From contig CBDHDG010000006.1 in NCBI GenBank assembly GCA_965261595.1, positions 288,001 to 352,000 of the forward strand: a DNA stretch of 64,000 bases, in the 5' to 3' direction. Below, piece after piece: positions 1 through 64,000 of this stretch; position 1 is the stretch's first letter, and each line of letters opens with the position of its first letter. Source of the stretch: a bacterium (GTDB taxonomy: Bacteria > UBA8248 > JACPRG01 > G963555815). Below the pieces are notes generated by a model. It had not been told where the DNA came from and did not search any database. It saw only the letters and a list, made by a program, of their open reading frames with translations. Position numbers and translations under genes: made by a program.

Positions 1-161
1 GCAATCAGGGGGCGGAATCGAGGTCCCGCCGGCCGACTAGTTGATTGGCGGGTTGCCGGACAGGTCTCCTCGACGGCGTTCGCCGCTTTGGACGCCTCAA
101 GCGACATTTTCGCGGACCTGTTCAACAGAGTGTATCACCGCTCGGCGGACTCGTGGATCCC

Positions 162-2401
162 ATGAGCCGATGGAAAAACCCGCGGGGCGGCGATTCGCCG
201 GACGCATCGTCCATCACGACACGTGAATCCATTCGCCTGGCCGGGTTGCAAGGCGCGCTCTTCGGTCTCTTTCTCGGGCTCGTTGAACCCTACCTGATTC
301 TCTTTCTGACTTTCTTTCAGCCGCATCTGGCAACGCGAGCGAGTGTCTTCCACCTCATCACAATCTCGGTGGTTACGAACGTGGTTGTCTGCGCGGTTCT
401 CGCGGTTCTCGCGGCATGGGCCGCCCATGGATGGCGTCTGCTCCGGAAGAAAAACACGACCCGGGCCTTTATCGTCTCCGTATGTTGGGCCGTCTTGATC
501 GTGTTGTTTCTACATTTCGCGGTCTCGGGTTACCTCAATCCGAAATTTCGATTCGCGCCGCATGGCACCTGGTTGAACCTGGCGATGAAGGGGCTCCTCC
601 CTTTGGCGGCGGTTGGCCTTGGGCTTTTCCTGCACCCCTGGCTGGCTACTCGACGTAAGCACCACTTCCTTCTTCCGATCGGTTGTCACGGCGGGCGGCC
701 TCGTCCTGTCGATGGGCTTGGCTCCGCTGCAAGTTCGGCGTGGTGGAAGAGCCGTTTCGGGGTCAGACCTGGCGCCGGGTGAATTCATCCCTGGCCCGCG
801 CACCGAACATGATCGTGATATTGGTTGACACCTTGCGGGCGGACCACCTTTCGGCTCACGGGCGCAACCGGCCCACTTCTCCGAACCTGGACCGCATCGC
901 CGGGGAAGGCGTGCTTTTCGAAAACGCCTTCGCCCATTCCAACTGGACACCTCCATCCACGGCCACCCTGTTGACGTCCCTTTATGAATCCGTTCACGGC
1001 GTCAATCAGGTGAAAGGATTCGTCCCAAACGAAATCACATCTCTCGCGGAGGTCCTGGGCCAAGCGGGTTATACATCCGCGTTCTGGTCCGCCAACACGC
1101 TGGTGGGAGCGCGGAACAATTACACACAAGGCTTCGACTACACGGATCAGATCTCGGAAGCCTATCAGGCCATCAAAGGCCGAAACCAACTGCCCTCCTA
1201 TCAACTTTACGCATGGCGAACCATCGCCTCCCGCTCCCCCACGGTCCTGCAGGTCCTCGGCGGTTTGAACGGTTTCTTCGAGAGCCTCATCAATGAGGTC
1301 GGTCTGGACATGGGAAATCCGGTCGAGGTCGACGAAGGGCTGCTGGTGAACTCCGTCAAGACATGGGCCGGCTATTTTCGGGCAAGAAAGGCGGATTGGA
1401 TGTACGAGCGGGTTCGGGCCTATCTGTCTTACATGACCGCCCGACCCGGATACGACCCCCGGCGGAACAAGTTTTTCCTCTATTTGCACTATTTCGACCC
1501 CCATACGCCGTACCGCCCTCCCGGGGCGTACAAACGCAGATTCGACCCGGGGTTCAAGGGCCGTTTGGCACCGCTGAAGCCGGGGGGGAAGAAGGTGTGC
1601 CGGCAGGCGGGGGGCGGCGCGGGCGCGGGGGGGTGCTCCGTGGAGTGGTTTCCGGGCAAGGGGGATCCGCCGCTCCGGCCCCGCGAGCTTGAGAATATGG
1701 TGGCGCAGTATGATGGAGAGATCCTGTTCCTGGATCGGTTCGTTGGAAAGCTCGTCGGGCGACTGAAAAAAACGGGACTGTTCGAGAATACCCTCCTCCT
1801 CATCACCTCAGACCACGGCGAGGCGTTTTGGGAGCACAAACAGTACGGCCACGGGCAGACGGTGTATCAAGAGGAGGTGCACATTCCGTTGATGGTCACC
1901 TGGCCGCGGAGGCTGCGGAGCGGGCTTCGCGTCCGGGACCCGGTGGGTTTGGTGGACATCATGCCCACCCTTTTGGAGGCGGCCGGGATTCCTCCGGTCC
2001 CTTGCATGCAAGGCCGGTCGTTTTGGAAGGTGATGTTGGGAAAAGCCCGCCGCCGGGAGGTCTACGGGGAGACAACGGATTACGACCATGCGAAACTGTT
2101 TCTGGTTCGGGATCACCTAAAGCTGATTTACGAGCTGGAGGGGCTGTTGAGCCCCGCCCGGAGTTACCGTGTGCGGAAAAGACTCTTGTTCGACCTGAGG
2201 GACGATCCGGGAGAGCGAAAGAACCTGCTCGGCCCCAAGGGGGCCGGAAACCCACCTGTCCGGGAAGCGGAATCTCTTCAAGCGTCGATGGACCGATGGT
2301 ACAAAACCGTTCGGCGGCCATGCCGCTTCTATCAGCCAAGCGAGGCGGACACGTCGAAGGACATCGAAGATCGGCTGAAGGCATTGGGATACATTGATTA
2401 G
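162..2401 (+). CDS. Membrane-anchored sulfatase-like hydrolase/transferase (alkaline phosphatase superfamily); N-terminal TM region split from the catalytic domain by about two frameshifts near 660-800
   Basis: ORF 45..782 has several TM helices; frame 613..828 supplies another; ORF 683..2401 has PNMIVILVDTLRADHLS, WTPPSTATLLT, HYFDPHTPY, ITSDHGE and C-terminal RLKALGYID. Confidence 0.8.
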
Positions 2402-2435
2402 CCGGTCCCGCCCCGCATTCCAAGGGAGGCCCGAT

Positions 2436-3050
2436 TTGCCCGCACCCGCGCGCTTGACATACATCCAGTGCGTCCACTGAGCCTGGTGCTTTCTGGCGAC
2501 CGGGCGGTTGCACGACGTGAAGAAAACCTATCGGGACCGGCTCGAGATCCGGTACAAGACCTTCCTCCTGGCCCCCACGCCGGAAGCCCGATCGCTCAGC
2601 AAGGAAGAGATCCTCGGCCATTGGGCCATGGTCAAGGAACACCCGGGGGGCGAGCGGGTCAACCCCGCGCTCATGGCGACCCGCGATTTCCCCTACCCCC
2701 ACTCCATGCCCGGCGCGGTGGCCATCAAGGCGGCCGCGGCCCAGGGCCCGGAGGCCGAAGCCCGCTACGTCGAGCGGATCGAGGAGGCCCACTTGGTGGA
2801 CTGCCTCGACATCGCCGATGATGGCGTCCTCATCGGCCTCGCCCGCGACCTCGGGCTGGACGTCCCCCGGTTCGAGGACCTCTACCGGAACGCCGATTTG
2901 GAAGGGGCCGTCCGGCGCGACCAGCAGGAGGCCTCGGAGCGGGGAATCCACTCCACCCCCACCGTCGTCCTGCCCGACGGACGCGTCGCCGTGGGCGCCC
3001 AGCCCAAAAATATTTACGAGACCATCATCCAGGAGCTTTTGGGGAGCTGA
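2436..3050 (+). CDS. DsbA/FrnE-family thioredoxin-fold protein, probable selenoprotein (CVH-U-AWC)
   Basis: SD AGGGAGG, then TTG 2436 in frame with ORF 2508..3050; reads MPAPARLTYIQCVH*AWCFLATGRL with TGA 2478-2480 at the first Cys of the usual CPWC motif; C-terminal GIHSTPT and VGAQP are typical of FrnE. Confidence 0.85.
2496..2511 (+). promoter_or_regulatory. Putative SECIS hairpin for the DsbA-like gene
   Basis: GCGACC-GGGC-GGTTGC stem-loop; G-starting loop 21 nt after the UGA. Confidence 0.6.
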
Positions 3051-3057
3051 TCCGCCC

Positions 3058-3101
3058 GAATCAACCGATTCGTGGAATCCACCGATTCGTGGAATCAACC
3101 G
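3058..3101. repeat. 17-bp tandem repeat, about 2.6 copies, each a mini-hairpin
   Basis: GAATCAACCGATTCGTG / GAATCCACCGATTCGTG / GAATCAACCG; GAATC...GATTC is self-complementary. Confidence 0.85.
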
Positions 3102-3154
3102 GCCATTCCGAGGTTATAGAGAGAAACGCCTCATTCCTGTCTCGGGAGACCAGA

Positions 3155-4297
3155 ATGATGAGATCTTTCACGACGCTGACGCTGGCGGCGGTCCTGAGTC
3201 TGGGCGCCGGGGTCGCCGGTCCGGGCGTTGAAACCGTTCTGGCCGCAGGCGACAAACCGCTCTTCTCCACTTCGGGGTGGAAGACAAACTTCAAGAAGCA
3301 TTCGGTTTCTTATAAGGAGATCCTCTCCGGAGGCCCGCCGAAGGACGGCATCCCCGCCGTGGATAAGCCGAAGTTCGTGTCCCAGGAATCGGCCGACAAG
3401 TGGGTCAAAGACATCGAGCCCGTCGTCGTCATCGAGCACCAGGGAAAGGCCAAGGCCTATCCCCTCCAGATCCTGACCTGGCACGAGATTGTCAACGACA
3501 CCCTGAACGGCCTTCCGGTGGCGGTCACCTTCTGTCCGCTCTGCAACGCGGCCATCGCCTTCGACCGCAGGCTGGACGGACGCCTGCTCGATTTCGGCAC
3601 GACCGGAAAGCTCCGGAACAGCGACCTCGTCATGTACGACCGCCAGACCGAATCGTGGTGGCAGCAGTTCACGGGCGAGGCCATCATCGGCGACCTTACC
3701 GGCAAAAAGCTGAAAATGGTCCCGGCGGCCCTCGTGGGGTTCGGCCACTTTAAGAAGTCCTATCCAGGCGCGCCGGTCCTGTCGAAAGACACCGGCCACA
3801 GGCGGCCCTACGGCCGGAATCCCTACGTCGGCTACGACAACATCAAGGGTGTCCCCTTCCTGTTCCGCGGACCGACGGACAAGCGGCTCCCGCCGATGGA
3901 GCGCATCGTGGCGGTAACCCTCGGCGACACCGACAAGGCCTACCCCTACTCGGTCCTGGCGAAACACCGCGTCGTGAATGACCGGGTGGGGCGCCGGGAC
4001 ATCGTCGTCTTTCACGCCGACGGCGCCGCCTCCGCCCTGGGCGGCGCGAAGATCGCCTCGGCCAGGGACATCGGAGCCACCGGGGTGTTCGACCCGAACC
4101 TGAATGGCCAAAAGCTGACCTTCCAACCGGACCCGAAGGGCATACGCGACGTCCAGACCGGAAGCCGCTGGAACATCCTCGGCCTTGCGGTGGACGGCCC
4201 CCTGAAGGGGAAGAGGCTGAAGCCCATCCTCCACGGCAACCACTTCGCCTTCTCGTGGTTCGCCTTCAAACCGAAAAGCGCCGTCCACCTGCCCTGA
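3155..4297 (+). CDS. DUF3179 domain exported protein
   Basis: Signal peptide; SGGPPKDGIPAVD, WHEIVND, TFCPLCN, GKLRNSDLVMYDRQTESWWQQ motifs. Confidence 0.9.
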   Translation: MMRSFTTLTLAAVLSLGAGVAGPGVETVLAAGDKPLFSTSGWKTNFKKHSVSYKEILSGGPPKDGIPAVDKPKFVSQESADKWVKDIEPVVVIEHQGKAKAYPLQILTWHEIVNDTLNGLPVAVTFCPLCNAAIAFDRRLDGRLLDFGTTGKLRNSDLVMYDRQTESWWQQFTGEAIIGDLTGKKLKMVPAALVGFGHFKKSYPGAPVLSKDTGHRRPYGRNPYVGYDNIKGVPFLFRGPTDKRLPPMERIVAVTLGDTDKAYPYSVLAKHRVVNDRVGRRDIVVFHADGAASALGGAKIASARDIGATGVFDPNLNGQKLTFQPDPKGIRDVQTGSRWNILGLAVDGPLKGKRLKPILHGNHFAFSWFAFKPKSAVHLP

Positions 4298-4339
4298 GCC
4301 TTTTTTTGACAAAAGCAACGGCCCCATGGCCCACGGGGG

Positions 4340-4816
4340 TCAGTCCCGCCGCAGAAGAATCCGGAACACCAGAACATGGCTCACCAGGAGCGCGGGCACG
4401 ATGACCGTGGGGATGTAATACGCGGGTCCCAATTGTGCGATCACTCCCAGGCGCGTCCCCTGAAACACCGCGTACAGCAAGTCCAGCGTTCCCTCGATGT
4501 TGAAGACCCAGACGAGGGGGAGCGCAAGAACAGAGCCGGCTCGCAAGAAACCCAGGGCGATGAGCGCGAGGATCGCCGCGGCCAGGTCCCCGTACGCGGC
4601 GGGGTTCGCAAACGCCCCGGGCAGGCTTGGAGAAACCACCCCCGGCACCAGGAAAATCAGACCGACGTACCGGAAGGCGTGAAAAAGCAAAAAGGGCGTG
4701 AGCGCCGCCTCCCTGGGCATCGCTTTCAGGCGCGGCGCGATGTACCACTTGGCGATCAGCCCATAGACCACCAGACTGGAAACGAAGCTGATTAAAAAGA
4801 TCAAACTATTATCCAT
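4340..4816 (-). CDS. Hypothetical integral membrane protein
   Basis: 158 aa, about 5 hydrophobic segments, SD upstream. Confidence 0.75.
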   Translation of the reverse strand: MDNSLIFLISFVSSLVVYGLIAKWYIAPRLKAMPREAALTPFLLFHAFRYVGLIFLVPGVVSPSLPGAFANPAAYGDLAAAILALIALGFLRAGSVLALPLVWVFNIEGTLDLLYAVFQGTRLGVIAQLGPAYYIPTVIVPALLVSHVLVFRILLRRD

Positions 4817-5079
4817 GGGATTCCCCTCCTATGGGTCGGTAGGTTTTCATCGAACCATCGGGCGCGCCACGCAATTCAGCAACCGTCTTAATCAACGGGG
4901 AGCCGTTCAAGACAAGGACTCCGCCCACGGTCCGAAGAACGACTTCCGCGGCTTTACTCGAAATCCTGGACGACTTCGGAAAAAACCCGGAACCTCGAAC
5001 GGCTTTGGGGGACTCCTGAATCCCGACCCGGGAGGGCTTCGCGGGCAGTTGAGTGCATATACACTGACATCTCAAATCA

Positions 5080-5526
5080 CTACTCCCCGCGGGTCACGTC
5101 CACCACATTCGACAAGTTTGTCAGCAAGGAATAGAACCGCTCTTCTCCCAATCCCTCGACCATGCGGACCTGCACCTCCTTCCAGATCGGGGTCGCCTTC
5201 GCCAACGCCTGACGACCCCGCTTCGTCAGCGTAACCGTCCGGGTCCGCCGGTCCTCACCCGGCACGACCTTGAGATAACCCCGCCGCTCCAACGGCTTCA
5301 GATCCCGCGTCAGGGTCGTGCGATCCATCACCAGCGCTTCGGCCAGCCGGCTGATGGTCGAAGCGCCAAGCCGCCTCAAGACCGCAAGGATGCTGAACTG
5401 GGTGACCCGGAGCCCGACCGCTTGCAGCGCCCGGTCGTAGGATTGCGTGACCGCGCGCCCCGCCTTTCTCAGGTTGAAGCACACGCAGGCCTTCCGTTCC
5501 ATCAGGGGGGTTGATTGATTCATCAT
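5080..5526 (-). CDS. MarR-family transcriptional regulator
   Basis: CVCFNLRKAGRAVTQSYD, TQFSIL, MDRTTLTRDL, EDRRTRTVTLT winged helix. Confidence 0.93.
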   Translation of the reverse strand: MMNQSTPLMERKACVCFNLRKAGRAVTQSYDRALQAVGLRVTQFSILAVLRRLGASTISRLAEALVMDRTTLTRDLKPLERRGYLKVVPGEDRRTRTVTLTKRGRQALAKATPIWKEVQVRMVEGLGEERFYSLLTNLSNVVDVTRGE

Positions 5527-5625
5527 ATTATGAGTATATACACCTATTTATAACCTGTCAAGCGCTTTTTCGATCACCGGGCGACGCCGGGGCCGGTCGG
5601 CCCTTCAAGAGGACGGAGGGGATTT

Positions 5626-7134
5626 TCAGGACTGTAGGGCCGGCCGCGGAGCGATTTTCAAGAGCAGAAAGATCCGCTGGTCTCCCCGCTGAATGAGGAG
5701 GAGGGTCTCCCCGCCCTTCAACCCCTGAAGGATTTCCCGCATTCCCTTTTCGGACCGGACGGCCTGCAAACCGATGGAGCGAACGATGTCTCCGCGTCTC
5801 ACTCCGGCCCGGTCCGCGGCGCTTCCGGGGTCCACGGCGCCGACAATCAGGCCGGCCGGGTCTTCGAGCCCCAGCCGGGAGGCCATGGAGGGTGAGAGCG
5901 GGCGAAGGTCCAACCCAAAGGGCGGGTGAGCCGGCTTGGCCGGTTTGGACGGACCGATTTTGGAAGTCGTCCGGGATTCCCGCAGCTCCCGGACCATTAC
6001 CGGGATCACCAGGCTCTCTCCGCCGCGAAAGACCTGAAGGGGCGTGGGCGCTCCGATCCCCGCCCGCGCCAAGGCCCTTCCGAAATCCTGGCTCCCCCGC
6101 AGGGGGAGACCGCCCAGGGACAAAATCACATCACCGGCCCGAAGGCCCGCCCGCCCGGCCGGCCCCCCTTCCCGGACGCGGGCGATCAGAACCCCTCCCT
6201 TCCCCGCCCGTGGAAGTCTGAAATAGCGCGCCAGCTCCGGGTCCATCTCCTGAATCGAGACTCCGATCCAACCCCGCCGGACCCGGCCGTGCGCGCGAAG
6301 GTCGGGGAGCAGGCGCCTCACCAGATTGATGGGGATGGCGAAGCCGATCCCGGGCGCGCCCGAGACGACGGCCGTGTTCACGCCGATGACCTCTCCCCGA
6401 AGGTTCAAAAGCGGTCCGCCGCTGTTGCCCCTGTGGATGGGGGCGTCTGTCTGGAGGTATCCGCTGAAGATCGCGCCCTCCAGCGCCCTCCCCTTCGCGC
6501 TCAGGATTCCGGCCGTCACGGTCTCCTCCAGACCGAAGGGGTTTCCGATCGCCAGGACCCAATCGCCGACGCGGGCCCCGGCGGAATCACCGAGGCGCGC
6601 GCCCGGCAGCGATTTTTTCGAATGAATCCGCAGCAGGGCCAGGTCCGTCAGGGGGTCCGCGCCGACCAGGCTCGCCTGCCGCCACTCGCCTCAGTAGAGC
6701 CTGACCCGAATCTCGGCGGCGCCCTCGACAACGTGGTGGTTCGTCAGGATCTCTCCCCGGGCGCCGATGAGGAAGCCCATCCCGGTTCCCCCCTCCCCCC
6801 CTCCTCCCCCGAAAGAGGGCCTTTCGCCCGCCGCGGTCTCGGCCGGGCCGGCCGCGTCCCGGTTTTCAAACATCCGGTCGAAGAACTCTCTCAGGTCGGT
6901 CGACAGCCCGCCCCTTCTCGCCCGGACGCCCGGGTTTCGGGTGCTGACGTGCACCACCGAGGGCCGGAGCCCGTCGGCCAGCCCGGCGAAACCGGGCGGG
7001 GCCGCCCGCCGCGCCCTTCCTTCCACGGGAGGGGGGCCTTGCCCCGCGCGCGGCGGCGAGAGAGGCCCCGCGGCGCAGGACCCGAGCACCCAGCCCGAGA
7101 GCGCGAATGCCGCCCAACGGGCGGCGTTGGACAT
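5626..7134 (-). pseudogene. HtrA/DegP-family serine protease (lipoprotein-like signal, trypsin + 2 PDZ) interrupted by one in-frame TGA at 6691-6693
   Basis: ORFs 6691..7371 and 5626..6519 share a frame; ILTNHHVV...[27 protein letters not shown]...[15 protein letters not shown]. Confidence 0.8.
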
Positions 7135-7309
7135 GGGTCGATTCGGCATTACCGAGAACCTTCCCCGTCGCCGCGGGCGCTCCGCCCTCGGCCGGATAAA
7201 AGGAAAAGCCCGAGAGCACCTGCGGGCCCTCGGGCTTGCGTTGAACGTTGAACCATCGAAACATCCCCACGCGGATGCTTCCTCCCATCGCGGCCGGACC
7301 GCAACGGGA

Positions 7310-7765
7310 TCAGGTATAGTGGCCGAGCACGAATTCCAGCTTCGTCTTCCCCTCGGGCAGGGGAACGACAATCGCCTCTTTGTCGCAGAACGCCTCGCAC
7401 AGTTGGCATCCTACACACTCCTTCTCATGCACCTTGGCCACCACCTGGACGTCTTCCCAGCCCTCGGCGTCTTCGAGGCTGATGCAATCGAACGGGCAGA
7501 TTTCGACACAGTAGTTGCAACCGTTGCACAACTCTTCGATCACAATCGCCTTGGGCATCTCTTTGGGCCGGATTCGGGGAATGACCTTCCCGTCTTCGTC
7601 CAGGATGCATTCCACCGGGCAAAAGCGGCCGCAGACATCGCAGTCGATGCACAAACCCGGGTCGATGACGTACAACTGGTCCCGCCGGCCGGTAATCGCG
7701 TCCGTCGGGCACTTAATCTCACAGATGCTGCAACCGATACACGTATCCGCGATGAAGTGAGCCAT
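7310..7765 (-). CDS. Polyferredoxin (four 4Fe-4S motifs)
   Basis: Four CxxCxxCxxxC motifs in 151 aa from ATG 7765. Confidence 0.92.
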   Translation of the reverse strand: MAHFIADTCIGCSICEIKCPTDAITGRRDQLYVIDPGLCIDCDVCGRFCPVECILDEDGKVIPRIRPKEMPKAIVIEELCNGCNYCVEICPFDCISLEDAEGWEDVQVVAKVHEKECVGCQLCEAFCDKEAIVVPLPEGKTKLEFVLGHYT

Positions 7766-7941
7766 GCGAACCTTCCGTTTTCGCGCGAGTGGTCGGGCGT
7801 AGGCGCTCCACACCGCACCTTTAACCCCACTAAGTCGAGTATAGGAAGGGGTGGCCGGGCTGTCAACGCAGATTTCGACTTGACCCGCTCCTGTATGCCG
7901 GTCCATATTGAGAGGGTCCTATCACGGAGGAATGAGACGAC

Positions 7942-8109
7942 ATGGAACAATTTCTGGAAATCTTCCTGAAACCGGATAACATCCCGATTTCCGCGATGGT
8001 GCCAATCATCATCTTCACGATTTGGCTCTCCCTCAAACAGGCCTTCGCAAACGACAGGCTCATCAAGGCAGGCAAGAAGGATCAAATCTACGACGACATG
8101 ATGAAATAG
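7942..8109 (+). CDS. Small 55-aa membrane protein (absent from the ORF track)
   Basis: GGAGG SD; MEQFLEIFLKPDNIPISAMVPIIIFTIWLSLKQAFANDRLIKAGKKDQIYDDMMK; one TM helix. Confidence 0.75.
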   Translation: MEQFLEIFLKPDNIPISAMVPIIIFTIWLSLKQAFANDRLIKAGKKDQIYDDMMK

Positions 8110-8214
8110 GGAAAATCTTCCGCTCCGGCGTCATCCCCCCCGCCCTCATGACACACCCAACGCTGTCCATCCGGGACCGGGCCGCTGTATCGGAACTGTC
8201 GGCGGAACGCACCC

Positions 8215-8760
8215 ATGCTCGGCATCATCGCAGTTTCATTGTTTCTCGGTTTCATCCTGATCTTCCTGTTGAAGCGCTCCTCCGCGCCCATCGCGATGGA
8301 AGAGGCCTTTTACCGGCAGGACGTCCCCGGAACGGCGGCGTTTGGGGAGATGATTCCGGAAGAGTTCAAAGAAATATGCGTGGACCTCGTGGAGGCCTTA
8401 GAGTTGCGGGTCCAATCGGTGGAGTCTGAAAAGCCGGGCGTCATCAACATCACGGCGGTCTACGACCACCCTGTTCTGGGCGGAACCTACCTGGTCAGCG
8501 GCCTCCTGTCCCCCACGGACCAAGTCGTGGACTCGGCCCCGGTCCTCGGCCTCAGCAGCGCCGTCCACCAGGAGCGCGCCATGAAGGGGATCTTCATCAC
8601 AACCGGCTTCTTCTCGCAGGAGGTGGACAAGATTGTGGAAGGGGCGCCCGTTGAATTGATCAACAGGGATCGCCTCGCCGACCTCCTGGAGGAGCATGGG
8701 ATCGCGAGAATGGAAAAACGGCTAACCGAACAGAACCCAGGAGAACACCGCGAGGAGTAA
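8215..8760 (+). CDS. Membrane-anchored Mrr-cat (restriction-endonuclease-like) domain protein
   Basis: N-terminal TM; FKEICVDL, KGIFITTGFFS, VELINRDRLADLL. Confidence 0.75.
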   Translation: MLGIIAVSLFLGFILIFLLKRSSAPIAMEEAFYRQDVPGTAAFGEMIPEEFKEICVDLVEALELRVQSVESEKPGVINITAVYDHPVLGGTYLVSGLLSPTDQVVDSAPVLGLSSAVHQERAMKGIFITTGFFSQEVDKIVEGAPVELINRDRLADLLEEHGIARMEKRLTEQNPGEHREE

Positions 8761-9028
8761 CGTCAGGCCGAGACCCATCCGGACGGCGCAACCGTGCCAC
8801 CACAGATGCCGCCGCTGTGATTCTTCGGGGTCGCCCTCAGCAAAATGACGCATGTCGGCTCCTTCAGACAAAATACATTCAAATCCGCGAAGGGGCCATT
8901 GAGGCCCGAGTCAGGGGAATAAGCAAACAGATGCGCACCGTCCTGTCAAGACCATCGGGTCCGGGAAACGGCCGAGGCGGCCGGGATCGGCGCGCCCGCC
9001 CCCAGGAGACCGGACGCCGGAGGATCGC

Positions 9029-10024
9029 ATGAAGCTCGCCATCTTTGAAACCTTGCCGCAAGACCCCATCGGCCCCCGTCTGGGCCTCGTCCTGGATGAC
9101 GGGTCGGTCATCGACATGAACCTCGCGCTGACCATCGCCGAAGCCGGCCGGCGCGACCCCGGGGCCATTGCGCTGCGGACCCAATGGGCCCGAAACGGCG
9201 TCCTTGGATTCATCCGGGGCGAACAGAAGTCCGATGACGCCGCCAACCGGGTGATCGATCTCGTCCAATCCAGCCGGGAGAAAGGCGAGACGCTGAAAAG
9301 CGCGAAGGGCGCCGACGTCGTTCACCCGGCGGGCGGCGTGCGGTTTCACGCGCCCCTGCCCCGGCCGGGCAAGTTCGTCGCCATCGGCTTCAATTTCCAC
9401 GACCACATCGAGGAAAATCCGAACAAGCCCAGGGCCCGCTACCCCATGGGCTTCATTCAGGTCCCCCGGGCCATCACCGGGCACGAGGCCCCCATCGTCC
9501 ACCCCCGGCACACGAAGGAGGTGGATTACGAGGTGGAGATCGCCATCGTCATCGGCAAGGGCGGGAAGGACATCCCGGCGGAGCGGGCGATGGAGCACGT
9601 CGCCGGCTACACCATCTTCAACGACATCAGCGCCCGCGACCTTCAGCGCGGCGAGATGAAATTCGGCATGCTCTTCATGGGGAAAAACTTCGACGGCTTC
9701 GCGCCGATGGGACCGCACCTGGTCACCGCGGATGAAGTCCCCGACCCCGACGACCTGACGCTCCAGACCTGGGTCAACGACGAGCCCGATCCCCGGCAGG
9801 ACGGCAACACGCGGGACATGATCTTCAAAATGCCGGAGCTGATCTCCCACTGGTCGAAGATAACCCTCGAGCCCGGAGACATCATCTCCACGGGCACCCC
9901 ATCGGGCGTGGCGACGTTCCGCGAGCCCCGGGAGGATTATTATCTCAAACCCGGCGATACGGTGCGCTGCGTCGTGAGCCGCCTCGGCGAGCTCCGCAAC
10001 CCCATCGTGGCGGACACGGCGTAA
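9029..10024 (+). CDS. Fumarylacetoacetate hydrolase family protein
   Basis: DYEVEIAIVIG, GYTIFNDISARDLQ, GKNFDGFAPMGP, LEPGDIISTGTPSGV. Confidence 0.93.
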   Translation: MKLAIFETLPQDPIGPRLGLVLDDGSVIDMNLALTIAEAGRRDPGAIALRTQWARNGVLGFIRGEQKSDDAANRVIDLVQSSREKGETLKSAKGADVVHPAGGVRFHAPLPRPGKFVAIGFNFHDHIEENPNKPRARYPMGFIQVPRAITGHEAPIVHPRHTKEVDYEVEIAIVIGKGGKDIPAERAMEHVAGYTIFNDISARDLQRGEMKFGMLFMGKNFDGFAPMGPHLVTADEVPDPDDLTLQTWVNDEPDPRQDGNTRDMIFKMPELISHWSKITLEPGDIISTGTPSGVATFREPREDYYLKPGDTVRCVVSRLGELRNPIVADTA

Positions 10025-10054
10025 ACCGAAAGGCGCGGCGGACCCTTCTGTCGG

Positions 10055-10558
10055 CTAGGGGCATGAGGAGTAACGCGGCGGACCCGCATCGGTCATTTCC
10101 GAACCGTAATAGACGCGCGCCAGATTCGCCCAATAACCCGCCGTCTCGCACATCCGGCAAGGTCTCGCGGTTGTGTACATGACGCAGCCGCTGAGGTCGC
10201 CCGTTCCCAACCGGCGGCCGGCGTCCCGAATGGCCTCCATTTCTCCATGAGCCGTCGGGTCGTGGCGGACGATCACCCGGCTTGGAGCCTGGCCTACGAT
10301 TTCCCCCCCTTTTACGATGATTGCGCCGAACCCCTGATCTCCGCTCGCGACCGCCAACCGCCTCATCTTCATCGCCCGTTCCATGAAATGTTTTGAGTCG
10401 GCTTGAGCGGGTTGCGTGATCGGGGGGGGCGGACCGTTCGCCTCCGAGGAGCCGGCCGAGAGAATTTTCCCCAGCGTCAGGACCGCTCCGACACCCATCA
10501 CGCTTTTCAAAAACATCCTCCGGTCCTCGGCACGGCTTCCTGAACGCCTTTTCCCCAT
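10055..10558 (-). CDS. Zn-dependent nucleoside/nucleobase deaminase with Tat signal peptide
   Basis: DRRMFLK twin-arginine motif plus hydrophobic core; DPTAHGEMEAIR and PCRMC. Confidence 0.88.
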   Translation of the reverse strand: MGKRRSGSRAEDRRMFLKSVMGVGAVLTLGKILSAGSSEANGPPPPITQPAQADSKHFMERAMKMRRLAVASGDQGFGAIIVKGGEIVGQAPSRVIVRHDPTAHGEMEAIRDAGRRLGTGDLSGCVMYTTARPCRMCETAGYWANLARVYYGSEMTDAGPPRYSSCP

Positions 10559-10748
10559 GATCCCGGCTCTCCCCTGGTGAAAATGCTCGACACAAACTAT
10601 CCGTTGAGACACCCCGGTGGAACCCCTCGGACACCTTCAAGCAGATCCTTGCAAGGCTCAATCCACGAGGGATCAGTCATGATTCCCGCCCTGCCGAGCG
10701 CTCCCCTTACCCTTGACAGCCCGCCTCCATCCGCAACGCCCCGCGATT

Positions 10749-10924
10749 GTCATTCCCGCGCAGGCGGGAATCCAGAAGCACTTCAGATTAGTCCCCATGA
10801 ACCCGACCTCCGCCTGCGCGAAAGGCCCTTCTCCCTCTCGTATACTTCTCAACTCGATGACCAAGCGGGCAGAAGGATGGGCCCGCAGCTCAGAACCTTG
10901 GATTCCCGCCTGCGCGGGAATGAC
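10749..10924. repeat. Inverted pair of GTCATTCCCGCG-CA-GGCGGGAATCCA palindromic REPs (REPIN-like)
   Basis: Copies at 10749-10775 and 10898-10924 (inverted); further copies at 31424-31450 and 48121-48147. Confidence 0.9.
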
Positions 10925-11081
10925 GGCACCGTGTGGACGTTTGACAGTGCCTGTTCTCACGATCGCCGGCGCCGCACAGCCGATGAAAACTGGGGATCAG
11001 TGAACCCACACCTTCCCTTGATTCCCGGCGGCTTGGGTGTATACTTGATCTTCAGAACATATGAATAGACGGACCTGAATC

Positions 11082-11185
11082 CGTTCTCCGAGCCTCCGGG
11101 TGCTTGGACGCAAAAGTTCATGACCCGCGGGCCGATAGGGTTGGGGGGGAGACCCGCCAGCCTCCCGTGTTTGGAAAGGAGAACG
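11082..11185 (+). ncRNA. Moco (molybdenum cofactor) riboswitch-like RNA
   Basis: CTCCGAGC...AGGG...GCCTCCCG..TGGAAAGGAG hallmarks; closing stem CGTTCTCC/GGAGAACG; directly upstream of moaA. Confidence 0.85.
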
Positions 11186-11210
11186 CAGGCCCCGGCGAAG
11201 AATTTTCCCG

Positions 11211-11245
11211 GGCCAGCGTTCCCTTGTGAATGCCGGCCTTTTTTT
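11211..11245 (+). terminator. Intrinsic terminator, expression platform of the Moco RNA
   Basis: GGCCAGCGTTC...GAATGCCGGCC followed by T7. Confidence 0.65.
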
Positions 11246-12266
11246 GGTGCAAGGCGGTTCACCCGTCCCGAGGAAATTCATCCTGGCCCTCTACGACACA
11301 TACGGCCGGCCGCACAACGATCTGCGGATCTCCGTGACCGACCAGTGCAACTTCCGGTGCCAGTATTGCATGCCGGAGGAGGGGATGGTCTGGCTGCCGA
11401 AGGAGCAGATCCTCTCCTTCGAGGAGATCGCCCGGGTCGTGCGCGTCACCTCCGACCTCGGCTTCGACAGCTACCACCTGACGGGCGGGGAGCCCTTGCT
11501 CAGAAAAGAGATCGACCGGCTCGTGCGGATGATGCTCGAGATCAGCCCGGACATGGATCTGGCGCTGACGACGAACGGCGTCCTCCTGCCCCGGCTGGCC
11601 AAGGGCCTTTACGACGCGGGCCTCAGGCGGATCAACATCAGCCTGGACTCCCTGAAGCCCCACAAGTTCCTCGAAATCACCCGCCGGGACATGTTCCGGC
11701 AGACCCTCGACGGCATCCAGGCCGCCGCGGACGCGGGATTCCACCCCATCAAGATCAATGCCGTGGGCATCAACGGGTTCAACCACGACGAGCTGGAAGA
11801 CTTCGGCCGGTGGGCGCGGGAGACCGGCTATATCGTCCGGTTCATCGAGTACATGCCCCTGGACGCCCAGCACAAGTGGGAGATGAACAAGGTCCTCCCG
11901 GCCAAGAAGATCCTCGAGGGGCTCAGTCGCGCCGGAGAGCTCGAGCTCGTCCGGGACAACCCCCACGACCCGGCCACCAAATACCGGTACAAGGACGGCA
12001 AGGGCGAAGTGGGCGTGATCCCGACGGTGACGGAGCCCTTCTGCGCCACGTGCAACCGGATCCGGCTGACAGCGGACGGCATGATCCGGACTTGTTTGTT
12101 CTCGACCGTCGAGCACGACGTCAAGTCGCACCTGCGGGGCGGCGCGGACGACGAAACCATCAAGGAATGGCTGGCGGGGGTCGTCCTCACGAAGACCCCC
12201 GGCCACCTGATCGGCCAAAAGGAGTTCGTCCAGCCCGAGCGGGGCATGAGCGCCATCGGAGGGTAG
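11226..12266 (+). CDS. moaA: GTP 3',8-cyclase MoaA (true start probably further downstream)
   Basis: LRISVTDQCNFRCQYCMP, FCATCNRIRLTADG, C-terminal MSAIGG. Confidence 0.96.
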   Translation: MNAGLFLVQGGSPVPRKFILALYDTYGRPHNDLRISVTDQCNFRCQYCMPEEGMVWLPKEQILSFEEIARVVRVTSDLGFDSYHLTGGEPLLRKEIDRLVRMMLEISPDMDLALTTNGVLLPRLAKGLYDAGLRRINISLDSLKPHKFLEITRRDMFRQTLDGIQAAADAGFHPIKINAVGINGFNHDELEDFGRWARETGYIVRFIEYMPLDAQHKWEMNKVLPAKKILEGLSRAGELELVRDNPHDPATKYRYKDGKGEVGVIPTVTEPFCATCNRIRLTADGMIRTCLFSTVEHDVKSHLRGGADDETIKEWLAGVVLTKTPGHLIGQKEFVQPERGMSAIGG

Positions 12267-12348
12267 CCATGCGGCCTCGGAATAACAGCCGCGAAAAAGG
12301 CGCCGGGGCGCGCCTGGCCCCGCGGCTCCGGAATCGGCCGCGAACCAC

Positions 12349-12402
12349 TTGACACGGGGAGAACCGGGGCGTAAATTATATCCGATAAGAAAAGTCGGAT
12401 AT
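12349..12402 (+). promoter_or_regulatory. Sigma70 promoter with adjacent IscR-type operator
   Basis: TTGACA (12349) -17 nt- TAAATT (12372); palindrome ATATCCGATAAGAAAAGTCGGATAT at 12378-12402 resembles the type-1 IscR site. Confidence 0.8.
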
Positions 12403-12427
12403 AGACAGTCCGCCGATTGGAGCGAAG

Positions 12428-12877
12428 ATGCTCTCTCTCACGAAAAAGACCGATTATGCGATCCTCGCGCTCAGTAGCTTGGCCTCCGTGGATGAGGGCA
12501 AGGTGCTCAATGTGCGGGAGATTGCGACGCAATTCGACCTTCCCGCCGAGCTGTTGGCCAAGGCCATGCAGTGCCTGGCGCGGGAGGGTCTGGTCATCTC
12601 GTATGCGGGCCCCGCGGGCGGATATTCGCTGGCCCGCGACCCGGTTGAGATCAGTGTGGCCGACATCGTGTTGGCCCTCGAGGGCCCCCTGAGGATAGCC
12701 AGCTGCTTCGATGAGGACAGTCCCAATCTTTGCGCCGCCATCGAAAAGTGCACCTTGCGGGAGCCCATTAAACGACTGCAACAACGGCTCTTCGAACTGC
12801 TGGACGGCATCTCGCTGGCGGAGATGAGCCAAGACCTCGTTGGAGTGAGTGATGAAACTTCCCATCTACATGGATAA
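12428..12877 (+). CDS. iscR: Rrf2-family regulator (IscR-like)
   Basis: [18 protein letters not shown], three C-terminal Cys; first gene of the isc operon. Confidence 0.85.
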
Positions 12878-14066
12878 TCACGCCACCACCCCGGTGGACC
12901 CGAGAGTGTTGGAGGAGATGAATCCTTACTTCGCACAGGACTTCGGCAACGCGGCCAGCCGCAACCATTCCTTCGGCTGGCGGGCGGAGGAGGGGGTGGA
13001 CGAGGCCCGGGCGCGCGTGGCGGCGCTGATCAACGCCGATCCCAAAGAGATCATCTTCACCAGTGGGGCCACCGAATCGGACAACCTCGCGCTCAAGGGC
13101 GTGGCGGCGCTTTACAAGGAGAAGGGCAACCACATCATCACCAGCAAGATCGAGCACAAGGCCATCCTGGACAGCGCCAAGACCCTGGAGCGCCAGGGGT
13201 TCGAGGTGACCTACCTCGTGCCGGACGAATACGGCCGGACCTCGCTGGAGAGCGTCGAGGAGGCCCTGAGAGACGATACGATTCTGGTGTCGATCATGCT
13301 GGCCAACAACGAGATCGGGACCATCAACCCCATCGCCGAGATTGGGCGGTGCGTCAAGGAGCGGGGGATCGTCTTTCACACCGACGCCGTCCAGGGGGTG
13401 GGGAAAATCCCCGTGGACGTCCAGGCCATGAACATCGACCTGCTCTCCCTGTCGGCGCACAAGATTTACGGCCCCAAAGGGGTCGGCGCTCTTTACGTCC
13501 GGCGGAAAAAACCCCGCATTCGTCTGGCCCCAATCATCGACGGCGGGGGACACGAGCGCGGCATGCGGTCGGGCACGCTCAACGTGACGGGGATCATCGG
13601 CCTCGGCAAGGCCTGCCAAATCTGCGGCGAGGAGATGGATGAGGAGAATGGCCGGCTGATCGGCCTCCGGGACAAGATCCACAACGAAATCACCGAGCGT
13701 CTGGATGAGGTCCACCTCAACGGCCATCCGACCGAGCGGCTGCCTCATTCGCTCAATCTGAGCTTCGCCTACGTGGAAGGGGAATCGATGCTGATGGGGC
13801 TCAACGAAATCGCCATCTCATCGGGCTCGGCCTGCACGTCGGCGACGCTGGAACCCTCCTACGTCCTGAAGGGCATCGGACGCGGAGACGAGTTGGCGCA
13901 TTCCTCCCTGCGCTTCGGCCTGGGACGTTTCAACACGGAGGAGGAAGTGGATTACACCATCGGGCGCGTGGTGGAGGTCGTCGCCCGCCTTCGCGAGATG
14001 AGTCCGCTGTACGAGATGGCCAAGGAAGGCATCGACCTGAGCACCATCAAGTGGGCTGAACACTAA
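12852..14066 (+). CDS. iscS: Cysteine desulfurase IscS
   Basis: [30 protein letters not shown]. Confidence 0.97.
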
Positions 14067-14122
14067 GAACGTGTCGGACCACAGTCCGAGCGGGACATAA
14101 ACAATAGGGAAGGAGCGGCAAC

Positions 14123-14509
14123 ATGGTTTACAGCGACAAAGTCGTGGATCATTTCAACAACCCCCGAAACCTGGGGAGCCTGGACAAGTCGGACCCCGCC
14201 GTGGGGACGGGGCTCGCCGGCGCGCCGGAGTGCGGCGACGTGATGAAGCTTCAGATCAAGGTCAATGATCAGGGCGTCATCGAAGAGGCCAAGTTCAAGA
14301 CCTTCGGGTGCGGCAGCGCCATCGCCAGCTCCAGCCTCGCCACCGAGATGATGAAGGGCAGGACGCCGGACGAGGCCCTGGCGATCAAGAACACCATTAT
14401 CGTGGAAGAGCTCAGCCTTCCCCCCGTCAAGATTCACTGTTCGGTTCTGGCGGAAGACGCGATCGTTGCCGCTGTCAAGGACTACAAAGCAAAGAAAACC
14501 GGGGCGTAA
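14123..14509 (+). CDS. iscU: Fe-S scaffold IscU
   Basis: GAPECGDVM, KTFGCGSAIASSS, LPPVKIHCS. Confidence 0.97.
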   Translation: MVYSDKVVDHFNNPRNLGSLDKSDPAVGTGLAGAPECGDVMKLQIKVNDQGVIEEAKFKTFGCGSAIASSSLATEMMKGRTPDEALAIKNTIIVEELSLPPVKIHCSVLAEDAIVAAVKDYKAKKTGA

Positions 14510-14536
14510 GCCTCCATCCAAGGAAAGGAGACGCGG

Positions 14537-14860
14537 ATGATCACCTTGACGGGGACCGCGATCAAACAGGTCAAGCATCTCTTCGATGAGCAGAACCTCC
14601 AGGATTACGCCCTCCGGGTCGGCATCCAGGGCGGAGGCTGCTCGGGTCTCTCTTACACGCTGGGATTCGACTCCGAGATCAAAGAGAAGGACAAAGTGTT
14701 CGAAATCGAGGGAATCAAGGTCGTGGTCGACATGAAGAGCCTTCTCTACCTCGGCGGGACGACGCTGACGTACGAGGAATCCATGATGGGCGGGGGATTC
14801 CGGTTCGAGAATCCGAACGCCAAGCGGACTTGCGGCTGCGGAAGCTCCTTCACCGCCTGA
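14537..14860 (+). CDS. iscA: A-type Fe-S carrier IscA/HesB
   Basis: GGGCSG, NPNAKRTCGCGSSF. Confidence 0.95.
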   Translation: MITLTGTAIKQVKHLFDEQNLQDYALRVGIQGGGCSGLSYTLGFDSEIKEKDKVFEIEGIKVVVDMKSLLYLGGTTLTYEESMMGGGFRFENPNAKRTCGCGSSFTA

Positions 14861-15035
14861 CTCCCTGCCCGGCAGGGGCTGGAGATCGCTGAAGTTGGGA
14901 ACGGGGGTCTTTTCGGGATGAGGCATGCCGCCTTCTCCGAAAAGGCCCCTGATTTTTGGCGCGAACCGGCTGAACGTCCGGGCGAAAGGACAACCAGGGG
15001 AGGGTGACCGACTTTTCGGGAAGGGGTGGCCGAAC

Positions 15036-15737
15036 ATGGACAAGACCGGACCGGATTCCGGGCAAGCCGCCAGACACCTGTGTTGGGACTGCAATCAGGA
15101 AACCGCCGGAGGGCCTCTTTGCGAGCATTGCTCCAAGATCCAGCCCGCCGGACCGGGCACAGACCACTTTCAGTTCATGGGGCTGCCGCGGCGGCTTCGG
15201 ATCGACGTCCAGGACCTGGAGCGCCGCTTCTACGGCCTGAGCCGGACTCTCCATCCGGATTTTTATCAGAACGCCGAATCCTACGAGCAGCGGGTCAGCC
15301 TGGAGAACTCGGCCGTTCTCAATCGGGCGTACCGGGCGCTTCGGGAGCCTTTTGCGCGGGCCGAATACCTGGTGAAATTGGAATTCGGGTCGGACAAAGA
15401 GCTCGTCCCCTCCCCTCCGGATGAGTTTCTGGAACAGGTCTTCGAGTTCAACGAAAGGCTCCAGGAATTTCAGTCTGAAGACGACGAAGGGCGAAAGAAG
15501 GCGCTGGGCGCGGAGTTGAAGGAAGACCAACGCCTCTTCGAGGAAAGGGAGGCCGCCCTGCTGTCGCGCCTGGATGACCTGTTCGGCCGCTGGGACGCCG
15601 CCGCGGACGCAGGGGGGGGGGGGGAAGACCCGGCGGAGACCCTCGAAGACCTGAAGACGGTGCTTTCTCAGCGCAAATACATCCAAAACGCCGTGAGAGA
15701 CATCACGGAGGCCCTCCATTGCCATACGTCAGTCTGA
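15036..15737 (+). CDS. hscB: Co-chaperone HscB with N-terminal CxxC...CxxC knuckle
   Basis: CWDC/CEHC, HPD J-domain motif, [13 protein letters not shown]. Confidence 0.92.
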
Positions 15738-17590
15738 ACCGTTCGGGAAGCCCGGACCCGGATCCCATCATCGGAATCGACCTGGGAACGACCAAGAGCG
15801 TGGCCGCCTACATGGACGGCGACGAGCCCCGGGTGATCCAGGATGAGGACGGGGACGGCATCCTCCCCTCGGTGATCGGGATCAGCGATTCCGGGTTCAT
15901 CGTGGGGAAGCGGGCCCGGCGGGAAGCCGTTTCGCGGGCGGACCGGACAATCTATTCGATCAAGCGGTTCATGGGGAGATCCCTCGAAGACATGGGGGAC
16001 GACCTCGAGTTCCTGCCCTTCGAGGTCTCGCTCGAATCGGGGACCGTCATCCACATCCGGGTCGGCGAGGCCGAATACACCCCGGCCGATCTTTCAGCGC
16101 TCATCCTGCGGGAGTTGAAGGAGCGGGCGGAACGGCGCCTGGGCCGCGAGGTCCGTAGGGCCGTGATCACCGTCCCGGCCTACTTCAACGACAGTCAGCG
16201 CCAGTCCACCAAGGACGCGGGCCGGATCGCCGGCCTGGAAGTGCTTCGCATCGTCAACGAGCCGACCGCGGCGTCGCTGGCCTACGGCCTGGACCGCGGG
16301 CGGGACGGCCTGATCGCCGTCTACGACTTCGGGGGCGGAACCTTCGACGTCTCCATCCTGAAGCTGCACGACGGGATCTTCGAAGTGCTCTCGACCTGCG
16401 GGGACTCACACCTGGGCGGAGACGATATCGACCACGTGCTCATCAAGCATTTCCGGCCCGCCGTTGAAGAAGCCGCCGGCCTGTCACTGCGGGACAGTCC
16501 GGCCGTCCTTCAGGCCCTCAAGGACGCCCTCGAAGACGCCAAGATTCAGCTGTCCGACGTGGAGCGCGCCGAGGTGATCGTTGCGGCGCCGGCCGGGGCC
16601 GAAGCCTTCCGGACCGGGTTGGACATCGAGACCTTCGAGTCCCTGATCACCCCGGTGGTGGATCGAACCCTGGCGCCATGCCGCCAGGCCCTGAAGGACG
16701 CGGGGGTCTCCCCCGCGGACCTGGACGAAGTGGTTCTCGTCGGCGGGACCACGCTCATTCCGCTGGTCCGCCGGAAGGTGGAATCCCTGTTCGGGAAGAG
16801 GCCCCATACGGAGTTGAACCCGCGCGAGGTGGTGGCCCTGGGCGCAGCCGTTCAGGCCGGCGTCCTGGCCGGGACCGTTCAGGACATCCTCCTGTTGGAC
16901 GTGACCCCCCTGTCTTTGGGCATCGGGGTGATGGGCGGGGTGACCAGCGTCCTGATTCCCCGCAACAGCACCATTCCCACCAGCGCCCACGAGACGTTCA
17001 CAACGTACGTGGACGGCCAGGCGTCCGTGGACATCCACGTGGTTCAGGGGGAGCGGGAGCTGGCGGCGGACAACCGAAGCCTGGCCCAGTTCCAATTTCG
17101 GGGGATCGAGCCGATGCCGGCCGGGATCCCCCGTATCGAGGTGAAGTTCCTCATCGACGCCAACGGCATTCTCAACGTGTCCGCGAAGGACACGAAGACC
17201 GGAAGCGTCCAGTCGGTCGAGGTCAAGCCGTCCTATGGACTCACCGACGAGGAAGTGGAGCGGATGATCCGCGAATCATTCGATTCCGCGGAGTCCGATC
17301 TCACGGCCCGCTTCCTCATCGAGGCGCGGACCAAGGCCGAAACCGTCATGCGGGCGGCCGAGAAGGCATTGGCCCAAGGGGCGGGCCTCATCGGTGAAGA
17401 CGAGAAGAAGGAGATCGAGGAGAACCTCGTTTCCATGCGGGACGCCGTTCAGGGCGACGACCGGGAGGTCATCCAATCCCGCCTGGATCGATTGAACGAG
17501 GCCTCTTTGCACCTCGCCGAGGTGCTCATGGACAACACGCTGAAGGCCGCCGTCGAGGACCACGCGGTTGAGGATTTCCTGACGGAATGA
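15719..17590 (+). CDS. hscA: Hsp70-type Fe-S chaperone HscA
   Basis: [34 protein letters not shown]; isc context. Confidence 0.92.
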
Positions 17591-17650
17591 ATCCGCCGCG
17601 GGGGTTCGCATCGCACGCCGGCCACACATGCCTTGAGGGGGGTGGCGCGA

Positions 17651-18067
17651 ATGTATCAAGTGACCTTCGTTCCGGAAAACGTCATGGTGGAGACTGAGGC
17701 GGGAGAAACCCTCCTGGACCTAGCCAACCGGAACGGCATCTTCATCGACAGCAACTGCGGCGGATTCTGCGCCTGCAGCACCTGCCATGTGATCATCAAA
17801 GAAGGCATGGAGCACCTGCCGGAGGCGACCGAGGAGGAGGAGGACCAGCTCGACGAGGCCACCGGTCTGACCCTGACCAGCCGCCTCAGCTGCCAATGCA
17901 TCCTCGGAGAAGAAGGACCCGGCGAGGGCGAGCTTGTGGTCGAGATTCCCCTGCACAACCGGAACGCCCCGGGGATCATCGGCGGCCACGCCCACGGGGA
18001 CGACGACCACGATCACGGGGACGATCACGACCACGTCGCCGAACACGCCCACAACGAAGGACATTAG
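17651..18067 (+). CDS. fdx: ISC 2Fe-2S ferredoxin with His/Asp-rich tail
   Basis: CGGFCACSTCHV, SRLSCQ. Confidence 0.92.
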   Translation: MYQVTFVPENVMVETEAGETLLDLANRNGIFIDSNCGGFCACSTCHVIIKEGMEHLPEATEEEEDQLDEATGLTLTSRLSCQCILGEEGPGEGELVVEIPLHNRNAPGIIGGHAHGDDDHDHGDDHDHVAEHAHNEGH

Positions 18068-18076
18068 CCGCCCGTG

Positions 18077-18292
18077 ATGAAATTTGGATGGCACGACCCC
18101 GAAGACATCGGCATCGCGCTCTACGAGAAGCATCCGGACCAGGACCCGCTGGCCGTCCGCTTCACCGATCTTCACCGTTGGGTCACGGAGTTGGAGGACT
18201 TCGACGATGAGCCGAAGGAGTCCAACGAAGGGCTCCTCGAAGCCGTTCAAATGGCCTGGTTGGAAGAGTACCGGGATAACCAGGAAGAATAA
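18077..18292 (+). CDS. iscX: Fe-S assembly protein IscX
   Basis: HPDQDPLAVRFTDLHRWV, LEAVQMAWLEE. Confidence 0.95.
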   Translation: MKFGWHDPEDIGIALYEKHPDQDPLAVRFTDLHRWVTELEDFDDEPKESNEGLLEAVQMAWLEEYRDNQEE

Positions 18293-18453
18293 TCCGCCGC
18301 CGGGTCCGTTCGCTCAGTCTGAAAACGGGGTACGCGCCGCGCGCAAGAAATGTCCGCGGCGCCGGCAAAGGCCGGCGGATGTGAGCGGGAAAGGAGCGGC
18401 CGCACGGCCACTCCTTTCTTTGTCCGGGACCAGAGAGAAAGAAAAACCCGCAC

Positions 18454-19737
18454 TCAGCGGCGGCGGAAGGACCTGCCCCTGCCCCGGCGGGAAAGGGAGG
18501 GGGCGGAAGGCTTGCGGTTTTCCAGATCCAGGACGTACGCGAAGTCTCCGTAATCGAAGTTCTCCTCGCGCCCTTTGGCAATCTCCATTCCAATGAACCG
18601 TTCGATCGCCTTCAGCATGTGCTCCTCGTCCAGGGTGAGCAGCGTCACGGCCCAACCAGCGGCGTCCGCCCGGGCGGTCCGGCCGATGCGGTGGATGTAG
18701 TCCTCCGGGTTATCCGGAACGTTGTAATTGATCACATAGGTGATGCCCTCGATGTCCAGCCCGCGCGCGGCGACATCGGTGGCCACCAGGATCTGCGTTT
18801 TCCCGCGGCGGAAATCGGACAGGGCCTTTTCACGCTCATTTTGGCGGCGGTCGGAATGAATCAGGTCGATCGAAAACCCCTCCCGCATGAGCATCTGCGC
18901 CAGGACGTTCACGTCCTGGCGGGTCCTGGCGAACAGGAGGAGCCGGCCGTACTCTCTCTCCCGGAGGATGTGAAGAAGGAGATCCATCTTGCGGGATTTC
19001 GAGACGCGGTAAGCCAGGTGCTCTATCCCTTCCGCCGGCGCGGCCCTTCTGCCGACCTCGACCGTGACCGGGTCGGTGAGGGCGGCCCCAGCCAGCGCCC
19101 GGATCCCCACCGGCATCGTCGCTGAAAACAGCATGGATTGCCGCTTCTTGGGAAGAAAGGTCAAAATCCGCCGGATGTCCGGGGCGAATCCCATGTCGAG
19201 CATTCGATCCGCCTCGTCCAGGATGAGAAATTGAAGTTTCTTGAAATGGACGTTTCTGCGCCTCATTTGATCCAGGAGGCGACCCGGCGTGGCGACCACC
19301 ACGTCCACGCCGGCCGCCATGCGCTTCGCCTGGACGTCTATGCTCACGCCGCCGTATACCTGGACGATTTTGCACTGAGAAAACTTTGCCAGCTCTTCGA
19401 AATGCTCGGCCACCTGAACCGCCAATTCCCTTGTGGGCGTCAGGACCAGGGCGCGAGGCCCGCCCCTCCCCCCCCCCTCTTTGAGCCGTTGCAGGATAGG
19501 CAGGGCGAACGCCCCCGTCTTCCCCGTGCCGGTCTGGGCGCAGGCAATCAGATCCCGTCCCGCCAAGGCCGCGGGAATGGCGTCCGACTGAATGGGCGTC
19601 GGTTTCTCCCACCCCGCCTCCTGGACGGCGCGCAGAAGCGGGGGGGACAGGTTGAGTTGCTCGAATGAGGTGATTGGTTCGGGCGCAACGGGGCCGCCGG
19701 CATCGGTTGCCGGCAGCGCAACTTCCACGGAATCCAT
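18454..19737 (-). CDS. DEAD-box RNA helicase (RhlE-like)
   Basis: AQTGTGKT, PTRELA, DEADRMLDMGF, SAT, HRIGRTAR. Confidence 0.95.
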   Translation of the reverse strand: MDSVEVALPATDAGGPVAPEPITSFEQLNLSPPLLRAVQEAGWEKPTPIQSDAIPAALAGRDLIACAQTGTGKTGAFALPILQRLKEGGGRGGPRALVLTPTRELAVQVAEHFEELAKFSQCKIVQVYGGVSIDVQAKRMAAGVDVVVATPGRLLDQMRRRNVHFKKLQFLILDEADRMLDMGFAPDIRRILTFLPKKRQSMLFSATMPVGIRALAGAALTDPVTVEVGRRAAPAEGIEHLAYRVSKSRKMDLLLHILREREYGRLLLFARTRQDVNVLAQMLMREGFSIDLIHSDRRQNEREKALSDFRRGKTQILVATDVAARGLDIEGITYVINYNVPDNPEDYIHRIGRTARADAAGWAVTLLTLDEEHMLKAIERFIGMEIAKGREENFDYGDFAYVLDLENRKPSAPSLSRRGRGRSFRRR

Positions 19738-20102
19738 CAAATCTCTCTTTCTGTCACAAAAAAAGGCCCGGCGAATCTCCGCGCCCTTCCTGCTCGGTTG
19801 GACCTACGCCTGGTTGACAGAGAGAAGTGGAATCCTTCTGGGTTACAGAAAACCCCCGTGAGCCGCTTGGGCCGCGGAGATTCTCATCAGGCGTACGGTC
19901 GTTGCATTGGGTCGGCGCTTCGAGAATATCCACTGATATAAATACTTAGCGCATCGGGAGGGATTAAGCAAATCGATTTACTCGGTCGAATCGAATAGGG
20001 TCGGACGTTAACTTTTGGATTTTTGCGCAGCGTTCCTCCCCCGCTCTAGGGTTTTGTTGGACACTCGATTGATCCATGATTCATGGAGAAAGGGGTGTCG
20101 CG

Positions 20103-20489
20103 ATGAACGAACAAAAGCAAGAGGGGGCTTTGGCGGAGGGCGCCCGCAGGGCGAACGGAGCCAAGGCCCCAGGGCATCGCAGTGAGCGGGGTCGGTTCTC
20201 CTGCCAGCGCAAGCGGGAGGCGGTCCTGCGTCTTTTGCGGGGCGAGAGCCTGGAGACGCTCTGCCGCGAGTTGGGCACGACAGCGGCTCGGCTTTCCGCC
20301 TGGCGCGAGGCGTTCCTTCGCGGGGGCGAGGCGGCGCTCAAAGCCCGCCCGGCGGATGAGCGGGACGAGGAGAACGCCCGGCTCAAGGCCAAGGTGGGCG
20401 AACTCACGATGGAGGGCGAGGTCCTGCGGGAGAAGATCGACCGCCTGGAGGCCGGCCGCCCTTTAGCCGGCAGGAGGTGGAGGCGATGA
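20103..20489 (+). CDS. IS3 OrfA (HTH + coiled coil)
   Basis: RKREAVLRLLRGE, LKAKVGELTME; ATGA overlap with orfB. Confidence 0.88.
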   Translation: MNEQKQEGALAEGARRANGAKAPGHRSERGRFSCQRKREAVLRLLRGESLETLCRELGTTAARLSAWREAFLRGGEAALKARPADERDEENARLKAKVGELTMEGEVLREKIDRLEAGRPLAGRRWRR

Positions 20490-21394
20490 GTCAGGCCCGC
20501 TTCACCTCCACGGGCAGAGCCTACGGCCTGAAGCGGGTGTGCGCCCTTTGGGGCTTGGCGCGCTCCACGGTCTACGCGCAACGGCGGCGAGAGGCGGTCC
20601 CCGTTCATGAACGCCCCACGCCCAATAAGCGCGGCCCTGTGGGCCCGTGCACCGATGCGGAACTCCTCGGCCACATCCGGCAGGTCCTGGAGGACTCTCC
20701 CTTCCATGGCGAGGGCTACCGCAAGGTGTGGGCGAGGCTGCGCTTCGCGGGCATCCGCACCAGCAAGGAGCGGGTGCGTCGCCTGATGCGGGAGGCGGGG
20801 CTTCAGGCCCCTCACCGGGTGGGCAAACCCCGAGGTCCCAAGGCCCACAACGGGACCATCCGCACCGAGCGGCCCGACCGAATGTGGGGCACGCACATGA
20901 CGACGACGGTGACCACCGAGGAGGGGATGGCCTCGGTGTTCGTGGCGGTGGATCACTGCTCGGTGGACTGCGTGGGGATCCATGCGGCCAAGAGCGGCAA
21001 CCGCTTCGAGGCCCTGGAGCCGATCCGGCAGGGGGTCGCCGAGCGCTTCGCCGGCTTGGAGGCGGACGTCGCCGAGGGGCTTAAAGTTCGTCACGACCAC
21101 GGCCCCGCCTATCTGTCCGATGACTTTCAGCGGGAGATCGCCTACCTGGGCATGACCAGTTCGCCCAGCTTCGTGCGGGCGCCCGAGGGAAATGGCTACT
21201 GTGAGTGGTTCATCCGCATCTTGAAGGAGAATCTCCTGTGGGTGCGCTCTTTCGCCACCGTAGAGGAACTGCGGTGGGCGCTGCTTGAGTTCAAGAACCT
21301 GTACAACCATCATTGGATTCTCGAGGGCTACGGCTACCGAACGCCGGCCCAGGCAAGGCAGGAAAAACTCGCTCAAGTTGCGGAGGCCGCATGA
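20486..21394 (+). CDS. IS3 OrfB integrase core; first DDE Asp replaced by His
   Basis: GYRKVWARL, WGTHMT (copy 2 has WGTDMT), HDHG, GNGYCEWF. Confidence 0.88.
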   Translation: MSQARFTSTGRAYGLKRVCALWGLARSTVYAQRRREAVPVHERPTPNKRGPVGPCTDAELLGHIRQVLEDSPFHGEGYRKVWARLRFAGIRTSKERVRRLMREAGLQAPHRVGKPRGPKAHNGTIRTERPDRMWGTHMTTTVTTEEGMASVFVAVDHCSVDCVGIHAAKSGNRFEALEPIRQGVAERFAGLEADVAEGLKVRHDHGPAYLSDDFQREIAYLGMTSSPSFVRAPEGNGYCEWFIRILKENLLWVRSFATVEELRWALLEFKNLYNHHWILEGYGYRTPAQARQEKLAQVAEAA

Positions 21395-21516
21395 GGTCGA
21401 ATACCCTCACCCGAGTGTCCAATAACCCAGGGGCGGTCCATTCCAGTCCCATGTTTATCCATCTCGGTCGACGGCAAGTCTCACGTGCAACCGAGAAAAG
21501 CATCGACCAAATTTCC

Positions 21517-21550
21517 GACCCATCCTCGCTCCGACCGGAGCCCGGGGGTC
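21517..21550 (-). promoter_or_regulatory. Putative SECIS hairpin overlapping the stop codon and 3' UTR of the radical SAM gene
   Basis: Minus strand GACCC-CCGG-GCTCC-GGTC-GGAGC-GAGGAT-GGGTC; GGUC loop 18 nt after the UGA. Confidence 0.7.
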
Positions 21551-22350
21551 AAGCTCACTGGTAGGCCAGGCTCTCTATCCCCTCCCGCTCCCTTCGGTCC
21601 ATCTCGGACCGGATCAAACCCACCGCCCGGGAGAAGGGAAAGATTTCGCCCGTCACCTGAAAATCCGGGTCCGTGGAGAGGGGGTGCCAGTAAACGCCGT
21701 CCCGGTCCACGCACACCTCCGGGAGGACTCGATCGGCGTAGAGGTCTTTGCCCCGCTTGGAGAAACCTCTTCGGATTAGTGGGCGGACAAAAACATCGTC
21801 CTTGTCGATACCCTTTGTGGAGAAAAATTCAACCAGCGCCGCCTCCCCCCCCCCCCCCCCCGCCGTCGGACTCGGCGGTTGCCGTTCCGCCGATGCGGGC
21901 TTTGAATCCCTGGTTCAGCAGGGCGTCCACCCCGCGCATCGTTTGAAGCCAGCTTCCCGAGCCCCGGTATAAGTCGTTGCGGTCCGGGCGGGCGCTGTCC
22001 ACGCTGACCTGTAAGGTCAAACTCCCCCCCTCCCCCGCCGGCAGGGCCTTCAGGCGCTCCATCCGGTGGGGGGTGAACAGGGTCGCGTTGGTCAGAACAG
22101 TCGTAGCAATCCGCCGGACGGCGTAGTCGAGGAGGTCGAAGATGCGGGGATGGATGAACGGCTCGCCGCCCGTCAGATAGAGCTCATCGAATCCGAGGGG
22201 GAGGGCCTCGTCCAGAAGCCTCTCGAACACATCGAGGCCGATGGCTCTCGGCTCGGCCTTGGGATGGGACTTGACGACACAATACGAGCACGAGAGGTTG
22301 CACTCGTAATTGGTGTAGACCCAAAGCCGGTTGGATAACTCGAACGCCAT
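21549..22350 (-). CDS. Rv1681-like radical SAM protein, probable C-terminal selenocysteine; frameshift in C17 run 21845-21861
   Basis: LWVYTNYECNLSCSYC, TGGEPF; the shifted frame continues EAALVEFF...RPLIRRGFS...PEVCVDRDGVYWHP...IFPF...ESLAYQ-TGA-GCT-TGA. Confidence 0.82.
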
Positions 22351-22927
22351 CTCCCCCGCTCCCACGCCCCGACCGGCGTCATTCAACCCAGCGCACCGAA
22401 AGCTCCCGGCCGCCCGGCGCCGTTTCGCGAAAGATGAAAATCAATCCCTGGAATCCATCTTGCCCGGCGGGCGGGCGTCGAGTCAATCTTCATTCAGCGC
22501 GTCCGTTCCGAAACGTGTCCCCGCCCCACGGCGGCAGAAAGGCTCGGATCGAGCGAGTCGGCGGCTTCCCGCTGTGCGGCAACACGCCGCACACGCTCGC
22601 GCACACCAGACTCATTCAGCCAACGGAATATCAGATGATTTTATTCCGGAAAAGGATCATTTCCGCTCCGCGTCTGGAAAATGGGGCGATCGCATTGAAT
22701 GTAAAATAACGTTTTCGTATTTGTGAATTCGGTCTTAATTATTTGCATTATAATAAATAAAGCGAATCCCGCCCTTTCCCTTGGTCAATTCTCCATTGGA
22801 CAGTCGGGTCCGTTTCAGCCGTAATGCGTGCGGCCGCGTTGCCGTCTACGGAATGATTTTTGCATTGGTCATTGAAAAGGATAATCACATTAAATCCCGC
22901 ATGTAATGATCTTCATTTGGGGGTGTA

Positions 22928-25900
22928 ATGTCGGTGGGTCTGGCCCGGACGAAGAATCGCCCGTCCGATAATCTCGAGCGACTTCTCGCCGAAAATCTTC
23001 GCGCCTCGGGCGCAGATCGAGGCGTCATTCTGCTACACGATCCCGCATGCCCTCCATTCCGGCTGGGCGCCGCCATCGGCCTCTCCGAGACGTACCTTGA
23101 TGCTGTCGCCGAAAATTGGGAGAAGATCCCCGGTTCACGTGTGATGCGGGACCAGGAACTCCTGTTCATCCTTGATGCCCGCTCGGACTCGCGCACCAAG
23201 CCGATCAAAGCCGAAATTGAGATCGAGGGTTTCCGATCCACGGTCCTCGCCCCCCTGAAGGTCGGGTCTCCCTCTCTTGGAAATCTGGCTCTCTACTTCG
23301 ATCAGGTCCGAGACCTTTCGGTCGAAGAAAAAACCTCGATTCAGAGATTTGCCGAACTATCGGGCATCGCCATCGAGAACGCCTGTGCTTATGAGGAAGT
23401 CCAGGCCCGCTCGGCGGGGCAGGACGCGTTGCGCGACCTCACCCGGGACATCACGGAAACCCCAGACATCTCCATGCTCTTTCGCAGGATCTGTAAGTCC
23501 GTTCACGGCCTCCTGCGGGTTGATCTGACCCGTTTCTTCCTCATGGACGAGCCGGCGGACGTATTCAGGGTGGTCGGTTCATTCGGGGTGGAGACCGGGA
23601 AGAACACCCACCGGACGTTGCCGCTTGGGAAGGGGATTGTCCAACGGGTCATTTCCTCGAATCGACCTATCGCCGTGCGGGAGATCCTGGAGGACCCCGA
23701 CTGGGTGAACCACGATTGGGCCGAAATGGGGGAGCTTCGCAGCCTTTTGAGCATTCCGTTGAATCTGAAAGGTCGCGTGATCGGGACCCTGGAATGTTTC
23801 ACGAAAAGCCCGCGGGATTTCCGGGAGAACGAGATCCGGCTCGTTCAGGACTTCGCTGATCAGGCCGTCGTGGCCCTGGAGAACGCCCGGCTGGTTTCCG
23901 CCGCCCGGAGCCACGCCACGAACCTGAAAATCCTCGACGAGATCGCCCGGGCGATCAATTCGACCCTGGACCTGAGCGAGCTTTTCCGGATCACCGTGGA
24001 ACAGGTCAAGCGGGCGGTCCCGTGTGAGCGGTGCAGTCTTTACAAGGTCGATCCGGGCAAGTCGGCCATCGAGAGACTCCATGCGGCGGACGACATTCCG
24101 GGGCGGACTGAGCGCCTGGTCCCGGCGTCCCTGAAAGGAACCTACTTCGAGCGGCTCCTGGAAACGCGCGCGCCCGCCTACCAGCCCGATATCCGCAAGG
24201 ACCCTCATCCAACGCGGCAGTTATTGGCAGCGGAGGGTATCCGGGCCATCATCAACGTCCCCATCTGGATCGATGACAAATGCGCGGGGTTCCTGAACGT
24301 CATGTCCTCGGAGGTCGATGCGTATACGAAGGACCACATTGAGCTGTTGCGTTCGTTGGCCAATCACCTGGGTCTGGCCATGAAAAACGCCGAGCTTTAC
24401 GCCCAGGCGAAGGAGACCGGGGAGCGGCTCGATAACTTCGTCCGCAGCGCTTTAGATGGAATCATCTCGGTGGACCTGGGGGGGAGGATCGCCCGTTGGA
24501 ACCCCGCGGCGGAAGAAATTTACGGCTACACCGAAGAAGAAGTCCTGGGGCGAAACATGTCGGAAATTTTCTCGCGGGATGAGGAGACCAGAAAACTCTT
24601 TGAAAGGATCAAGTCCTGGGAATCCTTGCCCCCGTGGGAGAAGGTCGAGCGAAAGAAGGACGGAACCCTGATCGATGTTTCTGTCACGCTTTCACCCATA
24701 AAGGACAGTCGGGGAAGGGTTGTTGGGTTCAGTGGAATCAACCACGACATCGGGGCCAAGAAACGGGCGGAGGAGGCCCTGCGGAGGTCCGAGGAGAGAT
24801 ACCGAACGCTGTTCGAGGAAGCCCGAGACGCCATCTATATCGTGGGTGAAGAGGGGCGGATCATCGACTGCAACCAGCGCCTCTGCGACCTCCTCGGCTA
24901 CACGCAGGAGGAGATGCTCCAGAAGAGGGTTCAGGACTTCACATCGCCCGAGTACAGAGATTCCGTAGCCGAACGCATCGTCAAGATTATTGAGGAGGGC
25001 ATGGCCCCCTTTGAATCCGCCGCCCAAGGAAGGATGGCTCTCTGGTCGATATCGAGGTCAGCGCCGCATCCATCGAGATTGAAGGCCGAAATCAGGTCAT
25101 CTATTTCGAACGCGACATCACCGAGCGCAAGCGGGCCGAGGAGGCGCTGCGCCTCACGCAGTTCTCCGTCGAGCGGGCGGCCGACGCCACCTTCTGGAAC
25201 GCGCCGGACAGCCGGATCCTCTATGTGAATGACGCGGCCTGTGACTTTCTCGGTTACTCCAGGGAAGAGCTGCTTTCCAAGACTGTTTCAGACCTCTGTC
25301 CGGATTTCCCGCCGGAGAAATGGGCGGCGCACTGGGAGGAACTAAAAGCGGCCGGCGCCCTGACCTTCGAGTCACACGACCTCACCAAAGACGGCCGGCT
25401 CATCCCGGTCGAAATATCCTCCAACTATCTGGAGTTCGGCGGGAAGGAGTACAGCTTTACCTTCGTCCGCGACATCACCGAGCGCAAGCGGGCCGAGGAG
25501 GAGACCCACGCGGCCAACGCCCGCTTCCAGGGCATCCTCGATACGGCCAGCGACGCCATCCTCTCCATGGGCGGCGATCAGCGCATCGTCCTGTTCAACC
25601 AGCAGGCGGAGGCCATGTTCGGCTACCCGGCGCACGAGGTCATCGGCCGACCGCTCAAAATCCTGCTGCCCCCCCGGTTCCGGAAGGGCCACAAAGGCCA
25701 CGTGGAGGGATTCGCGGCCGGGAGCGTCTCCCGCAGGCCCATGAGCGAGCGCACCGAGCTTTACGGGCTCCGCAAGGACGGCAAAGAGTTTCCGGTGGAG
25801 ATCACCATCTCCAAACTCGAGCTGGAGGGGCAACCGGTCTTCACGGCGGTCGTCCGCGAAATCACCGAGCGGAAGCGCCTGGAGGATCAGCTCCGCCAGA

Positions 25901-26985
25901 GCCAGAAGCTCGAGGCCCTGGGCCAGCTCGCTTCCGGCGTGGCCCACAACTTCAACAACTCCCTGGCTGTCATCCTCGGGCGCACCGAGCTCTCGGAACT
26001 TCTTACCGAGAACCCCAAGGTTCGCCGGAATCTTGAAATCATCGAGAAAGCGGCCCATGACGGGACCAACACGGTCAGACGTCTTCAGGACTTCGCGCGC
26101 AAGCGCGAGGGCCGCCCGAGGGAGACCGTTCGGCTGAACGACATCGTCTCCGACGTCATCGAGATGCTCCGGCCCCGCTGGAAGGACGAGGCCGAGTTGG
26201 TGAGCGTCCGCTTCGAGGTCGGGTTCAACGCCCGGGCCGAAAAGGACGCCGTCCGGGGCGAAGGCTCCGCGCTTCGGGAGGCCCTGATCAACCTGGTCCA
26301 CAACGCCCTGGACGCGATGCCCGAAGGGGGAAGGCTCGCCGTCGCCACCGAAAACGCGGCGGACGATGTGATCGTCTCGGTGACGGACTCCGGGATCGGG
26401 ATGGACGCCGAGACGCGCGAGCGTGCCCTGGAGCCGTTTTTCACAACCAAGGGCGAGCGCGGCACCGGCCTGGGTCTCAGCATGGTTTATGGAATCGTCC
26501 AACGGCATGGGGGCCAGATAGAGATCGAGAGCGCGCCGGGAAAGGGGACAACCGTGCGGCTGACCCTGCCGACAGCCGATGAACCGGCGCGGAACCTCTC
26601 TCAACCGAAATTGACCCCCTCCGCTTCCCGGCGGATCCTCATCATCGAGGACGAGAAAGAAGTCGCGGAGATCATCGCCGATATGCTGAACGAAGGCGGC
26701 CACACGGCCGAATTCGCCACGGACCCCCGCGATGGGCTCGACAGGTTCAAAAAGGCGAACTTCGACATCGTCATGACGGACCTGAGCATGCCCGAGATGC
26801 CGGGTTGGCTGGTCGTCGAGGAAATCAGACGGATGAACCCGAGCGTGCCCGTTATCATGCTCACAGGCTGGGGCGCGCAGCTGGACCCGGAGCAGTTGAA
26901 GGCGAGCCACGTCGATTGCGTCCTCTCGAAACCGATCAACCGGGCGGACATCCTGAATTCGGTTGATAAGACTTTCGCTGATTGA
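22928..26985 (+). CDS. Hybrid sensor kinase: 3 GAF + 4 PAS + HisKA + HATPase + receiver; one frameshift near 25025
   Basis: ORF 22928..25228 joins the frame of 25225..26985 via RKDGSLVDIEVS; GVAHNFNN H-box, PFFTTK, GTGLGL, DLSMPEM. Confidence 0.9.
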
Positions 26986-27101
26986 AAAATTGAAACGCCC
27001 CTGGTTCCCGGGGGCGCTTCGCCGGGCTGGATAACGACCCCTTCCATGGGTAGAATCTTTCATTCCCGTTTTTCGTGTCGTGTCTCGTAAATGGTTTTAC
27101 A

Positions 27102-27283
27102 TATCGAGACCCGAATTGTCCCTTTCGGACCGGCCAAGGGGTCAACCGACCCAAACACCCGGCTTACCCGTTGGAGTATTCCTGCCGGGCAAGATGCCCG
27201 GCCTACAGAACGGGGAACAGCGGGGCGGGCATCTTGCCCGCCTTCTCTTCAATTTGTGAAGTGTCAAATTATTTTGAAGACAC
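27102..27283. repeat. Dispersed GTAG-type REP-containing element, copy A
   Basis: Similar along its length to the reverse complement of 37649..37791; contains GCCGGGCAAGATGCCCGGCCTAC. Confidence 0.82.
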
Positions 27284-27332
27284 GACACGGGCTGACACAC
27301 CCGGTCCCCACGGAACACCCGGAGATTCGTCC

Positions 27333-28343
27333 ATGCGGTTCAGCGTCGCCATCCCCAGTTGCATGGAGGGCCTCATCTATCCGTATCCGTTCGCCAATCC
27401 CCGACAGATCATCCGGATCGCGGCGGAGGCCGAGGCCATGGGGTACGAGGCCGTCTGGCCCAACGACCACATCACGACACAGAATTACGTGGCCCGGATG
27501 TGGCCCAAGCCCCCCCGCTTCTACGAACCGTTCGTCCTGCTCTCGTTCATCGCGGCGGCGACGAAGACGATCAAGCTGGCCACGGGCGTCGCCGTCCTGC
27601 CCGTCCGCGAGCCCATCATCCTGGCGAAGACCGCCGCGACGCTGGACGTCTGCTCCGGCGGGCGGGTGATCCTCGGCGTGGGCCTGGGGGCCTACCGGGA
27701 AGAGTACCGGGCCGTCAACCCGGGGGGGCCGCCCCACCGCGGCAAACTGATGGACGAGCGGATCGCCGCCATTCGGGCGCTCCTCCATGATCGCAAGGCG
27801 ACCTTTCAGGGCGAATACGTCCGCTTCCGAAACGTCGAGATGTATCCCAAACCCGTTCAGAAGAAGATGCCCATCTACATCGGCGGCAACTCGTGGGACG
27901 GAGTGGAAAGGGCCGGCCGGTACGCCGACGGCTGGTTCCCCGCCATCCTGACCCCGGAAGAAATCGCCGATCGCGTCAAGCGGATGAAGGTTGTGGCGAA
28001 GGAGGCGAACCGGAGCATTCGGCGCATCGACATCGCCCCCCAGCTGGGCGTCACCCTCGCCCGGACCGAATCCCAGGCGCGGCGGACGTTTCAGGACTCC
28101 CAACTCCGCCACCACCTGCAATCCCTGCGGAAGTCCACGCTGAAAGACCAGACCCTGTCCGACTTCGGGGCGAACAACCTCATCGGGACGCCGGCTCAGG
28201 TGATCGACCGGATCGGGGAATACCAAGACGCCGGCGCGACCCACCTGGCGGGGATCATGTTCGGCGTGAATTCCGTCCGGGCGTTTCTGAGCCAGATGGA
28301 GAGATTCGCCGCCCACGTCATGCCGGCCTTCAGGCGCCGCTGA
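27333..28343 (+). CDS. LLM-class (luciferase-like, possibly F420-dependent) oxidoreductase
   Basis: AVWPNDH, LAKTAATLDVCSGGRVILGVGLG, PKPVQ, IYIGGNS. Confidence 0.9.
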   Translation: MRFSVAIPSCMEGLIYPYPFANPRQIIRIAAEAEAMGYEAVWPNDHITTQNYVARMWPKPPRFYEPFVLLSFIAAATKTIKLATGVAVLPVREPIILAKTAATLDVCSGGRVILGVGLGAYREEYRAVNPGGPPHRGKLMDERIAAIRALLHDRKATFQGEYVRFRNVEMYPKPVQKKMPIYIGGNSWDGVERAGRYADGWFPAILTPEEIADRVKRMKVVAKEANRSIRRIDIAPQLGVTLARTESQARRTFQDSQLRHHLQSLRKSTLKDQTLSDFGANNLIGTPAQVIDRIGEYQDAGATHLAGIMFGVNSVRAFLSQMERFAAHVMPAFRRR

Positions 28344-28505
28344 GGGACTTCCCGAACGCTGCCTGAGAGGATATCGGCCGGATTTTTCCGGAGCGGTGAA
28401 TCCTGTTATCATGGGTGAAAGGGTAAATTTCTCGGGCGCATCGTACGGGCGGACGGATGGCCCGTGAGCCGGAAACCTCGAAACCGATACAAGGGGGGAA
28501 GAGTG

Positions 28506-28835
28506 ATGAAACGCACGATCATCGCCGGAACGACCGCCGTTGTCCTTGCATTCGGTCTGACATCGGCCGCGCTCGCGTTCGAGTGTCCCGCCCGCCACAA
28601 GGACGCGAAGGCGGCCATCGCCAAGGCCACGGCGGCCATGAAACAGATGTCGCCGGGGGCGAACATGCAGCTCGTCCACACCTTCATCGACGACGCGAAG
28701 ATGATGCTCCAGAGCGGCATCCACAACCACGAGAAGCCCCAGGGGGCCTACGACCACGGGCGGTCCGTCGCGAAGGCCAAGGCCGCCGAGGGCTACGCGT
28801 ACGCCGCGGGGGTCATGGCCCGCGCCTTGAAGTAA
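28506..28835 (+). CDS. Small secreted helical protein
   Basis: Signal peptide ending ALA-FECP; Ala/His-rich helices. Confidence 0.75.
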   Translation: MKRTIIAGTTAVVLAFGLTSAALAFECPARHKDAKAAIAKATAAMKQMSPGANMQLVHTFIDDAKMMLQSGIHNHEKPQGAYDHGRSVAKAKAAEGYAYAAGVMARALK

Positions 28836-29028
28836 GCGGACCGGCCGCACCCCGATCGCCCGATCCCGGGAGATCGGGTTTTGGACATCCGTCGCCTGAA
28901 TCCGGCCGGGGGGCCGGCGCTCATGGCCCCCCGCCGGACGCATCCGGATCCAAGACCCGTCCCGCTATCCGGCGAACGCCCGATTCGAACGCCCGCGCAA
29001 CCTGGCGATTCAAGAACCGGCTTGGCGG

Positions 29029-29463
29029 GTGGAAGACCGGAAGCCCTTGAAGATTCGCAACAAGCACAAAAAGATTTCCCTCTCCATCATCTCGATCATC
29101 GGCCTCGGGGTCGCCATCATCTGGCCGCTTGTGAAACCGTCGCCGAAGCGGGAGCGCAAAGCGGTGATCCTCGCCGACCTTTCTCCCGACGCCCAGGCCG
29201 GCCGGGCCGCGTTCATGAAAAACTGCGCCGCGTGTCACGGCCGGGACGCCGCTGGAACGGACGCGGGGCCCCCGCTGATTCACCGGACCTACCATCCGCG
29301 ACACCACGCCGATTTCGCCTTCCACCGGGCCGTCCGGATCGGCGTCCGGCAACACCATTGGCGGTTCGGGGACATGCCTGCCCTCCCCCACGTGAGCCGG
29401 GAGCGAACCGCTTCCATCATCCGGTTCATCCGGGAGGTCCAGAAGGCCAACGGCGTCTTTTGA
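29029..29463 (+). CDS. Monoheme cytochrome c, membrane-anchored
   Basis: TM helix, CAACHG, HHWRFGDMP. Confidence 0.9.
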   Translation: MEDRKPLKIRNKHKKISLSIISIIGLGVAIIWPLVKPSPKRERKAVILADLSPDAQAGRAAFMKNCAACHGRDAAGTDAGPPLIHRTYHPRHHADFAFHRAVRIGVRQHHWRFGDMPALPHVSRERTASIIRFIREVQKANGVF

Positions 29464-29473
29464 GCGACCCCCC

Positions 29474-29612
29474 TCAGACCCCTTCGGACGGAAATCATCC
29501 CTTTGGGCATGCGGTCGAAGCCGTCCTCGGTGACGAGGATGGTGTCTTCCACCCGGAACCCGCCGAAGCCGATTTCGTAGTGCGGCGGCTCGACGCCGAT
29601 CCCGGCGCCCGG
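29474..29612 (-). pseudogene. C-terminal remnant of an M24 (Xaa-Pro) peptidase
   Basis: GIGVEPPHYEIGFGGFRVEDTILVTEDG, with no upstream part of the gene. Confidence 0.65.
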
Positions 29613-29662
29613 CGTGGCGGCGCTCGCAACCGGGGAGGGGGAGGCCACTCTCAGTAAGGCGG

Positions 29663-30418
29663 CTAGGGAAAATGGCGGTGATGGCTCGGGGAGGGATAGA
29701 CCGGTTCATTCAGGATGATCTCGAGGCGCAGCTTGAGGGACCGGATCTCCTCCGGGTCCAGGAGCTCCCGCAAGGACTTCTCGACGGGGTCTCCCCGCTC
29801 GAGCTTGTCCTGGAACGCCTTGACGTCCCGGAGCATCTCCGGGGGAACAGGTTCATTCTGGAAGTCCCAGATCACGGTCCGCAGCTTGGGGTAAGCGTGA
29901 AAGGTGAGGCCGTGGTCGATCCCCCATACACGCCCGTCCACGCCGAGGAAACAGTGCCCCGCCTTCCGGTCGGCGTTGTTGGCGATCATGTCGAACAACG
30001 CGAAGCGCCTCAGGACGTCGTGGTGTTCCTCCTGGAGGGTGGAATATTCCGTCCCTTCCCGCGGCGCGACGTAGAGTTGGAGCGATCCCACGCCGTGCGG
30101 GCCGGACCGGATGACCGTCGGCGGGACCAGACCCCAGCCAAGCGCCTCGCTCGTCTGGAAAGCGGCGACCTCCCGCTTGTAGAGCCCGCTCGGAAAATCC
30201 CACAGGGGCCGTTCGCCTTTGTGGGGCTTGTAGATGCCCAGGAAAGAGGAACCGTCCCGGTTCCGGAGCGGGGCCGCGAAGGTGTAATTCGACCCCCAGG
30301 GCACCAGCTCGCACTCCCCCAGGTCGGCTTCCCGCAGCAGCCGGCAAACCTCCTCGACACTCACGACGCACGGATCCGAGGGGGGGGGAGGCTCGCCGCC
30401 TGGGGCGCGCTCAGACAT
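29663..30418 (-). CDS. SCO1664-family protein (PI3/PI4-kinase-like fold)
   Basis: GSNYTF, YKPHKGERPLWDFP, REVAA, NNADRKAGH, GIDHGLTF, KLRTVIWDF. Confidence 0.9.
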   Translation of the reverse strand: MSERAPGGEPPPPSDPCVVSVEEVCRLLREADLGECELVPWGSNYTFAAPLRNRDGSSFLGIYKPHKGERPLWDFPSGLYKREVAAFQTSEALGWGLVPPTVIRSGPHGVGSLQLYVAPREGTEYSTLQEEHHDVLRRFALFDMIANNADRKAGHCFLGVDGRVWGIDHGLTFHAYPKLRTVIWDFQNEPVPPEMLRDVKAFQDKLERGDPVEKSLRELLDPEEIRSLKLRLEIILNEPVYPSPSHHRHFP

Positions 30419-30556
30419 TCCGTTTCCTATCCTCTCGCTTCCCGCCGGGGCTGAAGGCGGGCGGGCCGGCGCCCTCCTTCTCTTCGGGTCGGGCCTGCCG
30501 GGCGTAGAAGGGGCGAATCGGGCCTCAAAACGCGGGGCCATCGACATGATGCGATG

Positions 30557-31174
30557 TCAGCGGGGGTTCCGTTCCGCGGCGGGATGGTGTCCGTTGGTCC
30601 GGGGGCAGATATGGCCTTTGGGATCTATCGGCTGATTGCAAAGCGGACAGATGGGGCGGCCGCCCATGCAAACCTCTCGGGCCTGCCGGTGCATGTCGGC
30701 CAGCACCCGGCGGCTTGCCCGAAAGCTCATGGTCGCCTCGATGTCCGCAAGCGCTTCTTCCAGGCTTTCTTCCTTTCCCAGGTCCTCCCCGTCCTCTCCG
30801 GCTTCTTCCGCGGACGCCGCCGCCTCTTCCAGGGTCTCGACCAACGCATCCACATCGTGGACGAAAAAGACAAACTGATCGGTTTCCTCGTCGTAGCCCA
30901 TCCCCATTCGGCCGATCTTGAATTCCAGAGGCTGATACTCCTCATCCGAGACTTTCTCCGTCCGGGACGAGGCCGCTCCCCGATCCGCCGGCGTCGAATC
31001 CAGCATGCGCTCGATGGACACCGCCAGGCTGTAGAGCTGCTCCTTTTCCAGCCACAGACAGGCGCCGCCCTTCGAGGCATCGACCAAAAGGCGGAAGGTC
31101 CGCTTTCCGGGAACGCCGATGGATTCGGCCTGGAAGACCTTCACCTGCCCGATGTCGTGCTTCGCTTCGCTCAT
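30557..31174 (-). CDS. DUF3090-family protein
   Basis: IGVPGKRTF, WLEKEQL, EFKIGRMGMGYD, GRPICPLCNQPIDPKGHICPRTNGH. Confidence 0.9.
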   Translation of the reverse strand: MSEAKHDIGQVKVFQAESIGVPGKRTFRLLVDASKGGACLWLEKEQLYSLAVSIERMLDSTPADRGAASSRTEKVSDEEYQPLEFKIGRMGMGYDEETDQFVFFVHDVDALVETLEEAAASAEEAGEDGEDLGKEESLEEALADIEATMSFRASRRVLADMHRQAREVCMGGRPICPLCNQPIDPKGHICPRTNGHHPAAERNPR

Positions 31175-31423
31175 CTCACCTCGTTTGCGCTTGGGACGCC
31201 GTAGCGGTTTCCGAAGCCGCCCAGGTTCATCCCCCGGCTTATACCCCACGGAACGGCGGTTGTAAACGCGCTGTCTGGGTTCAAGACAGATGAGAAACCG
31301 GGACGTTTTTTTGAATCTCTCCAGGGCCCGGGCCACCGCGTCTCCGCTCTCCCGGCTCGATGTTTCCCGGGCCTTCGCGCGCCGCCGGCGATCGTGAGAA
31401 CAAACAAACGTCCACCCCGATCC

Positions 31424-31450
31424 GTCATTCCCGCGAAGGCGGGAATCCAG
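31424..31450. repeat. REP copy GTCATTCCCGCGAAGGCGGGAATCCAG
   Basis: Same family as 10749, 10898 and 48121. Confidence 0.88.
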
Positions 31451-31535
31451 CGCTCCGAGCCGCGGATCCCTCCTCCTGCCCACGTATCATTAAGTGGAGG
31501 CCGAAAACCGGGGATATCTGAGATCACCCCGGCAA

Positions 31536-32749
31536 TCATTGTCCATCCTCGGAACCCCGGGAAGCGACTTCGCGATAGCAGGCGGCCAGCAAGCGGGCGC
31601 CTTCTCTCGCGCTGAAATGCTCATGGACGCGCCGGCGGCCCGCCTCGGCGATGGCCGTTCGCCGGGCCACGTCCCGGGCCAGGCCCGCCAGAACCCCGGC
31701 CAGGGCGTCCGGGTTTCCCGGGTTGAAGAGCAGGCCGGTCACGCCGTCCTCGATGAGCTCGCCCATGGGCTCGATGCGGCTCGCCGCCACCGGGACGCCC
31801 AAGGCCATTGCCTCGAGGGGAACCAGGGGGAAACCCTCGGAAGCCAGCGAGGCGAACAGGAACGCGTCGGCGGCCTGGAAAACGCGGTGGGTGTCGTCCC
31901 GGACGCCCAGGAACACCACGCGGCCGCCCAGGCTCAGCGAGCGGCTGAGACCGCGCAGGCTCTCCTCCTCCTCCCCGCCGCCGGCGAGGTAGAGACGGGC
32001 GCGGGGGACCGCCGGCAGGAGCTTCTCCATGGCGCGCACCATCACCGCGAACCCTTTCTGCGGCACGAAGCGAGCCGCGCTCGCCAGAACAAACTCATCC
32101 GGCGCGGCGCCCAGCTCCGCACGCACGGCCGGCGGAGCGCCGGGTCCGGCGCGGCGAACCGGGCCGTGTCGACGGTGTTGTGTATGACCGTGACCCGGTC
32201 CTCCCGGAACCCCAGGAGACGGACGGCGGACCGCTTCGCGTGACGCGAGACGGCGACGGCGTGATGGCAGAGCCGCCTGGCCGTGAACCGGTCCACCCGG
32301 AGCCGCTTGCTCTGGTCGTAAAACCCCTTCCAGTCGGGCTCGTACATCGTGTTCTGGATGGAGGTCATGACGGGAACCCGGCCCGCCCCCCCCGCCCACC
32401 AGCCCGCCAGGCGGGCGCAGACGTCCGCGTAGAAGAGCTGCGCGTGGACGATATCGGGGCGGCGCTTCCGGATGATCCCGCGGAGACGATAGACGCCCTT
32501 CGGGATGTCCCGCGGGCCCGACACCCCGAGCCATTCGGTTTCGACCCCGAGCGCCTCCACTTCCGGTTTCAGATCGTCCGCCGGGAGGACGTAGACGACG
32601 CGGCTCTCGACGGCCTCGCCGGCCAGGTAGGCGAGGTCATTGACCAGCCGACGCTCGGCCCCCCCCCGGGAGAGGGACTCGATCACCTGGAGGACGCGCA
32701 GGGGGCGGCCCTCCCCCCCCCCTCCCCCTCCTTCGGCCGGCCGGCTCAA
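31536..32749 (-). CDS. GT4 glycosyltransferase; frameshift near 32130
   Basis: N-half in ORF 32042..32830 (SLSRGGAERRL, VIHNTVD); C-half in 31536..32534 (RFVPQKG, EGFPLVPLEAMALG). Confidence 0.85.
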
Positions 32750-34716
32750 ACCGCCGCCGGGGCGGCGGCCGGGGTGAGCGGACCGTCGATCATTCGCCGA
32801 AACCAGAGCTCCAGATTCATCCAACTCCACAGGGCCAGACGGATATTCTGCTCGCCCCGGCAGTGGCGGTCATATTCGCGGAGAACCGTCTGGTGGTTGA
32901 AGAAACCACGCGCGCGGAACGCCTCCGACTCGATGAGATCCCGGACCGTCTCGCGCATATCGGTCTTCAGCCAAAGGTCGGTGGGCGCCATAAAGCCCTT
33001 CTTGTCCGTCCGGGTGCGGATGACCTCCGGCAGGACGCCCCGCATGGCGTTTCGCAGAACGACCTTCGTCCAGCCGTCCCGGATCTTCTGATGGCCCGGC
33101 AGGCCGTAGGCGTATTCCACCAAGCGGTGATCCAGAAACGGAATCCGGGACTCGACGGAGAAGGCCATGCTGTTGCGGTCCTCGAAGTGGAGCCATCCGG
33201 GCACGGGGTAGATCCGCAGGCCCATGTAAGAGCACGTCCGAAGGCCCGAGCCGTCCCGGAGGCTCAGGGTCTCCGGCTCGCCGTGGGTCTTCACAAAATC
33301 GGGATCGAGGACGCCGTGGAAACCCGTCCCGTTCCGTTTGAGGGACCGTTTCAGCCCCTCGGGGGTCCGCAGGCTCGCCAGGACCCGCGCCGCCGACGCA
33401 ACGGCACGTCCGCCCCAGCCCCAGCCGGCGCGCCGGTAGGCGTTCACCTCGCGGGCCAGAGTCCCCCACCGGCCCGCGCCCAGCAGATCGGCGAAATGAT
33501 AGATGAAATCCTGGGGATAACCGTTGAGGAGCTCGTCCCCCCCGTGCCCGCTCAGGAGGACCTTGACGCCCCCGGCGCGGACGGACCGCATGACGTACCA
33601 CTGGGCGAACTGGTTCAGGTTGTGGAAAGGCTCGTCCTGGAACCAGATCAGGTCGGGCAGCAGGCCGAAGAGCTCATCCACCCGGGGGAAGACGTACTGC
33701 GCGTCCGCGCCGGTGTGCTCGACGACCGGATGGATGAATTCCCGCTCATCGTACTTCGGGTCCTCGAAGCAGGAGGAGAACGTCCGCAGCCGGGCCGGAC
33801 GGATCGCCTCCGCCGCCACGCAGGCGATGGAGGAGGAGTCGAGCCCCCCGCTGAGGCAGACGCCGAGCGGGACGTCGCTGCGCAGCCTGAGCCGGACGGC
33901 GTCGCTGAAGATGTCCCGGAAGCGCTCGGCGGCCTCCTCGTCGGTCCCCGGCGAATCGCCGCTTGCCGGGCGCTCGATCTCCCAATACCGCTTGACCTCG
34001 GTCCGGCCGCCCCGGAGGGTGAGAAAGTGTGAGGGCGGGATCTGCCGGATGCCGTCGAAGAACGTCGCGTCGGTGAAATCCATCAGGCCGGACCCGGTGG
34101 CCAGGTACCGATGGATGGTGGGACCGTGCGGCTTTCGCGGAACGTCCGGGTGGAGGAGGATCGACTTGATCTCCGACGCGAAGAGAAAGCGCCGTCCGTC
34201 GTCGAAGTAATAGAAGGGTTTGATGCCGAAGCGGTCGCGCGCGCAGAAGAGCTTCTTTGCGCGGCCGTCCCAGAGGGCGAAGCCCCACATGCCGTTGAAG
34301 CGCTGAAGGCAGTCCTCGCCCCATTCTTCGTAGGCGTGGAGGATGACCTCGGTGTCGCACCGGCTCCGGAAAACGTGCCCCCGGCTTTTGAGCTCCTCCG
34401 CCAGCTCCACATGGTTGTAGATCTCGCCGTTGTAGGCCACCCAGATCGAGCGGTCCTCGTTGCACATGGGCTGGGCGCCGCTTTCGGAGAGATCGATGAT
34501 GCTGAGACGCCGGTTGGCGAGGGCCAGCGGGGCGGAAGAATTGTCAGCGGGCGACGGCCGGGAATGGAATTGCGGGTCACGGACGCCGGTCGGGTCGAGC
34601 AGGATGAAGCCCTCGCCGTCCGGCCCCCGATGGGCGATGGCGTCGTTCATCCGCACCAGCGCCTCCACGTCCACCGGCGCGCCGTCGCGATGATAGATGC
34701 CTACGATTCCGCACAA
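32746..34716 (-). CDS. asnB: Asparagine synthase (glutamine-hydrolysing)-like amidotransferase
   Basis: MCGI, HRGPDG, RRLSIID, LSGGLDSS, ESRIPFLDH. Confidence 0.93.
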   Translation of the reverse strand: MCGIVGIYHRDGAPVDVEALVRMNDAIAHRGPDGEGFILLDPTGVRDPQFHSRPSPADNSSAPLALANRRLSIIDLSESGAQPMCNEDRSIWVAYNGEIYNHVELAEELKSRGHVFRSRCDTEVILHAYEEWGEDCLQRFNGMWGFALWDGRAKKLFCARDRFGIKPFYYFDDGRRFLFASEIKSILLHPDVPRKPHGPTIHRYLATGSGLMDFTDATFFDGIRQIPPSHFLTLRGGRTEVKRYWEIERPASGDSPGTDEEAAERFRDIFSDAVRLRLRSDVPLGVCLSGGLDSSSIACVAAEAIRPARLRTFSSCFEDPKYDEREFIHPVVEHTGADAQYVFPRVDELFGLLPDLIWFQDEPFHNLNQFAQWYVMRSVRAGGVKVLLSGHGGDELLNGYPQDFIYHFADLLGAGRWGTLAREVNAYRRAGWGWGGRAVASAARVLASLRTPEGLKRSLKRNGTGFHGVLDPDFVKTHGEPETLSLRDGSGLRTCSYMGLRIYPVPGWLHFEDRNSMAFSVESRIPFLDHRLVEYAYGLPGHQKIRDGWTKVVLRNAMRGVLPEVIRTRTDKKGFMAPTDLWLKTDMRETVRDLIESEAFRARGFFNHQTVLREYDRHCRGEQNIRLALWSWMNLELWFRRMIDGPLTPAAAPAAV

Positions 34717-34777
34717 AGTCTTGGGTCTTCCCGATGAGTGTTCCGCGCCGGGGAGGATTCGAGAACGGCCGTCCGGC

Positions 34778-36145
34778 TCAGCCCGAGACGGCCTTTGGAA
34801 GCGCCGCCTCCCGGTGGGCTTCGATCCCCGCCTCGGCCAAAGCCTCCCGCGCGAAGGCCAAATTCTTCTCGACCGCGCCGGCGTTGGGCGCGACGACCTT
34901 CTCCGCCGCCAGGCAAACCCGCCGCATCGCGCCCTCGTTCCGCAGAAGGCGGAGGATCGTCGCGGCCATCTCCTCCCCGGTCTGGACCTGGAGGCCGGGG
35001 TCGGCGGCGAGCAGGATCTCCGTGACCTCCCCCCAGTGGTTCATGTGAGGGCCGAAGAGCAGGGGCCGGCCGTGGACGAGCGGCTCGATGGGGTTGTGGC
35101 CGAACGCCAGCCTCCCCTTGGGAATGATGCTCGCCCCGACGAAATTGACCGTCCCGATCCCGTAGAGGCGGCCCAGCCCGCCGAAGGTGTCCACGATGAT
35201 CACCGCGTCCCGGGGGGCCTCGCCCGCGTCCAGGGCGGTCTGCATCTGATAGTCCAATCCCGCCTTGGAGAAAACCTCATCCAGCTTGAGGGTGTTGCTG
35301 TAATAGCTCGGGGCCATCAGGAGACGGAAACCGGGATGGTGTTCCCGGACGCGCCGGAAGGCGTCCAGGATGACATCGTCCTCTCCCGCCCGGACGCTTC
35401 CGGCGACGAAAACGGGGGCGTCCGGCGGGATGCCCAGCGTCCGGCGCATCCCGCGCCGCTCCCCATCGGAGAGCCGGAGGAATTCCAAATCATACTTCAT
35501 CTCCCCGACCACCTTGATTTTCTCCGGGTCCGCGCCCAGGCGGCGACACCCCTCCGCGTCCGCCTCCGACTTCACGCCGATGCGGTCCAAAAACCGGTGA
35601 AACCTCCGGGGGATGGAGCGCGCGACAATCTCGTGCGCTTCGTAGCCGTGGCTCATAAACCCGCTGAGGAGAACCGTCCGGACCCCGGCCCGTTGGGCCT
35701 CCCGGCACAGGACCGGGTAGCTCATGTTCTCGATGAAAATCAGAACCCGGGGCCGGAGCGTCCGGATCACCCGGCGGACGACGTTTCTCAGGTCCCACGG
35801 ACTGTCGAAGACGAAATCCAGCGCTTTCCTTTTCCTGGAGAACTCGAAGGAGTACCGGTTGTTCGTCGAGAGAACGAGATTGACGTCCGGATACATCTCC
35901 CTCAACCGGTTGACGAGGGTGACGATCTGCGTGTTCTCGCCGCCCGAGAGGGCCTCGAACCAGACTGTGGGGCGCCGCCGGGCAAGCTCCCCGAGCCCCT
36001 TCGGCAGAAACCCCCACCGGCTCCGGAAAAACCTCCGGAAGTAAGGATCCCTCCCGAAAACCACCCGCTTCCAAAAGGTCACGGGGAGGTAGGCGTACGC
36101 CTTGCCGATGAACCTGGCCTCTCGCAGAAGCGCTTTCGGGTTCAA
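34778..36145 (-). CDS. WaaA/KdtA-like (GT30) ulosonic-acid transferase
   Basis: WFEALSGGE, PWD, GEMKYD, AGSVRAGE, DTFGGL, GHNPIEP. Confidence 0.8.
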   Translation of the reverse strand: MNPKALLREARFIGKAYAYLPVTFWKRVVFGRDPYFRRFFRSRWGFLPKGLGELARRRPTVWFEALSGGENTQIVTLVNRLREMYPDVNLVLSTNNRYSFEFSRKRKALDFVFDSPWDLRNVVRRVIRTLRPRVLIFIENMSYPVLCREAQRAGVRTVLLSGFMSHGYEAHEIVARSIPRRFHRFLDRIGVKSEADAEGCRRLGADPEKIKVVGEMKYDLEFLRLSDGERRGMRRTLGIPPDAPVFVAGSVRAGEDDVILDAFRRVREHHPGFRLLMAPSYYSNTLKLDEVFSKAGLDYQMQTALDAGEAPRDAVIIVDTFGGLGRLYGIGTVNFVGASIIPKGRLAFGHNPIEPLVHGRPLLFGPHMNHWGEVTEILLAADPGLQVQTGEEMAATILRLLRNEGAMRRVCLAAEKVVAPNAGAVEKNLAFAREALAEAGIEAHREAALPKAVSG

Positions 36146-36882
36146 TCCTTCCGTCCCCCCCCTCCTCCTCCCTTGCTGTCCCGCTCCAGGGCGGCCGTCC
36201 AGGCCGGCAGGAGGGATTCGGCGATCTCCAAATCGAGCTTCGAGCGCACGTCCACCCGCCCGGAGATCCCCCGGATGGGAACCATCCCCACCCGGTAGCC
36301 CAGACGGTCGCCCCGCTTGATGACCTCTCCCCGGGTCGCGCAGACCATGCCGCTGATCTCCCGGTAAATGGGCTTGCGCGCCGAGCGGGGGGCGTGGCCC
36401 GACTCCCCGATGGGCATGAGCCCCCGGTTGTCCTGAAACCAGAAGCTCGCCGTTTCCTCGAAGGCCACGAACATGGAATCCAGGTCCTGATCCAGAAGCG
36501 TCTCGACGATCCGGTCGATAAGCCCGGGCGGGCGGAACGGGTGCGACACCTCTAACAGAACCGCCACGTCCACGGCCCGGCCCTCGCTCTCCTCGAGCGA
36601 TTCGACGGCGTACTGAAGCACGCGCTCGAGGGGAACATCGGACCCGGCCAATGCCTCCGGCCGCAGAAACGGGGCCTCGGCCCCTTCCCCGCGCGCCAGC
36701 TCAGCCAGATCCGGGTCCTCCGTGCTGACGATGATCCGCTCGACAAGGCGGCTCTGCTTCGCCGCGTCCAGGGTATGGACCAGAAGCGGCTTCCCGCCTA
36801 GCCGCTTCCGGTAGAGGGGCTTGCCCTGAACCGGCACGAGGGCGATCACCTGGCGAGGATGGGGATCAGCGGGCGATGTCAT
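36142..36882 (-). CDS. Acylneuraminate cytidylyltransferase-like protein, degenerate N-terminal motif
   Basis: GGKPLL, IIVSTED, PFLRP present; ARGGSK...KN missing. Confidence 0.75.
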   Translation of the reverse strand: MTSPADPHPRQVIALVPVQGKPLYRKRLGGKPLLVHTLDAAKQSRLVERIIVSTEDPDLAELARGEGAEAPFLRPEALAGSDVPLERVLQYAVESLEESEGRAVDVAVLLEVSHPFRPPGLIDRIVETLLDQDLDSMFVAFEETASFWFQDNRGLMPIGESGHAPRSARKPIYREISGMVCATRGEVIKRGDRLGYRVGMVPIRGISGRVDVRSKLDLEIAESLLPAWTAALERDSKGGGGGGRKD

Positions 36883-37624
36883 AGATGTGCGCCCCCTCCC
36901 ATTCGGTCAAGACCTTCTCCGCCAGCCACAGGTCGAATTCGTCGTGGATGTCGATGTTGGCCGCCGGGTCGTCATACCACAGGATGTCCACGCGGTCGCC
37001 GACCCGGCGCGGCGGCTCCCCCGTCAGGAGCCGGGCCCGTGTGGCGCAGGCCAGTCCGGTGTCCTCCCGGTAGGTCGGCTTTTTCCCCTGTCGGGAGCCG
37101 TGCCCCGCATATTCGCCCAGGGGCTGAAATCCCCCATCCGGCGCGTCCTTCCAGAAATTCTTGTGCGTCTTCAGGGCGGCGAAGGCCGTGTCGATGGCGG
37201 GGTCTTCCTGAAGGCGCCGGACCACTTCGTCGATCCAGCCGGGGCGCCGGAAGACGTCGGTGGTCTGGAGGTAGACGAGGATCCCCACCTCGGTCCCTTC
37301 GTTTTGCGCGAGCCAGTGGCAGGCGTGGGCGAGGGTGTCTTCGGTGGTGGCGAGATCCGAGGTCAGGTCGACCGTCCGGCCCGCCGGCGTCCGGTGCGTC
37401 TCGGGCCGCAGGAAGGGGGTCTCCGCGCCCCACTCGCGGGCGGCGGCGGCGATCTCTTCGTCGTCCGTGGTGACGATGACCCGCTCGACCCGTTGGGCCT
37501 TGACCGCGGCCTGAACGGTGTGGGCGATGAGGGGCTTGCCGGCCAGGAGCCGGACGTTCTTCCGGGGGAGTCCCTTGGAACCGCCCCGGGCGGGGATGAC
37601 GGCGACGACGGGGCCTTCGGCCAT
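36866..37624 (-). CDS. Acylneuraminate cytidylyltransferase (NeuA family)
   Basis: IPARGGSKGLPRKN, VTTDDEEI, PFLRP, DIHDEFD. Confidence 0.9.
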   Translation of the reverse strand: MAEGPVVAVIPARGGSKGLPRKNVRLLAGKPLIAHTVQAAVKAQRVERVIVTTDDEEIAAAAREWGAETPFLRPETHRTPAGRTVDLTSDLATTEDTLAHACHWLAQNEGTEVGILVYLQTTDVFRRPGWIDEVVRRLQEDPAIDTAFAALKTHKNFWKDAPDGGFQPLGEYAGHGSRQGKKPTYREDTGLACATRARLLTGEPPRRVGDRVDILWYDDPAANIDIHDEFDLWLAEKVLTEWEGAHIYDIAR

Positions 37625-37648
37625 TTTCCGCTCCGGCTTTCTACCGTA

Positions 37649-37791
37649 GTGTCTCCAAAATAAATAGACACTTCACAAATTGCGTGAAAGGCGGGCGGGA
37701 TGCCCGCCCTACTTTTCGCAGTTCGGCAGGCCGGGCATCTGGGTCGGCCGACCCCGCGCCCGGCCGAAAAGGGACCATTCGGGTCTCGATA
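37649..37791. repeat. Dispersed GTAG-type REP-containing element, copy B (inverted relative to copy A)
   Basis: GGCGGGCGGGATGCCCGCCCTAC plus flanks shared with 27102..27283. Confidence 0.82.
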
Positions 37792-37901
37792 GCTAAAACC
37801 ATTTCCGAGAGCAAAACCATCGAGGCGCGATTCCTCGCCACGCTCGGAATGACATGGACAGGGGTATTGCCAGGACCGATAAATCGTTATCCCGCATCCT
37901 G

Positions 37902-38604
37902 CTAGTCGTCGAAGAGGGGTTCCCGGCCGTTGATCAGCTCGATCATCTTCACCACCCGCTCGGCGCGCGCCACGTCCATGGTCTGATGAATTCCGTGGTG
38001 ATGATAGACGCTGGCCTGGGGCTCATAGACAATGTGATAGCCGGCCGCGATGACCTTCTTGGCCCAGTCCCGGTCCTCCACCCCGTTGATCTCCTCATCG
38101 AACGGGATGCGCTCCCAGACGCTTCGGCGAAGCATGGCGTTGGCGTTATGGAAGAAAGAGTCCTTGACCTGGATCTTCCGGTCCAGACCGAAGGTGTTCC
38201 ACAGGTCCCGTTTGTCGAAGGTGTGCGAATCGGGGAGCGGCTCCTGCCGTCCGTAGACGGCCGCCACCTCCGCCGGGCCGAAATTCACGGCCAGCCGGTC
38301 CAGCCACTTGTTGTGGACGGGAACGCAGTGGCCGGACAGGCAGACGAGAAGCTCCCCCCCGGACGCCTCGACGCCCCGGTTGAGGGCCCGGCCGTAGGAA
38401 AACTCGGATTCGCTGATCCCCACAACCTTGCAGTTGAAGTCCCGGACGATGTCCGCTGTCTCGTCATCGGACTCATTGTCCACGATGACGATCTCCCGGT
38501 TGGGATAATCCTGGAGGGTGGCCGCCGTCAGGCAGCGCCGGATCCAGGCCGCTTCGTTTTTTGCCCGGATGATGATCGAGATCAGGGGGGGGGGGGGAGC
38601 TCAT
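37902..38604 (-). CDS. GT2 glycosyltransferase; frameshift in the G13 run (38585-38597) just after the start
   Basis: ATG overlaps the neuB stop; LISIIIRAKNEAAWIRRCL, IVIVDNESDD, EDRDW. Confidence 0.85.
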
Positions 38605-39623
38605 TCCACCTCCACCAGCCCAAACGTGATGGGCTCGTCCTTGCGGATGTCATAGAGCGCCCGCCGGCCCAGAAGCCTGGGAAGCAGTCGCGGCGTCAAT
38701 CCCCGAAGCGGGGCCTTGGTGGAAAGCATTTCCCGTGTCAGAACCGATCCCCGGGGGATGTCCATCGCCGCCACCACCGACCGGCGCTCATCGTCGAAGG
38801 TATCGAGCTCTTCCGGCAGGACCCGTTTCTCGGCCGCTCCCGAAAGGGCCCGCTCGATCCGCCGGACGGCCTCCACCCAGCGCCGGAGTGGGTCGGGCTC
38901 GGCGCTGAAGGCGTGATCGGCCCCCGGCAGGCGGCGGTCCAGGGTGAGGCGCTTCTGGAGGACCCCCGCCCCCAAGGCCGCCGCGACGGGTCCGGTCAGG
39001 ACGCCGTCCTCATGGTCATCGTACCCGATGGGGCGATCGAACCGGCGGAGCCAGCTCAGCATCTGAAGCCGGCTCTCTTCCGCCGGTGTGGGAAAACACG
39101 CGACGCCGTGCAGAAGCGTGAGGTCGCATCCCTCTAAATGGCGGACGATCTCCGAGACTTCATCGGCGTCGCACGCGCCGGTGGATACATAGAGCGGACG
39201 CCCCCGGGCGGCCAGCGCCTCCAGGAGCGGCTGATCGGTGTTGCATCCCGGGGGGACATAGTAGCCGTCCACCTCGAGGGGATCGAGAAATTCCAGGGAT
39301 TTGAGGTCGTAGGGCGTTCCCCAGAACGCCGCCCGGCCCCGCGCCGCCTCCCGAAGCCGTCCGAAGGCCTCCGCGTCCAGGTCCAGCCTGCGGGCGACTT
39401 CCCGGGCGTTCGTCCCTAACTCGGGAAAGGCGGCGTTCGCCCGCCACAGGGCCTCCCGGCCCGAGGCCGACTCGGGAGAGCGCTTCTGGAAATTCACGGC
39501 GTCGCAGCCGCACTCGACGGCGACCTCCGCAAGTCTGCGGGCTCGCTCGAAATCGCCGTTGTGATTCACCCCGATCTCCGCCGCAAGGATGCGGCGAACA
39601 GGGTCGGATTGGCTATTGATCAT
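38601..39623 (-). CDS. NeuB/SpsE-like ulosonate synthase with SAF domain (degenerate active site)
   Basis: AEIGVNHNGD, STG, FPTP, GADH, C-terminal RRSVVAAMDI SAF domain. Confidence 0.85.
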   Translation of the reverse strand: MINSQSDPVRRILAAEIGVNHNGDFERARRLAEVAVECGCDAVNFQKRSPESASGREALWRANAAFPELGTNAREVARRLDLDAEAFGRLREAARGRAAFWGTPYDLKSLEFLDPLEVDGYYVPPGCNTDQPLLEALAARGRPLYVSTGACDADEVSEIVRHLEGCDLTLLHGVACFPTPAEESRLQMLSWLRRFDRPIGYDDHEDGVLTGPVAAALGAGVLQKRLTLDRRLPGADHAFSAEPDPLRRWVEAVRRIERALSGAAEKRVLPEELDTFDDERRSVVAAMDIPRGSVLTREMLSTKAPLRGLTPRLLPRLLGRRALYDIRKDEPITFGLVEVE

Positions 39624-39881
39624 ATCTATCGAGGGATGATTCCCGGCTCGGCGAGGGTCCCCGTCCGACCTTCAACGTGATGCGGTCAGGCCAGCCCCCG
39701 GCGCCAAAATCAGGGCGCCATCGGGGCTTTGCGGTGCATGACTCTTCGGAGGTTTTCCCGTCCAATTGGCCCATCCGGCATCAGGCCGTTCAGCGCCCTC
39801 TTATCCACGCATTTGTCTGAAAAACAATACATTCCGCCGGTCGAGGCTGTCAAGGAGGATTTTCCCGCCGGTATGGGCGCG

Positions 39882-41528
39882 TCACAACGCCCCGCGCTTG
39901 AAGCGGGCCCGGACCCGCGCCGTCAGATCCTTGACCTCGGGAACGCCGAATCCGAGGATGAGACCGGTGTAAACCAGAGCCGAGCCCCCGATGACGCCGA
40001 TCAACACGCCCCCCTTCCAAAGTCCCGAGGTCTCCGGCCCGGCCGGCCAGAGCCATTGCAAGAGCAAGGCCGCCGCCCCCATCAGAACCGCCGCGGCGAG
40101 CGAGCGGCGATTCGACGAATTCCAGAAAAACCCTTTGAGCGGAAAAGACGCCCTCAGGAAGTGCACATGCACGCCGACCAGGACGAATTGCCCCAGGACG
40201 TGGGCGATGGGCACGCCGACGTAGCCGAACATCCTCGTGAACAGGAAGTTCCCCGCGATAATGGTCCCCTGCGCCGCGCACAGGCCGATGACGACGACGC
40301 GCGTCTTTCCCAAGGCGTGGTGGGTGTTGGTGAAAAGCATCTTATAGCCCAGGGGAACGAACGCGATGAAGTAGAGGACAAGCGCCCAGGACGTCCGGAA
40401 GGCGGCCTCCGGATCGAAGGCCCCTCGCTGAAGCAGCGTCCCGACGGCCAGACCGCTGACGGCCATCATCCCGATCCCGATGGGGAGAAGGAGCAAAACG
40501 AGCGCGCGCGAGGCCTTGAAGACGAGCGCTTTGAGGTCATCCAGGCGGTCGCCCACCTTCATCCGAACCAGCTCGGGAAAGACCACATTCGGCAGGGGAA
40601 TCGTAAACAGGGCGGAGGCCGCCAGGAAAAGGCGCTCGGCATAGGCCATGGCCGAAAGGCTTCCCGGGGCCAACAGGGAGGCCACGAACCGGGTGGACAA
40701 GGTCTGGCCCTGCGTGAAGGCCGAGCTGATGAAGAACTGAGAGACGCGCCGGAGGGTCTCCCTGAGCTCCGGCCCTCGGAAATCGAGAACGGGCCGGTAG
40801 CGATAGCCCTCCCTCCACAACACCAACCCCAGGGCCGTGAGAAAGGCGGCCGGTCCGGCGAGATTCCCCAGGATCCAGGCATCCAGACCGAGCGACGGCG
40901 CAAGGATCCCCACGCAAAGGACCACGCCCAGCGTCGGCAGGAGACTCAAGGCCGCCGGCAGGACAAACAGATTGAGGGCGTTGAGCGAGATGATCAGCAC
41001 GCCGGAGAGGGTGTGGGAGAGGATGGTGAAGATCAAGAAGCGAAGCATTCGGACGCTTGCCGCCCAGGTGGCCTCATCGAACCCCGCCCCCACGACGCGG
41101 ACGATCCAGGGCGCCAAAACGAATCCCAACGCGGCCAAAACCGCGCAGAGCAAAAGGATGAAATTCAGCAGGCTGTTGAGCAACCGCCAGGCGGCCTCGG
41201 CCGAGACCTCGCGCCGGACCCGGACGAAGATCGGCAGGAAAACGCTCGGCAGGGGACCGCTCTGAAGGAGGTGGGCCAGGACAAGCGGAATCGACTGGGC
41301 CAGAAAGAAGGCGTCGGTGAGCCGCCCCGCCCCGAAGTGATAGGCGATCAGCCCGTTGGAGACGAGTCCGACGGCCGCCCCCAGGCCGGAGATGAACGTC
41401 ACCCCGCCGAAGGAGCGCGCCGCGCGCCAGGGGCGTTCGCCGCCGCCCCCCCCCTCCCCGGCCGCCCCCCCGGTCCCGGACGCTCCGGTCCCGGACGCGA
41501 AAGGATGTTCATCCGGCCGATCCGTCAC
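39882..41528 (-). CDS. MurJ/MviN-like flippase
   Basis: FGAGRLTDAFFLAQSIP, YAERL, LLQRGAF; many TM helices. Confidence 0.85.
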   Translation of the reverse strand: MTDRPDEHPFASGTGASGTGGAAGEGGGGGERPWRAARSFGGVTFISGLGAAVGLVSNGLIAYHFGAGRLTDAFFLAQSIPLVLAHLLQSGPLPSVFLPIFVRVRREVSAEAAWRLLNSLLNFILLLCAVLAALGFVLAPWIVRVVGAGFDEATWAASVRMLRFLIFTILSHTLSGVLIISLNALNLFVLPAALSLLPTLGVVLCVGILAPSLGLDAWILGNLAGPAAFLTALGLVLWREGYRYRPVLDFRGPELRETLRRVSQFFISSAFTQGQTLSTRFVASLLAPGSLSAMAYAERLFLAASALFTIPLPNVVFPELVRMKVGDRLDDLKALVFKASRALVLLLLPIGIGMMAVSGLAVGTLLQRGAFDPEAAFRTSWALVLYFIAFVPLGYKMLFTNTHHALGKTRVVVIGLCAAQGTIIAGNFLFTRMFGYVGVPIAHVLGQFVLVGVHVHFLRASFPLKGFFWNSSNRRSLAAAVLMGAAALLLQWLWPAGPETSGLWKGGVLIGVIGGSALVYTGLILGFGVPEVKDLTARVRARFKRGAL

Positions 41529-42952
41529 CGCAACCCCAAGATCGAAAATACGCCTTGAAGAATCCCCAGCGCCCGGTCCGCGTCCGAGGCCGTCCAGAGG
41601 GTGACGGCCAACAGGAAGACCGGGGCGGCCAGCCAAACGGGACGGCCCCGGCACGCCAACGCCGTCTTCCACAGACCGGCCGCCGCCGCCAGGAGGAGAA
41701 AGGGCTCGAAGTACAGCCGGAAGCGGGGGTGCCCGTAGAACAGAAGGGTCATGGCGTTGCAATACAAGACCCCCACCCAGAGAAGCCCCGCGCCCGGGAT
41801 CGAGCGGCTCACCCACAGACCCAAGAGGGCATAAGGGAGGAGCAGGGCGTATCCCAGGAAGAACTCATCCCCAATTGGATTCCACAGCAGGACGAGCTTC
41901 CGGAACAGGAGCTTGGGAACCCGTCCGGGATGGCTCAAGAGGAAATCCCAGCCTTTGGCCATATCCGCCTTGTCCGCCTCGGCCTCCGACAAACCGGCCG
42001 TGGGATGCCGGGCCTCGATGGCGCGGACCTCGGGGGCGCGGGCGCGCATCCTCGCCGCGCGCTCGGCGAGGTAGGCCCGCTGCCGCCCACTGAGTCCGGG
42101 CCCGCGGTCCTGGTCCTGCGGGTTCACCGGAGCCCAGCCTCCACGCGCCGTGGGATTATTGGATTCCCAGAAGACGTGTCCCCCCTTCGTGCTGAAGACC
42201 GGCCGTCCGTGAATGAGATGGTTTCGGAGGACCCAGGGAGCGAGACAGGCCAAGAAGACGATGATCGTTACGCCGGTGCGCGCGCCGAGGGTCCGCCAAT
42301 TCCACCCGGAGAAGACCGCGAGATACCCCAGGACGAAAAAGGGGAGGAGAATCCCCAGACCCTTGGTGAAGGCGCACGCGGCCAGGACGAGTCCCAATCC
42401 CGCCGCGCGCCCCGCCGCCGCGCCCCGCTCCGGCGGGGTCTGAAGGAGGGCCGAGGTCCGCTCGACCGCCAGGACCACGGCCAGGATGAAAACCGTCTCG
42501 GTGAGGATAAACCCCGGCCCGTAATACCACAGGAACGCCGGGTAGACGGCGGCCAGAAGCCCGCCCAGGAGCGCCACGGGCTCCGGGAAAAACCTCCTTC
42601 CCAACCGGATCAGGAGCCAGACAGTCCACACGCCCAGAAGGGCCTGGAGAACCCTGACCGGGACAAACCAGCGGCCGAACACCCAATACGATCCGGCCAG
42701 GAGAACCGGATAAAGCGGCAGGCGGTCCGAGCGGCGAAGGGCGCCCTCGTGAAAGTTCTGGTATCCCTTGCCGGAGAGCAGGTTGACAGCGTATCCGTCG
42801 TATTCGATGCCGTCCGAGACGGGCGGCGCGTTTCCCGCTTCGAACACGACCCACAAACGCAGCCCCAGGGCGAGGACGAGAATGCCCAACAGAAGCCGCC
42901 GGTCGGACATCCGGGGCGGGGACGTTCCTATGCCGGGCGCGCCGTCTCTCAT
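41525..42952 (-). CDS. ArnT/PMT-like (GT-C) membrane glycosyltransferase
   Basis: DGIEY, RLPLYP, LTET, PWVLRN, PRFRL. Confidence 0.82.
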   Translation of the reverse strand: MRDGAPGIGTSPPRMSDRRLLLGILVLALGLRLWVVFEAGNAPPVSDGIEYDGYAVNLLSGKGYQNFHEGALRRSDRLPLYPVLLAGSYWVFGRWFVPVRVLQALLGVWTVWLLIRLGRRFFPEPVALLGGLLAAVYPAFLWYYGPGFILTETVFILAVVLAVERTSALLQTPPERGAAAGRAAGLGLVLAACAFTKGLGILLPFFVLGYLAVFSGWNWRTLGARTGVTIIVFLACLAPWVLRNHLIHGRPVFSTKGGHVFWESNNPTARGGWAPVNPQDQDRGPGLSGRQRAYLAERAARMRARAPEVRAIEARHPTAGLSEAEADKADMAKGWDFLLSHPGRVPKLLFRKLVLLWNPIGDEFFLGYALLLPYALLGLWVSRSIPGAGLLWVGVLYCNAMTLLFYGHPRFRLYFEPFLLLAAAAGLWKTALACRGRPVWLAAPVFLLAVTLWTASDADRALGILQGVFSILGLR

Positions 42953-43001
42953 AACGGGCGCGGCATTTCAATCGGAAGGGGACGGCGCGAGGAGGTCGGT
43001 T

Positions 43002-44051
43002 TCAGAAGATTTTTTCCAGCATTCCGCGGTTCTCCACCACCCAGGCGTGCAGTTTGCGGACGCCCTCGCCGGCGCCCGCCTTCGGCTTCCAACCCAGCTT
43101 CCGCTCGGCGAGCGTGATGTCGCTGACGAACACCCGCTGGTCGCCCGACCGCCAGTCGTCGAAGGAACGCTCGACGTCCGCACCGTTCAGGGCCTTCAGC
43201 ATCTCCAGGAGATCCAGGAGCGAGAGGACGTTCTCCGGCCCTCCGCCGAAGTTGTAGATCCCGCCCGAGACGCGGTCCGGGTGGTCAACGGCGAGGACAT
43301 AGGCGTCCACCAGGTCGTCGATGAACAGGAGGTCGCGCACCTGCTTTCCGTCTCCGTAGAGGACGATGGGCTTTCCCAGGACCGCCGCGATCGTGAACCA
43401 GGCCACCCACCCCTGGTCTTCCACGCCCAGTTGGCGGTAACCGTAAATGCAGGACTGACGAAAGACGGCGGTTTTCAGGCCGTAGATTCGCGCGTAATCC
43501 CGCACGTACTGATCGGCCGCCCCCTTGGAGCAGCCATACGGGGAGTGGAAATCCAGGGTCCGGGATTCAGGGACGCCGCCCGGCAGATCCTCGTAAGCGT
43601 AGCGGCCGTTTCTCTCGACGACGGCCACGTCCTCCATGCCGCCATAAACCTTGTTGGTGGAGGCGTAGACCATGATGGGGTCGGACGGCGCCTGGCGGAC
43701 GGCTTCCAGAACGTTGAAAGTCCCCAGGGCGTTGATGTCGAAGTCCGATCTCGGATCGGTGACCGACGTGGTGACGGCCACCTGGGCGGCCAGGTGGAGA
43801 ACGGCGTCCAGATCGCGGTCACGGCCGATCGCCTCGCGCATGGCCCCGGCGTCCCGGATGTCCGCCTGGATGAAGTCGAAGCCCCCCCCTCCCCCTCCCC
43901 CCCCCTGTTCTTTCAGCCAGGCCAGGTTGATGTCCGTCCCCTTGCGGGAAAGGTTGTCCACCACAACGACCCGGTCGCCCCGGTCCATGAACCGCTTCGC
44001 GGCGTTGCAGCCGATGAACCCGGCGCCTCCGGTAATCAAGATCCGGCTCAA
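43002..44051 (-). CDS. NAD-dependent epimerase, CDP-paratose/tyvelose 2-epimerase type
   Basis: ITGGAGFIG, AAQVAVTTS, STNKVYG, PYGCSKGAADQY, GVEDQGWVAWF. Confidence 0.88.
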   Translation of the reverse strand: MSRILITGGAGFIGCNAAKRFMDRGDRVVVVDNLSRKGTDINLAWLKEQGGGGGGGGFDFIQADIRDAGAMREAIGRDRDLDAVLHLAAQVAVTTSVTDPRSDFDINALGTFNVLEAVRQAPSDPIMVYASTNKVYGGMEDVAVVERNGRYAYEDLPGGVPESRTLDFHSPYGCSKGAADQYVRDYARIYGLKTAVFRQSCIYGYRQLGVEDQGWVAWFTIAAVLGKPIVLYGDGKQVRDLLFIDDLVDAYVLAVDHPDRVSGGIYNFGGGPENVLSLLDLLEMLKALNGADVERSFDDWRSGDQRVFVSDITLAERKLGWKPKAGAGEGVRKLHAWVVENRGMLEKIF

Positions 44052-44129
44052 GGGGAAATCCTCAGGATTCGCATGTCGGTCCGTGCCGCTTCCACCCGGG
44101 AAACGGCGGAAAACTCTACTGGCCGCTGT

Positions 44130-45434
44130 CTAGACCCTCGTCCTTCGGGTGTCCATTTCCGGGGCGAATTCCTTGGAAGCTCCGTCTTCGGCTGCCGAGA
44201 TAAACGGAAGCGCCATGAGGAAATAGACCATCATCACGACTTCGGAATCTCCGAAATTGTATTCGAACAGACCGGCGGTCAGAAACGCCGCCACCGCGGC
44301 GAGCCCCGCCGCGGCGATCTCCGCCCGGGGGGTCCTCCCCTCCCGCCGGATCGTCCTTCTGAGCGCTCCGCCGCCCCACCGGAAGAAGGCCGCCCAGATC
44401 CAGATCCACACCGCCAAGGCGGGGAGTCCGCGCTCGGCCCCCAAATGCACCGGGTTGGAGTGCAGGTGTCCGGTTCGGGCCTTGACGGCGCCTTCCACCC
44501 TGAAGCGGGGGTACGTCCGCCCAACCATGTCCACGCCCACGCCGAGGAAGGGATGCGCCCGCATCATCCGGAGGCCGGCCTTCCACATCCGCAGCCGCTC
44601 GCCCGAAGCCTCCTCGTCGAACCGGACGGTCAGGAGAAGCCGCTCCTTCAGGTCCGCCGGTCCCACGACGTAAAGTCCGACCGCCAGGACGGGCAAAAGC
44701 ACGAGCCACCGGGCCCGTCCGTGCAGGGCCAACAGTACCGCAACACCCGCCGCCAGGCCAATCCACGCCCCCCGGGTCAGAGAAACGAGGAGCCCGAATA
44801 TCAGAACGGCCGACGTCACGACGCCGAAAATTCTCTCCGGCCGGGAGACCCCCCGCCCCACCGCCAAAGACAGCGCCGGCAAGGTCGCCAGGAGCAGGAC
44901 GCCCGAAAAGGTCTGGACGTGGCTCAAGATCCCCTGAGGCCTCCGGGCCAGCGGCCTCCCTTCCGCGAGAAAGAACTGGGCCACCCCGAGGATGGCCGTC
45001 GCCGCCGCGACGAGGACGAACAGGTGAAGGAGCCTTCGAGCCCACGAGACGTCGGGCGCGGCCCTCAACGCCCAGTAGAGAATCAGGATCTGAACAATCT
45101 GCTTGGAATCCACCAGACTGCGCGGAACCTGCTCGGAGAACAGGGCCGAGAGAACCGTCAAGAGCGCGAAACACAGGAACGGAATCCATAACGGAAATCC
45201 ATCGGAGCCCCTCCGCGCGCCCCCCTCCCCCCCCCTTCTCTCCAGCGTCCACCCAACCGCCCCTGAGAGGACCCCGACGGCCACGCAGATCTGCGAGAGG
45301 GTGATCGAGATTGGGTCCAGCGCCACAAACCCCACCAGCGCCCAGCGGGTGAGCCGACGGCTCCACGCCAGGGAACCGCCCCTCGGGGCGGCGCGCCCCG
45401 CCGCATCCTCTTTCACAGAACCCGCCGTCATCAT
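44130..45434 (-). CDS. O-antigen ligase/Wzy_C family membrane protein
   Basis: SLTRGAWIG, ERLRMW, HPFLGVG, HLHSN. Confidence 0.88.
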   Translation of the reverse strand: MMTAGSVKEDAAGRAAPRGGSLAWSRRLTRWALVGFVALDPISITLSQICVAVGVLSGAVGWTLERRGGEGGARRGSDGFPLWIPFLCFALLTVLSALFSEQVPRSLVDSKQIVQILILYWALRAAPDVSWARRLLHLFVLVAAATAILGVAQFFLAEGRPLARRPQGILSHVQTFSGVLLLATLPALSLAVGRGVSRPERIFGVVTSAVLIFGLLVSLTRGAWIGLAAGVAVLLALHGRARWLVLLPVLAVGLYVVGPADLKERLLLTVRFDEEASGERLRMWKAGLRMMRAHPFLGVGVDMVGRTYPRFRVEGAVKARTGHLHSNPVHLGAERGLPALAVWIWIWAAFFRWGGGALRRTIRREGRTPRAEIAAAGLAAVAAFLTAGLFEYNFGDSEVVMMVYFLMALPFISAAEDGASKEFAPEMDTRRTRV

Positions 45435-45453
45435 TCTCCCTGACCTGGATCCC

Positions 45454-46596
45454 TCAGTCCGGCCGGCCGGCGATCCGCTTCAGGACCTCCCGCGCCTTCC
45501 CGACCGAAACGGTCCAATTGTATTCGTTTTCGACCCGCCGGCGTCCGGCCTCGCCCATTGATTTTCTCAGGGCCGGATCCGCCAGGAGCCGGAGAACGGC
45601 CTCGGCCAGGGCGTCCGGGGAATCGGCGTCCACAACGAAGCCCGTCACACCGTCTTCCACGGTCTCGGGGGCGCCGCCGGATCGGCCGACGACGACGGGC
45701 TTTCCACAGGCCGCGGCCTCGAGGAAGGCAATCCCGAACGCCTCCACGTCGCCCGTCGCCGGGTCGGAAACGCTCGGCCCGATAAAAACGTCGCAGGCAT
45801 TGTAATACGCGTGAGGCGGCCGGCCCCACCGCTCAAACGAAACCGGGGGGATCCACTGGACGTGGTCCTCGACGCCCAGCTCGCGTGAGAGCGCCTTCCA
45901 TTTCCCCTCTTCCGGACCCTCCCCGACCAACACGTATCTGGCGTCCGGCGCTTTCGAGAGAACGGCCGGCAGGGCGCGAATCATGCGGTCGAAGCCTTTC
46001 ACGGCCCAAAACCGGCCGGCGGAGAGAATCACCGCTCCCGCCGGACGCCCCCCCCCCCCCGGTTGATCCCCGGCCAGGACCGCCGGAGGGGTGTCGGGGG
46101 AATACTTGTCCAGGGCCGCCCCGTGGAGAACCGTGTGAAGGATCTCCCGCCGGACGCCCAGGTCCAGGAGGCGGCCTTCGGCGTATCGGCTGACGGCGAA
46201 GACGGCGTCGGCGGCGTTGACCTGCGCGATGATCCTCGCCAGGTCCCGGCGGCCGTAGAGCTCGTTCCCGTGAAGGGTCAGGGCGACGGGGATTCCCCGG
46301 GCCCGTTTCGCCGCGAGGGCCCAGGTGAGAAAATCCGCCCGGTGGGTCACGAACAGGACGTCCGGCCGCTTCCGGACGCAACTCCTGAAACGCGCCCGGA
46401 GGAGGGGCTTCGCGTACGCCCGGCGAACCGGGCCTGAGCGGATCTCCCCGTCCCCCGCCCAATGCCGCACCCTGGAGCGGGCCAGAACCGTGACCCGCTC
46501 GCCCAGGCGGTCCAGCCCCCGGGCCATCTCGAAGGCGTAGGTCTCGACGCCCCCGGGGACGGGGGGATATGCGCCGGCCGTGAGGAGGATGTTCAA
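45454..46596 (-). CDS. GT4 glycosyltransferase
   Basis: YPPVPGGVE, HGNE, VKGFD, EAFGIAFLEAAACG. Confidence 0.9.
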   Translation of the reverse strand: MNILLTAGAYPPVPGGVETYAFEMARGLDRLGERVTVLARSRVRHWAGDGEIRSGPVRRAYAKPLLRARFRSCVRKRPDVLFVTHRADFLTWALAAKRARGIPVALTLHGNELYGRRDLARIIAQVNAADAVFAVSRYAEGRLLDLGVRREILHTVLHGAALDKYSPDTPPAVLAGDQPGGGGRPAGAVILSAGRFWAVKGFDRMIRALPAVLSKAPDARYVLVGEGPEEGKWKALSRELGVEDHVQWIPPVSFERWGRPPHAYYNACDVFIGPSVSDPATGDVEAFGIAFLEAAACGKPVVVGRSGGAPETVEDGVTGFVVDADSPDALAEAVLRLLADPALRKSMGEAGRRRVENEYNWTVSVGKAREVLKRIAGRPD

Positions 46597-46838
46597 CTCA
46601 GGTGTCCACTTGAGGATGGGTGGTCGGGTTCATGGCCGCTCCGATCAAACGCCACGACACCGTCTTTCCGCATCATAAGGCCTTTCAGAGATTTCAGGCG
46701 CGCCCCGCGAGCCTCCGTCATCCCGGAACCCGTCCGAACCCCCGGGGCCGGGACGCGCTCCATCCCGATGGAAGCGTGAAGGATAGCGGGTTTGGAGGAA
46801 CGAGCGGCGGAGGCCGGGCGGCCCGCTCCGCCGCAAGC

Positions 46839-47720
46839 TTATTGAAAGGAATGCGATTGGGTGGGGAATTCTCCGGCCGCCACTTCGTCCACGTACCGGG
46901 AGACCGCCTCTTTGACCTGCTCGCCCAGGGGCGCGTAGACCTTGGCGAACTTGGGCGTGAAATCCTCATACAGACCGAGCATGTCCTGGAGGACGAGGAC
47001 TTGGCCGTCGCAGTGCGGACCCGCGCCGATGCCGATGGTCGGGACGTGAACCGCCTCGGTGATCTTCCTCCCGAGCTCCAGCGGGATGCTTTCCAGGACG
47101 ATCGAAAACGCCCCCGCTTCGGCCACCGCCAGGGCGTCCTCGAAGACCTGTTCACCATCCCGCCCCCGGCCCTGGACCTTGAACCCCCCGAACCGGTGAA
47201 CCGCCTGGGGCGTGAGTCCGACATGCCCCATGACGGGAATGTTCGCCCCGACCAGGGAGCGGATGGTGTCGGCGACCCGCACCCCCCCTTCGAGCTTCAC
47301 GGCCTCGGCCCCCGCCTCCTGGAGGAACCGGCCGGCGTTGGCCAACGCGCGATCGACGCCCCCGTCATACGACAGGAAGGGCATGTCCGCGACCAAGAGC
47401 GCCCGGAGGCCCGCCCGGGAGACGGACAGGGTGTGATGGAGCATGGCTTCCATGCCGACGCCGATGGTGTTGGGCAGTCCCATCATCACCATGCCCAGGG
47501 AATCGCCGACCAGGACGACGTCTACGCCGGCCGCGTCCACCAGCCGGGCGAAGGTGTAATCATAGGCCGTGACGGCGGCGATCTTTCGGCCGCCGCCGTT
47601 TTCCCCGGCCTTCCCGCCGGTTGAAGCCCCCCGCGCCGTCCAGCCCGGGGCGCCGGGCTCGCGCGCCTGCTTTCGAAGAAGGATGTCGGCGGCCGTGACC
47701 TTGCGTCTGGCGGTCTCCAC
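46839..47720 (-). CDS. panB: 3-methyl-2-oxobutanoate hydroxymethyltransferase
   Basis: TAYD, LVGDSLG, DMPF, VKLEGG, GHVGLTPQ, IGIGAG, DGQVLV. Confidence 0.96.
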   Translation of the reverse strand: METARRKVTAADILLRKQAREPGAPGWTARGASTGGKAGENGGGRKIAAVTAYDYTFARLVDAAGVDVVLVGDSLGMVMMGLPNTIGVGMEAMLHHTLSVSRAGLRALLVADMPFLSYDGGVDRALANAGRFLQEAGAEAVKLEGGVRVADTIRSLVGANIPVMGHVGLTPQAVHRFGGFKVQGRGRDGEQVFEDALAVAEAGAFSIVLESIPLELGRKITEAVHVPTIGIGAGPHCDGQVLVLQDMLGLYEDFTPKFAKVYAPLGEQVKEAVSRYVDEVAAGEFPTQSHSFQ

Positions 47721-47733
47721 GATGTCACCCCCC

Positions 47734-47764
47734 AAAAAAAAAGACCCCGGAACACAGTCCGGGG
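47734..47764 (-). terminator. Attenuator-type intrinsic terminator in the panB leader
   Basis: Minus strand CCCCGGA-CTGTGT-TCCGGGG followed by TC and T9. Confidence 0.8.
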
Positions 47765-47844
47765 ATCTCCCCTTGGAGAAGGTCTTCGGTCCGCCGGGCG
47801 GGCATGCAACCCCGCCCTCCGACTTTACCTTCTCGTTCACCATG

Positions 47845-47879
47845 CTCCGTCTCAGTCCCGAATCGGGATCCAAGCGGTA
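47845..47879 (-). ncRNA. pan RNA motif-like hairpin
   Basis: TACCGCTTGGATCCCGATTCGGGACTGAGACGGAG: stem with bulged A residues upstream of panB. Confidence 0.7.
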
Positions 47880-48120
47880 TGTGCTTATGAACATAGCGCC
47901 CGAGGCTTGAGGCGTCAACACCCGCGCGTCTTCAGTGATCTCCGGTTTTCATCGGCCGTGCGGGGCACTTGCGTGCCGGCCAGGTTGCGGATGGAGGGGG
48001 GTGTGCTTATGACAACCTCTTCTGGCGCACGGTGGTCCGATTATCTGTCAACGTTTGTCCGGGAGAAGGGCCTTCGGCGCACACGGGGGTCGGATTGATT
48101 GGGACCGATCTGAATCACTT

Positions 48121-48147
48121 CTGGATTCCCGCCTGCGCGGGAATGAC
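48121..48147. repeat. REP copy next to the Y1 transposase
   Basis: CTGGATTCCCGCCTGCGCGGGAATGAC. Confidence 0.88.
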
Positions 48148-48157
48148 AATCGGGGGG

Positions 48158-48906
48158 AATTAAGGGGACACCATACTTATTTATGCTTGTGCCCCCTTTT
48201 TGGTCCCGGCTTCCGCCGTTTCAGGACACGCCCCAATCCCTCCTCAAGCTTTTCAACAAAACCGTCATTTCCCAAGGGTCTGCCTGTCCTCTCATGTCGT
48301 CGTATCCTCTTGATCTCCTCCTCGCATACGCCACCCTGAAGAAAATCCCTCCAATTCCCCACCATTTCAAGCAGGGGCTTGACTTCAACCAGATCGTTGC
48401 TTCTGCCTGAGATATGCGCCGCTGCGCTGCTCCATGGATAAGCCCCCGGGTCCTTCACCATCCCAGCCCGCACCGGATTGAGTTCCACGTACCGTGTCGC
48501 CGCCAAAAGACGCCGCTCATCCAGTGGAAAGGAGGCAAACCGCCCTTGCCATAGATGCCCCCGCCATCCTTCACGAAAGTTGACCTGATGGGTGTAACGC
48601 CGGTGAGCTTCCCCGATCGCTCGCCTCAAGCCCTCCTCGGATTGCGGAACCACGATCAGATGCACGTGGTTAGGCATCAGGCAATAGGCCCAGACCTGCA
48701 CGGTCCGGCGAGAGCACCACGCAGACATCAAACGCATGTATTCCTCATAATCTCCTTCAGAAAAAAAAGTCTCCTGCCTGCGATTTCCCCGCTGAGTGAC
48801 GTGATGGGGTAAGCCCGGCGCCACGACCCGTGCGATTCGTGCCATCCACCGACACTATGGAGGAGCAAGACAAAAGTCAAGAATTAAGTATGGTGTCCCC
48901 TTAATT
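48158..48906 (-). mobile_element. Y1 (IS200/RAYT-like) transposase unit bracketed by perfect 22-bp inverted repeats
   Basis: AATTAAGGGGACACCATACTTA at 48158-48179 and its reverse complement at 48885-48906. Confidence 0.8.
48177..48845 (-). CDS. HUH/Y1 transposase (RAYT-like)
   Basis: HHVTQRGNRR, YCLMPNHVHL, LWQGRF, YVELNPVRAG, YPWSS. Confidence 0.92.
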   Translation of the reverse strand: MARIARVVAPGLPHHVTQRGNRRQETFFSEGDYEEYMRLMSAWCSRRTVQVWAYCLMPNHVHLIVVPQSEEGLRRAIGEAHRRYTHQVNFREGWRGHLWQGRFASFPLDERRLLAATRYVELNPVRAGMVKDPGAYPWSSAAAHISGRSNDLVEVKPLLEMVGNWRDFLQGGVCEEEIKRIRRHERTGRPLGNDGFVEKLEEGLGRVLKRRKPGPKRGHKHK

Positions 48907-50551
48907 ACCTGAAACCGGTCCAGGTTGAGCGAGAATCCTCGCCTTAACCCGAAGCGGTGAGAACCCCGCCCCCTTGACCGCCGCAAAGGGCGAAAGGGTA
49001 TAGGCTAACATTAAGGAGCCTTGGCGCAGCGGAAACCCACGATGCTGAACCTGAAGTCGGGATGGAAACTGAGCCGGAGGGCCGCGCGGAACTTCGCCGG
49101 ATTGCCGTAGTACCACGAGCCGCCAAGAACCACGCGACTGCTGCCCGAGGCAGGACCCTTCGGATTATGGGAGGGCGCGTTTTGGTAGTAGTCCTTTGCG
49201 TACCGATCCGAACCCACTCCCACGTGTTCCCCGACATGTCCACAGCCCCATAAGGGCTCCGGTGGGTGTTGTACGTCCGATCCACGGGGTGAGTCTTAGC
49301 ACCGCTGTTCTTATCCCAGATGACCTTCGATCCGTCCCACTGATTCCCCCAGGGGTACTTCCGCCCGTCAACCCCACGGGCCGCTTTCTCCCACTCCGCC
49401 TCCGTCGGTAAACGCTTACCCACTGAACGACAATAATCACGCGCCTGATTCCACGTCACGCCCACGACAGGCTGACGGGCACCGTTCAACTTCGAGCCTT
49501 GATCATTCTTCGGCGTTCCGAACCTCCGGAACCGGACGTTCGTCACCGGATACTTGTCGAAGTAAAAGGCATCCAGGTACACCCGCCGCTGGGGTTTCTC
49601 GCGATTCTCCCCGCGATTGCTCCCCATGATGAACCAGCCCAAAGGGACCTTGACCATCGTGTCCAGGCCGCTGCCGATCTGTTGGGGAGTGCCGGGGCCA
49701 ACGGCCACTTTCTGGCGCTTAGGCGGCCGGGACAGGGGAGGCACCCCTATATCTTTCTTCAGTGCGGCGATGCGTTTTTTCGCCGCCTCGATCCGTCTGC
49801 GCTTCGCTTCGAGGCTCTTCTGCTCGGCCTCCAGCCGCTCCCGCTCCAGGCGGGTCTCCTCGGCGTCGAGCTTCCTTCGCTCTGCTTCCAGCTTCGCTCG
49901 CATCCGGGTCAGGTCGGTCTCGGGTGATTCCCTCAAACCTCCCATCCCCTGTGCGGTAAACACGAACTGCCCCACGCCGTCCATCGTCCCGAAAAAGGGC
50001 GTCTGCCGGCTGCTGGACGAGGCGATCACCCGCCCCTGGACGAACGCCGCCACCTCCATCGCCGTGAGGACGCCGTCCCGGGGAGAATTGTCCGCCTCGC
50101 CCTCCATCGCCTCCAGGAGCCGCCGGGTGAACAGGCCGTGGCCCCCTTCCTCCAGGACCGGCTGGTCCCGCTCGCCCGCCGTGAGGATCTGCCGCAGGCG
50201 GCCCCGGGTCAGGTAAGCCGCGTCCACGCGCTTTTCCGCCCGAGGCACGCTCCGCGCGGCCAATAGCCCCGAGAAGCAGGCGTCCACGGCGAAGAAGACG
50301 TGCTTCGTCTTGAGAAGCGCCGCCAGGTCCTTCACCTCGCTCATCGGAATGGCCGTCCCAAGGATGTTCGCCGGGTCGGCCTCGACCGGAAGCAGGTATC
50401 CCATCGCCCCGCCCCCCGGACGGTCGAGCGTCAAACCGTGCGCCGCGACAAAGATGAATACCCGGTCTTGCCCCCCCGTCCTTGTAATTAGCGTGTTGAA
50501 CGCCGTCCGGATGGCCCGGGCCGTGGCCCCCTCATCCAGAAGCGTGATGAT

Positions 50552-51103
50552 CCCAGATATTCCATATGGATCATAACTTTTGTCGGACCGGAGGACATTT
50601 TCTGGAGTAAAATCAATGCATGAGCCTCCCCGAGCCATCCTCTCGCGGGGTAATCCAATGGGTGAAGCGAAAAAGTGGGCGTTGAAGGTCCGTTTTGAGC
50701 GTCGGCTGAGGCTTGAGTTTCACGGAACCAGAATGACTTCGGATGCGGGATTGCTGGCCTGCCGAGAGGGATCAAGCACTGGTCGTTACGCGGCCTTCAG
50801 CTTAAGCTCCTCAAAATGGGCGGCCGGCTCGTGCGGTACGCCCGCCACATCACCTTCCAGTTGGCCGAGGTCGGTGTATCCAGGAAGACATTTGCCCTTA
50901 TCTTGGAGAGAATCAAGCGATGATGCCCGGTGCCTGTCTAGCGACCCTAAGCGGAGTCCACACAAGGGCAAAATGACGAAGACTCCAAACCTGGTGGTCA
51001 AGCCCGTTTACACGCCGGCGCTGACATGGTTTTCCAATGGCGGATACCGCTCCGATCAGGGTTTCAGGCGCCCGAAATGGTGTTGACAGCCCCGGTAAAG
51101 AGG
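50552..51103 (+). mobile_element. Internally deleted IS1380-family element; left end intact, tail interrupted by IS3 copy 2
   Basis: End [43 protein letters not shown]...SDAGLL joined directly to the C-terminal HWSL...FQLAEV segment. Confidence 0.8.
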
Positions 51104-52507
51104 TGGACCGCCCCTGGGTTATTGGACACTCGGGTGAGGGTATTCGACCTCATGCGGCCTCCGCAACTTGAGCGAGTTTTTCCTGCCTTGCCTGGGCCGG
51201 CGTTCGGTAGCCGTAGCCCTCGAGAATCCAATGATGGTTGTACAGGTTCTTGAACTCAAGCAGCGCCCACCGCAGTTCCTCTACGGTGGCGAAAGAGCGC
51301 ACCCACAGGAGATTCTCCTTCAAGATGCGGATAAACCACTCACAGTAGCCATTTCCCTCGGGCGCCCGCACGAAGCTGGGCGAACTGGTCATGCCCAGGT
51401 AGGCGATCTCCCGCTGAAAGTCATCGGACAGATAGGCGGGGCCGTGGTCGTGACGAACTTTAAGCCCCTCGGCGACGTCCGCCTCCAAGCCGGCGAAGCG
51501 CTCGGCGACCCCCTGCCGGATCGGCTCCAGGGCCTCGAAGCGGTTGCCGCTCTTGGCCGCATGGATCCCCACGCAGTCCACCGAGCAGTGATCCACCGCC
51601 ACGAACACCGAGGCCACCCCCTCCTCGGTGGTCACCGTCGTCGTCATGTCCGTGCCCCACATTCGGTCGGGCCGCTCGGTGCGGATGGTCCCGTTGTGGG
51701 CCTTGGGACCTCGGGGTTTGCCCACCCGGTGGGGGGCCTGAAGCCCCGCCTCCCGCATCAGGCGACGCACCCGCTCCTTGCTGGTGCGGATGCCCGCGAA
51801 GCGCAGCCTCGCCCACACCTTGCGGTAGCCCTCGCCATGGAAGGGAGAGTCCTCCAGGACCTGCCGGATGTGGCCGAGGAGTTCCGCATCGGTGCACGGG
51901 CCCACAGGGCCGCGCTTATTGGGCGTGGGGCGTTCATGAACGGGGACCGCCTCTCGCCGCCGTTGCGCGTAGACCGTGGAGAGCGCCAAGCCCCAAAGGG
52001 CGCACACCCGCTTCAGGCCGTAGGCTCTGCCCGTGGAGGTGAAGCGGGCCTGACTCATCGCCTCCACCTCCTGCCGGCTAAAGGGCGGCCGGCCTCCAGG
52101 CGGTCGATCTTCTCCCGCAGGACCTCGCCCTCCATCGTGAGTTCGCCCACCTTGGCCTTGAGCCGGGCGTTCTCCTCGTCCCGCTCATCCGCCGGGCGGG
52201 CTTTGAGCGCCGCCTCGCCCCCGCGAAGGAACGCCTCGCGCCAGGCGGAAAGCCGAACCGCTGTCGTGCCCAACTCGCGGCAGAGCGTCTCCAGGCTCTC
52301 GCCCCGCAAAAGACGCAGGACCGCCTCCCGCTTGCGCTGGCAGGAGAACCGACCCCGCTCACTGCGATGCCCTGGGGCCTTGGCTCCGTTCGCCCTGCGG
52401 GCGCCCTCCGCCAAAGCCCCCTCTTGCTTTTGTTCGTTCATCGCGACACCCCTTTCTCCATGAATCATGGATCAATCGAGTGTCCAACAAAACCCTAGAG
52501 CGGGGGA
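51104..52507 (-). mobile_element. IS3-family insertion sequence, copy 2 (1404 bp; orfA 52055-52441, orfB 51150-52058)
   Basis: Near-identical to copy 1; own 4-bp TSD GAGG (51100-03 and 52508-11); first DDE Asp intact. Confidence 0.93.
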
Positions 52508-52568
52508 GAGGGCTCTAATTGAGTTAAAGAGCAACGGGTGGTCAATACAAGAGTTGTCTTGATTTAAA

Positions 52569-54263
52569 CCGGGATTTCCCAGATGACCACTCTTAGCCAT
52601 CCTGCGGTCCTCCTGTGTCATCAAAGTACCCCATTTTACTACAGATTCAGGGTCTCTTTGCAGAACCCTCTGCTCAATCGAGGGGCAACGGCCGTCCTAA
52701 AGCCGCAATCCCTTGAAAACCCAGCTCTACCGGCACACTCAGGGGAGTTCGGCACAGACTGATCCCCCGTCTCCACCACGTCACTAAGCTTCCGGGCCAT
52801 CTGCTCCGTCATCCGGTATCTGGTACGGGAGGCGGTAACCACAACCGTCGAATTCGTTCAAGGATTGCCCTGAACAGTTGACGCGGCACGGCCACCTCGG
52901 CCATCTGGAAGGTGGTGTGCCGGGCGTGGGTGACCACCTTGGCCCCAATCTTAATCAGCTTCTCGCGTAACGTCGTCAGCGACCAGTGCTTCACCGCTCT
53001 GGGCAACGCCAGCCGCCGCAGGAAGTTTGCCAGGTTGTACGCCAAGGCAAATAGTTGCAAGCGGACCTGGTTCTCTTCAAAGCCGTGGCAGGACAGGCGC
53101 GTCCAGTTCAGGGCGTACTTGCCCTCCTTGATCCACTGCTCCGCCGTCCCACGCTGGTTGTAGAACCTCACGACGTTCTCTTCCCGCCAGTGCAGGTTGG
53201 TCACGATGAAGCTGACTCTTGGAAACAACTCGCCCTGGTGCCACTCGACCGCCACCACCACCCGGCGAGGCTTCTCCCAACTAGCCGCCTGATAGGAGAC
53301 GCTGTGGTAGAAGATAATGGGCCTTTTGGGCGGTCGGCCAACCGGCCGGGTCAGAAGGCATTCGATGTCCCTGTACAAGATGGCGTTGGCCGGAAGCCGA
53401 ATCGCATAGGAGTAGCCCTCCGCCTCAAGGTATCGGTACACCTCCGGCTTGGCAAATGCCGCGTCGCCTTGAAAAAACCGACAGACCTTCGCATCCCGGT
53501 AGCGAGCTACCACCGGCTCCAATACAGACCACCAGTCATCAGCGCTGTGGACCTTGCCGTTGCGCAACAGCGCCCGCTCCAGATCGCCAAACTGGTTGAA
53601 GCAAAACAGTGGGTGATAGCAGGTGCAGCCGAAGTGGCCGTTGTAGGAAGAGCCTTCCTGCTCACCGTGGGTCGGGCTGACCGAACTGTCCATGTCCAGG
53701 ATCAGCTTGCGAATCGGCTTGCGTTTGCGGACACGATCCACCAACACACCGGGCAGACCGCTCAGCGCCTTGAGGGGTTAAGGGGCCGGGTGAGGGTCTG
53801 CGTCTCGAATCGGCTCATCTGGCTGGTGGAGGCAGCGGTGTGATACTTCGCTCGCCCCCCAACCACCTGACGCATGGCGGGATCGACACAGAGCCGCTCG
53901 GCATCATTGGTGTCTTTATATCCTGCCAGGCGGCTGTAGACCGACTGGCGCACCAAAGCGGTGAGGCTGTGCCGGGTGTTCCCGCCCGTCCGTGAATCGG
54001 ACAGAAACCCCTCGGCCGCCTTCGTCAGCCCCAACACCTCATCCAGTTCACGATAGGCAAGCAAACCGGCGTCACTCGTAACCTTTGCTCCGTGAAACTC
54101 CAGCCTGAGCCGACCGTCGAATTGGAGCCTCAACGGCCTCTTTTTCGCTTCACCCATTGGGTCCCCTCGCAAGATGATGGCAGGGAGAGGCCAACACCTT
54201 GATTTTACACGAGAAAACGGCCTTCGGGGCGTTAAAAATTATCATCCATATGGGAAATGCGGG
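52569..54263 (-). mobile_element. IS1380-family element; transposase 52809-54157 frameshifted near 53770
   Basis: TIRs CCGGGATTTCCCAGAT / ATATGGGAAATGCGGG; SDAGLL, LDMDSS, YHPL, GDAAF, YNQRGTAEQWIKEGK. Confidence 0.88.
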
Positions 54264-54944
54264 ATTATATTGTTTTTGGGAAAGCCGATCCGCTGGAGGG
54301 CGGCTGTGACGCTCCGGGCGTCGTTGACGGCGTAGTGGAGGCGCAGGGCCGGTTTCGATACCGGTTGATCCCGACAACGATGGCCCAGGAGTCGCCGTAG
54401 GGCCGAGCGGCCGACGGGGCGGGACCGGTCGGCACGACGCCGATGGAGCGCCTGCCCGAGACCTCGACGAGCGACTTGAAGACCCAGCCTTCCTGGCCGG
54501 TCTCAAGCAGGATTTTGAACCAGTCGCCTTGACGAGCATCTACATCGTACTGCTCGCCCTTTTTGATTTTCCCGATGATAGGGGAAGTGGTCTCCGGCCT
54601 CGCACGTACGTTTCCACGAGGGACCCGCACGGTCAGCGATTGGGCGAACAGCGTGGATGAGAGAAAGAGGACCCCCAGAACCGAAACCGCCGCTCCACGC
54701 GCGAACGACCTCATGCCGAACCCCTTCATTGGCATCTTCGTCATTTCTGATTAGACAGCGAAAATGTTAACCGAGTTCGGGAAAGAGGTCAAAAAAACGG
54801 GAGAGCCACTGCGAGATTCCTCATCGGGGCCTAAAGGCCCTTGGGTCTGAGGCCCCTCGCCCGGAATGACAACATAGGACAAAGGCGGCGCCGGCGGACG
54901 AGCCGCCAGTGGCACACCTTCTTGAAACCTCAGCCGATCCCGAT

Positions 54945-55376
54945 TCAATCTGCCGAAGGTGATTCCGCTTCGGCCCCGACCCGGGGGTCGCCGAAGCCCA
55001 TCAGGTCCTCCTTCTTCCACTTCTCGAACTCCGCCAGGGCCCACATCCCCCGGGCGACTCCCCCGTAAACGACCGTCTGGAGAATCACCTCGCGGATCTC
55101 CTCGTCCGTCGCGCCGTAGCTCTTGCACCCGGTGAAGTGGACGCGAAGCTGCGCCGGCAGACCGGACATCATCAGCGAGGCGACGGCGCAAAGCTCCCGC
55201 GTCTTCTGGTCCAGAACGGTCCGGTCGTATAGAAACCCGAACACAAACTTTTGGAACGCCAGGGAATAGTCCGGGTCGTGCTCGGCCACCCGGTCGAAAA
55301 GCCTCTTCGCGTAATCCTCGCCGTAGCCCGCCGCGCAGCGGGCGAGTCCCTTGGGGTCGTATTGCGGATCGCTCAT
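54945..55376 (-). CDS. Carboxymuconolactone decarboxylase (CMD/AhpD-like) family protein
   Basis: LDQKTRELCAVA, QLRVH, GATDEEIREVILQTVVYGG. Confidence 0.88.
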   Translation of the reverse strand: MSDPQYDPKGLARCAAGYGEDYAKRLFDRVAEHDPDYSLAFQKFVFGFLYDRTVLDQKTRELCAVASLMMSGLPAQLRVHFTGCKSYGATDEEIREVILQTVVYGGVARGMWALAEFEKWKKEDLMGFGDPRVGAEAESPSAD

Positions 55377-55593
55377 CGGGTGGCCTCCTTGTTCCAAAAG
55401 CATCCGGGTGAATCCCCCGGGGGGGAGGAGAGGGAGGGGGGGTCCCCTCTGCTTTCGCGTATTCTCCGGTCCACGTGACTCCGCTCGGACGCAAAAGAGG
55501 GCGGCCCGCTCAGAGACCGCCCTCTTTCGGCGAACGGATGCGTTTCGGTGCAGCGTTGGGGTCTCCGGTCCGCCGGGCCTCCGGCCCTCCCCG

Positions 55594-57010
<1,417 letters not shown>

Positions 57011-57027
57011 GAGAATGCCCCAGGTGT

Positions 57028-58479
57028 TCAGGATCGCTTCAAAGCCACGAAGATGGAGTTTCGGTTCCGGCGGACGAGCAACAACACCGAGTCCAGCTCC
57101 ACGGCCTGGCGAAGCAGGCGCCGGTAATCCCTCATCCCCTGAATGGGGTTGCGGTTGATCTCCAAAATCACGTCCCCTTCCTGGAGACCGCCCGCCTGGG
57201 CCGGGCTTCCGGCCTCCACCGAGGCGATGACCACGCCGACCGGCGGGTTGAGCTTCATGCGGCGGGCCATCCGGTCGGTCATCGGCGTCACGAGAAGTCC
57301 CAGCCGCCGGCCGGACCGGTCGCCGCGCGCGGCGTCTTCATCCGCGGCGCGTACATCGACGGCCACCTCAACCGGGCGGCCGTTGCGGATCAGTTTCATC
57401 CGCGCCCGCGAGCCGGGCCGCGTCGAGGCCACGAGGAAGGGAAGCTCCCTCACCGCGCGGATGGGGCGGCCGTTGAACTCGACAATGATGTCTCCCCTCC
57501 GAACCCCCGCGGCGGCGGCCGGTCCCGATTTTGTCACGTCCGAGACGAGGGCGCCTTCCCGGCTCCCGAGGCCCAAGGTCCGCGCCAGGGAAGGCGAGAC
57601 GCCGCGCACGGCGATCCCCACCCAACCCCGGCGGACGGCGCCGTACATCTTCAAATCGGGAAGAATGGCCTTGGCGAATTTGATGGGGATGGCGAAGCCG
57701 ACCCCCAGACTCTCCGCGACGATGGCCGTGTTGAGCCCCACGACCTCTCCCCTCGTGTTGAGGAGGGGACCGCCGGAGTTGCCCACGTTGATGTAGGCGT
57801 CGGTCTGGATATAGTCATCGAAGGGACCGGACCCGATCACGCGGCCTTTCGCGCTCACGACCCCCACCGTGACGGTGTGCGCCAGGCCGAAGGGGCTTCC
57901 GATGGCCATCACCCATTCCCCCACTTCCAGCTCGTCGGAGCTCCCGAGCCGGGCCGCCGGCAGCGGCCGGACCGGATCAATCTTCAGCAGGGCGATATCG
58001 GTCTTGGGGTCGGTTCCCACAATCCGGGCGTCGTATTCGCTCCTGTCCTCCAGCGTGATCTTGATCGCCCCGGATCGCTCGATGACATGGTAGTTGGTGA
58101 GGATATACCCCTTGGGGTCCACAATGACGCCCGATCCCAGGCTGCGGCGCGGCGGCCCGCCGCCCCGGGCGCCGAAATCAGGCGCGAACCGCTCAAAGAA
58201 GTCCTTCTCCTTCCGCCGTGGGCTCCGCGGCCCGAGGAAGCGCCGGGCACGAGGCAGATTCCAGCCCTGAACCTTCTCTGTGGTGCTGATGTTGACGACA
58301 ATCGGCTTGGCGGATCGGGCGAGCCGGATGAACACCCGGCTTCCAAAGGGATGGTCACGGGAAGCGCCCCAGCCCGACGCGGTCCACACCGACGAGGCCG
58401 CCAGAAGCGCAAGGACGCCGAGCCACACGGCCGAACGTCCAATGGAACAAAGTCGGAAATGTGAAGTGAGCTGGGGCAT
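57028..58479 (-). CDS. HtrA/DegP (Do) serine protease
   Basis: TNYHV, TDIALL, GNSGGPL, two PDZ domains. Confidence 0.93.
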   Translation of the reverse strand: MPQLTSHFRLCSIGRSAVWLGVLALLAASSVWTASGWGASRDHPFGSRVFIRLARSAKPIVVNISTTEKVQGWNLPRARRFLGPRSPRRKEKDFFERFAPDFGARGGGPPRRSLGSGVIVDPKGYILTNYHVIERSGAIKITLEDRSEYDARIVGTDPKTDIALLKIDPVRPLPAARLGSSDELEVGEWVMAIGSPFGLAHTVTVGVVSAKGRVIGSGPFDDYIQTDAYINVGNSGGPLLNTRGEVVGLNTAIVAESLGVGFAIPIKFAKAILPDLKMYGAVRRGWVGIAVRGVSPSLARTLGLGSREGALVSDVTKSGPAAAAGVRRGDIIVEFNGRPIRAVRELPFLVASTRPGSRARMKLIRNGRPVEVAVDVRAADEDAARGDRSGRRLGLLVTPMTDRMARRMKLNPPVGVVIASVEAGSPAQAGGLQEGDVILEINRNPIQGMRDYRRLLRQAVELDSVLLLVRRNRNSIFVALKRS

Positions 58480-58556
58480 CGAGCCGGCTGGTCAGCGAAT
58501 CGAATCGCTCAACGTCCCGCGAAGCAACGTTCAGCGATCGCCGGTTCGCTAAAAAT

Positions 58557-58685
58557 CCCCTCGGGTTGATGGACCCTCGGGTCGATAGACCCTCGGATGG
58601 GTGGAGTCTCGGGGTCGGTGGACCTTCGGGTCAATGGACCCCCCGGGTCGGAGGATCCCTCGGGTCGGAGGACCCCTCCGGAATC
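58557..58685. repeat. Tandem array of about 8 degenerate 16-17-bp units, each GACC-YTCG-GGTC-like
   Basis: Examples: GACCCTCGGGTCGATA, GACCTTCGGGTCAATG, GATCCCTCGGGTCGGAG. Confidence 0.85.
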
Positions 58686-58831
58686 AGCGTCTGGATTGAC
58701 AACCCCAGCGCCGCGCACTACGTTGACTTTATCCCTTGGCCATCCGGCTGTAAAGGGATTTTTTATGCAACGATTCGATGGAATACCGGCGAGGACGCGC
58801 CGAAACCCGGACCCATTCAGGAGCATCAGCG

Positions 58832-59932
58832 GTGGAGAAGGACCCTGGAACCCTCCTGGATGATCCCGGGGGCATCGCCCGGCGGGATCCGGGCGGCATG
58901 TTCGGGATTTTGGCCGAATGGCCCGGCCAATGGCGAAGCGCCGCCGCGAGGGCGATGGACGCCGAATGGCCCAAAAGCCCGCCGGGCGGCGGATTTCGTA
59001 ACTTGGTCATCTCCGGCATGGGCGGATCGGCCATCGGAGGGGACCTGTTGAACGCCTGTCTGGGGGACGCGCTGGGCATCCCGCTGGTCGTCAACCGCTC
59101 GGACGCCTGCCCGGGGTTCGTAGGACCGGGCACGCTGTTCGTCGCCGTCAGCTACTCGGGCGACACCGAGGAAACCCTCTCGGCCGCCGCGGACGCCCTC
59201 AGGCGGGGCGCGGAGGTGGTGGGCGTCACGAGCGGTGGGGCGCTGGCGTCGGAATGCCGCCGGGCGGGCAAGGCCGTCTTCTCCGCGCCCGGGGGGCTGC
59301 CTCCCCGCCAGGCCCTCGCCCATCTTTTTCTACCCATGCTCGGGCTGGTTCAAGCCCTGGGGCTTGCGGACGATCAATCCACGGCTGTCGAGGAAACGGG
59401 AGAGGTCCTGTCCGAGGCGGCGGGCCTCTACGGTCCGGACGTCCCCGTCTCTGAAAACCCGGCCAAACGTCTGGCCTCCGCCTTGCATGGGAAGATCCCC
59501 GTGGTCTGCGGCGTGCAGGGCCGCACGGATGCCGTCGCGGCGCGCTGGCGGAGCCAGTTTCACGAGAACAGCAAGAACTGGGCGGCGGCCAACGCCCTGC
59601 CCGAGCTGGCCCACAACGAAATTACGAGCTGGCTCTCCCTTTCCGCGCTGACGCGGCGGGTGGTTTGCATGATCTTTCTGGAAGACCAAGAAGACGGCGC
59701 CCGCATGGCCCGCCGCAGGCAGCTCACACGGGACGCCATCGCCCCCCATGTCGCCGGCGCGTTTAGTGTCCCATCCCGGGGACAGAGCCGTCTGGCCCGG
59801 CTGTTTTCCCTGGTGGCTCAGGGCGACTTCGTGAGCTGTTACCTCGCGGTGCTGAACGAAGCGGACCCGCTTCCCGTCCCCGCCATCGAGGACCTCAAGA
59901 CAGCCTTGGCCGCGGATTCGCCTGAAGCATGA
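58832..59932 (+). CDS. Bifunctional phosphoglucose/phosphomannose isomerase
   Basis: [37 protein letters not shown]. Confidence 0.92.
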
Positions 59933-61743
59933 ACCTCACTCACCTGCGCAATTTTTCGATCATCGCCCATATCGACCATGGCAAATCCACGCTGGCCGAC
60001 CGGATGCTCGAGCTCACCCAGTCGGTGGCCTCTCGGCAGATGATGGACCAGATGCTGGATTCGATGGACATCGAGCGGGAGCGGGGGATCACCATCAAGG
60101 CCCAGACGGCCCGGATGACCTATCGGAACGCGGACGGCCGGGAATACACCCTGAACCTCATCGACACCCCGGGTCACGTGGATTTTACGTACGAGGTCTC
60201 GCGGAGCCTCGCGGCCTGCGAAGGCGTCCTGCTGATCGTGGACGCCGCGCAGGGGATCCAGGCCCAGACCCTCGCCAACGCCTACCTGGCCCTGGAGGCC
60301 GGTCTCACCATCCTCCCCGTCCTCAACAAGATCGACCTTCCCACCGCCGACCCCGAGCGGGTGTCGCGTCAGGTGATGGATTTCCTCGGCGTGGGGGAGG
60401 AGGAGATCCTCCAGGTGAGCGCCAAGGCCGGGACAGGCGTATTGGAGCTGATGGAGGAGATCGTCCGCCGGATTCGGCCGCCCGAGGGCGACCCGAGCTC
60501 CCCGCTGAAGGCCCTGATCGTGGACTGCTGGTTCGACCCGTACCGGGGTGCCGTCATCCTGGTCCGGGTCATCGACGGCGAGCTTCGCGTCGGGATGGAC
60601 ATCGAAATGATGGCGACGAACATGCGGTGCGAGATCAACGAAGTCGGGGTGCTCACGCCGGCCGCCCGCCAGGTGGAAGTCCTCGGGGCGGGCGAGGTCG
60701 GCTACCTGATAGCCGGCATCAAGCAGATCGGCGACATCAAAGTGGGCGACACCGTGACCGAGAAGGGCCGACCGACCGAAAAACCGTTTCCGGGGTACCG
60801 GGAGCCCAAGGCGATGGTCTTCTGCGGGCTCTACCCGGTGGAAGGGACCGAGTACGAATCCCTCAAAGCGGCCCTGGAGAAACTCCACCTGAACGACACC
60901 GCCTTCAGCTACGAGGCGGAGACCTCGGCCGCCCTCGGGTTCGGATACCGGTGCGGCTTCCTGGGCCTTCTGCACATGGACGTCATCCGCGAGCGGCTCG
61001 AGCGGGAGTACGATCTGACCCTTCTGACGACGTCCCCCACGGCGGCCTTCCATGTCACGACCACCGATGGAGGGGTGGTGCGGGTGGACAACCCCACGAA
61101 ACTGCCCCCGGCGGGGCGCATCGACCGGATCGAGGAGCCCTTCGTGCGGGGATCGATCGTCGTCCCCTCCGAATACCTGGGCGGCGTCATCAAGCTCTGC
61201 CAGGAGAAGCGGGGCGTCCAGAAACGCCTGGAATACCTGGACGCCCGGATCGTCCTGCTGGAGTACGAGCTGCCGCTGGCCGAAATCCTCTTTGATTTCT
61301 ACGACCGGCTGAAATCGCTCAGCCGGGGGTACGCTTCGTTCGATTACGAACCCATCGATTCCCGCGCCTCGGACCTGGTGAAGATCGACATCCTGCTCAA
61401 CGGCGAGCCCGTAGACGCCCTGTCGCTGATCATCCATAAGGAGAAGGCCTATGCGCACGGCCGGGCGTTGGTGGAGAAGATGAAGGGCATCATCCCGCGG
61501 CAGCTCTTCGAGGTGACGATCCAGGCGGCCATCGGAAGCCGGATCATTTCGCGCGAGAGCGTCAAGCCCCTGCGCAAGCAGGTCACGGCCAAATGCTACG
61601 GGGGCGACGTCACCCGCAAGCGCAAGCTGCTCGAAAAGCAGCGGGAGGGCAAGAAGCGGATGAAACGTGTGGGGCGCGTCGAAGTCCCGCAGGAGGCTTT
61701 CCTGGCCGTCCTGAACATCACCCCGGGCGGGGGGTCGGGCTGA
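59929..61743 (+). CDS. lepA: Elongation factor 4 (LepA)
   Basis: [34 protein letters not shown]. Confidence 0.98.
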
Positions 61744-61894
61744 CGCGGCCGGAGCCCACCCAGGCCGCCTCCGCCTTGCGAACGGGAAAAAGTAAGTATA
61801 ATAAGCGCCGTTTTCGGAATCGTGCGATCACCCACGGGAAGCGGGGCATCGCCCTGCGTTGACCCGAACCCCTCCAAGCGGAATCAGGAAACCG

Positions 61895-62647
61895 ATGGTC
61901 GGAGTTAAAGAAATCGTCGCCGAAGCGAAGCGCGGCGATGAGCCGTCCAAAAAGAAAAAACCGAAGGGTGTCATCCGGGAGTACACCGAGGCCATCCTCC
62001 TCGCCCTGCTCCTGGCCCTCTTCCTGCGGGCATTCGTCGTCCAGGCCTTCAAAATCCCCTCGGGGTCCATGAAGGAGACCCTTCAGGTCGGCGACCACCT
62101 CCTGGTCAACAAGCTCCTCTACCGGACATGGACCAAGCACGACCTGGCGGAGATGTTCGAGGTGGTGCCCATCCTCGGCAATGTCGTCAAGGCCCTCACC
62201 GACCTAGTCCCGTTCGATTACCGCTTCCGGTTCCGGGACGTGGATCGCGGGGATGTGATCGTCTTCAAATATCCCCGGAACGAATCGCGCGACTTCATCA
62301 AGCGGGTCATCGGCCTGCCGGGCGAGGTGGTGGAGGTCCGGGGACGGGAGGTCCTCATCAACGGAATTCTGCTGGAGGAAACCTACACCCGGTACGACGA
62401 CCACGGCGATCAGGGGAATTTCTCCACCCGCGAGCGGTTCGGCCCGGTCCGGGTCCCCGAGGGACACCTCTTCATGATGGGGGACAACCGCGACAACTCC
62501 CTCGACAGCCGCTTCTGGGGGTTTTTGAACATGGACAAGGTCCGGGGCGAAGCGTTCATCATCTATTGGTCGTGCGAAGAGCTCGGCTTCTCATGCCTGC
62601 TCCCCCGAAACGTCCGCTGGAACCGCTTCGGCCACCTACTTTTTTAA
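61895..62647 (+). CDS. lepB: Signal peptidase I
   Basis: IPSGSM, FIKRVIGLPG, MMGDNRDNSLDSRFWG. Confidence 0.96.
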   Translation: MVGVKEIVAEAKRGDEPSKKKKPKGVIREYTEAILLALLLALFLRAFVVQAFKIPSGSMKETLQVGDHLLVNKLLYRTWTKHDLAEMFEVVPILGNVVKALTDLVPFDYRFRFRDVDRGDVIVFKYPRNESRDFIKRVIGLPGEVVEVRGREVLINGILLEETYTRYDDHGDQGNFSTRERFGPVRVPEGHLFMMGDNRDNSLDSRFWGFLNMDKVRGEAFIIYWSCEELGFSCLLPRNVRWNRFGHLLF

Positions 62648-62709
62648 AACCGATCAGGGGACCGCCTTTCAAAAGCCTGTCCCGCGCAAAGTCGAGGGAA
62701 GCCCCCTGG

Positions 62710-63540
62710 TTAGTCCTTCAAAATTCTTCCGAGCTTATTCGAGAGGTTCGCGAACTCCTCCAGACTCAGCGTCTCCGCCCGGCGGGCGGGGTCGATTTCG
62801 CAGCCGGCCAAGACCTCGTTCACCCGTAAAGCCTCAAAATGGGATTTCAGGTTGTTCAGGAGCGTCTTGCGGCGTTGGGCGAAGGCCGCCCGGACAACGC
62901 GCTCGAAAAACGCCGGGTCGCCCACCGGCGCCCGCGGCCGGGCTTGGGGGATAAGCCGCAGGACGGTGGACACCACCTTGGGCCGGGGGGAGAAGGCGCT
63001 CGGGTCCACATCGAAACTGGGCTCCACCCCGCACCAGAGCTGGACGGCCAGGGAAAGCGTCCCGTACGCCTTGGAGCCGGCGCGGGCGGCGATCCGCTCG
63101 GCCACCTCCTTCTGGATCATCACAACGATGTCCTCGATATCCTCCCGCGATTCAAGCAGACGCAACAAAATAGCCGTGGCCGCATAGTAGGGGAGGTTCC
63201 CGACAAGCCGGTTCGCTCCCCCCCCCCCCCCGAGAAGGGATGAGAAGTCGAACTTCAACGCGTCGGCCTCCAGGATGGAGACGTTCGGCGCGGCGGCGAA
63301 TTCTTCGCGCAATTCGGCCGCGAGACGGGCGTCGATCTCCAGGGCGGTGAGACGGCCCGCCTCCCCCAGCGACCGGGCGAGGACCCGTGTGAGCGCCCCC
63401 CCTCCGGGACCGATCTCGATGACGCGGTCGCCCGGCCGGACGTGGATGAACTCGGCGATCCGGTCCAGGACAAACGGGTCTCGCAGCTCATGCTGGCCCA
63501 GACGGGCCTTCCTGCGGCGCGGCGGGATCGCCCGGCTCAT
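62710..63540 (-). CDS. rsmA: 16S rRNA adenine dimethyltransferase
   Basis: LGQH, IEIGPG, GNLPY, MIQKEVAER, FAQRRKTL. Confidence 0.95.
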   Translation of the reverse strand: MSRAIPPRRRKARLGQHELRDPFVLDRIAEFIHVRPGDRVIEIGPGGGALTRVLARSLGEAGRLTALEIDARLAAELREEFAAAPNVSILEADALKFDFSSLLGGGGGANRLVGNLPYYAATAILLRLLESREDIEDIVVMIQKEVAERIAARAGSKAYGTLSLAVQLWCGVEPSFDVDPSAFSPRPKVVSTVLRLIPQARPRAPVGDPAFFERVVRAAFAQRRKTLLNNLKSHFEALRVNEVLAGCEIDPARRAETLSLEEFANLSNKLGRILKD

Positions 63541-64000
63541 CCTTCCGATTGCGTCCGTGCGCGCTTCACGAGGCGGGCGGCGAGCCGGACGGCCTCGATG
63601 AGACCGCGCGGGTCCGCCTTTCCCTGTCCGGCGATATCGAACGCCGTCCCGTGGTCCGGGGAGGTCCGGATGAGCGGAAGGCCCAGCGTGACGTTCACGG
63701 CCCGTCCCCGCCCGAGCAGCTTGGCCGCGATGAGTCCCTGGTCGTGGTACATGGTGACCACGCCGTCCCAGCCGCCCGCCTTCCGGGCGAAAAGGGCGTC
63801 GGCAGGAAAGGGCCCCTCGGCAAGAATCCCCGCCCCCCGGGCGTCGGCGATGGCCGGGGCGATCTCCTTCTCTTCCTCCGCCCCGAGCCGGCCCCCTTCG
63901 CCCGCGTGCGGGTTCAGTCCCGTGACGGCGATGCGCGGGCGGCACCTGCCTTCCCCTTGGCGCAGCCAGCGGTCCAGCACCCGGATGGTTCTCCCGACGG
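63537..64000 (-). CDS. pdxA: 4-hydroxythreonine-4-phosphate dehydrogenase (5' end outside the window)
   Basis: GLNPHAGE, YHDQG, IRTSPDHGTAFDIAG. Confidence 0.95.
   Translation of the reverse strand, partial: VGRTIRVLDRWLRQGEGRCRPRIAVTGLNPHAGEGGRLGAEEEKEIAPAIADARGAGILAEGPFPADALFARKAGGWDGVVTMYHDQGLIAAKLLGRGRAVNVTLGLPLIRTSPDHGTAFDIAGQGKADPRGLIEAVRLAARLVKRARTQSEG

Follow-up and report, generated by a model that had tools for sequence, protein, structure and literature searches.

The gene lying between positions 22350 and 21549 on the minus strand of the 64-kb stretch of bacterial DNA analysed here (hereafter the window) would encode, with a probability that we put at roughly 0.85, a compact Rv1681-like radical SAM enzyme whose penultimate residue is selenocysteine (Sec), the UGA being recoded by the ordinary bacterial route. 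The codon that looks like a TGA stop in this widespread family very probably encodes Sec one residue before the true end of the protein. In the compared sequences, TGA alternates with Cys codons at this site, the codon following the UGA is conserved as a translated codon, and a hairpin with covarying stem pairs lies just downstream. The family is apparently absent from existing selenoprotein lists and would rely on the ordinary bacterial mechanism, with a selenocysteine insertion element (SECIS) in the 3' untranslated region.

The window gene (Table 1) opens MAFELSNRLWVYTNYECNLSCSYC..., with a GGGAG located 8 bases 5' of the ATG, and encodes a radical SAM core with the cluster motif CNLSCSYC (CX3CX2C, 22302-22279). 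Its first frame matched PF04055 with an E value of 3.4e-19 and 70.1 bits (cut-off 29.5), which places the protein in the radical SAM superfamily. One surplus base in a run of 17 G moves the reading from the first to the second frame. The NCBIfam model NF049973 matched the first frame over profile positions 72-223 (175.9 bits) and the second over positions 228-315 of 326 (67.6 bits); since both halves match a single model, they constitute one gene with a +1 break. The run falls within a variable Gly-rich loop of the protein, at a position where the related locus L001 has 4 G and intact relatives read DGG(GG)EAALV, and run lengths of 4, 7, ... 16, 19 would keep the gene in frame. The reconstructed protein (GGAG taken as one G, guided by the reference) has 264 aa and reads ...PEVCVDRDGVYWHP...IFPF...ESLAYQ. 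The earlier note on this DNA had described a radical SAM gene with one homopolymer slip and the end ESLAYQ-TGA-GCT-TGA, and all of these elements were confirmed in the window sequence.

Table 1. Location of the features described in the text; positions are those of the window unless a locus is named.
Feature	Location	Strand	Remarks
First frame of the radical SAM gene (163 codons)	21862..22350	-	ATG at 22350
G17 run (C17 on + strand) breaking the frame by +1	21845..21861	-	
Second frame of the radical SAM gene (101 codons)	21558..21860	-	ends ...ESLAYQ
UGA predicted to be read as Sec, penultimate residue	21557-21555	-	TGA/Cys column in relatives
GCT, predicted Ala, last residue	21554-21552	-	GCN in L001-L004
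Predicted true stop TGA	21551-21549	-	in-frame stop in relatives
SECIS candidate hairpin	21515..21552	-	apical stem-loop conserved; lower stem in window and L001 only
IS3-type element, 1404 bp, orfA/orfB, copy 1	20037-21440	+	flanked by TTCC
IS3-type element, copy 2, 99.6% identical	51104-52507	-	
Long G/C runs, examples	15612-15624, 38585-38597, 46048-46060, 63218-63231		
DsbA-like thioredoxin-fold gene with Sec-type TGA	2436-3050, TGA 2478-2480	+	PF01323
Second radical SAM gene, SPASM/twitch-type, about 365-380 aa, end C.GCGV.WSL	L006-L077, e.g. L055:3502-4602		directly upstream, ~30 loci
Stand-alone RAM (Lrp/AsnC ligand-binding) gene, PF01037, 80 aa	L006-L079, e.g. L055:5502-5741, L074:6810-7049		
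Cluster neighbour DsrE-like			18 loci
Cluster neighbour NUDIX			17 loci
Cluster neighbour DoxD-like			36 loci
Cluster neighbour GT-C-like membrane protein			30 loci
Cluster neighbour DUF2064 = TIGR04282			30 loci; 181 bits, cut-off 134
Cluster neighbour GT2			31 loci; one copy reaches TIGR04283, 191.6 vs cut-off 182
Cluster neighbour Rv1679-like acyl-CoA dehydrogenase			9 loci

A protein search with the read-through window protein yielded 1491 relatives at E <= 1e-5, 120 of which were listed. As the earlier note had anticipated for standard annotation, the predicted Sec end is missed in 119 of these 120 homologues, which stop exactly at the site of the window Q-TGA, after a conserved aromatic residue and one further residue (FT in 75, FQ in 24, YQ in 16, FR in 2, and FK in 2); named NCBI entries among the 119 are called just "radical SAM protein" or "hypothetical protein". 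The sole exception among the 120, P0050, continues ...FTCG. At the DNA level, 299 loci were confirmed in a scan restricted to a single genome per species, and the 80 top-ranking ones were analysed. Among these 80, the Sec column is occupied by TGA in 75 loci and by TGC or TGT in 5, with no TAA or TAG; the loci are mutually related, so that these counts do not represent independent events. The earlier note had proposed that homologue C-termini be aligned at the penultimate column, and the non-TGA homologues do carry Cys there in 5/5 cases (L005, L043, L044, L057, and L074). The end in aromatic-x-C-A that it gives for Rv1681-type proteins was not seen here: in all five, the TGC or TGT is followed by GGN and then a stop, giving the end F-T-C-G-stop, and Ala after Sec is found only in the window's own clade. 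The column was C/U without exception in the 65 aligned read-through proteins, and the only other invariant Cys residues are C17, C21, and C24 of the cluster motif.

The codons that follow the TGA are also under constraint. The next codon is GGN in 63 loci (GGA 16, GGC 21, GGG 21, and GGT 5) and GCN in four loci, L001-L004, which use all four third bases and make up the window's clade; the GCT of the window, itself uncounted, is shared with L001. Seven loci have a two-codon extension AGT-AAR (Ser-Lys; Ser-Lys/Asn in one tally), and one of the 75 TGA loci ends at a contig edge, where the extension is unread. Variation in the post-UGA codons is therefore synonymous only, within the Gly, Ala, or Ser-Lys types. 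The true stop after the extension is free to vary (TGA in 29, TAG in 24, and TAA in 21 of 74 loci). The reading frame is kept past the UGA for one or two constrained codons and then stops; the extension being of just two residues, no long downstream ORF backs its translation. Taken together, the invariant TGA, the constrained next codon, the unconstrained stop, and the Cys homologues form the classical signature of a Sec codon.

These data bear directly on two other explanations of the TGA. The first is that this UGA is a real stop and the hairpin some other 3' element, involved in transcript end formation, stability, or regulation, which we regard as highly improbable. An extension of only 1-2 codons agrees with such a stop; nevertheless, TGA is found in 75/75 non-Cys loci, against a background TGA use of about 43% (224 of the 523 neighbouring ORFs of at least 150 aa), the remaining 5 loci have Cys codons at the same column, and the following codon, which differs between loci only by synonymous changes, always precedes a stop in the same frame. 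The second, to which we attach a negligible probability, is that a standard amino acid (Trp, Gly, or Cys, for example) is inserted at the UGA, owing to an altered genetic code or near-cognate read-through. A UGA read as Cys would give a TGA/Cys-like pattern too, but TGA serves as a true stop in the same 224 neighbouring ORFs, in 29 of the family's own 74 true stops, and also within the window, and a hairpin placed at SECIS spacing and lost in the Cys forms is specific to Sec recoding.

Regarding this hairpin, its apical part in the window is GCUCC-GGUC-GGAGC (21541-21528), with the GGUC loop beginning 18 nt past the first UGA and the lower stem beginning within the second UGA. The earlier note had called it a strong hairpin with a GGUC apical loop. 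Its geometry and loop were borne out, but its strength as a single sequence was not: the 50 nt from the window UGA fold at -21.2 kcal/mol with z = -1.71, 11 of 200 shuffles folding equally well, and a 76-nt window piece folds at z = -0.36, indistinguishable from shuffles. Folding stability, marginal at 50 nt and no better than in shuffles at 76 nt, was accordingly dropped as evidence, and the hairpin is significant because it is conserved in relatives, not because it is stable. A structure-blind MAFFT alignment of 44 nt from the UGA in 73 distinct sequences revealed a 6-bp stem with a 5-nt loop, in which 91.8% of cells were paired, compared with 36-54% when the partner was slid by 1-3 columns, and two-sided changes occurred at 6/6 stem pairs (83 cells). 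None of 500 shuffles matched the observed values for cells paired, both-side changes, further pair types, and covariation score, whereas a fifth measure, the number of pairs with a both-side change, was matched by 127 of the 500. The spacer from the UGA to the stem measures 10-16 nt, with a mode of 12. Loops are CGUGC in 25 sequences and CGUGU in 16, with variants including CGUUG and the GGUC of the window's clade, and G-U is present in 66 of 73. Within the window's clade, the stem is preserved in 5/5 sequences, with a compensatory change from G-C to A-U in L003. A stem-loop soon after the UGA with a G(U) in the apical loop, as expected of a bacterial SECIS, is thus found across the aligned relatives.

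No comparable hairpin was found in the five Cys loci, and a covariance model built from the alignment did not match them at E <= 1. The model recovered its training sites and gave 3 weak extra matches in 878 kb; the window hairpin scored weakly (19 bits, E 0.17), though it is in the training set, and its match does not count as independent evidence. No Rfam SECIS family matched, either at the gathering threshold over the whole window or at E <= 10 over 21400-21700. As a terminator the hairpin was rejected, no terminator-like site and no T-run being present in 21300-22600. Hence, of the checks that the earlier note had put forward for the hairpin, covariation was found, the Cys loci have no such hairpin, and the element is not terminator-like. 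For the reading of the first UGA as a real stop, the marginal stability of the window hairpin on its own, the lack of a matching Rfam SECIS family, and the lack of Sec machinery in the 64-kb window are points in favour; on the other side stand the loss of the hairpin in the Cys loci, the missing T-run or terminator-like site, and the many loci in which a same-strand gene starts 45-140 nt downstream. Thus, the claim that the first UGA encodes Sec and the second is the stop is supported by TGA/Cys alternation, post-UGA codon constraint, and the covarying hairpin.

Under Sec recoding, SelB carrying Sec-tRNA(Sec) would bind the small stem-loop that begins about 12 nt past the UGA, the first UGA would be decoded as Sec, and the Ala codon and the true stop would follow. 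Because only these two codons come after the UGA, the whole SECIS would lie in the 3' untranslated region. Both the action of SelB on the hairpin and the presence of Sec machinery in the organism are presumed here: no match to selA, selB, or selD was found among the 44 ORFs of the 64-kb window, so the machinery is deduced indirectly, and no tRNA gene, tRNA-Sec included, was found in the same 64 kb, a span that says little about the genome.

The window does contain a likely second selenoprotein gene, encoding a DsbA-like thioredoxin-fold protein, which lends indirect support to the presence of such machinery. It has a TTG start after GGGAGG, a standard ORF call picks it up only from 2508 on, and the protein reads MPAPARLTYIQCVH-TGA-AWCF..., with the motif U-A-W-C and a DsbA domain from residue 14 (PF01323, E 6.5e-17). 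Full-length homologues have DVLC[APST]WC[YF] at the motif, and the closest ones (P0242, 78% identical) start just past it, like truncated annotations. A DsbA-like UxxC protein (form 1) is a listed selenoprotein family in the available sections of a 2026 review (PMC13188914). The best named relatives of the window LepA are labelled Nitrospinota (84%) and Tectomicrobia (80%), and genomes labelled Nitrospinota/UBA8248 are among the richest in selenoproteins according to the accessible part of another source (PMC13326102). Other candidates in the window were discarded. With 69 candidates, a GC3 scan for additional read-through genes lacked specificity, and eight read-through candidates compared with Pfam gave no new selenoproteins. 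The NeuB/GT2 and PdxA/KsgA read-throughs are adjacent genes sharing a frame by chance; at 37905-39623 (minus strand), a TGA and a Pro run part the NeuB/SAF gene from the GT2 gene within one frame, and the long ORF opposite them is probably spurious. An AhpD-like ORF (54945-55403) matched a (seleno)protein family weakly and has no Sec-type TGA. An HtrA/DegP-like protease gene (5629-7371, minus strand) has an in-frame TGA (6693-6691) inside its Trypsin_2 domain; this TGA aligns with Asp, not Cys, and is not followed by a hairpin, and the gene is probably broken or affected by an error, not a Sec gene. Other features of the window include a molybdenum/tungsten cofactor riboswitch aptamer (RF01055, 11074-11197, plus strand, 53.6 bits) and an isc-type cluster (12428-18064, plus strand) encoding an Rrf2 regulator, the cysteine desulfurase IscS, HscA, and a 2Fe-2S ferredoxin (17591-18064).

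As sequenced, the window copy of the radical SAM gene would make no protein, barring an assembly error or a run length that varies in the population. The locus is syntenic with L001, with 86-95% nucleotide identity, and L001 has no frame break; relative to it, the window gene has two G-rich expansions. The 64 kb contain six runs of 13-17 G or C, far above the expectation from composition. Three runs of 13-14 bases lie in frame inside genes, coding for short Gly runs, and the run at 15612-15624 is in no called ORF. Since these other runs are in frame, errors at homopolymers are not a general feature of the assembly, and the break in the radical SAM gene therefore reflects either true slippage or an error in the longest such run. 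An IS3-type element lies about 110 bp downstream of the radical SAM stop, leaving gene and hairpin untouched. The window also holds an IS1380-family transposase, split in two ORFs (52809-54172, minus strand).

It is conceivable, and in our view unlikely without being negligible, that the window copy is dead, i.e., that the G17 is real and the enzyme is no longer made, its ancestors having made the selenoprotein. The single base too many in the G run, the correct frame of the other 13-14-base G/C runs, the nearby IS3-type element, which is missing from L001 and has a second copy in the window, and the in-frame TGA inside a conserved domain of the HtrA-like gene would all fit gene decay. However, the G17 is the longest homopolymer of the window, where read errors are likeliest, both halves are conserved (98% identical to P0002, which is intact, and 88% to L001), the window and L001 do not differ in the Sec codon, Ala codon, stop, or hairpin, and the insertion lies outside the gene and the hairpin.

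As to the function of the predicted enzyme, the AlphaFold model of the L001 protein has a pLDDT of 91.3 and a pTM of 0.90, with a pLDDT of 77 over the last ten residues. Foldseek matched it to generic radical SAM cores at TM 0.54-0.69 (SuiB, SkfB, anSME, BlsE, DesII, viperin, and MoaA), without an auxiliary-cluster domain. The nearest solved proteins by sequence are BlsE, which is the best and matches over the core only, and SkfB, with DesII weaker (E 1.7e-4); neither sequence nor Foldseek searches found a close relative among solved structures. The substrates of BlsE and DesII are nucleoside-linked sugars, whereas SkfB matures a peptide. Since the conserved redox residues are the three cluster Cys and the C-terminal Sec/Cys, the flexible ...aromatic-x-U-G/A tail may reach into the active site, where its selenol or thiol might, at a guess, donate a hydrogen atom or hold a soft heteroatom substrate. 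The substrate on which such a C-terminal selenol arm would work at the active site may be nucleotide-linked or carry a heteroatom.

In Chloroflexota, a recurring gene cluster surrounds the Sec-type radical SAM gene (Table 1). The second radical SAM gene upstream has ordinary mixed stop codons and belongs to no specific family. The stand-alone RAM gene is located directly downstream in 58 of the 80 loci, with a gap of 45-140 nt, and in 44 loci it ends apparently at a TGA after 58 codons (codon 59). Beyond this TGA the frame runs for 21 conserved codons, [IV]T.GIA.AVGVRRTET.LVVW, and downstream of the UGA lies a hairpin with a stem of 9 bp and a GUG loop; in all five Cys-type loci (L043, L044, L057, L074, and L005) the column is Cys. 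The states of the two genes agree in 57/57 scorable loci (52 stop/TGA and 5 Cys/Cys). No NCBIfam model covering the RAM gene was found, and the terms "AsnC", "Lrp", and "PF01037" are absent from the available sections of the 2026 review (PMC13188914). The pattern in these loci makes the RAM-domain gene look like a second unlisted selenoprotein. The RAM gene is missing from the window and from L001-L004; the whole cluster is lacking in this clade, where a DEAD-box helicase gene is all that comes after the radical SAM gene.

TIGR04282 and TIGR04283 take their NCBI names from arsenosugar biosynthesis, the pathway to which the selenoprotein ArsS belongs. A tentative and rather improbable extension of the Sec reading would be that, in Chloroflexota and relatives, the radical SAM enzyme and the RAM protein form a two-selenoprotein module building an arsenic-, selenium-, or sulfur-bearing sugar or lipid. 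In such a module, the Sec arm of the enzyme and Sec59 of its partner might hold or pass the heteroatom, in parallel to ArsS, and the nucleotidyl-transferase-like, NUDIX, GT2, and GT-C proteins might activate and export the product. The linked RAM-domain candidate and the arsenosugar-type transferases would point to a pathway that can be tested.

Regarding novelty, the family is in no selenoprotein list that was compared; Haft and Tolstoy 2025 and BSepDB Table S2, which lay outside the comparison, might name it. In the available sections of the 2026 review (PMC13188914), the table has two radical SAM selenoprotein families, TIGR04167 (ArsS) and TrsS, and neither NF049973 nor Rv1681 is mentioned there; a 2022 review, in the part available, gives TIGR04167 as the only one (PMC9312934). 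The term "radical SAM" is absent from the deep-Sep paper, and a literature search returned no paper on Rv1681 with radical SAM, on NF049973, or on "selenodomain". If the Sec reading is true, hundreds of database entries would be two residues short and would lack the probable key catalytic residue, and the short list of radical SAM selenoproteins would gain a further enzyme. The relatives would also provide a large natural set of bacterial SECIS candidates located wholly within the 3' untranslated region, bacterial SECIS elements being placed inside coding regions in the consulted sections of the 2026 review (PMC13188914). Furthermore, the Sec/Cys switch would mark the C-terminal tail as functionally central, offering a handle on a family of unknown function, whose Cys forms would extend to actinobacteria.

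Several known systems resemble the one described here. Bacterial SECIS elements of the E. coli fdhF type are short stem-loops that carry G-U in the apical loop and lie about 11 nt past the UGA. The window hairpin is similar in its GGUC loop with an apical G-U, and differs in a 5-8 bp stem without an evident bulged U, in being wholly untranslated, and in matching no Rfam family. As for the position of Sec, the table of the 2026 review, in its available part, also contains several "star" families (UXX-star, KCU-star, and GUXX-star), with Sec adjoining the stop at a distance of 0-3 residues (PMC13188914). With Sec at the extreme C-terminus, a bacterial SECIS must sit beyond the stop codon in these families too. 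Nevertheless, their members are small, differ in fold, and do not belong to the radical SAM enzymes; the likeness drawn here is one of Sec position.

Among radical SAM enzymes, ArsS (TIGR04167) likewise has Sec/Cys near its C-terminus. The window piece scored 43.8 bits against this model, well under its cut-off of 300, and, unlike ArsS, the family studied has no Cys-rich C-terminal domain and ends in aromatic-x-U-G/A-stop instead of GxxU. TrsS (NF045646) appeared neither among the families matching five intact homologues at E <= 1e-20 nor in the top 25 of the 49 that matched the window piece.

The closest curated family is NF049973, the Rv1681 family of radical SAM proteins, also called MoeX. 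Intact homologues match it with E values of 1e-75 to 3e-88, the next-best family reaching about 1e-21 to 1e-29. The Rv1681-type assignment made in the earlier note therefore stands as far as the nearest family is concerned, but intact homologues (254-296 bits), like the window pieces, stay below the curated cut-off of 380 bits. Unlike NF049973, the family studied lacks about 70 N-terminal profile positions, and the name of the curated family carries no "(seleno)" tag. The two have in common the blocks W-x-Y-T-N-Y-x-C-N-x-x-C-x-Y-C and G-V-Y/F-W-H-P. At the C-terminus, P0050 aligns to positions 65-325 of the 326 of the profile, with its penultimate Cys at 325, and truncated forms end at 314-323, so the profile runs two positions past the apparent stop of the Sec forms. 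The likeness to the Rv1681 system also includes the gene neighbourhood, the Rv1679-like acyl-CoA dehydrogenase gene lying next to the radical SAM gene in nine loci.
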